Assembly: GCA_038496445.1 (NCBI GenBank)
Contig: JALMLS010000426.1
Location: 1-52,930 of the forward strand
Origin: Trichosphaerium sp. ATCC 40318
Taxonomy: Eukaryota; Protista; Tubulinea
Length of the DNA stretch: 52,930 nt
Direction: 5' to 3'
Part shown: positions 1 to 52,930 of the stretch, in pieces
Numbering within the stretch: position 1 is the first letter of the stretch
Layout of the letters: every line of letters starts with the position of its first letter
Notes under the pieces: generated by a model
The model's input: only the letters and a program-made list of their open reading frames with translations
What the model was told of the DNA's origin: nothing
Databases searched by the model: none
Program-made: the position numbers and the translations under genes

Positions 1-649
1 ACCTTCATCCGCGAATATAATGAAGCCGCGCGGTACCATACTATCTCTGAATCGTGGTACCCTGCACAAGTAAGTTTAACAATCTGAGACATAAAATAGC
101 GCTACAGCGCATATAATTACCTTACATCGCGTACTACGCCATGTTTTGAAAATATTCGTTCAAGACTGTCGTGCTCAAGCTCTTTTCGGCTAAAACCCTC
201 CTAATTATTGCGTCAATAGCGTAACATTAACTAAGAGAGGGTTGCAAACGCACGACGTAAATGGAGCGCTTTGACATTTGCTCTAGTGTTATTGTTGGCA
301 TTTTACCGCCTTTTCTCCTCAAACTGATACCATCAGAACCAAGTTCTAGCGTTTTAGATTGGCTGAATCAATTAGCACTTGTCAACATTAATGTCAATGT
401 ACCGTATTGCTTCGCATAGGTCTTCGTTGGTTGCTCCAAGCGTTTTTAACTTGTTGAATGATAACAGTACTTCAATTGGTACATCTAGGGCATTGTAAAT
501 TAATACTGACGCGTAAAATAATACATACAGTGTCCTGAGTTGCCTGCCATTTGTTGTTGCAAATGTTTGTCTTGAACAAGGTTTTCATCGCTGAAATAGT
601 ACTCAACCTGTTTAATTATCTGTGCATTACGCGTTGTACGTTCCGTCAT
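1..649 (-). CDS. La-motif/RRM RNA-binding protein (3' part runs off the window)
   Basis: IIKQVEYYFSDENLVQDKHL La motif, continuing after an intron (VPIEVLLSFNKLKTL), followed by RRM-like exons (RSIYV..., RGFIIFADE). Confidence 0.8.
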
Positions 650-833
650 CGCTTTGCCGACGCCAGTACTTAATCTAAAACACTCTGACAGCTTAACCGC
701 ACTCAAAGCAATTTTAGTACAGCCACCAGATAGCACAAACGCATACGCTAACCCAAACGCAAATATATTATCCTATTATACTTTTTGTACCAAATCAAAG
801 GCTTTGTGCCAATACACTGACTAAACGATCGTC

Positions 834-3527
834 ATGCGCAGCAAAATAACCAAAAGAACAAAAGAAAATGCAGGCGTTACATTAGAAGCACCACAACAGA
901 TGACAATATGCGAAAGCAAGATAGACTACTACAATCAAGTGCTACGCAAGTTAACAAAGGGATTTTCCAAAAATTTAAAATCTTTAAAAGGTACCAAATC
1001 AAGTTTCAATAGCACAGAGCGCCAAGGTTTCAGTGTTATTAATTTTCTGAGCTGTAATTACAGTTTGTGCTTTTTAGTCGCTAATATCGCTTAGACGTAC
1101 TACATGAAGGTACCAGATAGCAACGTTACAAGCTTAATTGGGTGCTAACCTAAACAGGTAATATGTTCTCAACAACGCTGAAGGAGGCATCTAGTTTACA
1201 AGGACAGTATAATATTCCTATTACAGGCGCTATAAATCCACTCGGTACCAACAAAAGAGGGTCAAGATTTCCGTTTTGATTTAACGCTCCGATCAGGATG
1301 TCTCAATGACATAGCAATGTTTCAAGCCGCCCTAGGTGATCTTCGTCTTGAGCTAGTAAAACAAGTTGAAAATGAGATTAATTACGGTCTCAAAGGGCTT
1401 CTAAGCAATGAAATAAATGATGCAAAGTCGCATAAATCACGTTACGACAAACAGGCAAGAATAAAGCTCTAAAAAGCTTTTTTGGACGTTTTTCTGTTTT
1501 TTTGGTAAACCCTATTTCCTTGTACTCACCACACGTAGAAAAAATCTATTGGCGATAAACTAAGGCGAAAAGGAGCTAAGAAGGTGACCCTAGAGCCAAA
1601 TAATCGAAAATATATATCTTTATTTAAATGTAACCCTTATAGGATGCAACGGATAACTATGTAGCTGAGTACCACAATATACAACAAGAAACTGAAAATA
1701 CACTCCGTGTACGCAGTGTCAAACTTTTTATGAAATTTATTTCGCTCAGTGCCATTTTCTTGGCTTCAGCCCTTGTTTACTGTTTTTTCTTTAGGCTATT
1801 AGTAATGTATGTGAATATGAGCTTCTCGAATCCATGTGTCTATACTTGGATGGTTACAAGACGTACTTTGAGAACGGAGCAAAGAGGATAAATGAAATAA
1901 TGCCTCAAATCCAAAAGTATAAGGATTATGCTGATAAACGCCGTAAAAACGTTACATCAAAGAGAAACTCATGGGTTCCACGTATGTTTAATATTGTAAT
2001 AGCTGTTACAAGAAAAAGAGCGAGACTTCCAAAAAAACAACCATATTCTTTACTAAGTTTTTATGCACAGGTCCACAAGACAGCAAAATCTTTGGTGTAC
2101 CATTGGAGTCCATTTTGTTCCGCGATAGAAAAAGGGTACAAATTTTTTCCTCTTTTTTTTTCACGTGCTTTTGTACTTACTAACACGTGATAGGTGACAT
2201 ATGTACCCGACCTTGTAATACAAATATCTAAGAGACTAAGTGAAAACCTACACTTTGAGGGCATGTTCCGGATATCTGGGCCTTCAGGTGACCTGGAGAC
2301 GCTACGAGAAGAAATAGATAGTGGTACGACTTTTTTTTTTTGAAGTATCTTTTTTTTGAACAAATGGCTTATTAGACGTCTAGGGAAGTATAATTTAGAT
2401 CTTTATTCTATACCTACAGTATGTAGCTTGCTTAAACTATTTTTACGGTCCCTTCCAGAGCCTTTAATGACACATGATCTTTATTACCCTATTATAGCTA
2501 CTACAAGTATGTTTTTCTCGGATTATTTTTTTCTCACTGGTCACGCAAACTTCTCTTTATTGTTTATCTAATTCCATTATCAGAGATTAAGGATGAGGAA
2601 GAACGGCTTTCTATTGTTGGTAAACTTATAAGAAGTATGCCAAACGCAAATAGGAATACACTAGAAAGGGTTATACAAATGTTAAACTCTGTTGCTTTAG
2701 AGTGCGTTTCTGTTTTTCTTTTTGTTCTGGCATACCAAGTTCCTACCTAATACCTTTACAGGAGTAAAACTAATTTAATGGACGCAGATAATCTAGCTTT
2801 GATAATGGTACACAGATAGTAGCTAGAAATATTATTCTTTTTTTCTTGTTTGCTAAAACTGTGCTCGTAGGCTCCTAATTTGATTGGTCCTCCAGAAAAC
2901 TCTGCAATTTCAGGTGTTGCTGCATTCGAGCATACAAGGCTAGCAAGTTGTATAGTTAAGATGCTGATAGAGAAATATGACTTTTTCTTTCCTCTTAAAT
3001 CAAGAATATTGAGAAATACAGTTTCTCTTGCAGATGATAACAGTGTTACAAAAACAGTTCAAAAACTTGTAAGGGATAACCCTGAGATAGATGATGACCT
3101 ATATATACGAGATGTAGGTGAATCAGCTGCAAAACCAGACCTTCGCCTGATGCTTAAGCAACAACTTCAGAAAAGTCCGAAAGTTGATAGAGACGACCAA
3201 CCTTCAACACCCAGAAGTGGAGCTTCCTTAACGCCCAGAAGCATACCTCCCTTAACACCGCGTAGCGGCCCATCTTTGACACCGCGTAGTGGTCAGACTT
3301 TAACACCACGTAGTGGTCCTCCTAGTCGAAATCTACCGTCGCTACCTGCCCGACGTGAATCTCACAGTAGTTATACACAGCCTAAGAAGGGTCACAGACC
3401 TTTACCTGCGTTTGTACCAGCAGACGAATACGATAGTGAGAGTGATACTAAGCAGCTTAAGAATCCTTCTGATGAGGATGATAAGCACTTCTCTGACTTA
3501 TTTGATCAATACGCTCGTTTGAAATAA
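834..3527 (+). CDS. RhoGAP protein with N-terminal helical (probably BAR) domain, multi-exon
   Basis: Spliced exons give EGMFRISG (arginine finger), SLLKLFLRSLPEPLMT and NLMDADNLALIM|APNL; the C-terminus is Pro/Ser-rich. Confidence 0.85.
3204..3323 (+). repeat. Five 24-bp coding repeats (xTPRSxxx) in the RhoGAP tail
   Basis: STPRSGAS-LTPRSIPP-LTPRSGPS-LTPRSGQT-LTPRSGPP. Confidence 0.9.
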
Positions 3528-3762
3528 GAAACCGGAACGAGCTTGACGCTATACCAGAAGCCTTATTACCATGTACAAAACATGATAAAAAGGTATTATT
3601 GTAGCTGACTACAAAAACCAAAAAACACTTGTAAATACTGTTGCATCAAAGCAAATAAAACAACTCAACCCAGGTTGATTAAACAAAGATTTTATTCTAG
3701 TGCAAGATTGTTTTGCATTGTTGAATTGTAATTACCAGTAACGAGGTCACTTAGGACTAAGG

Positions 3763-4980
3763 TTATACTACAGAACAGTATGATTGTCCTAGCGGTTCTG
3801 TAGAGTCATGCCATATAATCATTTGTTCTAGTGCTGTTGTTCCGTGTTTAATACCAAGTGTTTTCCTCTCTGAAGGGTACTTTAATGACTTTTGATAGTA
3901 TCTAATGCCGTCTATTGTTTTATCCCAGTTTATATGTGTATGGCCGAAAACATGAACAGTTGAGCCCAGTTTCTGTGAACAGGATGTTAGTCTCATTTTT
4001 TGAATTTTTGGGTTTTTTCAAAGAAAGTGAATTTAAGGTTACGTACTCTTATCTGTTCTTCTAGCTTATATGTACCAATAACCTTTGGTAAGTACTTTAT
4101 CCATAGTACAGATTTTGGCGGTATACATTCGATACGTGGTAAGAAATGGCTGAAAGAAATCACGGGAGCATCATATTTTTTAATATTTTGATCATTGAGG
4201 CTTATAAAGTAATCATCTGGAGTTCCTTTAGGTGCTCTTGGTGTCTTTGAGTTCGGGTTTAAGTATTCTTCTGGCCAAATACTACAAGTAAATATTAAAA
4301 AGACAGTTGACTACAGTGAAGCAAGAAGAAAAAAGAAGTAAGAAATACCAATGAGCGAAATCACCCCAACTTTGGATTATCTCATTTTTTGTTGACTCGT
4401 CTGTATCAAAATCCTCTCTGTACCAAGAAAACATAGGTACCACCCAAACAGGATTTACTGTACCTAACTTTTTTGGTGTTGTAATAACACCTAAAGTGAA
4501 TGTCAATAAACTTCGCTTTTTTTCTCAACTACGTTGCAGAATTTGTTTTGTCACGTGCCTAGTTCAGCACATAGTGCTATGATCATATTAAATTTCTCTA
4601 TGCTATCTTTGGCATGCTTATGGATCCACAATTCATGATTTCCTGGGACATAAAAGACTTCTTTGAACCTTAAAAATAAATGAAGAAAGTTCTTGTGCTC
4701 ACTTTGTTACCTTTGCTTCATTTCGATAAAGAATGTCCTCAACCTGCTCATTATATGGCTTACATCACCTGCGACGATAACCTAGCGCGTTTAGTTTTAT
4801 GTAATTATATTTCACGTGAAACGTACGTAATCTTGTTGATATGCCGTTTTAGACAGCTCCGTGAGCCAATTTCTGTTACCTAGACACTAGATAAATATTT
4901 TGCAACGTCTACAAGCGAGAACCTTCAAAATCAACGTGGACATCTGAAATACTAAAAAGGCGAGGTGCAGGTGCTGCCAT
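3763..4980 (-). CDS. Calcineurin-like metallophosphoesterase, multi-exon
   Basis: Motifs SDVH, AGDV, PGNHE, SHFLP and GHTH occur in the expected order; the protein ends in CSVV. Confidence 0.85.
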
Positions 4981-5113
4981 AGTTGCTAGTATAATTAAAT
5001 ACACAGTTTAACGTTTTTTTTGTGCAGACCTTATTTGACCACCTGTTGGAGCTTATAGGCGCTAACACGTATAAAACAAGCGCATGGGAGTGAAATTATA
5101 GGGCTTTGTAACA

Positions 5114-7092
5114 ATGAAACGTAGTATTTCCAGTGTAAGCCTTGAACCAGATGTAGCCAGCGCATATAGCGTAACAGAACACCTTGCGTGGCACTGGGGA
5201 TTTCTAATCTTGATTGCCATTTTGTACGTATCTGATTGACTACCGACGCTCCCTAATGCGTAAATGCGTTGTCTGGAAGCCATGCACAACATTTTGGTTA
5301 AGTGTCTTTAGATATGGACCCATTACCTTCTTTTACGCTGGAGATAGTAGAACAATAGGTTCTACTGCAGCTCTGCTAGTTTCGTCGTTGATTGCGCTCA
5401 CACTCATTATCCGAGTAATGTTATGCCAAATGAACGACCCACCAATGTGGCTACTGTACGTAGATACTCCCCAAACGCCCCAAAAAAAAAAAAGGCAGAC
5501 GGAAAACTACAATTACAATTATTTCCGCCGCCAACAACGAAATTGACACTCACACGCTACAGTTACAACGATTGTGTCATTTGCGTGCTTCTAGGATGCA
5601 CAGTACCAGCATTTTTTTTGGCAGTTGGTCCTTGTGTTGCACGGCACCCCAGAGAAATGGTTGACGCTAGCTTGTTGGCCTTTGATGATGCAGTACTAGG
5701 CTGGCACGTTTTTTTTTTGTATTTGTTTTCTGTAAATACAAGAAAAAACGGAAAAAAGAATTCCTTGTTCTTACTGCTTTTTAGGGTATTTCCTCAGGGT
5801 CAGTTTGCTCTTTGGCTTGATCAAAGCGCTTGGTTTAATCCAACCACTTTTTTGGGAAAGCTTATCACAGAGTTTTTTCAAATCATGTACTTTAGTTATT
5901 ATGGTTGGGGATATATTACCTTGGCATTATTGTTAGCAAGGTATGTGCAAGCTGTAGGACAACGATGAATTTTAGTCTCGCAAAATAGCTATTTCTTTCG
6001 TGTTGCACGTGATGCTAAACAAAAAGTTGCAGCTAGCGTTACCAATTCAGAACACAAGTTTTGTTGGTTTTATTTTTTTCGTTGAGGTTTTAGCAAGACT
6101 TGGTTAGGATCTTTTTAATGTGTTTGTTAGGTACTTTGTTTCTTCTCGTACTAAAGGAAGAGAGAGCGATATGTTAGAACTTAAAGGTACGTAGTAGTAT
6201 GTCACGTGATTAAAATGCATCGAAGTTCTTACTTATATTCTTTAGCTCTAAAGATGTATCTGTGTGGTTGGCTCTTTGCATATTATTTTAATTTCTTACT
6301 TAATTTTTCGTTCCCTGGGAAGTCACCGCGGTTATATATTCAAGATCAGTATAAACACGAATTAGAAGGATTTTTTCTTACCAAACCACTTCGAACAGTA
6401 AAAGATGATGCAAGTTTTGGTACTTTTCCTTCTGGTCATGCAAGTACGTCTCTATCCAATACTTGATGAAAATGACATATTCAAATAAAAGGCGAGAGTA
6501 TGGTTGCAGGATGCTACGGATTATTCTTGTTGAGGTACCCACTCAATGTCCAAAATTTTGTTTAATTCTCAACCTTTTTTACATGGTTTTCCACTTACCT
6601 ATGTTTTTAGTGCTTATGGTTTTGACTTTGACTTTAACTTGTTCGGGTTTATACCTATCCGTGCAAGATTTGTAAAACTATATGGCAAGGTACTATTCAC
6701 ACGAAATGTCATAGACTTCAACACAAGCCACGAGCTTAAAATATTTTTGTACTTTTTTATTCCTTCCAAAGCGAAATGCCGTACTTTGCCACACCTTGGC
6801 ATCACTAGAGTCTTACCTTTTTTAACAGGTTTCTTTCGTTGCTGGTATACTGATTGTGCTGTCAGCTATAATCAATCGGTATCATTACTTTGTTGACATT
6901 GTTGGTGCATCCTTTGTTTGTTTGGTTGCTTTATCATTCGGTTTTTATATTCTCCGTAGTGATACTTATTTCTTTGCTGCGTTACAACGCAGAACTGAAG
7001 GTACACAACCTTTAAAAAATGTTGTTGTGCCTCCAGAAGTAGTTTCAGATCTGGGATCTTCGCAAACAATAAAACAACAAAAAAAACACTGA
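5114..7092 (+). CDS. PAP2-superfamily membrane phosphotransferase (Aur1/Ipt1 IPC-synthase-like)
   Basis: FPGKSPR, FPSGH and RYHYFVD motifs plus several TM segments across spliced exons. Confidence 0.8.
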
Positions 7093-7450
7093 ACATATTA
7101 TAACCAAACCCACCAAACTAACGGTGGTTGTAAATGACCCAGGCGTCTTTTGTATTTGTACATTCCATTTAAAAATAATACAATATTACCTCGCCTAACA
7201 GAGTCCACTTTTGCGCTTGTTTCGGAGTACAAGTGCAGTAAAGCCTACAAGGAAGCGGTCTGACTCGCTACCAAATCTTTGAGCTGTGCTTCCTTACACA
7301 ATTCACAGTACCTGTAAATTTGAGTAAAGGGTGTAGTCTAGTGAGATGAATAACAAAACCGGTTGTGATCACGTGATTAATTTGTACAAGAAGAAATAAA
7401 GTTGGTTTTGTAGTCAAAGAAAGTTCTTTTAACTCCAAACATAACCCCAA

Positions 7451-8304
7451 ATGGAACAACTACAAGTAGGTGAGTACTACGATAAAAATATCTGTTTCAA
7501 GGATCATTGGCATAATTTTTTAACGTTGTAAATTAACGATATTTAGCAAACAGTTATAACCAACGCAGACGCTCTAAAGTAGCATGCTTAATGGTACGTG
7601 GAATTTACGGCCCTTTTATCTTTTTTTTTTATTTCTTACTCTCCAGCGCGACTGGAACTCTTTATTTGCTGCAGTATCTTTTTATTTTGAAAAGGAACTA
7701 AATATGATCGAATTAATCCTGTTCTTTGCTCGGCTCACTCTTTTCTCCCTAGGCGACTCTCACGTTTGTTGTCCTTATCGTTCTCGGCAGTGTAATGACT
7801 CTACGCCTCTTCAATAAAGACTATCACAAGAGAACCACAGTTGGCCACCATGAACGCGTTTCAGGCAGCGACGATCCAGCGAACCCAACGCAAATCCCAG
7901 ACACACGTAAGTAGAAAAACCCGACACGATCGGCCAAACCACAACGTTTTAACTGACCAACAATTTCAGCGAAGAACGGACAAAGTTTGACCGACACGCT
8001 AAGCAAAGCTGCTGAGTGGGTTTCGCATCATAGTAACCAAGCAACAGACTCTTTCGCCGCTATATCTTGTCCTAGACTCACAGACACTATTTGCAAAGCA
8101 ACTTCTTTCTGTAACTACTGCGGCGTCGATCACTGCACTTCAAACAAGATTTCATGCTCAGCACCAAAACCTGCGAAGGTTTCGAAAGTGTTAATTAGTA
8201 ATGCTTGCCTTAGCTTACCTAACAGTGTTTGTGGTAAATGGGGTGTGTGTTGGGAGTGCAACGGAAAGTGTATACCAGCATCTGACATTTGCTTGACTAA
8301 ATAG
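7451..8304 (+). CDS. Small membrane-anchored Cys-rich protein (start uncertain)
   Basis: Hydrophobic exon (TLTFVVLIVLGSVM) splices in frame to a Cys-rich last exon. Confidence 0.5.
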
Positions 8305-8399
8305 ATAACCAATAAAAAATCCGTAAAGGTTTGGTTTGCCACTACTGGCAGCAACTCTTGCATCTCGAGTTATTTTTAAGCGCTACTACAATCCCTAAT

Positions 8400-10238
8400 C
8401 CAAATCCACTTGTCTAATGTGCCGCGTTGACTCTGCTTTGAGTGCCTCTGCGTTATAAATTGTAAGCTTTCTTTACCATTGAAAAGGTGTTGCTTTGTTA
8501 TGGAAGTTTTAAACAGCAAAAACATGTTTCAACCATGTGACGCAGTCACCATCTATAAAATAAATACTTGTAGTAGAACTAAGGGTTCATTTTAATTAAA
8601 CTTGTTGATGGTACGCTTCTTTTTAACGCATCTTGCGATAAGGATGATTGCTATAGTTTTAAACAAACGTTAGATCACACCTCAAGTATGCCAACAATAC
8701 CACCTCCAGCAGCATATAGATACCAAGGTACTTGAAGGAGCAACGTTAGAAAATTACTACTTGTTTTAGTAACACAAAACGAATAAGAATTTAGTGAGAA
8801 TCATAGCGTACCAACTTTACATGCTGTAACACCTTCTTTAGATGTTAAAATATTACAAGAAAAGCACATGCCACCATCTTGGTAACTTCCTGGTTGACAC
8901 TATTGTTTTCAAGTAGTGCCTACTACTACGTACAAGTATGAAGGAGTTACCTTAATACAACCATCTTTGTTTTCTGTTCTGATTGATCCTGGATCGCATG
9001 CGGAGCACTTTACTGATCGTTCATGTGAGTAAAGAGGGTAAGGACAAAAATCACACCTATTCTGCCCACTAAGAATTCATTAGATGGAGGGCCTTAATCA
9101 GAAATTACCTAGAACACGTACGTTGAGTTTGCATATTAGCGCGTTCACAAAGTTTGCACTTGCTTTGTCCTTCTTTTAGGTTTGCACTTCCTCTCGTAAA
9201 AAGTGTACATTCAGGTTGTGTTGTCTCATTTGCAAAGGTTCCGGAGTAACAAGGCATGCAATTGAGGATATTTTTGTAAGATACACTTCCGAGCTCACAG
9301 TTTTCTTTCATAAAATGTCAACTAGTTTTTTGATTGAATAAAAAGTATTGTAAAAAACGCACTTGGAGATCCCTCGATTTTCTTGTCATGTATATCTAAT
9401 ATATCTGTTACAGTATTCAAGCTAGGGAAACTTCATTGTGTAGTGACAATATCACTGGCCTGTAGAACGAGTTATTTTAAGTATGTGGTCATTTTTGGGA
9501 TTGGTACTGTTTTTCCGAAGTGTTGTCAGCGATTACAATTCTTCCACTGTCGTAATTCCAGCGAATGTGAATGTACTATCCAGCTCCAGAAAAATGGTTC
9601 CCTTGTATTTTGTGAAACTGAATCCCTTATAAGACGTAATGAGTTGTACGCATCCCTTCAAAAGTTAGTATCTCTAAGAAAAATATCAATTTGAATTTGC
9701 CTCACCAACCAGAACTATTTTTTACTGCTTTTTTTAGATGTTTCTAAGATCACAATTTACATGAATTACGATTGGCCATAACAGCTCTTTTTTAAATCTT
9801 GTTCCTTGATGTTGTTTAATAGTACCTTCAACGAGTCCTGAATGATCTATCATCAAAACTATTGGAACAATTTCGATCCAGAGATTCCTAGCAAGGAGGG
9901 TTACAAAGAAGCTCTCTTGAGAATTCGTTTTCTTACTGCCATAGGCGTAGCCATTTGGGCATTGTAGAAGGAAATCACTTCCCATGGTAGTCAAATCAAA
10001 GCTTTGTGGGCCTGCTAGTACGATACAGTTATACCTCCAAAGAAATCTTCGAGATAAACTAAAAGAGATAGTGCGAACACCAGCAAGAGCTCCAGTAGCA
10101 CATTCTCTTGTCCAGCTAGGTTGGAAGGCGTGTTTATGGGTGGCAGAGCGGGTACTATCGCAGTAAAACAACTAAAGCTTAGCATACGAGAGTACAGCGT
10201 ACTGATAATAAGAGCGAGAAAACGAGGATTTGCGTCAT
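8400..10238 (-). pseudogene. Decayed secreted/surface protein gene: dermatopontin-like repeats plus ephrin-receptor-like Cys repeats
   Basis: Paralogous to 11722-12480 (WTRECATGALAG / QCPNGYA); CMPCYSGTFANETTQPEC repeat; frameshifts and in-frame stops; lower boundary approximate. Confidence 0.55.
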
Positions 10239-10720
10239 CTTTTTATCATTTGCGGACTCGCAAAAAGCATGAAAACCATGTTTCAGTTACTGAACATTTT
10301 CACATGAACAAAAACAAGGTAGAAACGTCGAGTTAGTGCTGTATGCAATAAAGCAAAAAAAGTTGAACGAATTTGTCCGAAAATTGTTGAGTTCTCTGAA
10401 AACACTCATTTTGATTGAACATACCACAAATCACGTGTATTCGTAATTTTTACCGCGAATCGTTTTTCAAACAGCTTTTAGACGTTGTGCTCTTGGATTT
10501 CAACATAATTGCAAGTTGCAATGTCCCATTTTTTCCGCAGCTGTCATGGATGTTGTTGCTGTTCGGATAATATCAACCAATGGTTGGGTACCTCTGGAAG
10601 CCGCTATTCAACGCGGCCTTTGAATTTTGTTCACTTAATATTACTGGAAGCTTGTCAAACACGTGAATTCAAAGATCGACCAAACAGACGTTTCCAACAT
10701 ATCTTCTCTACTCCACGCCA

Positions 10721-11660
10721 ATGCAATCATACCTGCTATTGACTCTGTTTTCTTCTTACATTATCCTCGTATCATGTAATGTATGTATATTACAAACAAT
10801 ATTGAATTAAACCTTTGAACTAATGTCTGTTTAGTGTTCTTGTTTGAGTGTGTTTGGAAAATGTATTATAAACCAAGATAGGTGTCCTCCTGGTACTCAA
10901 CCATCGTGTACTAATGCAAACTGTGGCTGCGATTGTGTTGAACCACCCACAGCTCCGCCGCCAACACCAACACCTCTTGACTGCGACCAACCTATGTTAT
11001 CAGATCAGTTCTCTGCTTCAGATTGTAGCCAAGGAACCGCGTACTTAGAAGCTTGTACAGAAGCCAGGGACGACTGTCACCAAAAGTGTATAGATGCTGG
11101 ATATCATACATCGCAACATCATTCATGCAGCGCAACAACTGAAGACTTTAACCTCCAATGTTGTAGAAGTGGAAGGTTCTATGACGTTTCTGCAAAAGCA
11201 GCTTGTTGTTGTTGTAACGAAAGTGCTCCTACAGCGCCTTCTGTTGAACCGGTATGTTCATTTTTTTGTAGTTTTTTTGCTAAAGCACGTGATTACTAGC
11301 CTTGCTGTGAATATGACGGTGACACTGACTCATGTATCGATAACTCTTGTGGTAGTCGAAGCCCATCAACAACAGTTCCAACCGAATGTATACGAGTCCG
11401 AGTTTTTAACGAAGAAGACAGTACGTTACAATGACACGGATACTAAGATACTCATTAACCCTAATGTAGGCACAACAAGAAACACATGTCTATGTCGAGT
11501 TATTACACAACCATCTTCTTTATGTGGTCCGTCATGTACTGCTGATAATCAATGCCAAAGTTACTTGAACGACCTTAGTATTTTTGATGTACTAGGATGT
11601 GTTAATTCAGTGGCCTCTGGTTGTATTTGTTCAATATGTGGCAGCGAAGATATGATCTAA
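10721..11660 (+). CDS. Secreted Cys-rich protein
   Basis: Signal-peptide-like first exon (MQSYLLLTLFSSYIIL), then very Cys-rich exons with Pro/Thr linkers. Confidence 0.65.
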
Positions 11661-11721
11661 TAAAATACCATGTTGATAAAGGTTGATCGTTTATTGAGCA
11701 CATTGTATTTTCCCAAGCCCT

Positions 11722-12480
11722 TTAGATCCTCTGTATACGTGCGCATTGGATATACCAAACTCTGCCAGTGCTACTTTGAAAAGAGTCAATAGTTACGAGC
11801 TTGAAACAAGGCTTACGTGTACAAACTTCTAAACCCAATAATGTAAGGTGATGTAGATGGACAGTTAACATTCTCTTGAGCTGGAGATCCAGGTATTGGA
11901 GTAAAGCTCGCTTCATTTTGTTAGGTAAAACAAGATTATAAGGTCTTACATAAATAAATTTTGTCTGCAGCAGTGCTCTGTGTAGCATGAGTTCTAGTTT
12001 CGGTCAATCAATAGTTGACTGAAGTGAACCAGTACCTGCAACGAAATCTAAATGTCCTATCATTAAAAACAGTAGACCAGTTTGATGCAGAGATCCCTAG
12101 CATTAAGCGAGTTAAAAAACCCATTGAAATTAGAATGTAATATTTTGATTCGTACTATCAACTGCGTAGCCGTCGGGACATTGTACTAGAAACTCGCTTG
12201 CCATAGTAGTCGATGAAAGGAAATATTGTGCGCCTGTTAAAGCTAGACTATCGTCTTCACAACGCCAAAAAAACATATTGTCTGAGCCAACAGACCACGT
12301 GCTTACGCCTGTAAAAGCACCATAAGAACATTCTCTTGTCCATGCAGTATCTATAGGCGTGGTGGTCGATGGTGTGGCTGGTACTACACCAGCGAGACAA
12401 CTTGCTCTGTTAGTAGTGCTTTGAAGTATGATAAGTGCTTACGTTGACAGAAACAGCGAAAAGATAAGTTGATGCACCAT
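11722..12480 (-). CDS. Secreted protein with three dermatopontin-like repeats
   Basis: Splices in frame; signal peptide; repeats CSYGAFTGVST..DNMFFWRC, CPDGYAV..NDRTFRFRC and CPSTSPYIIGFRS..GRVWYIQC. Confidence 0.6.
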
Positions 12481-13293
12481 GCTAGTGTTTATCAATTTTT
12501 TGTATAACATTGACTTAACGGTAAGTGAAAGGAAGTCCATAGAGTATGCCCACTGCCACAACGGCCCATGCCGCTAATACATACCATGTATTACTATTCA
12601 TGTGAATATTTAAAGTTCACGTGAATAACAGAAACCATAAAACCTATTATTGGCCTCCTTTTCTACAAGTTGTACAATTTATTTGCAACTTGCAATGCGA
12701 TTTTATCCGTCACGAGAAATACATCATGAACTTTGGAATGCCTCATACCATAGTGAACCATCACTGCTAGCGTAAAATTTGTTGACCTATGATATCGTAG
12801 GTAAAATCCATGGGACTTTTTGAAATAAACCGGATCAAAAAAGCACGTGTTCAAACCAACGAAGACTAACGGCTCCTATTGTTCTGAATCCGCTTCCTAC
12901 GATAGAACGCAAGGTATATAGCTCAGACATGCCTGAAACGTTGAAACTCGGAGAAATACCCAAAATAGGTAGTGATTTTTTTAGGGAGGTGCGCCGAGTA
13001 GTTTAGAAACACATAGCAATTTTCAGAACTTGTAACATGTGTTGCGTCCCCAAAGTGCCATAAATTCGAAATACGTTATGTTAGCACACATTCGAGGTTA
13101 AATAAGCAAAACACCGGAGTTCAAATGAAGGAGAAACTTGCGTTAAGGTATTGTGCACAGTGTCTAGTTACCCTTATTTCTTCCACAGACGTATTGTTAT
13201 TCTTTGGACACAAAAAACCGGCTTAATCGGACCAGAATAAGGTTTGCATCATATCAATTTAATTTGTTTTTATTTCCCTAATAGCACTCAAAC

Positions 13294-15098
13294 ATGCTGT
13301 TATCCGCCTGGGCTGTTTTCTTTGCATGTATTTATATTGTATCATCCAATGTTATCTTATATCATAATGGTACGCTGTTTGAAGCTTGTAGGAACAGACT
13401 AAAAGCGTCACGTGTCAGTTGTTGTTATTTTTGTGACGGACGAATGTTTTACTAATAATATTACCTAGGCACGAGTGTAGAGCATGTCGGCGTACCATAT
13501 TTCTTTGGGAGAAACTCCAAGTATGACTTTGAAGCTTTCAACGCTTCTTTGGTAGTACCACGTGATGGGATGAACCTAACAGGTACGTTAAGCTCCCGGA
13601 ATAATTTACACGAGTTTTTCAAACTCCAAACGTCATGAATCACGACAATGGTCTTATAATAGCGTCATAACCTGACAACAACTCGCGGCTGATACAAACT
13701 TTAGGAAAAGCTGTTTTAGGAATATTTCCGGACGACAGAAAACTGTATCGGGAATGGGTATCTCAAGGTATTATTGGTATTGTAGAGTATTACGAAACGA
13801 ATTTTGATATTCAAATCGGAAATGCAAACTACATTAAGATGTATGGTGGTGAGTGAAATTCACACGAATTACATTTTGTGTATTCTTCTTTCTTTTTTTG
13901 TGCTTATTTCTTACTAAAGACGCTTTGAAAAACTTGGGTGTTACGATCATAGGTCAACGTGTATTCGATTCAGTGGCTGATGGAACTATAGTCACATTTG
14001 TGAACGCTGAAAATGTTTGGTATGAGACATTTCAGAGCCCATGGCTAATAGGCACGTGATTTATTTTTAATGTCGTAGTCCCGATTTGTGCGTTTTATTT
14101 CTTATTGGTAATAGTCGCTCATGTTTTTTGGGTTATAACTACTGGTATATCGTTGGCGGTTTCTGTCATTAGGCAAGTCTTGGGATTTCATAAACAAGAT
14201 CTAAAACGATCCACGTATCCGTCGCTGAAGCTAAAATATAAATTTAGGTTTGCACAATTTGTCGCTATTGATGGCTTACGTGCAACCATGCCCAAGGTAG
14301 CTATTGGCATAGAAATACTTGGGAACTTATTGAGACTTTTGTGGCTGATACCTGACCCTCTCGGATACTTATTCATTGTTCCAGGATGGTACAAAAAAAA
14401 CAAGGGTTTTTGACTTCTTATTCGTACAATTCAGGTACGTTGAAGTATTCAAGGCGTATCATACCGTTTTTGCCAACATGACAAATCTCTTGATCGTTCT
14501 TTATTGGCATGAGTCAATGATAAATCTCAAACTTGAAGCTACACCATATCTCACCAAACTGGCTATCCCGTTTTATGGTATTTCAATTTTCCTTATTGCA
14601 CTCGAGACTGCATTCTCTGCTGCCCGCATAGCTCTTTTTCCGTTCCCTGAATATGTGTACACGCTTTATTGTACGGCTGCGTTTTATACAATAATTGGTA
14701 CCTCGATAAACATATACCTATCAGTGGTTGTGTACAAACTTATAAAGCGACTTCGTCAATGTACACAAAAAGACGAATCACGTGGTATGATAAAAAGATT
14801 ATTGTTGCGTGTCACGATTACAATAGTTCTAATGGGACTTATCGGTATCTCTGCAATGCATTACATATTTAACAGAATAGTTGACGCCAATCCAGTTCTC
14901 CAGATAGTGAATTGGGTCGTTGTCTTTTCCATGTTCAACTTGTTATCAATAACACAATCTATGAGTTTTATTCCTCGAAGAGACCCCCACAAGAGAAGAC
15001 ACGCCAGTAAGAAATCTAGCACTGCTTCATGTGACGACAGTAGTAAAGATATAAGTATGAAACTTCAGAATGTAAAAAGTGTAGAAAGCAGGGTCTAG
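13294..15098 (+). CDS. Multi-pass (about 7 TM) membrane protein with signal peptide and extracellular N-terminal domain
   Basis: Signal peptide, soluble exons, then successive hydrophobic helices and a charged tail. Confidence 0.65.
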
Positions 15099-15500
15099 GC
15101 CTCTAAAGGTAATAAATAACATAATGTACAACTAAGTGACAGACGTTTTAATTTGAACAACTTTTCCGTTTCAGGTTTTCCTTTTATCCTTGTGTACGCG
15201 AGAAACTAAGTAATATCGCATACTCTATATATCTGATATACCTTCATACATGCTGTGTCGCGGCAGGCAGCGTGTTGTAGTAAGTAAGACTCACATGTTG
15301 CGAACGGTTTCGGTTTAATAACAACTGCACAACTTATAAAAGGCTATCCAAATATAAGTAGTACGTACCTTAAGCAAGATAAGATCTGCAACAAAACAAT
15401 TGATGTTAACTGACCAAGTTTGACACCGTGATAAGTTTATTTAATAGGTAGGTGAAAAAAAAACAATATTTACATGGTATTTATCAATCTATTTTACAAG

Positions 15501-17937
15501 CTAGGAAAACTGCTGACCAATTGGTTTTCCCTCATCATATGTGGCATTATTCACATCTTCAGCAGTAACAGCCTTAATGTTACTCCATGTAAACTTCTCA
15601 TCAAACCACGCTCCAAGTTTATCATAGTCTGGTTTTTGAGCATATGCCATAGGCACTTTGAAATGAGGTAGTAAATTATCCCAATTCATACTAATCATCT
15701 TTTGTGCAGCAGAACTACGGTGTGGATCTTTATCCCAATCAATTTGTTCGAATGGTTCAATAAAACACTCAATACGAGCATGCCTTGGCAGTGTCAAGTA
15801 TGCATACATCTTGACAAGGGATACGAGATCATGCCATGGTTGTGGAGTAAATGTGGCATTGCGTTTGTATTCGATACACAATTTTGAAGGTGCAAACAGA
15901 ACGTTGCCTCGAAACGGAACTTCCACGCCTTTTTTGGCAGCGCATGCCCAGTCAATAATATACAACTCATTTTCAAACCATATCACGTTTGTAAGGGATA
16001 TCCCTGAAAGAGAAAAGAGTTAAGAAAACGAGGACATAACTCCAAAGTAAAGAAAAGAAGAAGAAAGAAAAAAAGTGGTACCTGTGTACAAATCCTAAAT
16101 TATGCGCAACCTTTAGTGTCTTAACAAGAGACGAAAATGAGCACACAAGACCTGTAATAGAAAATTCATCTGCACTGAGCACTTGACCCACAGGTTCAGA
16201 TACGAAAAATATCTTGTTAGGGTTCTGGTAACAATGTCAGTACAAGGGTACAACAACAAAGAAGAAGAAACTGAGTAGTGTCAAACGCAAAGTACAACAA
16301 CAAAGAACAACAAGGAAAATAAGTCAAGATGCACGTACAAAGAAAAAAAAGTCACGTTAAGCTGGTGAAACCATCACATTGGTCCAAGTTTTGCTGGTTC
16401 GAACCCTTTGGATTGTCCCACAACCAACTTCACCTCCCATGGTACTATAATCTGATAGGATGTTGGCAAGGTAATACCAAGGTTTCTAGGTGCCAGGAGA
16501 ATATCTGGTTTAGCAAATCCGTGTGTAGTTGTCCTTGGAAATGTGTGGTTACTTTTGGCATCAAAAGCCATCATGTAATCAGACGTATTCTCCTCGTTCA
16601 ACAGTTTAACAGTTTGCTCAGTAAGGTAGTCTTCCTTTTGTTGCCAGGTTTTCTTGGGTTCATCTTTGGTTTTCTTGGCAGTTAATTTCTTGAACATCTT
16701 TGCGAACACGTTTTTAGGCAGTCCGCGAAAATACTTTAAACTTGAACCGTCGAACCATGACTTCTCCTTGAATAGTATATCTCCAAGGTCGTCGAATTTA
16801 CTGTACAGTTCTGAGTACTCTAAAATAAAAAATAAACGTGTGAGTGTCGTTTGAGTACACGTGTTAAAATAAAAACAAAAAAAAAAAGAGCGAACTAAGT
16901 TCATACTCATTATTGAGAGAGAATGAAGGTGGTCCTTTCGGAGTCTTATTAATGCAATTGCAATGCCATGTTCTTTTAGTAGTGCGTCTCTTTCAGCATC
17001 TTTTGCGTCCCTTTCAGCATCTTTCGCTTTCAATTTTCGAATCTCGCTCATAAAAATTACTTCCATGCTCTTTTCTTGTTCATAACCCTCATTTGTGACT
17101 ACCACCTGTCGAAGGCGCTTAGATTTGATAGTTTCTGGAGAATCGGACCGGTGCGTTGTATGATATTGAATCAGTTGAGCTTCCACTTGACCGCCTACTA
17201 ACAGATATGTTCGGTGGAGATGCGATTGTACCAGTGGATCTCGAGGCTTTTTGTTTACTTGTGGCATGTGTAGAAGAACCTGGTGTCTTACGAGTTCGTT
17301 TTATTTTTATGATTCGTCGACCTTTGCGTCTTTTTTTTACCTTACCGGCAAGAGGCCGGGAAGTTGGGGTAGATGCCTTGCTTCCCCTTGGTCGAATAGC
17401 CGGTTTGGGTACTACAGTGCATTGGTTAGGAGCAACACAATAAGTAATTCAAGGTATTTTTTTGAACCGTTTTTTCAAAACGCGCGGCTAGTTTGAAAAA
17501 TACGCGCGTAAAAAAGCGTACGTTTATACTTTGTTAAGAGGCTAACGGCCAACTGTGCCTTTACCTTTTTACCAATTGGCACGTCAAGGCTTCTACATAA
17601 ATCCTTTAATTCTGGCACCTTCAAACGCTTCAATTGGACTAGAATAGCGGTTATTGATGAATTAGTCATTTTCAGCAAAAAAAAAGTACTAAAAGGCTAC
17701 CGTACGGGTTTTAGGATGCTGTTCAATTGTATTTACTAATTGTTGAGTGGTACGACCTTTTGTACTCAACTTTAGAGCAGAACAAATGGCGCGCAGCTCC
17801 CTTTTCGGAAATTTAGTCATCACTGACGCCACTGTCAACTGCTTTTGCTTTTTTGGTGCCCTTCTAGTGGATAGTGGCGCCTTTGGGGCTTTGCGCTTAT
17901 TTGACGCTTTCTTACGACCTCCCCTCAGGTTGGACAT
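15501..17937 (-). pseudogene. SAP-like x2 / PD-(D/E)xK nuclease-like / kinase-like (Crinkler/FunK1-type) gene, frame-disrupted
   Basis: ELRAICSALKLSTKG and LKVPELKDLCRSLDV SAP-like motifs; KPDILL...WEVK; VHRDI, IIDW and HDLVSLV kinase motifs; frameshift near 15995 and stop at 16374. Confidence 0.6.
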
Positions 17938-18163
17938 TATCGTTCCCCTTTTGGGCTCGTTTGAGTTGCGTCAGGTCATAGTGTTGTTTCGCTAAAAATA
18001 ATGACTTAAAATCCAATCCCGCTAAGCCAAACACTTGTGAACAGGACTTCGAATTTCTTCTTAAGGCTGGAAAGGTAAAAACGACGCGAAAGTTAAAAAT
18101 GCTGGTAAAATAGAATTCAAAAATGTCAGGCTTGGTAAAACGTTCTAATTTTCAAATCACGTG

Positions 18164-18990
18164 ATGGCTAAAAAAGTATGTGTTTACAATAAAACTCTCG
18201 TGCAGATCACCCTCTTACACTTTTCTAGGTGACAGATCTTCCATTGGAGATAATTATCTTTATCCTGGAGTTTACAAGAGTAGACAGATACGCTGTAGCT
18301 CAGAGTTGCTGGTTTTTTTCGAATATTATCCATTATTACCTTGGATACGATACAATAGCCGTTAAATCCACGGAATCGTTTAAGCGTATTAGTGGTTATA
18401 CTCTGCGAAGAACTAGGGTTATCTGTAAGGACTATGAAGTTAAAAACAGCGATATCAAATTTTTATCTGGTGTTCACTCTTTAGACCTTAGCTGGTGCGA
18501 AAATATCAATTTAGGATTACAAGCTCTCTCTGGTGTTCATAAAATCTTCTTAAAGAACTGTACTCGTTTAACAGATGATGCTGTAAAGAGCCTAGCAGGT
18601 GTACATACTATTGATATCAGAGGATGTGTAAATATTTCTGATGAAGGTGTCAAGGCTTTAGCGGGTGTTCACACTTTTGGATGTGCCATGTGTTATAAGA
18701 TTACAGACTCAGGCATCAAAGCAATATCAGGCGCTCATGATATTGATATCAGCTTTACTCAGGTTACAGATGAAGGTATTAAATCTATTATTGGTGTACA
18801 TACGATTTGTTTGATTGGATGCAAAAATATCACTGATGCAGGTATTTCTTACTTGTGCGGAGTTCATACTATTGATGTTACAGAGTGTGATCAAGTAACT
18901 ATTGAAGGTATAAAGAAGCTTAGTAGCTCACATGCAGTGTTTTGGGGTGGAAAAAACCTGAATAGGTTTAGACTAAGAACGTCATTTTAA
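18164..18990 (+). CDS. F-box/LRR protein
   Basis: MAKK|VTDLPLEIIIFILEF F-box followed by about 22-aa repeats (GVHTIDIRGCVNISDEGVKALA). Confidence 0.85.
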
Positions 18991-19174
18991 AAAACCAAAT
19001 TACTGTGTTGTTAGTATTAATAGAACTAGAATTGTATTGTAGTATGTGATGACTTAACGTCTTTTATCAAATTATATATGACGGGTTTAGTTAGGAATAA
19101 ATGAGTCAAGACAATATCATGAGACAGACAACATTGTCATACTTAGCAATTTTCAATATCTTGTCAAAAAAAAA

Positions 19175-19260
19175 TGCAGAGTGGGACTCGAACCCACACG
19201 TGGTTACACACCACACTGCGTCCTTAACACAGCCTCATTATCCAATTCGAGCACCTCTGC
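19175..19260 (-). tRNA. tRNA-Leu(AAG), copy A (2-nt deletion in the acceptor 3' strand; possible pseudogene)
   Basis: Cloverleaf with CTGTG-TTAAGGA-CGCAG arm, long variable arm, GTGGG-TTCGAGT-CCCAC T arm, and an oligo-T terminator. Confidence 0.8.
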
Positions 19261-19268
19261 AAGGTGTA

Positions 19269-19339
19269 TGGGTCAACCAGGAATCGAACCTGAACTGTAG
19301 CACCTTCAATGCCATGTGCTTCCGTTACACCATTGACCC
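19269..19339 (-). tRNA. tRNA with GAA (Phe) anticodon, copy A
   Basis: GGGTCAA/TTGACCC acceptor, GTGT/GCAC D stem, TGGCA-TTGAAGG-TGCTA, TCAGG-TTCGATT-CCTGG. Confidence 0.8.
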
Positions 19340-19686
19340 TTCATTTCAATAGATTTATAAGTTAGGTTCCAACCCGTCATGCCTTAAACCATTAGAATGG
19401 CATAGTAGTAATCTACTTAATTTATTTGATTTCAAATGGGACACTGTATAGTTTGTATACAGAAGTTGCAATAATTACTTGACAAAAACTTTGATGAAAA
19501 AAACGTGATAAGCTGCACATCAGAAAAACTGTGCCAACGTATAAAAATATCTGTGAAGTTAAGTAACCAAGTATCAACGAAATTGAGGTTACTTTCAATA
19601 ACCTTATTTATTAACAAGACAAGGTTGCTTGTAGTTATGATTGGTTTTTTTTGTTGTTGGTCAAATTAAAGTACAATTTTTTTAAA

Positions 19687-21539
19687 TTACTCGTCATCAC
19701 TATTTACATCAAGGTCATCGAAATTATTATTAATATCTTCAATTGATCCATTTGAAGAAGCATCGTCAGAATCCGAACCAAGCTCATCTTCTATATCTAA
19801 TGGAAAACGAAGAATCGCAGCAACGCCCGTAAATTTTGCCAGTTCTAAACAAAAACCAAAAGAATTAGCCAAAGAATCCATCAAAGGTACTTAAAAACAA
19901 CAAATTTTGTTGCTAATATAATAGTAGAAAATGATATTGTGTTGTTTTAGTAAATGTATGCCGTGTATCGGCCTGTTTTTTTTGCAAATGTCATCACGTG
20001 TTCTGTTGAGCTTCTTTCAAAAAAAACGTTTTCGTACGTTCACCAGATACATGCGCGCTTGAGAATATCAAAACATTCACACCATTTTTCTTTGCTTGTG
20101 CTACAAGGTCTATATACGACTTCCTTGTCTTGACATTCATAGATCGGAATAGGTTGTCTGAAACCATCAAGGTTTTAATCGCACTGTTTTCAGCAGCGAA
20201 TCTAACATGTTTAGGGCCGTATGCTGCTCTGTTTGGTTCTTTTTTGAGTGTATCAAGGAACTCTGCCATTGCTAGAACCTCTGATGCTGCTTTTGTATCT
20301 TGAAGTTGAGATAGGACTGCTTTATCAGCAAGGACTTCTTTTAATGCGTGTTTGTGGCCTGTACTCGCGTAGGCGCGCATGAATTTTGCCTTGTTCTCTA
20401 TGAGAGAGCGTTCTTCGTTACGTATAGCTTTAGCGAAAATATGATCATAAACTTGGTCCTAGCCAAAGTCTTAGAAAACGAAATAATAGGTACCAAAAAA
20501 AAAAGAAATTTTTTTGAGGAGCTAACTGCTATGTTGGTTTACCTTCCAATATCCTGGTGACGCAATAACGATTGCCTTGACTACTGCAAAATCAATATGT
20601 CGTATAACATTCTCGTAAATAGTGTCAAAGAATCTACAAGAATGTCAGTCTCTTCAACGTTCACTTTTGATTTGATTGTCACAAAAAAAATGTTATAACA
20701 CCTCATTCATACCTCACTAGCGCTTTATCATGTGACGAACTTGATCCTTTACGCTTTCTTGGTATCGCTGCTGTAATATGCGCCCGTACAATGGACATTT
20801 GATCGGTGATCAACACAATATTACATAAACCTTCCTATACCTCTTTTAAATACGATAAACATGGTTTTCACCGCTAAGAATTACCTGTAACAGAACAGCA
20901 GCAACTTGTGCGCTTTTTGTAGGGTCAGCAGCGGTTTTAAGGCGATCAAGAGATACAGAATCCCACTCGTGTTTGTAAATAGAGAATTTCTTCATCACTG
21001 TTATCTCGAGGGTATGGTATTGTCCCATCTAGTGATTTTAGTTAGGTGTCAAGGACAAGGTGTTTCTTTTGTCATTTTTTTTTTTTGCAAAAGCCGATGC
21101 GAATGCTACGTTTGTGTTTTTGTACGTAAGTATAGGCGTGAAGAGCAATAAAAAAGCGAAATACGCACGCGAACGAATTTGTTCTCTTGGACATTCTTCC
21201 CGCTTACTTTAATCACGCCACCTTCTCCGTCAAAATTAATGGCTGTTACCTGGGGATTGTAAGGGAACGAATGCTATGGATAATGTTGCGTACTTCGATC
21301 ATTAGCGCTATTTTCTTTCTGTCGGAGCTAGTACTACCGGTGGTACTCTCTTTTATAATCTTTCTATTCAATTATTAATCCTACGCGTTTCTAAAGCTTC
21401 CATACCTCACAGTTACGCTTCTTACACGGTCTCCAATATTTATAAGGTTGTATACATGCCACAAGTCTTCATTCTCGACTGGAAGCATAAACACGAAGCC
21501 TTCGCCTCGTTTATCAATTTCTCTCTTCAGAATCTTCAT
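19687..21539 (-). CDS. PELO: Pelota/Dom34 ribosome-rescue factor
   Basis: EDLWHVYNLINIGDRVRSVTVR, MGQYHTLE, STGHKHALKEVL, RAAYGPKHV and GVAAILRFP. Confidence 0.95.
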
Positions 21540-21687
21540 TGTGTGCAGATAACAGTAATCTCTGAAAATGTGTTGACGAACAGAAAAAAGAAAAAAATTC
21601 AATGATTTTCTAGACTTGTTTATTGCTATCAATTATAATCTTATTTACATTTGTTCTATCTGACGATAAACCACGTGGTATTTTTCG

Positions 21688-23589
21688 TCAGTCTGATTCA
21701 TAGTTTAGGGCTTGTTCATTGTCGCTTTCTGCTTCATCAAGAGCTAACTCTTCCTCGTTATAACGAGGTGAATCTCTTGAGAATACAATATCTCCTGCGT
21801 GGTTAATAACTTCTAAGCGGAAAGGTTCAACGTCTTCATCTTCTTCGTCTTCGTCTTCCTCGTTTTCTTCGTTATCAGCGTTAGCTTCGTTATCAGTAAG
21901 CCCACCATAATGCCCGTCTTCCTCTTCATTCATAAAAAATGGCTCTTCATCACTTGAAAGCTCACGAAGAGAAAAAGGATCGTCATCATCAGAAGAACTA
22001 TCATCATCAACTGAAAAACTTTGTTCTTCGTCTGATGCACTATCTTTATCTTCTAAAGAAATATTATCAGCATCAGAAATATCTGACTCTAGCATCTTTG
22101 ATGCCACGCGATCAAAAGCGCCAAGCTCTCTAAAGAAAAAAACGGTAAGAATAAAATAAGAAAATAAAGTAGACACAAACGTTGTTACTAAAAACGCTAC
22201 GTACTCCTCTTGATTGACTAATAGTTTGTGCGTGTATTTCTTAATTAATATCCTCTTTACAAGAAGGTAAGTAGCAACTATAATTCCTAAAAGAGATTAT
22301 TAAGGTTTGCCAAGGCGCCTTTACATTAATGTTATCTTACCTGTAATTGCTGCAATACCAAGAATACAGAGTAATGCAATAGCTGGAATATTGAACATAA
22401 CAATAGAAGCTACTACTAGTAAAACAAGTAGAATACGTAGTACAAACTGCGTGTCTATTCTGTGGTGTAGGAAGTTGCCAACAATGAGACCAATCTACAG
22501 AATATATGTAAGAAAATTTCAGAAGGCTTGAGCACTGGTACCCATGCGAAAACAGCAAGTATGACATATTGCGGCCAATCTTCTACTTTGAATTGTTTCT
22601 TGTATGCGAGCAAGTAAACATCAACAGCAATACAAGTAAGTATCCCAAGGGCTGATACAACTGCTCGAATTACAGTTTTGTCAAGTTGAAACAAAATTAC
22701 GAAAATCATCAATGGTGGACCACCAGGACCAGCAATACCTTTAAAAAACAGTCAGTTACACTAATTTATTACCGTAAACAAGGAAAAGTTCTAGGTTCGG
22801 ATGTGAATGCGATATTACCTCTTAAAAATCCACTGGCACATGAAGTAATAACTGCTCTACAGCACTGTTAGATGAAGCTAAGAATATAGAGCATATAAAA
22901 CCCAAAGCTTGAACACGTACGCAATACACATGGTGAGAGTAATACCATTTTCTAAAGTGTCATTTTTTAATTCTTTTGGGAACATCCTTGCGAACACTTG
23001 TTGTATTTTTGTTGGCGCTACGCCATACGATGACGTCTCAAGTTTAAAATACTCCCTGAATTTGGTGCCCAAGTGCGTTCTGTTCACGTCTATCAAAATG
23101 CGGTATATAGTGAATAGGATGAACATAACACCTTTGAAGTGTAGTTAGTGTATTGTAACGGTACATAATTTACAAACGCACCCAAGGAAATTCGTAAAGC
23201 TAACGGAGGTGTTTTAAGTAGTGTATAAGCGCCTAGGAGGCTAAATATGACGATACCAGGCATCAAGGAAGCCCATAATTTCCATTTTACTTTTTTAAAC
23301 ACTAGAGCGAACAGGAGTATACTCCCACTTGTCCCCATTATATTGTACCTGAGAAAGTAAGTTGGAAACGCGTTTTTCTGAAAACACAAACTAACCAAAC
23401 AACAAGTTGAACCATGTCGCCCCGATGCTTTGTATCAAAAAACAACCACCATATCTGCCATAGAACGTGAAATAGGATCGCTTGACCAAACCCAGTTGTG
23501 CCGGCGCTAACGTTGCACAAAAACGCCGTTACCGCTGGGAGAACGTAGTTTAACCATTCTGCTTTGTAGTCCGCTATCGTATGCGACAT
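21688..23589 (-). CDS. TauE/SafE (sulfite exporter family) membrane protein with acidic tail
   Basis: AGTTGFGQAIL and GIAGPGGPPLMIF repeats, many TM helices, Asp/Glu-rich C-terminus. Confidence 0.7.
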
Positions 23590-23821
23590 TGCATGCGAGT
23601 TGAATATCAAATACGTTGAAACGACGAAACTTCGCAAGAATTTCAGAAAAACAAAGTTTGCGCGATCGACAAGTTGGGAAAAGTACGAAGTACGCTGGGT
23701 TGTGGTGTAGAAAAGTCGACGGCTGTCATTGCAAACAGTATTGACTTTTTTTGTCAAAAACAATCACAACACGTTCAACCAAGATTAATCCACCTCAGTT
23801 GCACGACAACATCACATAGAA

Positions 23822-24414
23822 ATGTCATCCTCGCCAACTACATCAAAACTAGCACGAACGAAGAAAGCGCGGCAAATAGTTCGCAATTATAACTTAAAAG
23901 CAATACAGGCACGTATAAAAGCGCGCAGGATGTAATACTTCCTCTATGCTCTGCGGTCGGTTAACCAGATCGCGACGGACCATTTGGGAAGTGTAAATCA
24001 AGCGCAGTACCCTCACGCGTGCAGGGAGCTATGCTCTGCGGTCGGTTACCAAGACTGCTTTAGACCACTCCCGACGCGTCAAAGGGTCGCTGTCTTTTGT
24101 ACAAGGTGTATTTATACACGGCTTACGCGTGTTTTTAGGATAGTTACGACGAAGCGATGGTTGATCTTGCCCTTAAATTGCTTAAAGCAGAGGAAAAGAA
24201 CAGTTCGCTCACAGGTATAAAGAGAAAGTACGATCGCGCGGTTGAGGACTTGGAAAAAGAAAAGGCAGAAAGTGCGAAACTAAGGAAAGTTCTAGCTCAA
24301 GTTGGCGGTCTAACGAAGTGTTATGCCGTTCCTTCAACAGCAGCCTCAGCTGCTGATGAGGTTTTACTTATTTCACCTGTGCCTGATAGGCGAGAACGTG
24401 AACATACATCCTAG
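23822..24414 (+). CDS. Small coiled-coil protein, two exons (23822-23908, 24139-24414)
   Basis: An 87-nt first exon joins in frame (..KAIQ|DSYDEAMVDL..) across a 230-nt GC-AG intron. Confidence 0.6.
23936..24079 (+). ncRNA. Candidate intronic structured RNA: two tandem covarying hairpins
   Basis: Identical 20-mer CTATGCTCTGCGGTCGGTTA at 23944 and 24029, with different but pairing-preserving 3' arms. Confidence 0.55.
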
Positions 24415-25284
24415 TTTGGTAAGTAACTTTTAGTAAGCGAAAAATATGTTGTGCATCATTTTTACATCTTTGTAGCGATACTGGGAAGAGTTATCAATAC
24501 AAAAGGGAGTAGTCATTGTCTCATAGCAGTTGAACTACGAGAGAACTTGAAGAGGGAACACCACAGAAAAGATAATAATTATTGTTGTACCACTAGTATA
24601 AAATGTATTTTAGGCTTACCAGTATCTGCTTATTACTCAAGCAATGGGCTATTCCAATGAACGCTCTTGTTGGACGCAAAGTGTCAAAGTTTATTGCCAA
24701 GACCTTTTCGACTTCAAGAACTGTATGTGAAAATACCGCCGTTTGCACCACTACCCGTTCGGTAAGAAGTTAGCAACTTTTATTAACTTCTTTCTTTTAA
24801 TTGATCAATCACAAATGTTTGTCAATATGTATTAAAATATCAGGTACCTTCCAAGCTGCTAAAGCATACATAGCATACTGGTACTCACAATATAAACCCT
24901 GGTACTCAAAGCGTTACCCTTGCAACTTGTTGCTTTTTTTATACGTTTATAGTGTGTTTGATAAGCTTTCCAAAATAATAGCTGTATTGGGATAGAACGA
25001 CCTATTTAATTAATTGAAGTTTTAGCGTTTTTTGAATAAGTCGATGAATTGGTACACGCTTCACAACTTAGTATTACAGCGTGCAATTAATCTAATTACT
25101 CCTGCCATTTATATTGCATGATACTAATCAAGAATAGATTAATACCCTATTAATACTGTTTTAAACTAGGTTATGCTTTTAGGATGAAAGTCAAAATAGA
25201 TTGCGCTTTATTTAGTTAAGTGACGGTCGAACAATATTTTAAGGAAATCACTATTTTTACTCGCTTGCAAGCAGTTTACAACAA

Positions 25285-26032
25285 ATGGATGAAAATGCCT
25301 CTCGTTTGAGTACTACACCACCTGGTAGATCAAAAGTAAGTCCGTCTACAACGAAACAACTACTAATTCTAAATTAGAGACCGGTAAAGCAACTTCCTAA
25401 AGTCCTCAGGTACAGGAACAACAGTAACAGGCGCCAATCAATTGTTTTAAACGAAATTACGAACTCGCCACCAGTAAGACGCGTCAACGTGTTAAAAATT
25501 GTCGTCACTGATCTCCTCATAGTCCCACAACGGTCACCACTACTCTACAACAAGACGCGAAAAGTTGTCAAAAAAAGACTCATTGTACATTGAGGCACGA
25601 ACATTTCTCAAAATGAGACAAAGAAAGCAACAACCTAATATTGTGTTCCACTAGGTAGCAGACCGTGAGACAATTTTAACGGGCCTAGAGAACGCTATCT
25701 CCAACATTGACCAAGAATTAATTTCATACAATTCGTTGTTAATGTCTTCTCAGTCTGACACTATGAATAGCATGGATAGAGTCGCATACGTCATGAAGAG
25801 GTACGATAAACTTTCAAAACGTTCTCAGAGTTGATGACTTAATCGTACAATCAATAGAAGAAATGATAAACTTAAGAAAGATAAAAAGAAATGGAAATCT
25901 AAGCTTGATGAAGTTTCAAAGGCTTTAGATGATGTCATTACAAGAGACTGGAGGCTATGCATTAATAATATGCAAAACCAGCAGTGGTTCTATGACTACG
26001 AAAAGAAAGAGCAAAGCGAATTTAAACACTAA
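25285..26032 (+). CDS. Hypothetical coiled-coil protein, multi-exon
   Basis: Short exons splice into a continuous frame (MDENASRLST...QSEFKH*); not shown in the ORF track. Confidence 0.55.
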
Positions 26033-26297
26033 AGTGTTTTGAACGAAAAATGCAAGCTGCTTTTTTGGCTCTACGCGGCCATTGTACAAAATATAATCAA
26101 ATTCTGATATGTTACTGACTCACATACACGTGTTTATGTGTTTGTGAGTTACTTTATTGAATCATTAGTTATTTAGTATTAATGCGACTAAGATCGCACA
26201 AGTTGAACAACGTAACGTTGTTTAAACAATGCAAATTTTTTTTGTACACAAATAACATATTGTGCACTTATTTTTGAGTATATTAAGTACTCTTTAG

Positions 26298-28550
26298 TTA
26301 GATAGTATTTTGAATAAGTGCATCTGAGGTTAGAGGTTTTTCTTCTTCCTTGGTACCTTTAGGTTGGTCCTTAAAAAAATATTAGAGTTTTTTTTCGCTT
26401 TGTGTTTTTTTTTCTTTTTTCTTTTTTACGTACCCTCGCCCTCTTGCATAATGTTTGTCCATTGTAGTGATCAACAATGATTAACCACTCTGTCAGTAAG
26501 AATCCTAGGCAATCCATACATACAAAGAAAGCCATAGCGTAGTTGTATCCTAAAAAAACAAGGTTAAAAAAAATGTCAACAAGAAGTAAAGCACTTACCT
26601 TTGACTTGCTCTTTGGCATCAAAAGTAGCATTAACGGATGTAGAAATAATTTTACCAACAATAATATTTACAAGAGCTAATCCGATATTTTGAACACTAG
26701 TCTAAATAATATAGCGTCAGTACAAGAAAAGTGAACAAAAAAACCAGCGAACAGAACTTGTTTGAAAATCAAAAAAAAACAAGTGACTAACCATTAGGCC
26801 GAATGCAGTTGTTGTCTTTTCTTTAGGAATAATAAGAGGTACACAAGGCCATAAAGCAGATGGTACTAGAGCAAAAGAGAGCCCAATGAGGATGAAAAAG
26901 AAAATAGGATTGACGTCTAGAGCACCAAGCAAACAATGAGCTGGAATCATCATGAAGGATCCAAACAACACTAAAAAATAAAGTGTCAGTAAACACAATG
27001 TCGTCGCTCTTCTGTTGTATTATAAACTTACCAAAGTATGGCCTGTAGCCTACGTAGTCAACTAGTTTACCCAAGAACGGAGATAATACAATAGAAGCGA
27101 GTACAACAATACTTGAAATTAAAGAGGCGTGTTTGTATACAAATGGGTTGTCGTAAGTGTTTGGTCCCCATTTAGCCTTGATAAAGTTGCTTTAAAAAAG
27201 TATTCATCAGCAAACGTAGAGCGCGTAGATGGAAAAAAAAAAGTAAGATAAATTAATAAGCGTACGTTGCAACACTAGTGAACGGAAGAACGCCGGCATA
27301 GTAAGTAAGTGTAATAAAAGCAATAAGGAAAAATCGTTTATCAAAATATAAGATTGCTTTAAAGTCCAATTTTGTCTTCTCTTGCTTTTTCTTCAAGGTT
27401 CTGTGGTTTGGTGTCAGTTTAAATCTTTTTATATTCAAAAAAATAAAAGAACGTACTTGGCACCAGCAATATCTAGGAAACAGTATGCTACTACAGCCAG
27501 TAGAGACATACTAACAAGAATGACACCTTGTACAAGTAAGCAAATAAAGAAAGGCTTTTTCTGATTTCTAAAATAACGTACCAAGCCATAGAACGTATTG
27601 GTAACCATCACCAGGAATGGAACCATCTGCAGGGACTGGTGAAACTGCGTTTGCTATTACGCCACCCAGAGAAATTGCAAAAAAATCTCCCTGCACCAAA
27701 GCGTAAGCAAAAAGCTTACTCTCTTTTTTTGATTGTGTACCAAACGAGATAACGCCAACGCCAATCCAAAAGCAGTAGCTAGTTCTGTACCATCACTGAA
27801 CCACCTGGAAATCATAGAACTCTGTGTCACTTGGTGATTGTCAGTACTGTACACTGTTTTAGCATATTTTGACGTACCATTAAGCGACTCAGCTCCCATA
27901 CCATAAATAAACCTGCCAATAACCATGATATAGAATGGAATGTTGTGTGCTTTACCGGCCTTGGCTAGTGGCGCTAATGCAACGATGATGGTTCCTTTAT
28001 TTATGAGTAAATCGATTTAACTAGCGTAGACGCACCTGCTAGTGTGAGACTTCCGAATAGGAGGCCTGCTAATCGCAAACCAAGCATATCGCCCAGTACG
28101 CCACCAAAAAAACAAAGCACAGTGTTTGGAATAGAGTAAACACTGTATAACAGTAAGAACTTTTGAGAATCGATGCCTAGTATCTAAGGAAAGCTCAATA
28201 AACATTTCCATGTATAGTTGTGCGAGCGTACTGGATCTAAGTAGTCGTGGCCAAGTGCTTGTATCTCATCGTACGAAAAGTACGATCCAAAACAGATAAT
28301 ACTTATTACAGCCAGCATTGTGTACCGAAAGGCCTTCGAATCAGCCGAAAAGAACGCCATGCTGTGTCTTTCCAGTTCGTCCTTATTTTGACCACTCTGG
28401 ACTAAGTTTGATGCTAGTAGCGCGATTTTACCACTACTTTTCTTCAAGCACGTTGTACATCATAACACATAAAATTAGCTACAAAACAATCAAAACAATA
28501 ATCAACTAAACTAAAAAGAACTAGATTAGGAAATACAAAACTTACGACAT
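26298..28550 (-). CDS. MFSD1: MFS transporter, MFSD1-like (lysosomal)
   Basis: CFGSYFSYD, LLYSVYSIPN, IGRFIYGMGAESL, ISRWF and SALWPCVPLIIP. Confidence 0.85.
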
Positions 28551-28728
28551 TTCTAGAGTAAAAACATCGAACTGAGATTTTGTTGGTGTACCATTGCGCC
28601 ACATGGTTTTTTTAGTTCTACATGCTCTCAATGGCTTTGAAATTTGTTTGTGTTCGATACATAGGTCCAAAGCTTAGTATCAAGCGAAAACATACAAAAA
28701 ATGGTTTGAGGTTTCCCTTATTTTTCTT

Positions 28729-28779
28729 AGCGGTTATAGCCGGTCCAAAACCTTAAACGGCCAACCGGCTATAGCCGTT
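28729..28779 (+). repeat. 16-bp inverted repeat just upstream of the tRNA pair
   Basis: AGCGGTTATAGCCGGT ... ACCGGCTATAGCCGTT (two G-U pairs). Confidence 0.75.
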
Positions 28780-28792
28780 TAGCGGCCACCTC

Positions 28793-28863
28793 TGGTCAAT
28801 GGTGTGACGGAAGCACATGGCATTGAAGGTGCTACAGTTCAGGTTCGATTCCTGGTTGACCCA
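28793..28863 (+). tRNA. tRNA with GAA (Phe) anticodon, copy B (G1 changed to T)
   Basis: Near-identical to 19269-19339. Confidence 0.75.
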
Positions 28864-28871
28864 CATGCCTT

Positions 28872-28956
28872 GCAGAGGTGCTCGAATTGGATAATGAGGC
28901 TGTGTTAAGGACGCAGTGTGGTGTAACCACGTGTGGTTCGAATCCCACCCTCTGCA
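28872..28956 (+). tRNA. tRNA-Leu(AAG), copy B (1-nt deletion in the T stem)
   Basis: GCAGAGG/CCTCTGC acceptor, AAG anticodon, long variable arm, TTTT terminator. Confidence 0.8.
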
Positions 28957-29106
28957 TTTTATGCTTTTTTAGTCAACAACACAAACTGTATGTGATTCTG
29001 TGCTATGACTGTTTTAATGTTTCACAAACATATTTACATTACAGAAATCATCCTTCCTGTAGCAATTTTTCAACAATTGAACAGTTTTATTATATTACAT
29101 TAACAT

Positions 29107-30277
29107 TTACTTTGACTCTTCGTTACTATCTGGCCTGGACATCTCTAAATCAAGAAATTGTTTATAACATTCTATACCACCATAACAAAGCCAAGGAGGA
29201 GGTAATCTATCCACAGTAATACCAGTTATTCCATTTGGTAATTTTTTTGTTAAAAGTTCTCTAAAAGTACAAGTAACAACATCATTCAACTTAAGGCTCT
29301 TTGCATAATGCTGAGCTATTGCGCGATGTATTGGAGATATGAAACATTGAAGGTACTTATTACCTTCATTACCACTCCAGTACGTATCTCCTGTAGATTT
29401 ATCACAAAGAAATGCTAAATTGATATCATGTAACGGCGATTGTGGATTGTCAACACTTTGTACAGCATGTTTCCTAAATGCTGTTGAAAGTGCCTGTGAA
29501 TTGAATTCGGGTATTTCTTTTTTTGTTATTTTACCCAAATGTTGACTTAAATCTGGAGACGGATCTACAATAATTTCATCTGGCTCCATGTTCTTCTTTT
29601 CTTTCTAGATCGAAAAAAGTCAGTTTTTTTTGACACATTGTGACACTTTCTTGTCATTTCACAAAAATCATTTGAAAATGGCTCTGCGCCACGTATGAAC
29701 ATGATTTGTCAATAAAGAATAAAATTAAGGCGTTTGGTGATACCTGTATGGCGAAAAGGGAAGATATCTTGAATCCTGGTTGTATTGATAGCTGATGCTC
29801 TGGTAGTGTAATAGCATTCTTGAACGCATCATATGTGTGCGTTGATGTAAAGATTGGCGCCACTAGAGTGTCTCCGTGTTGTACGAACATTAAAAGATCT
29901 CCAATTGATAAAGTAATAAGCTCTGGCATATTTATAAGCGCACGATAGAAGGCACTGCGCGCCAGCTTGTGTTTTAACATAAATAGTCTTCCAGGTTGTC
30001 CAATAGGCTTGTAGTTACCTCTGGCATAGTCTATGTTTTGTTTCTGAAACTCTGAGAGCCTAACATTGCTATCTGCAGGAAATAATGATTCTTTGCTTAT
30101 TGGCAATTCGTAGCCTTTAGATCGCCAGTTTAGATTACACTCATAGCGTAATATCGCTAATCTTTCTGTTTCAGCCTTGCTTGTACAGTATTTGCGTTGC
30201 ACACGTTTTTTGGCTGCCTTTCTTGTCTTTGCGCTTTTTGCGGCTAGTCTAGAGTTGACGTACAGTCTCATTGCCAA
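29107..30277 (-). CDS. Hypothetical protein(s); two long ORFs, possibly one spliced gene
   Basis: 207-aa and 160-aa ORFs with an acceptor-like site near 29606; no recognised domain. Confidence 0.5.
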
Positions 30278-30411
30278 GTAAGGTCACGCTGGAAAGCTGT
30301 ACTAAAACCAGTTTCAAAGTCTTCGCTTTTCTTGACGGTTTTTAAGATAAAAGTGTAATAAACCAATCACACCACTTGTTGAGCGATTTAAAACCATCCT
30401 AGCGATATAAA

Positions 30412-31956
30412 ATGACCGACAACGATCAATCGTCAAAAAATGCTCCAGAACCATTAAAACCTGCGTCGTACGTTAGCTGTAGGTATTGTAATATTGATTC
30501 AATATAGTTGCCGTTTAACTTTGCTCGACTTACCAGTTGAGTTACATTTTGCTATCACAGACACAGCACGCTTTGTTTACAAGCTTTGGCCACGTCTGTG
30601 TAGGGAAACAGCAACGTCTTCTAGGCAAGTACTGAAAATACGTGGAGTTTTCTACTAAGCTTTCCTTTCGCGGTTTTTTCTGACTCACTCGCTCCTAGGC
30701 ACGATGCAGAGCTTCGCAAAGATGGTCAATGGAAGCGATGGTCTAATAAAAACGGCCAAATACTCTGTAGGTGTGCATTCGAGCAAGGAAAACGAGAAGG
30801 ACTATACAGAACATGGTACAATAGTTTTCCAAAAAAAACTGTTACTTATCTTTCTTTCTTCGTTAGGTATTTATCAGGTCAACTTCATGAGATAGCGTAC
30901 TATGAAAATGGTCTTATACAAGGAGAATTCAAAGACTACGATATGGAAGGGAACCTCAACGTTCATTGTTTTTATAAAGATGGAAAAAAAGAGGGAGAAT
31001 ATATTTGGTATGATCGTGATGCGAAACGTGTTCATTGCTCCTTCAAGAACGATGTACATCACGGAGTTTATAAAGACTGGTATACCCACGGTGATATGAG
31101 ATCATGCTCTAACTTTGTCAATGGCAAAGAGGATGGTAAGTCAGAAAAATGGGATGCAAACGGAAACTTGGAGCATGTTGCGTTTTATAAAGAAGGAGTT
31201 CTTGATGGTCCTTATAAACGTTGGAACACTTTTAACGCGTGTATTATAATTGATACACATTATAAGCAAGGTGAGATTAATGGAGGGTATAAAGAATGGT
31301 ACGATGATGGTAAAAAGAAGTATGACTATGAAATGAAAATGGGAATAAAGCACGGAGAATACAAAGAGTGGTATGCATCAGGTAGGTTAATGCTTCATTG
31401 TTTTTACAACGAAGGTAAGGTTAGTGGTGGGTATACTTCTTTTCATGAGAATGGAAAGACAAAAGCTAAGTATACACGTGTTGGCACAAGTTTTGAAGGA
31501 GATTACTTCACTTGGCATTGGAAAGGAAGATTAACAAAAAAGTGCTCTTATTTAAATGGAAAATTACATGGAGACTTTATGTGCTTTCAATCTGGCTATG
31601 TCACAAAGTGTTCTTATGATAATGGAAAGGTGTCAAGTGTGTCGTGTACTTACTGTGATGGTAAACTCGTACGAGAAAGACATCTTGATGGTAAAGTAGA
31701 CGAGTATTATCCTAATGGCCAATTCAGTGTAACGTACCGCCCAAACAAAAGTATTGGTGATAATTTTCGTGAAGTAAAGCGGTGGTATGAAAACGGTCAG
31801 ATAAAGGAATCATATTCCACTCAGTATGGTAGGAAGCATGGCACACACACTTCTTGGAGTAAAGATGGGAAACATTGCTACAAAAAAGAATACAAAAATG
31901 GTTTTGAGTGTTATACACCAATAACAAAGATTAATACAGGTAAAGGTAAAGAGTAA
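30412..31956 (+). CDS. MORN-variant (YwqK-like) repeat protein
   Basis: Repeats such as GIKHGEYKEWYASGRLM and NGKEDGKSEKWDANGNL; start tentative. Confidence 0.85.
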
Positions 31957-32569
31957 GTAAGAAACAAGAATTTTTAAATAATAAATGATTAACTACAAAA
32001 ACTTGATTGATTGTGTGCTAGCTTGTAGCTAAAGTAAATCAGCGTTTCTTTATGTAATTGTTTTGTTGTTTACTGGCATCTTTAGTTCCAAATCTGTAGG
32101 GACAACTGCGGCAGTATTTCCTCGTTGAATATTTATACAGAGATGACACATGGAGTCACACGGAATTGACGTTTCCTTGTCATATGAAATGGTGCTTGCA
32201 AAGAAAACTCGAGCAGTATTCAGATGCTGGGCTTGTATAGCTTTTGGCTAGTTTCCAAATTTGACACACCTGAAAAGGCCGGAAAGACTGAAAGTCGTTT
32301 TGTCACTTTGGCAAGAGTCTCGAGGAAACATTTTAAAAAACTTTTGAAGACAAGTAAATTTGCGCTTTGGCAAACTTCGTTATCCGACAAGTATTGTCTA
32401 CTTCGTTTTCACAGCTGTGCGAACACACTTCTAACTTCAAGGTAACTAGCGCAAAAATCGACAAAAATGGTAAAAATAGTTATGGCTTACTTCCAAAAAA
32501 GGTTCCTACTTCTAGAAGTAGAAACCCACACAAATCACTTCACACAAGCACCTTCACGTCACCTAGAAA

Positions 32570-34511
32570 ATGGTACATAGTTAATACAGTATTGTAACGT
32601 ACTAATAGCTATCTAACAGGCAAACTCTTGCTTGTTTCTAGTTCTATCATCACTCTTTCTTCTTGTTGTACTAGCCAACAAACAAACCCTCAAAGCGGAA
32701 TTCAAGTACGTTTTTTTAAATAAAAACACCAACAAACAAGTTGTTTTATGGCTAATATCGCGTAGAAAATGCCGTAGAGCAAAGTCCGAGGCTTGGGATA
32801 AGAAAACGCGACAATGTCGACTTGTTTTATCGTTCACAGATAAAACAACGGATGCCAAAATGTAACACATTTCATCTATACAACGTCTTCTAACGCTTTA
32901 ATTTAGCACAAAGCTTGAAAAGTCTCTAAAGAAAAAGGGTATCAACGTTGAAGCTCATTTTGAGCATGGTAAAGCCCTATGCATATTTGCAACTAGACGC
33001 AAAGCGAACAGAGCTATGCAAATTGCTATCAACAGAGATATGTTCCTTTCAATTGAGGCCGATGTCGGTTATGGTATATTCGATACTCTTGGAGAGCAAG
33101 CAGAAGAAACACAATCTAGTAACAGCACTAAGCGTCAGGCTCATTGGATGTGGCACTTGGATCGCATTGATCAAAAACAATCCCTTGATGGCCGAAAATA
33201 TACGTAAGTGTTCACATTCATTTTAACTTGTACTCTACTTCTGATTTCCTAACACAATTTGACTAAAGTCCCGCTAATAATGGAGTTGGTGTACGCGTAT
33301 ATGTCATCGATACTGGAGTCAGCCCTACTCACACTCATTTATCTGTGCGTGTCAACAAGAGACCATTTCAATATCTAACTTCTTGGTTTTTTAAAGGGAA
33401 GAATCATATCAATGCACTCTATGGTAGGTGGTTCTGCAGTTGATGTTATTGGTCATGGAACAGCAGTTGCAGGTACAATACGTATATATTAGTTTGCGTG
33501 CTGTTCTTGTATTTGTTTTACAACTTAATTTACTCCTTAAGGCGCTGTTGTATCTCCACATTTTGGTACTGCCCCTGGTGCTAGAATAGTCAGCTACAAG
33601 TACGAACAAAACCATTCAATTCGAGTTTTAATTTCTGTGTGTAGTGTATGCAAATCTCCTACATCTTGCTCATTCCCAGCTATTATCGCAGCTATTGAAG
33701 CAGCTATCAATGACTACCGAACCAATGGTAGAGGATGGCGAGGAGGTATTATCAATCTTTCGCTGGGAAAAGTAGTCGCTCGTGGAGCACCACAAAATGG
33801 AATTGAAACAGCACTCTATGCGTAAATGATTTATTGTTTTACGGTCGGTTAAACTCATGGACATTGTTTTAGTGCACGTTCATTTGGTATGGAAGTAGTT
33901 ATGGCTGCAGGAAATAGCAATATAGATGCATCACGTGTTACACCAGCTAGGTTTCCTCAAGGTCTCACGTATGTTATTTTGTCGACTATTGTCATCGAAC
34001 TTAGTAACATTGTAGCGTTGGCGCTTCCACAATGAACTCTGCTAATCAAGATGTTCGTGCTAGCTTCAGTTGCTTTGGTCCTAGCGTGGTAAGGATCGAC
34101 GAACATTTACTGGTCTTATAAGAATTAACAAGTACACTATTAGGAACTTTTAGCACCAGGTGTATCAGTAACATTACCAGCTTTGGTACCAGGAAATGTT
34201 AACGCACTTAAAGCAAAATCAGGAACAAGTTTTTCTGCTCCTCTTACCGCTGGAGTCTTCGCTACAGTACGCATTATAGAGTCTTTATTATTGTGCTAAG
34301 TTTATATCATCAGATGATATCCAAGTACTGGTCTCATTTCTCACAAATTCCACAATATGCAGCTAGGGCAAATGTAATATCAAGAAACCATGCCTTCCGT
34401 GAAATAATGACTAGATCTGCCAATCCAAATATCAAAAAATTGAACGGTTCTCAAGGTCGTTTGTTACGTTCAGTGTGCAAACACGTTGATATCAGATTCT
34501 GTACTGCTTGA
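32570..34511 (+). CDS. Secreted subtilisin-like serine protease (S8, proteinase K-like)
   Basis: Signal peptide, WHLDRIDQ, YVIDTGV, HGTAVAG, AAGNSN and SGTSFSAP. Confidence 0.9.
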
Positions 34512-34790
34512 TTGGTAGTACTACGTATACGATATGGATCAGATTTCATTTGTTATTGAATAAATTCTAACAAACTAACATGTCATATTGCAGCTGCGTC
34601 TTGTACTCCGTAGTAGCTCTTACTCCATCCTTTGTAATCACCGCTTCTTTTACTGTATTTTTTCTGTTCACTGCGCGTATTGTGACATAAGGTTGTGGAT
34701 CCATAGTTCTAGAAAACTTTCCTTTAAAATATCACTTCAAAAGTGCGAATTTCAGCGAACAGCCCACAGGCAATTTCGTTAAAATTCGTG

Positions 34791-36199
34791 ATGGCAGTGT
34801 CTGAAAAGCAACCAAGGAATTTAATTATACGTAAGGAGTTCTCTGTTATCGAATTACACAAGAATTACCCTCCAAAGTGGCGATCAAAGAATAAGAAAGT
34901 CCTCGCAGCGCTATCGCTACCAAATGGGATTAAACACGTCGAAACGCCTTTAATATTGACAAAGTACGTATAAAACAGCCTTAACACGACCACAAACTCT
35001 ATAATTAGGTATTCTGAGCTGCGTGTACCAAAAAGCTTTCCAGCGGACTCCATTACGACATACAAACAAAAAGAAACGTCTTTTGAATATTTACCATCAA
35101 CAGACGCCGAAATTCAGTTCTACCCAAACTTTGCTGATAGAGAGCTCTTTAAAGTATACTCTGGACCATTATTTGCTCAAGATGAGCACCAAGTTGCTGG
35201 TAATACCAACTGACTTTACAACTTTCTGATTTCCTTCGTAGAACATCCAACGCTAGGCGCATTAAAGGAGGCTTTGCAAAAACTATCTCGCTCAGAAGAT
35301 AAGCTAAAGCCTCTCACTAGGGAGAATGGTGCAACTCCTTGTGTTATTCTAAATGTAGATAGACGCATATCCATTAATTTAGGTCCTTCAGAGGCTAATC
35401 CGAAAGGATTATATGGCAATAACTTTATGGCACGTGCCAAGAAATTACTGAGTTTTCTTAGTCGTTGCTTACTCTTTTTGTAGAATGCTACAGAAGAGTC
35501 TGTACAACAAGCAACAACGGTTCTATCTCCGCCGACCCTTACAAATATACTGGCATTTGAAGCACCTCCTAAAGGTAGTGGAGAATATTCATTTGGTACA
35601 ATAAACGATATTCTATCAACAGCATACACAGGTACACAAAACATCTTTCTTTAGAGGTATTATGTGCCTTTGTTTATTTATACTTCAAAGCATTTATGGC
35701 TGCAAAGAACGAAGTTAAATACCTCACCAAAGACACAAACAAGACGCCAAAAGTCACTATAAACACTGGACATTGGTATGTTCTTTTTAATCAAAAACAA
35801 TTGTCACGTGATTACTCACGTGATAAAAAAGGGGAACTGGCGCATACGGAGGGAATAAAACCATTATGGCACTATTACAAATTCTTGCAGCCGAGCTTGC
35901 ACAAGTGGACAAGTTTGTTTTCCATTCGTTTTCTTCTGAGTTCGCAGGCAGCTTTAAAGAAGCCGAGTCAATATTCGAAAAACTAGTTAGATCTCAAAAA
36001 GTTCCTTCAGTGAGCTCTGTACTTCTAGAAATCCAGAAGATGGGCTTTAAGTGGGGTCAATCTGACGGCAACTAACACTAACAAGGAGCTTTAGTGAATA
36101 GTCTATCACTCACTGTCCTTATAATAGCTGTCAGCCTTGTTAGTTTCGTTGCAAATAAAATAGTAAAAACATTTCAGTCCTTTGTACAATAAACTGAAA
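34791..36199 (+). CDS. Hypothetical multi-exon protein with C-terminal TM segment (model uncertain)
   Basis: Series of exon-like ORFs separated by GT-AG segments; hydrophobic end. Confidence 0.35.
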
Positions 36200-36222
36200 T
36201 TTTTCTAAAATAGTATTTTTTA

Positions 36223-36313
36223 TTGATTTACAACTTCGTATCTCTCTTGTGTACTTTTTCGCGTTTTAAGCGATTTGAAAGTAAACAGTCACGTGTCAAA
36301 GATGTAAAATCAA
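36223..36313 (-). promoter_or_regulatory. SECIS element (type II, GUGA core)
   Basis: GTGAC-TGTTTACTTT-CAAA-TCGC..GCGA-A-AAAGTACACA-AGAG, with lower helix TTGATTTTACATCTT/AAGTTGTAAATCAA. Confidence 0.8.
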
Positions 36314-36322
36314 CTCAATACT

Positions 36323-38440
36323 TTAAAGGCTGAACTTCGCCGAAAGGACTTTATCCAAACGCTAGAAAGTTAAAAATGTCAGAGAAGACATTTGTCATTT
36401 AACGAAACACGTACAGCCGGGATTGAGTCATAAGTGTTCATCTCATCAGGTTGAGCAACAAAGGTAACGGTACCATCTTCAATAACATAGAATCTAATAG
36501 GCCATGCAGCATAAGCTTGCTCAAAGCTATTCTCAATTGTGTCCACAAGCATTGGCAACTAAACCAAGTTTTTTTTTGATAAATAAACACATGATTACAT
36601 TACAAGGTAGTACCTGATATTGGTATTCTTTTACGAAAGATCTAGCAACACCACATCTTTCTATTGTTGTTCTAGGTTGTGTAATCTTCAAAGGGTCTCC
36701 AACAGGCCACTCATCGGAGGCGTGAGCCTCGACAATGTAAACTAGTAGAATATATTAGTAAAACAAGTTCAAAGGAAACACCAACGCACCTGTCAGAAAA
36801 TTAACGTTCCTACCGTGCTTGACAAGCATTTCATGCATGTCAGACTATAAAATAAATAATTAGACGTAAACACTAATACTTTGAAAGATGATAAAACAAA
36901 CAAAAGAATTGTAAACACAAAAACCCAATGTTCAGAGAAATCGAACTTTCGTGTCTTACCACATAGGAACAAAACGGCAGTCACGTATAAGAACCAGAAA
37001 TAATGACTGTTGGTTTTCCATTACTAAAGTGAGTCGCCATATAATCATGTAACATCACCTTGATAACGATAAGTGAAAAGACAACAGAAAAAAACACCAG
37101 GGTTACGTTTGTGCCATTGAGGTAAGCTAGTTTTGCTTGCGGTGCCGGTTTTCCAGGCGTTAGGTCTCCCTGTCGTGCTCTATTAAACTTCTGGTAATGA
37201 GGTATTCTTGTTATGAGCTCATTCTTTGGATACAATCCAGGTGCACAACGAATGTAGTCCACTGCCTTCTTATCTTTGTAACCAAACTCTTCAATAACTT
37301 GTTCTACAGGGAATATATTATACAGAGTATCAAACACAAAATCGTATAAGTTCAAAAACTGAAAGTACCTTGCACATGTGCAGCAACATGGATGGCATCA
37401 TTATCTGGATTAGAAAATTTTGCTTGAACAGCATCGGAAAGACGTAACTCTTCCTCTCGCTTTAGCATAGCTACCATTTTATCTAGAGGCGGCTTACTAT
37501 CAATAAGCTCTTTACTAGGCTTGACAAGATCAAAACCGCAACGACCATTAACAGGATGGAACATATGAACTCCACAACGCTGAAAAGAAAAAAAAGGGGT
37601 GAGGAACATACTTAGTAAAAACAAAATATTTACCATCCAGTGTCTTTGTCGCATACGTTCTTCGTGCAATAATGTGAATTTATGTTTCATGATAGCATAT
37701 AAACGCCTTTGGTGAACGAATTCTTCTTTCCAATTGGCCACATCCTATAAACTTTTTACACAAGATTTGGTGTGCTTAAACTGAAATAAACTTAGTTTGT
37801 TTTGAACGTACTTTGCCGTTTGCTATTGTAGGGAATACCTTATCACATAGTGATTTCCATAAATAAGGCGCACAAGCAATATTTTTACACTGGTTAGACA
37901 CTTGGGCAAAGTTCACAAGTGTAAAGAAGCTAAGATTATCTAACTTTGAATGAGAAATACAGTGTCACACAAATTAGACCTGTACCGCAAATAGTAATGA
38001 TAACTTCTGTGGGTAGCTCCAAAATATTAGCGTCCTTTGAGATAGGTATTACTGAAGGTGCTTCGGCCTAAATAGCGTAAGAAGGGAGATGAATTTAGCT
38101 TGGCAAAGGCTCACATTGTGATCTTTGTGATCTTTTGGAAGCGGTTCTTCGTATATGTGTACAGGAATAGACATACACGTCCAATGTCCAACGATAGTAC
38201 TTGCAAGATCTTTTGGTAACTCAAGGAAATAGCATCCCAACTCTATAACATAAATCATGTAGCCTACAACAATAGTTACTACAAAAAAATTCAAGGAAAA
38301 AGGCCTTTTTTTTTTCTTTTTTTTTCCCGACTGTCTTTGTATGTCGTTTAGTTGTCTTTTATGTAAAACATGCCTAAAGAATCTTCTTTAATTCCACGTG
38401 CATTTGTGATAAAAAATTTAATATCAGCACTGTTCAGCAT
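36323..38440 (-). CDS. F-box plus iodothyronine-deiodinase-like selenoprotein (Sec = TGA at 36981-36983)
   Basis: KPTVIISGSYT-TGA-LPF, then FLTVYIVEAHASDEW, MLVDTIENSFEQAYAAWPIRFYVI; F-box LELPTEVIITICDNL..LW; downstream SECIS; start tentative. Confidence 0.85.
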
Positions 38441-38579
38441 CTAGAAAAAGTATCAGGGTTTTTTTTTGGCACTACATTTTTGTGTAAAATTTATCCGTGT
38501 AAAACGACACACTGTAGTTGTATTTATGTTTTTGGATCGTACTTTTCTATCCGTATATATGTAAACGCGCTTGTATTCA

Positions 38580-38922
38580 TACCATATAATTCTTTAAAAG
38601 AAGTAGTTAGTTGCAATTCGACAAAGAATGAAAAAAAGTGGTTTAAGTTTTTTTTGTAGTATAAGTCTTACAATCGCCCTAGTTCTGCTAGTGTCCTTAT
38701 TACATGATCTTCTCTTTTTTTTCCACTACCTTCCCTTGCTTCAAGTGCTTGTACTCTTACTTCGTCAAGTGCTTCCATTATATCTACTAGGGCATCCCCC
38801 AATACTACCAGCGTTTAGTTGACTTTTAAAAAAGTACTTCAGGCGCACGTGCTAGTTGCTTTTTGCCACCTTCCTTCGCCATAGTTTTGGCAATCGCAAT
38901 AAATGCTTCTACTGAGGGCATT
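38580..38922 (-). CDS. Small hypothetical protein (model uncertain)
   Basis: MPSVEAFIAIAK exon can splice to a DIMEALDEVRVQ exon. Confidence 0.3.
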
Positions 38923-39412
38923 GGTGTTTGATCGTCCCTAGAGATGTTTAGATATCTGAGATATTTGAAAATAAGGCGCCTTCATATGGTATAAAATACC
39001 ACGTTGTACCATATTAAGTGGGTTTTGAAAACGTGTTTTAAAATAGATTATTTAAACATCTCCCATGAACGGTTTTTGATTTAGAATCGTTTACCGTTAA
39101 CAAAACGTACGAAAGCATCTTGCTATCGTTCTTTACGCAAGACAAAAACCATAGCGGGAGGGGTTGTTGATTTTTTGCATCGGTACAAATCTTTTTTGCT
39201 TGGTCCTCAATGAGGTCACATCTTTTTAATTCGTCATCATGCTAATACCGCCGTTAATTCAAACTGGACGTTAAAAATAGTTGTATACTACGTACAGCCA
39301 TCCTTTACTACGACATGCTGATCAAAGAAACCGAACAAGGCCGTATTTGTAATCAAGCGACGTTGAAAAACAGAGACTTTCATGCAGCAACACAATTAGC
39401 ATAAAAGTCAGC

Positions 39413-39919
39413 ATGAAGGTTGTATTTTTGGACGTTGATGGGGTAGTATGCTTGGCTGGACCTGGTATGTACGCTCTACCAGGTAAGAGGAAATTTAACA
39501 GCGACGCTGTTGAAAGAGTGAAGAAAATTGTGGATGAAACACGAGCTGTCCTCGTATTGTCTTCTTCATGGCGTACTAAAGAAAAGAATCGCATGGAAGC
39601 CCAAACACTATTAGTTGAAGCTGGATTACCAATATTTGAAGGTAAAACTACAATAAACAGCGCTCATACACGCTGATATTTAAAAGGATGGACTCCGACG
39701 CTTGAAAAGGGCCATGGTAAGCGAGATGAGGAGATTATCGCCTGGCTTGATGAACATAACCCTAACGGTGAAATTACTCACTGGGTTGCTTTAGACGATG
39801 GTGATCTTTTGTCTGGACTTGCCAAAACACGCATGAAAGGACATGTAGTCCGTACAGACAAACGTAGTGGCTTACTTGATCATGACACTGCCAATGCTAT
39901 CAAGATACTCATGAAATAA
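39413..39919 (+). CDS. HAD-superfamily phosphatase, Swiss Army Knife RNA-repair type
   Basis: VFLDVDGV, LVLSSSWR, RDEEIIAWL and WVALDD; one intron. Confidence 0.85.
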
Positions 39920-40134
39920 AACACAGTTTGTACACTGTATTCAAATCAAGTTTTCAAATGAACATGTGACAACGTAACTTGTATAAGAAAAAACAAGGAA
40001 CACTTTCGCAAAAAAACGGAAGGCTACAATTACTTTTGTACATTTCAGATAATACAACATCTCGTTTATTGAACTTTTTTGCAAGATGCTCTTTGGAGGC
40101 CGGTTGGTTACAGCATCATATCTTTAGTATCAAC

Positions 40135-40207
40135 GGGATAGTGGTGTAAATGGTTAGCATGCGGCATTACCAGTGCTGGGATCGCAGTTCAAGTCTGTGC
40201 TATCTCA
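40135..40207 (+). tRNA. tRNA with ACC (Gly) anticodon
   Basis: GGGATAG/CTATCTC, GTGT/GCAT D stem, CGGCA-TTACCAG-TGCTG, CGCAG-TTCAAGT-CTGTG, downstream TTTTT. Confidence 0.75.
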
Positions 40208-40362
40208 ATATTTTTGTTTTTCCTCAACATTCAAATTGGAATATTCCTAATGCGTTATCACCTTCTTGGAGCAAGATGTACTAAAGATATTGTTAAACTT
40301 ATTGACATGCAGCAATGGTCAGTTTATTACTAGTAGAACAGCGCAAAGTCGTATTCATATGT

Positions 40363-41541
40363 CTACTGAGTTAAACTTGTGTCAGAAAGTGCTTCTTTAA
40401 CTCCTTCTCCAAGGAATTCAATCAAATTAGGACAAGCTTTGGCAATGTTACGTAGCCCTTGTGGAGTTATCCCCTTCAGTTTTCCAACATCCAGGTACTT
40501 CATAGTAGGGCATGATATTCCATCCAATTTTGTTCCAGTAAATTCAACATTGCAGTAACTAGATATTTTAAGCCTTACCAAAGGCAACTGAAACAATACT
40601 CTGAATGAATCATCACAGCCGCTTTGGTTTAAATGGATGTACTTAATCTTCTTGCAATGTGTTAACAAGGCTTCTGAAAACTCTTTCTGTAATTCCTGAG
40701 TACTAACGCTGGCCCAGCTAGGGTTGGATGGCAATATAAACTTAGCCAAAGACTCAACGTTTGGTAAACGAGGAAGAAACCATTTCCTGATAAAATGATA
40801 GTTTGCTGGTTCTGAACGTGTACAGCTGAGTGAAAATACTCTGAGCTTGTGGAATGCTGGTGTATCTGAAAGTGGTTCATCAGAAATACTTGGGATGCTA
40901 AAAATAGGTTTATGAGGCCGCCAGTGTCGAGTACTGCTGTTACTCCGCCAAAAGAGCTCTAGGATTTCAACTCGTGGTGCCATTTTCAATACTGTTCGAA
41001 AAAAAGAAAACGCATTACCACATCGCTTAACGCTTAAATTTGTAATCAATGGTAGTGGCGATGTCTTGAATACATGTTCTAGAGAATTTAGCGTCTCCTT
41101 CGAGTGTTCATTGATGACGAGAATCTCCACTGAGTGAGAAATTATTGAGAAAAGTTCATGAAGCATGTCAGAATTAACAGCTGCATTTCTCCTCCTGTTG
41201 CCTTCAAGAATGACTCTTAATACTTTAGAACCCTTTGGGATTTTCTTTATAGCTTCAAGCGTATTTCTACTGAACTCTTCGGTGATTATCTTGAGACTTA
41301 TTGAATAGTCAATGCACTTGCTCAAGATCATTGCGCCTTGAGCAACATTTTCCTCGTTGAAAGTGACTTCAGCGAGTGGTTTAATATACATGGTATTTTG
41401 CCAGGCTTTAGACACACGTAGTGCTACAGCACGTGTGCCAAGTGATAGATACGGGCATATGAGATGTGCTGCAAGAGGTTGAGAGAAATCCCTTCTAAAA
41501 ACTGTCAATGGCGTAGGGTTGTAAAAAACTTGGTGTAACAA
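40363..41541 (-). CDS. F-box-like/LRR (RNI-like) protein; main exon, with 5' exons upstream
   Basis: LICPYLS..ALRVSKAWQ F-box-like segment; LRRs ending ITPQGLRNIAKACPNL. Confidence 0.7.
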   Translation of the reverse strand: MLHQVFYNPTPLTVFRRDFSQPLAAHLICPYLSLGTRAVALRVSKAWQNTMYIKPLAEVTFNEENVAQGAMILSKCIDYSISLKIITEEFSRNTLEAIKKIPKGSKVLRVILEGNRRRNAAVNSDMLHELFSIISHSVEILVINEHSKETLNSLEHVFKTSPLPLITNLSVKRCGNAFSFFRTVLKMAPRVEILELFWRSNSSTRHWRPHKPIFSIPSISDEPLSDTPAFHKLRVFSLSCTRSEPANYHFIRKWFLPRLPNVESLAKFILPSNPSWASVSTQELQKEFSEALLTHCKKIKYIHLNQSGCDDSFRVLFQLPLVRLKISSYCNVEFTGTKLDGISCPTMKYLDVGKLKGITPQGLRNIAKACPNLIEFLGEGVKEALSDTSLTQ

Positions 41542-41931
41542 CTAAAAATTGCAATAACAGAGTAGGCTACGGTTATTGTAACTAAAGCGCCCACTAAGCA
41601 TTGAATTAGTTAAATCAACGAAGAATTTAACATAACCAATGCTTTAGGTGAAAGCTCAGCGAGAAAACTTAAAATTGAGCGTACGGGATGTTCATGAGGT
41701 ATTTTTTTTGAGGTGAGATTAAGTATGGTATTTGGGACAAAACGCGACAATTTACATTAAGTCAACATAATGCTTTGTCAAGTCTTCGATACTGACATGC
41801 ATGTTTGTATTCCAAACCAAGCGGATTATGTACATATTGAACAAGGTAAGGGTTTTGGCAAAAATGTACAACTAAAGACCTTTTAACCACTTGTTTGTGA
41901 TATAAAGAAACATATATTATTTTGTTTCATA

Positions 41932-48329
<6,398 letters not shown>

Positions 48330-49614
48330 AATACACAATTTAGGTTTACTAACACAATGCAATAAACATTTATGTAACTGTTTTAACGCTTTTTTTTTTT
48401 CGTTTTTGGCTTTTCTTGTTGACCATCATTGAACAAGGGTTACTGACTTTCAAATAAAACAAGCCAAAAACAAAAATACAGAAAGCGAAAGAAGTAACTT
48501 CTAGTTTATTGCAAAAGGTTAACACTTATTCAGTAAACCAAACAAAATCTCCAAATCGGTACTATGGCTATTTGTGTCCTAGTTGGCTTTAGTTCATTAT
48601 CTTCCAAGTCCCAAAAGTTTCATTCTTGATTGAACAAGGCGCTTTACTCACACCCGTTAGATTGTAAGTTACTGTTGAGTTGAAAATAAATAGATTTTGA
48701 ATGAACCTTGTATTTCATAACCGCTGGAATAGAAGCTGCTTTGCAAACATAGATTCTAATATTTAAACGCTAGTGCTTCTCACTTTCCACACTAATCACA
48801 TCATTGGTTTTAAGTACTATTCAAGAAATCGATAGCTTCAGAGGCTACATGTGAGATTCTCATTAGATTTTGTCCACAAGAGTGGAAGGAGTGAAAAAAA
48901 GTTAAGGGGTCTGTTTCGAAAATTGCCAAAAAAAAAATCAATCATGTGATTGAAACTATTCTCAATTACATTCGGAAAAAGTCGCTCAAGCAATAGATAG
49001 GTAGTTTTTTGTTGCATAGAACGTATTTTAAGCGATCAAGACATCCAACTGGCGCATTATTAAAGATATTGCACGACACAAAAAGTAAAAAAATCTTGAA
49101 AGTGTTTCACTCTCTTCTACGTAAGGAAACAATGCGTAGAGCACCAACAGCATCCAGAGAATGTTTTTCGTCGATATTCACAGTGATGGGAAGTTTATTG
49201 ACTCGATGTACATCACGTCAAAGCTTGTCAAAAGGCACTTTACATCCTCCACTAAGGAAGAAAACCAATATGAGCTACAAGAAACCCTCTTCTGATTCTA
49301 GTACGTCACAATACCACGTGACCTTCAACAGTTCTATTTCGCTTACAACATTTAGACAATAACACAAAGTCTATCCCATACGGACGGGCAGGGCCCAGTG
49401 GATCGCCACACATAGCTTGTGCGTACTTTTTGAATTCGTTTTTTACCAGTTTCATCAACAGCTTCGTTAACGGTTTTAGTTAACGAGCCACCAGAGCCAC
49501 GAAGAACAGCTAACTGCTCTCCTGAACCAAAGTACGTAGAGTAAATCAACTACTTTTTATTTTATTTTACACCGTCACTTGTTTTTGACGTCATAAAAAA
49601 AATAAAAATCTCCT

Positions 49615-50678
49615 TTGCTTACAATTTGCTATAGAGCGTCACCGACAATAGATAATGTGGACCTCTCCAAACACATATTTAAGAGTACGTTTCCTACGTT
49701 TTGTGTTCACGTTGCTAATACCAACTTAGTAAACTGCGAGCAGCAAACAGAAGAACCTGAACAGCTGCTTGATTTTGAGTACGTTTTCAGACTTTTTTTT
49801 TCACCTAAACTGCGCTCTAACGACTTTCTCAGTCTACCAGAGCGTAAAATGGTTTTAGATAGGAACGGTAATCGCTCTGCCGGCGATTGGAAACACATAG
49901 GGCAGTTAAATGCATCGGTTTTTAATAAAGCCACACGGTTGCTCTGCCACTTGATTCGTCATGTGGTAGAGCAAAGCGCTATCAAGGTATCTTGGAGAGG
50001 CGCATACAGCGAAATACGAGACCTTCCAGGCTGGAGGGCGTTTTTCGAAAACAATTGGACGGAGTTCTATACCTTGCTCGGCTTGAACACGGTCGAAAGA
50101 GAAGAGCTTGAATACTGCCTTTACCGACTAGTGGAGAACAGGCATATGGTTGCACACGACGGTCAAAAACCGTTAAAAAAAGTGTCTGGTTTTAAGTTTG
50201 CAACGAGTATGCCTGATTCATTCTATTTTGTAAGGAGAAGTTTTAAAATAATAACTGGTAAAGTGCCAGCAGAAGCAGAAACATCTCGACTCTTCATCGG
50301 TTCGTACTTTTCAACAAACAGTTGTTTTTGTTCCTTTTTTTTTCTTGTTTTTCAACGCTAACTCTATATGTAGACTGTATGAGAGATATGCTCGAAGAAT
50401 TCAACTTCTTGATGGAGAATAGAGAGGGTTTTTACACAGAAACCGAGGTGCAACAAATTGTTTGTGAACACCAAATAGAAAATGAAGCACTTCGAGCAGA
50501 AAACAGAAAACTGCAACTAGAAAATAAGCTCTTGAGGAGGTTGGTGGACATCCCAGAAAAGAAAGAAAACAAAAGAAAGAGGGAGAAGGACGAAGAAGAT
50601 GAAGAAGACAGTAATGAAGACAAAGACTTAATTGAACATCATCCAAAAAAAAAACAGCGAAAGTCACCATTAAACTGA
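49615..50678 (+). CDS. Protein with Swt1-like HEPN motif and C-terminal coiled coil/NLS (5' exons uncertain)
   Basis: FFENNWTEF...LVENRHMVAHD (Rx4H); PKKKQRK. Confidence 0.55.
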
Positions 50679-51484
50679 CTTTAATTAACTCTTCTCTAAA
50701 ACCTTTTTCAATATAAAACTTGTACAGTAATTGCACTTAAATAGAATAAATATAATTAGATTAGTTAGATTTCGTAAGTCTACTATTGACAGCTTTTTTT
50801 GAGTAACGAAACACTATTTTGGTCTTTTCGTGTTTTTAGCTTCTATTTGTTAGGTGTTAAGTCTTATCCTCACCCTAAGTTCAACCAAACATCTTACCTT
50901 TCTCACCAAGCGATGGAGACTGTGGGTGCAGGTATCTAAAGTTCACTACTACCAAACGATATAATCCTTTTCTGACAAGCGTAGCACGTGCAATTAGCCA
51001 AAGTCGTATGCCTTCTTTGGTTTGTTACATTAAAGGTTGTATTGCCTCCAAGAGTATACATTATATAACGGTGCGGAGATATGAAATCATAAAGACGTAT
51101 CGCACATGACCGTAGAAAACAGGAATCTACACTCAAACTTATTTTGACGAACTGTTTGGCTCTACTGAAAACATAGTGTGAGCGCCCACATGCTCACAAA
51201 AAATTTATTGTCTTGTTCAGTAATAACGTCCACGGACAATAACAAGCTAAATTTTTACTTTAGAATGCCCTTAAAGTAGCATGGTACTGTCAAATGACTC
51301 CATCAATGTAAACTGTGAAAGAGGTCCGTTATAACAGAGGGATAACGTATGATTTAAAAATACAACCAAATCTGTTAGCACATTCTACTTTTCTAATGTC
51401 ATCATCGTTAAGGCACTACCGGGAAGGTATTATTATTGTACTTTGCTTTTTACAGATTTTCGAGCATAACATGCAACATAACTT

Positions 51485-52930
51485 TTATATAGTGGCTATT
51501 CTGTCATTTAAGAACTTATCCTTTACAACATCTATAACTTGACTCATTTTTGTGGTATCCAAAGCGCTAAATTAAACACGTCAATAATCATAATCAGTAC
51601 CATTATCTCATGTACCAAGTTGCGTGACAATGTATTAAGTGCCTATCACGCCTCTTTACACAGCCTAGAACCTTCACTTCAATCAACTGCAAGGCTATAA
51701 AATGTTGTAAGCAAATCTTTTGAGATGGTTTGGTTTTTTTCGCTTACCTTCTAAAGTTGATGGTTCTTTGGGTACAGTGGGGTATTGCTTCATAAATTTT
51801 GAAGCCCCTCGAGTTGTTTTAAGCCTTTTACTCAGTATATCAACCTTATTTAAGAATACAACCATTGGTTTGTTCTACAAAGAGAACCCTTGTCAGAAAG
51901 CAAAAAAAACGTTTCCTGTCTCATACGTACATGAAAGACAGGCATGTTGGCGTGTTCTTTCCATAGATTTAATGCAGTATTTAATTTTGTACTAGTTTTA
52001 TCTTCTGGATCTTTAACATCATACTCATCAACAGCAATAATAAAAATGACAGCCATGACATGGTTAAAAAAGTGAAGCCTGTTTTTGTATACATTAAAAA
52101 AAAGTCAAACCAGCTTCGCAAGCGCGTACCATTTCCTTCTTTCTGTACGTTGTCCACCGACGTCTACGATATGCCACATGTGTTTGCCTACAGAGCATCT
52201 AGTCTCAACCACGCCAGTAGTGCTTTGTCGAGCTTGTAAAATATCTGCGTGGCTAGGCTGGTATCTAAAAAATAAAACTTAGATATTTTGAAAAACTTTC
52301 TTGTATCTTGCTACATACGTTTCTCTAGTAATACTAATTGCTTTGTTCATCAAATGAGATACATTATGCATAAAAGTAAATTGATTCTGTTCCCAATAAG
52401 TAAGCACTAAAGTGAGGATTAATCAACTGCGTAAAAACGACTCAAATTGCTGTGATAGCAACCTTTTTCGTTCTTCCAAAGCCTGGATATATCCTTCCCA
52501 AGTTCGGGAGATATTTCAGAGTTATATGGATTTAATTTCATCATAGAATCGAGCAATTTAAGCAACTCCTCGTCGTCTCCCTGGAAAAAAAAAATCGATT
52601 AAGAAAAAAACGTTACAAGGCACGTGACAACAAAAAAAGTTTCAAATTTAGTTCACAAAAAATACCTCGTATTGGTCCAAAAATCTGGCGGATAAATATT
52701 TAGCACTCTCTATGAGGTTCTTTTGTATTACAGTCCTACATAAAACGATTCAGTTTTTATTTAGAAGGAGAAAGGTCCGACCTAAAGTTAGCCATTTCGG
52801 CATCTGAAAATGAACCATAAAGAGTCTGTATTTGCTTACGAATAGTCTGAAGGTATATATTAGTGGTAAACAAGGCGTAATCGGAAGTACCGATTTACCA
52901 GAACCAGAGATGCCCAACAGGAGTAAATCC
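51485..52930 (-). CDS. Heterotrimeric G-protein alpha subunit (5' end off the window)
   Basis: GISGSGKS, RQSTTG, DVGGQRTERRKW, LNKVD and TCALD. Confidence 0.95.

Follow-up and report, generated by a model that had tools for sequence, protein, structure and literature searches.

The minus strand of the 52,930-nt stretch of amoeba DNA analysed here (the window) carries a real, expressed gene in which an F-box and an iodothyronine deiodinase-like (DIO) part are joined in one transcript, and in which an in-frame TGA, conserved among homologues, occupies the catalytic column of the deiodinase family. The evidence supports reading this codon, number 477, as selenocysteine (Sec), with the incorporation of selenium itself being inferred. 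As a whole, the data are best explained, and we think probably explained, by a 605-residue soluble selenoprotein whose Sec domain would serve cullin-RING ligases in recognition or sensing; its activity and its binding to Skp1 are inferences.

Gene structure and transcripts

The coding gene and its exons are laid out as follows.

36323..39301, minus strand: entire coding gene (17 exons; 605 codons, Sec477 included)
Minus strand: exons 1-6, from high to low, 39301-39296, 39241-39111, 38937-38849, 38804-38672, 38591-38543, 38440-38374
Minus strand: exons 7-12, from high to low, 38263-38115, 38067-37986, 37939-37812, 37744-37634, 37579-37369, 37303-37107
Minus strand: exons 13-17, from high to low, 37058-36960, 36844-36790, 36741-36614, 36558-36415, 36361-36323
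36219..36224, minus strand: AATAAA polyadenylation signal, read from the sequence, just past a hairpin

Translation starts at ATG 39301 and stops at 36325-36323 (minus strand), and the introns are 15 GT-AG and one GC-AG (38373..38264). The GC-AG intron (38264-38373, minus strand) is backed by spliced contigs and by a transcript, L007, described below. We compared Logan contigs from four public runs with the window over 36100-38600; being spliced, these contigs are transcript assemblies. The joints of the splice model were found in contigs of the four runs, and all introns compared agreed, with one exon end corrected: the F-box exon ends at 37812 and not at 37839, which adds nine residues (VFPTIANGK). 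The contigs run on upstream through more exons with the frame still open, and the whole gene is tiled by overlapping spliced contigs. No single Logan contig of the four runs reaches from the F-box to the DIO part; that span comes from the transcripts L007 and L008.

A search of a representative protein library with the stop-free piece 36984-37301 returned a public protein of 476 aa, P0001, which is 100% identical over the query and whose last residues are exactly GSYT. The full 17-exon model was obtained by mapping the P0001 N terminus onto the window. It stands in place of an 11-exon model with its ATG at 38174 and the F-box exon ending at 37839, which was replaced after the RNA contigs and L007.

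L007, a 1934-nt public transcript contig (JGI 3300016894; also filed under MMETSP), carries both P0001, as an F-box ORF, and the 119-aa P0113, as a T4_deiodinase ORF. Because it is colinear with the spliced CDS (1818 nt, 5 nt differences, TGA at codon 477), the F-box and deiodinase-like exons belong to a single mRNA, from which the TGA is not removed by splicing. The same sample yielded a paralog transcript, L008 (JGI 3300016894 Ga0186627_101646; 2010 nt, 85.5% identical), with the same F-box, module and Sec-DIO architecture and with the TGA and full frame kept. Both parts also occur together in an orthologue cDNA, L001, and in an intronless genomic contig, L002, where the frame is interrupted by the TGA only.

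The first-pass annotation, made from sequence alone, had placed GSYT-TGA at 36981-36983 with the frame continuing through LPFCSYV, GT-AG introns leading on to FLTVYIVEAHASDEWP and AWPIRFY, and F-box exons (LELPTEVIITIC / DNLSFFTLVNFAQV...LW) joined in frame. All of this held: the TGA lies at 36983-36981 on the minus strand, the introns were confirmed by spliced contigs, and the F-box exon end moved from 37839 to 37812. The extent it gave the gene, 36323-38440, was too short, as ATG 38440 is internal (Met137) and the true start is 39301. A single transcript with F-box and DIO exons, which it had assumed, was borne out by L007, L008, L001 and L002, and removal of the TGA by splicing, which it had left possible, was not, the codon being retained in the mRNA.

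Several other features of the window were recorded. A divergent ORF (MKVVFLDVDGVV...) runs from about 39412 upward on the plus strand, about 110 nt from the gene's ATG, which suggests a short shared promoter region. Two pairs of tRNA-Leu(AAG) and tRNA-Phe(GAA) genes, the genes 7-8 nt apart, lie at 19174-19339 (minus strand) and 28793-28957 (plus strand); the pairs are an inverted duplication separated by about 9.5 kb. At 40135-40207 (plus strand) lies a tRNA-Gly whose anticodon is ACC.

The in-frame TGA and the 3'UTR hairpin

36981..36983, minus strand: in-frame TGA, codon 477, in the context SGSYT-U-LPFC
36223..36314, minus strand: SECIS-like type II hairpin, fold z -3.3
Minus strand: hairpin landmarks, GUGA 36292-36289; unpaired AAA 36276-36274; 3' GA 36246-36245

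The minus strand reads GKPTVIISGSYT-TGA-LPFCSYV at 36983-36981, and the CDS as a whole contains one TGA, 8 TGG and 14 Cys codons. At the DNA level, a TGA stands at the Sec column in ten of the ten homologous loci read (the window gene, L001-L005 and L007-L010), and in the homologous loci read as DNA the frame runs on after it into the PF00837 domain. About 68 of 75 representative homologue clusters have G-S-x-[TS] as their last residues and so stop directly ahead of the TGA. In the two homologue searches, six relatives carried W at this column, most likely because gene calling under code 4 translates TGA in that way. Where the first-pass annotation had envisaged Cys or Sec in homologues, alignment gave the TGA and no Cys form in any homologue seen, whether among the clusters, the read-through relatives or the DNA loci. 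The window gene can be aligned to P0062 through the Sec column, and the W of the relative P0130 falls opposite the Sec-to-Cys residue of the 4TR3 construct, so that the TGA corresponds to the catalytic Sec column of Dio3.

All four runs also contain a further transcript, about 92% identical to the gene. Synonymous changes make up 29 of its 35 listed CDS differences from the window and 10 of the 14 differences 3' of the TGA. Since these differences are mostly synonymous, we infer purifying selection upstream and downstream of the TGA alike. Two homologous loci, L003 and L004, use TGA at the Sec column and also as their own terminator, and in the window TGA terminates 4 of 15 long ORFs, in proportion to the frequency of TGA triplets. 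Given that TGA terminates ORFs in L003, L004 and the window, and that the CDS has 8 TGG codons against its one TGA, reassignment of UGA is very unlikely. No tRNA-Sec or other Sec-machinery gene was found inside the 52,930-nt window.

From the stop codon to the AATAAA (36224-36219), the 3'UTR forms one long hairpin. This has a long helix I, an internal loop with GUGA on its 5' side and AGAGA on its 3' side, and an upper part made of a helix II of 9-10 bp, an unpaired CAAA and a 4-bp mini-stem. Set against the SECIS pattern, the layout is GUGA, 12 nt, AAA, mini-stem, GA. The geometry agrees with UGA-N / N-GA-N and its tandem G.A pairs if G36245-46 is taken as the 3' GA; the tandem pairs are flanked by U.G and C.A and the core is GUGA. 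Green algae and a sponge are known to have SECIS elements of the GUGA_AA kind (PMC3473315).

A scan of the window with a SECIS pattern, which was drawn up after the candidate hairpin was already known, gave two matches, the hairpin and one at 25992; in shuffled sequence, 1.25 matches would be expected per 106 kb. The same pattern also matches the 3'UTRs of L002 and L003. The match at 25992-26047 (plus strand) lies inside a coding ORF, ending in WFYDYEKKEQSEFKH and a stop, and was judged to be chance.

Rfam (release 15) gave no SECIS match in the window or the 3'UTR, with SECIS_1 finding none even at E<=10 on 146 nt, and none in eight homologous loci, the 3'UTRs of L001-L003 and L008-L010 among them. 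L003 and L010 carry canonical-looking AUGA...AA...GA hairpins, yet these were missed by Rfam. Because such evident hairpins in relatives are missed too, the negative result says little; what it does mean is that the Rfam SECIS model misses the putative SECIS elements of this family.

The hairpin is conserved in the paralog L008. Its 5' core and helix II, and its 3' strand through CAAGAGA, are identical in L008 and the window; the flanking UTR has diverged, and the L008 apical loop has indels relative to the window hairpin. In distal helix I, pairing is kept in L008 through three double changes (UA/CG, AU/UA, GC/UG). All 26 of 26 pairs form in both hairpins, against 38-54% in slid controls. This covariation rests on only two full sequences, and 62 of 500 shuffles were equally good, which makes for a weak control. 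We regard it as likely that the UGA of Sec477 is recoded through a form-2 SECIS hairpin of GUGA type, Sec insertion being an inference.

Domains of the protein and its relatives

37845..38025, minus strand: F-box, aa 223-267, split by intron 37985..37940
37170..37579, minus strand: helical module, about aa 316-430, spanning intron 37368..37304
36326..37169, minus strand: deiodinase-fold (T4_deiodinase) domain, about aa 431-605, six exons

Profile and structure searches were run with pieces of the gene, P0001 or P0113, and not with the spliced full-length protein. On P0001, F-box-like (PF12937) matched aa 223-267 at E 6.7e-8 (32.6 bits, cutoff 24.3) and F-box (PF00646) matched at E 2.5e-7, above its curated cutoff; the F-box exon alone gave E 3e-4. 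A second F-box-like opening (FLELPKDLASTIVGHW, aa 187-202, 38115-38263, minus strand) precedes the real F-box. L008 retains it (VLELPKEFVSIILGDW); it has no Pfam match and is possibly a degenerate duplicate.

The helical module reads MFHPVNGRCGFD ... ELRLS ... QVIEEFG ... IPHYQKFNR in the window gene. The family motif, MFHPxNGRxGFD ... ELRLS ... QVxxEFG ... IPHYxKFNR, extends over about 110 aa, and the module is conserved in 34 of 34 aligned relatives. An AF2 model of aa 270-446 is helical (pLDDT 85.9). Neither PDB nor the ESM Atlas offers a fold matching the module, which has no Pfam match either, and comparison of P0001 with the ESM Atlas by features gave no usable match.

The part of the protein beyond the TGA belongs to the iodothyronine deiodinase family, PF00837. 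Exon 15 matches profile positions 141-177 and exon 16 positions 184-219, at E of about 5e-4 each and singly below the cutoff. P0113, the post-TGA ORF of the allelic transcript L007 (1 aa different), is recorded as PF00837, and relatives score 33-97 bits against the family at a cutoff of 27. Exon 16 alone matches mouse Dio3 (4TR3); a PDB sequence search with the pre-TGA piece gave no match. A 286-aa relative, P0130, covers the module and the whole DIO domain and is 64% identical to the gene's C-terminal part. Its match to Dio3 has E 1.9e-14, with YIVEAHAVDEW opposite YIEEAHPSDGW. The best PDB matches of its AF2 model (pLDDT 90.7, pTM 0.81) are Dio2 (9H48) and Dio3 (4TR3), at E of about 1e-12 to 2e-12 and TM by target of 0.76-0.78, and the next folds (ResA-type thioredoxin, E 2e-7) are five orders of magnitude behind. 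As the model is of a relative and not of the window protein, the fold is predicted. Any deiodination of iodothyronines would be an inference.

The window gene carries YIVEAHASDEW, the deiodinase Y-I-x-E-A-H-x-x-D-x-W motif. Of the Y-I-x-E-A-H-x-x-D-E-W columns checked in 62 sequences, those of E, H and W do not vary, and that of Y holds Y in 61. Near the Sec, the Cys of ERCGVAR is found in 47 of the 62. The Sec is the sole redox residue present throughout the sequences examined, and since the nearby Cys is not, a need for an external thiol partner would fit. We found no transmembrane anchor, the best 19-residue Kyte-Doolittle window scoring 1.39 and lying in the F-box helix.

The domain reading of the first-pass annotation fared well. 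Its F-box was recovered by profile (F-box-like, E 6.7e-8 on P0001), its deiodinase signature by T4_deiodinase matches on exons 15 and 16 and P0113, and its statement that the usual membrane anchor is absent held (best Kyte-Doolittle score 1.39). Its expectation that gene callers would truncate the gene was also met, P0001 (476 aa) ending at the TGA.

Members of this widespread family occur in other Amoebozoa and in one choanoflagellate; named sources are Arcella intermedia, Luapeleamoeba hula, Pellita catalonica and the choanoflagellate Helgoeca nana. An Arcella intermedia entry in UniRef (A0A6B2LE57, 'F-box domain-containing protein') is truncated at the Sec. Such entries amount to a systematic annotation error in which at least about 70 public sequence clusters are cut at the Sec codon, some of them named only 'F-box domain-containing protein'.

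Other N-terminal partners occur in the family. In a tree of the helical module, the F-box, present in 12 clusters, falls into two well-supported clades. BTB-BACK precedes the module in P0048 and P0066, with ZZ in one of them, and the DNA of both genes confirmed the TGA with the DIO ORF downstream of it. L004 (NCBI GCA_014466255.1 JACLAC010014532.1) and L005/L006 encode BTB-BACK(-ZZ) proteins 731-888 aa long that stop at a TGA in the same column, past which a T4_deiodinase ORF continues; they are a CUL3-type counterpart of the F-box form. Further N termini are ZZ alone (P0055) and SAM (P0059), and many members have none that is recognisable. As a domain pattern, the link to ubiquitin is recurrent; it is not universal, because many members lack a recognisable N-terminal domain or carry ZZ or SAM. 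A role of these proteins in ligases is inferred.

Proposed function and comparison with known systems

F-boxes plug proteins into the ubiquitin-tagging machinery, and BTB-BACK is a CUL3 adaptor. The protein consists of an N-terminal region (aa 1-220), the F-box (223-267), the helical module (about 316-430) and the deiodinase fold (about 431-605), the last predicted to be thioredoxin/peroxiredoxin-like with Sec477 as its catalytic residue. In the function we propose, the F-box would dock the protein on Skp1-Cul1, and the module and Sec domain would sit where F-box proteins keep their substrate-binding domain. The Sec domain would then most likely serve the cullin-RING ligase as a redox-reactive recognition or sensor domain, or as one that traps its partner covalently through a selenenylsulfide. 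F-box and BTB-BACK proteins have WD40, LRR or Kelch domains at the corresponding position. We favour a recognition or sensor role for the Sec domain because the unit of module and Sec domain takes the position of WD40, LRR or Kelch domains and does so behind BTB-BACK in relatives as well. By inference, a free deiodinase role of the thyroid-hormone type is less likely than this one; an amoeba would not be expected to have thyroid hormones. A tether to an SCF ligase and a dehalogenase or redox activity, all proposed in the first-pass annotation, remain inference. A bolder reading, which we raise only as a possibility, is that of a widespread protist family in which the Sec DIO fold and helical module form a recognition or sensor unit that is coupled to CUL1 through the F-box and to CUL3 through BTB-BACK. 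If true, it would tie protein degradation directly to redox or halogen chemistry based on selenium.

The main rival to a substrate receptor, and one that remains possible, is a soluble DIO-like redox or dehalogenating enzyme whose F-box or BTB-BACK only sets its own abundance, through auto-ubiquitination, or its localisation, without recruiting substrates. In its favour, the catalytic set of deiodinases is kept (Sec, the invariant E, H and W, and Y in 61 of 62 sequences), and the fold, on the relative's model, is that of Dio2/Dio3. In vertebrates, ubiquitination controls DIO2, and auto-ubiquitination is common among F-box proteins. Against it, the conserved helical module and the C-terminal placement behind two types of cullin adaptor resemble substrate receptors. 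The data do not separate the two readings.

The remaining rivals concern the codon and the fusion, and we consider each of them very unlikely. Were the TGA a true stop, the product would be a 476-residue F-box protein, with the DIO-like part an untranslated stretch, a separate cistron or a decaying remnant. Public gene callers do terminate P0001 there, and Rfam finds no SECIS match. Against this reading stand the mostly synonymous substitutions after the TGA, the conservation of frame and domain in 10 of 10 loci and in dozens of clusters, the exact coincidence of the position with the catalytic Sec column of Dio3, and the conserved 3'UTR hairpin. The UGA might instead be a sense codon for Trp or Cys, as the W in some database translations would suggest; the CDS, however, uses 8 TGG and 14 Cys codons to a single TGA, TGA terminates 4 of 15 ORFs in the window, and L003 and L004 have it both at the Sec site and as terminator. 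That assembly or annotation merely fused two adjacent genes could be argued from the lack of any single Logan contig of the four runs spanning both parts. Two independent full-length transcripts, L007 and L008, nevertheless have both parts, the cDNA L001 and the intronless genomic L002 join them, and spliced contigs tile the gene.

Returning to the reading of a Sec-containing recognition or sensor domain, the closest known proteins are the vertebrate deiodinases DIO1-3 (PF00837; mouse Dio3 4TR3, Dio2 9H48). The amoeba domain has the same family profile and, by prediction, the same fold, and shares with them the Sec after G-S-x-T and before P-F and the Y-I-x-E-A-H-x-x-D-x-W motif. DIO1-3 recode UGA through a 3'UTR SECIS, and the amoeba gene would do so through its putative SECIS. 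Unlike them, the amoeba protein has no N-terminal membrane anchor, reads SYT-U-LPFC in place of SCT-U-PPF, and has an F-box and a helical module of about 110 aa before the DIO domain. In Dictyostelium discoideum, Lobanov et al. (2007, PMC2375036) described a deiodinase-like selenoprotein, a DIO homologue that contains Sec and has a SECIS of type II in which an AAA is unpaired. The two genes are thus both amoebozoan Sec DIO homologues with a type II hairpin and an unpaired AAA, and the relevant sections of PMC2375036 mention no F-box or fused domain for the D. discoideum protein. To our knowledge, no function has been assigned to deiodinase-like selenoproteins outside animals.

Receptors with a sensor or enzyme domain include FBXL5 with hemerythrin, KDM2A/B with JmjC, and the BTB-BACK-Kelch cysteine sensor Keap1. 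They resemble the amoeba protein in having the cullin adaptor on the N-terminal side and the sensing or catalytic domain C-terminal; no receptor of this type is known to have a thioredoxin-fold domain or selenocysteine. In Aureococcus, SELENOM is fused to a pVHL beta domain, as reported from one alga (The algal selenoproteomes, PMC7539508). That protein likewise joins a protist selenoprotein domain to one that a cullin-RING substrate receptor is known to carry, and differs in selenoprotein family and in ligase module. In the full-text literature searched we found no description of an F-box fused to a deiodinase or other selenoprotein. The first-pass annotation's view that the architecture is undescribed therefore holds within the searchable literature only, and truncated members are already in databases. 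Deiodinase-like selenoproteins were known before; what is new is the architecture, an F-box or BTB-BACK followed by the helical module and a Sec DIO fold, and this fusion gives a testable lead to a selenium-dependent arm of the ubiquitin system.
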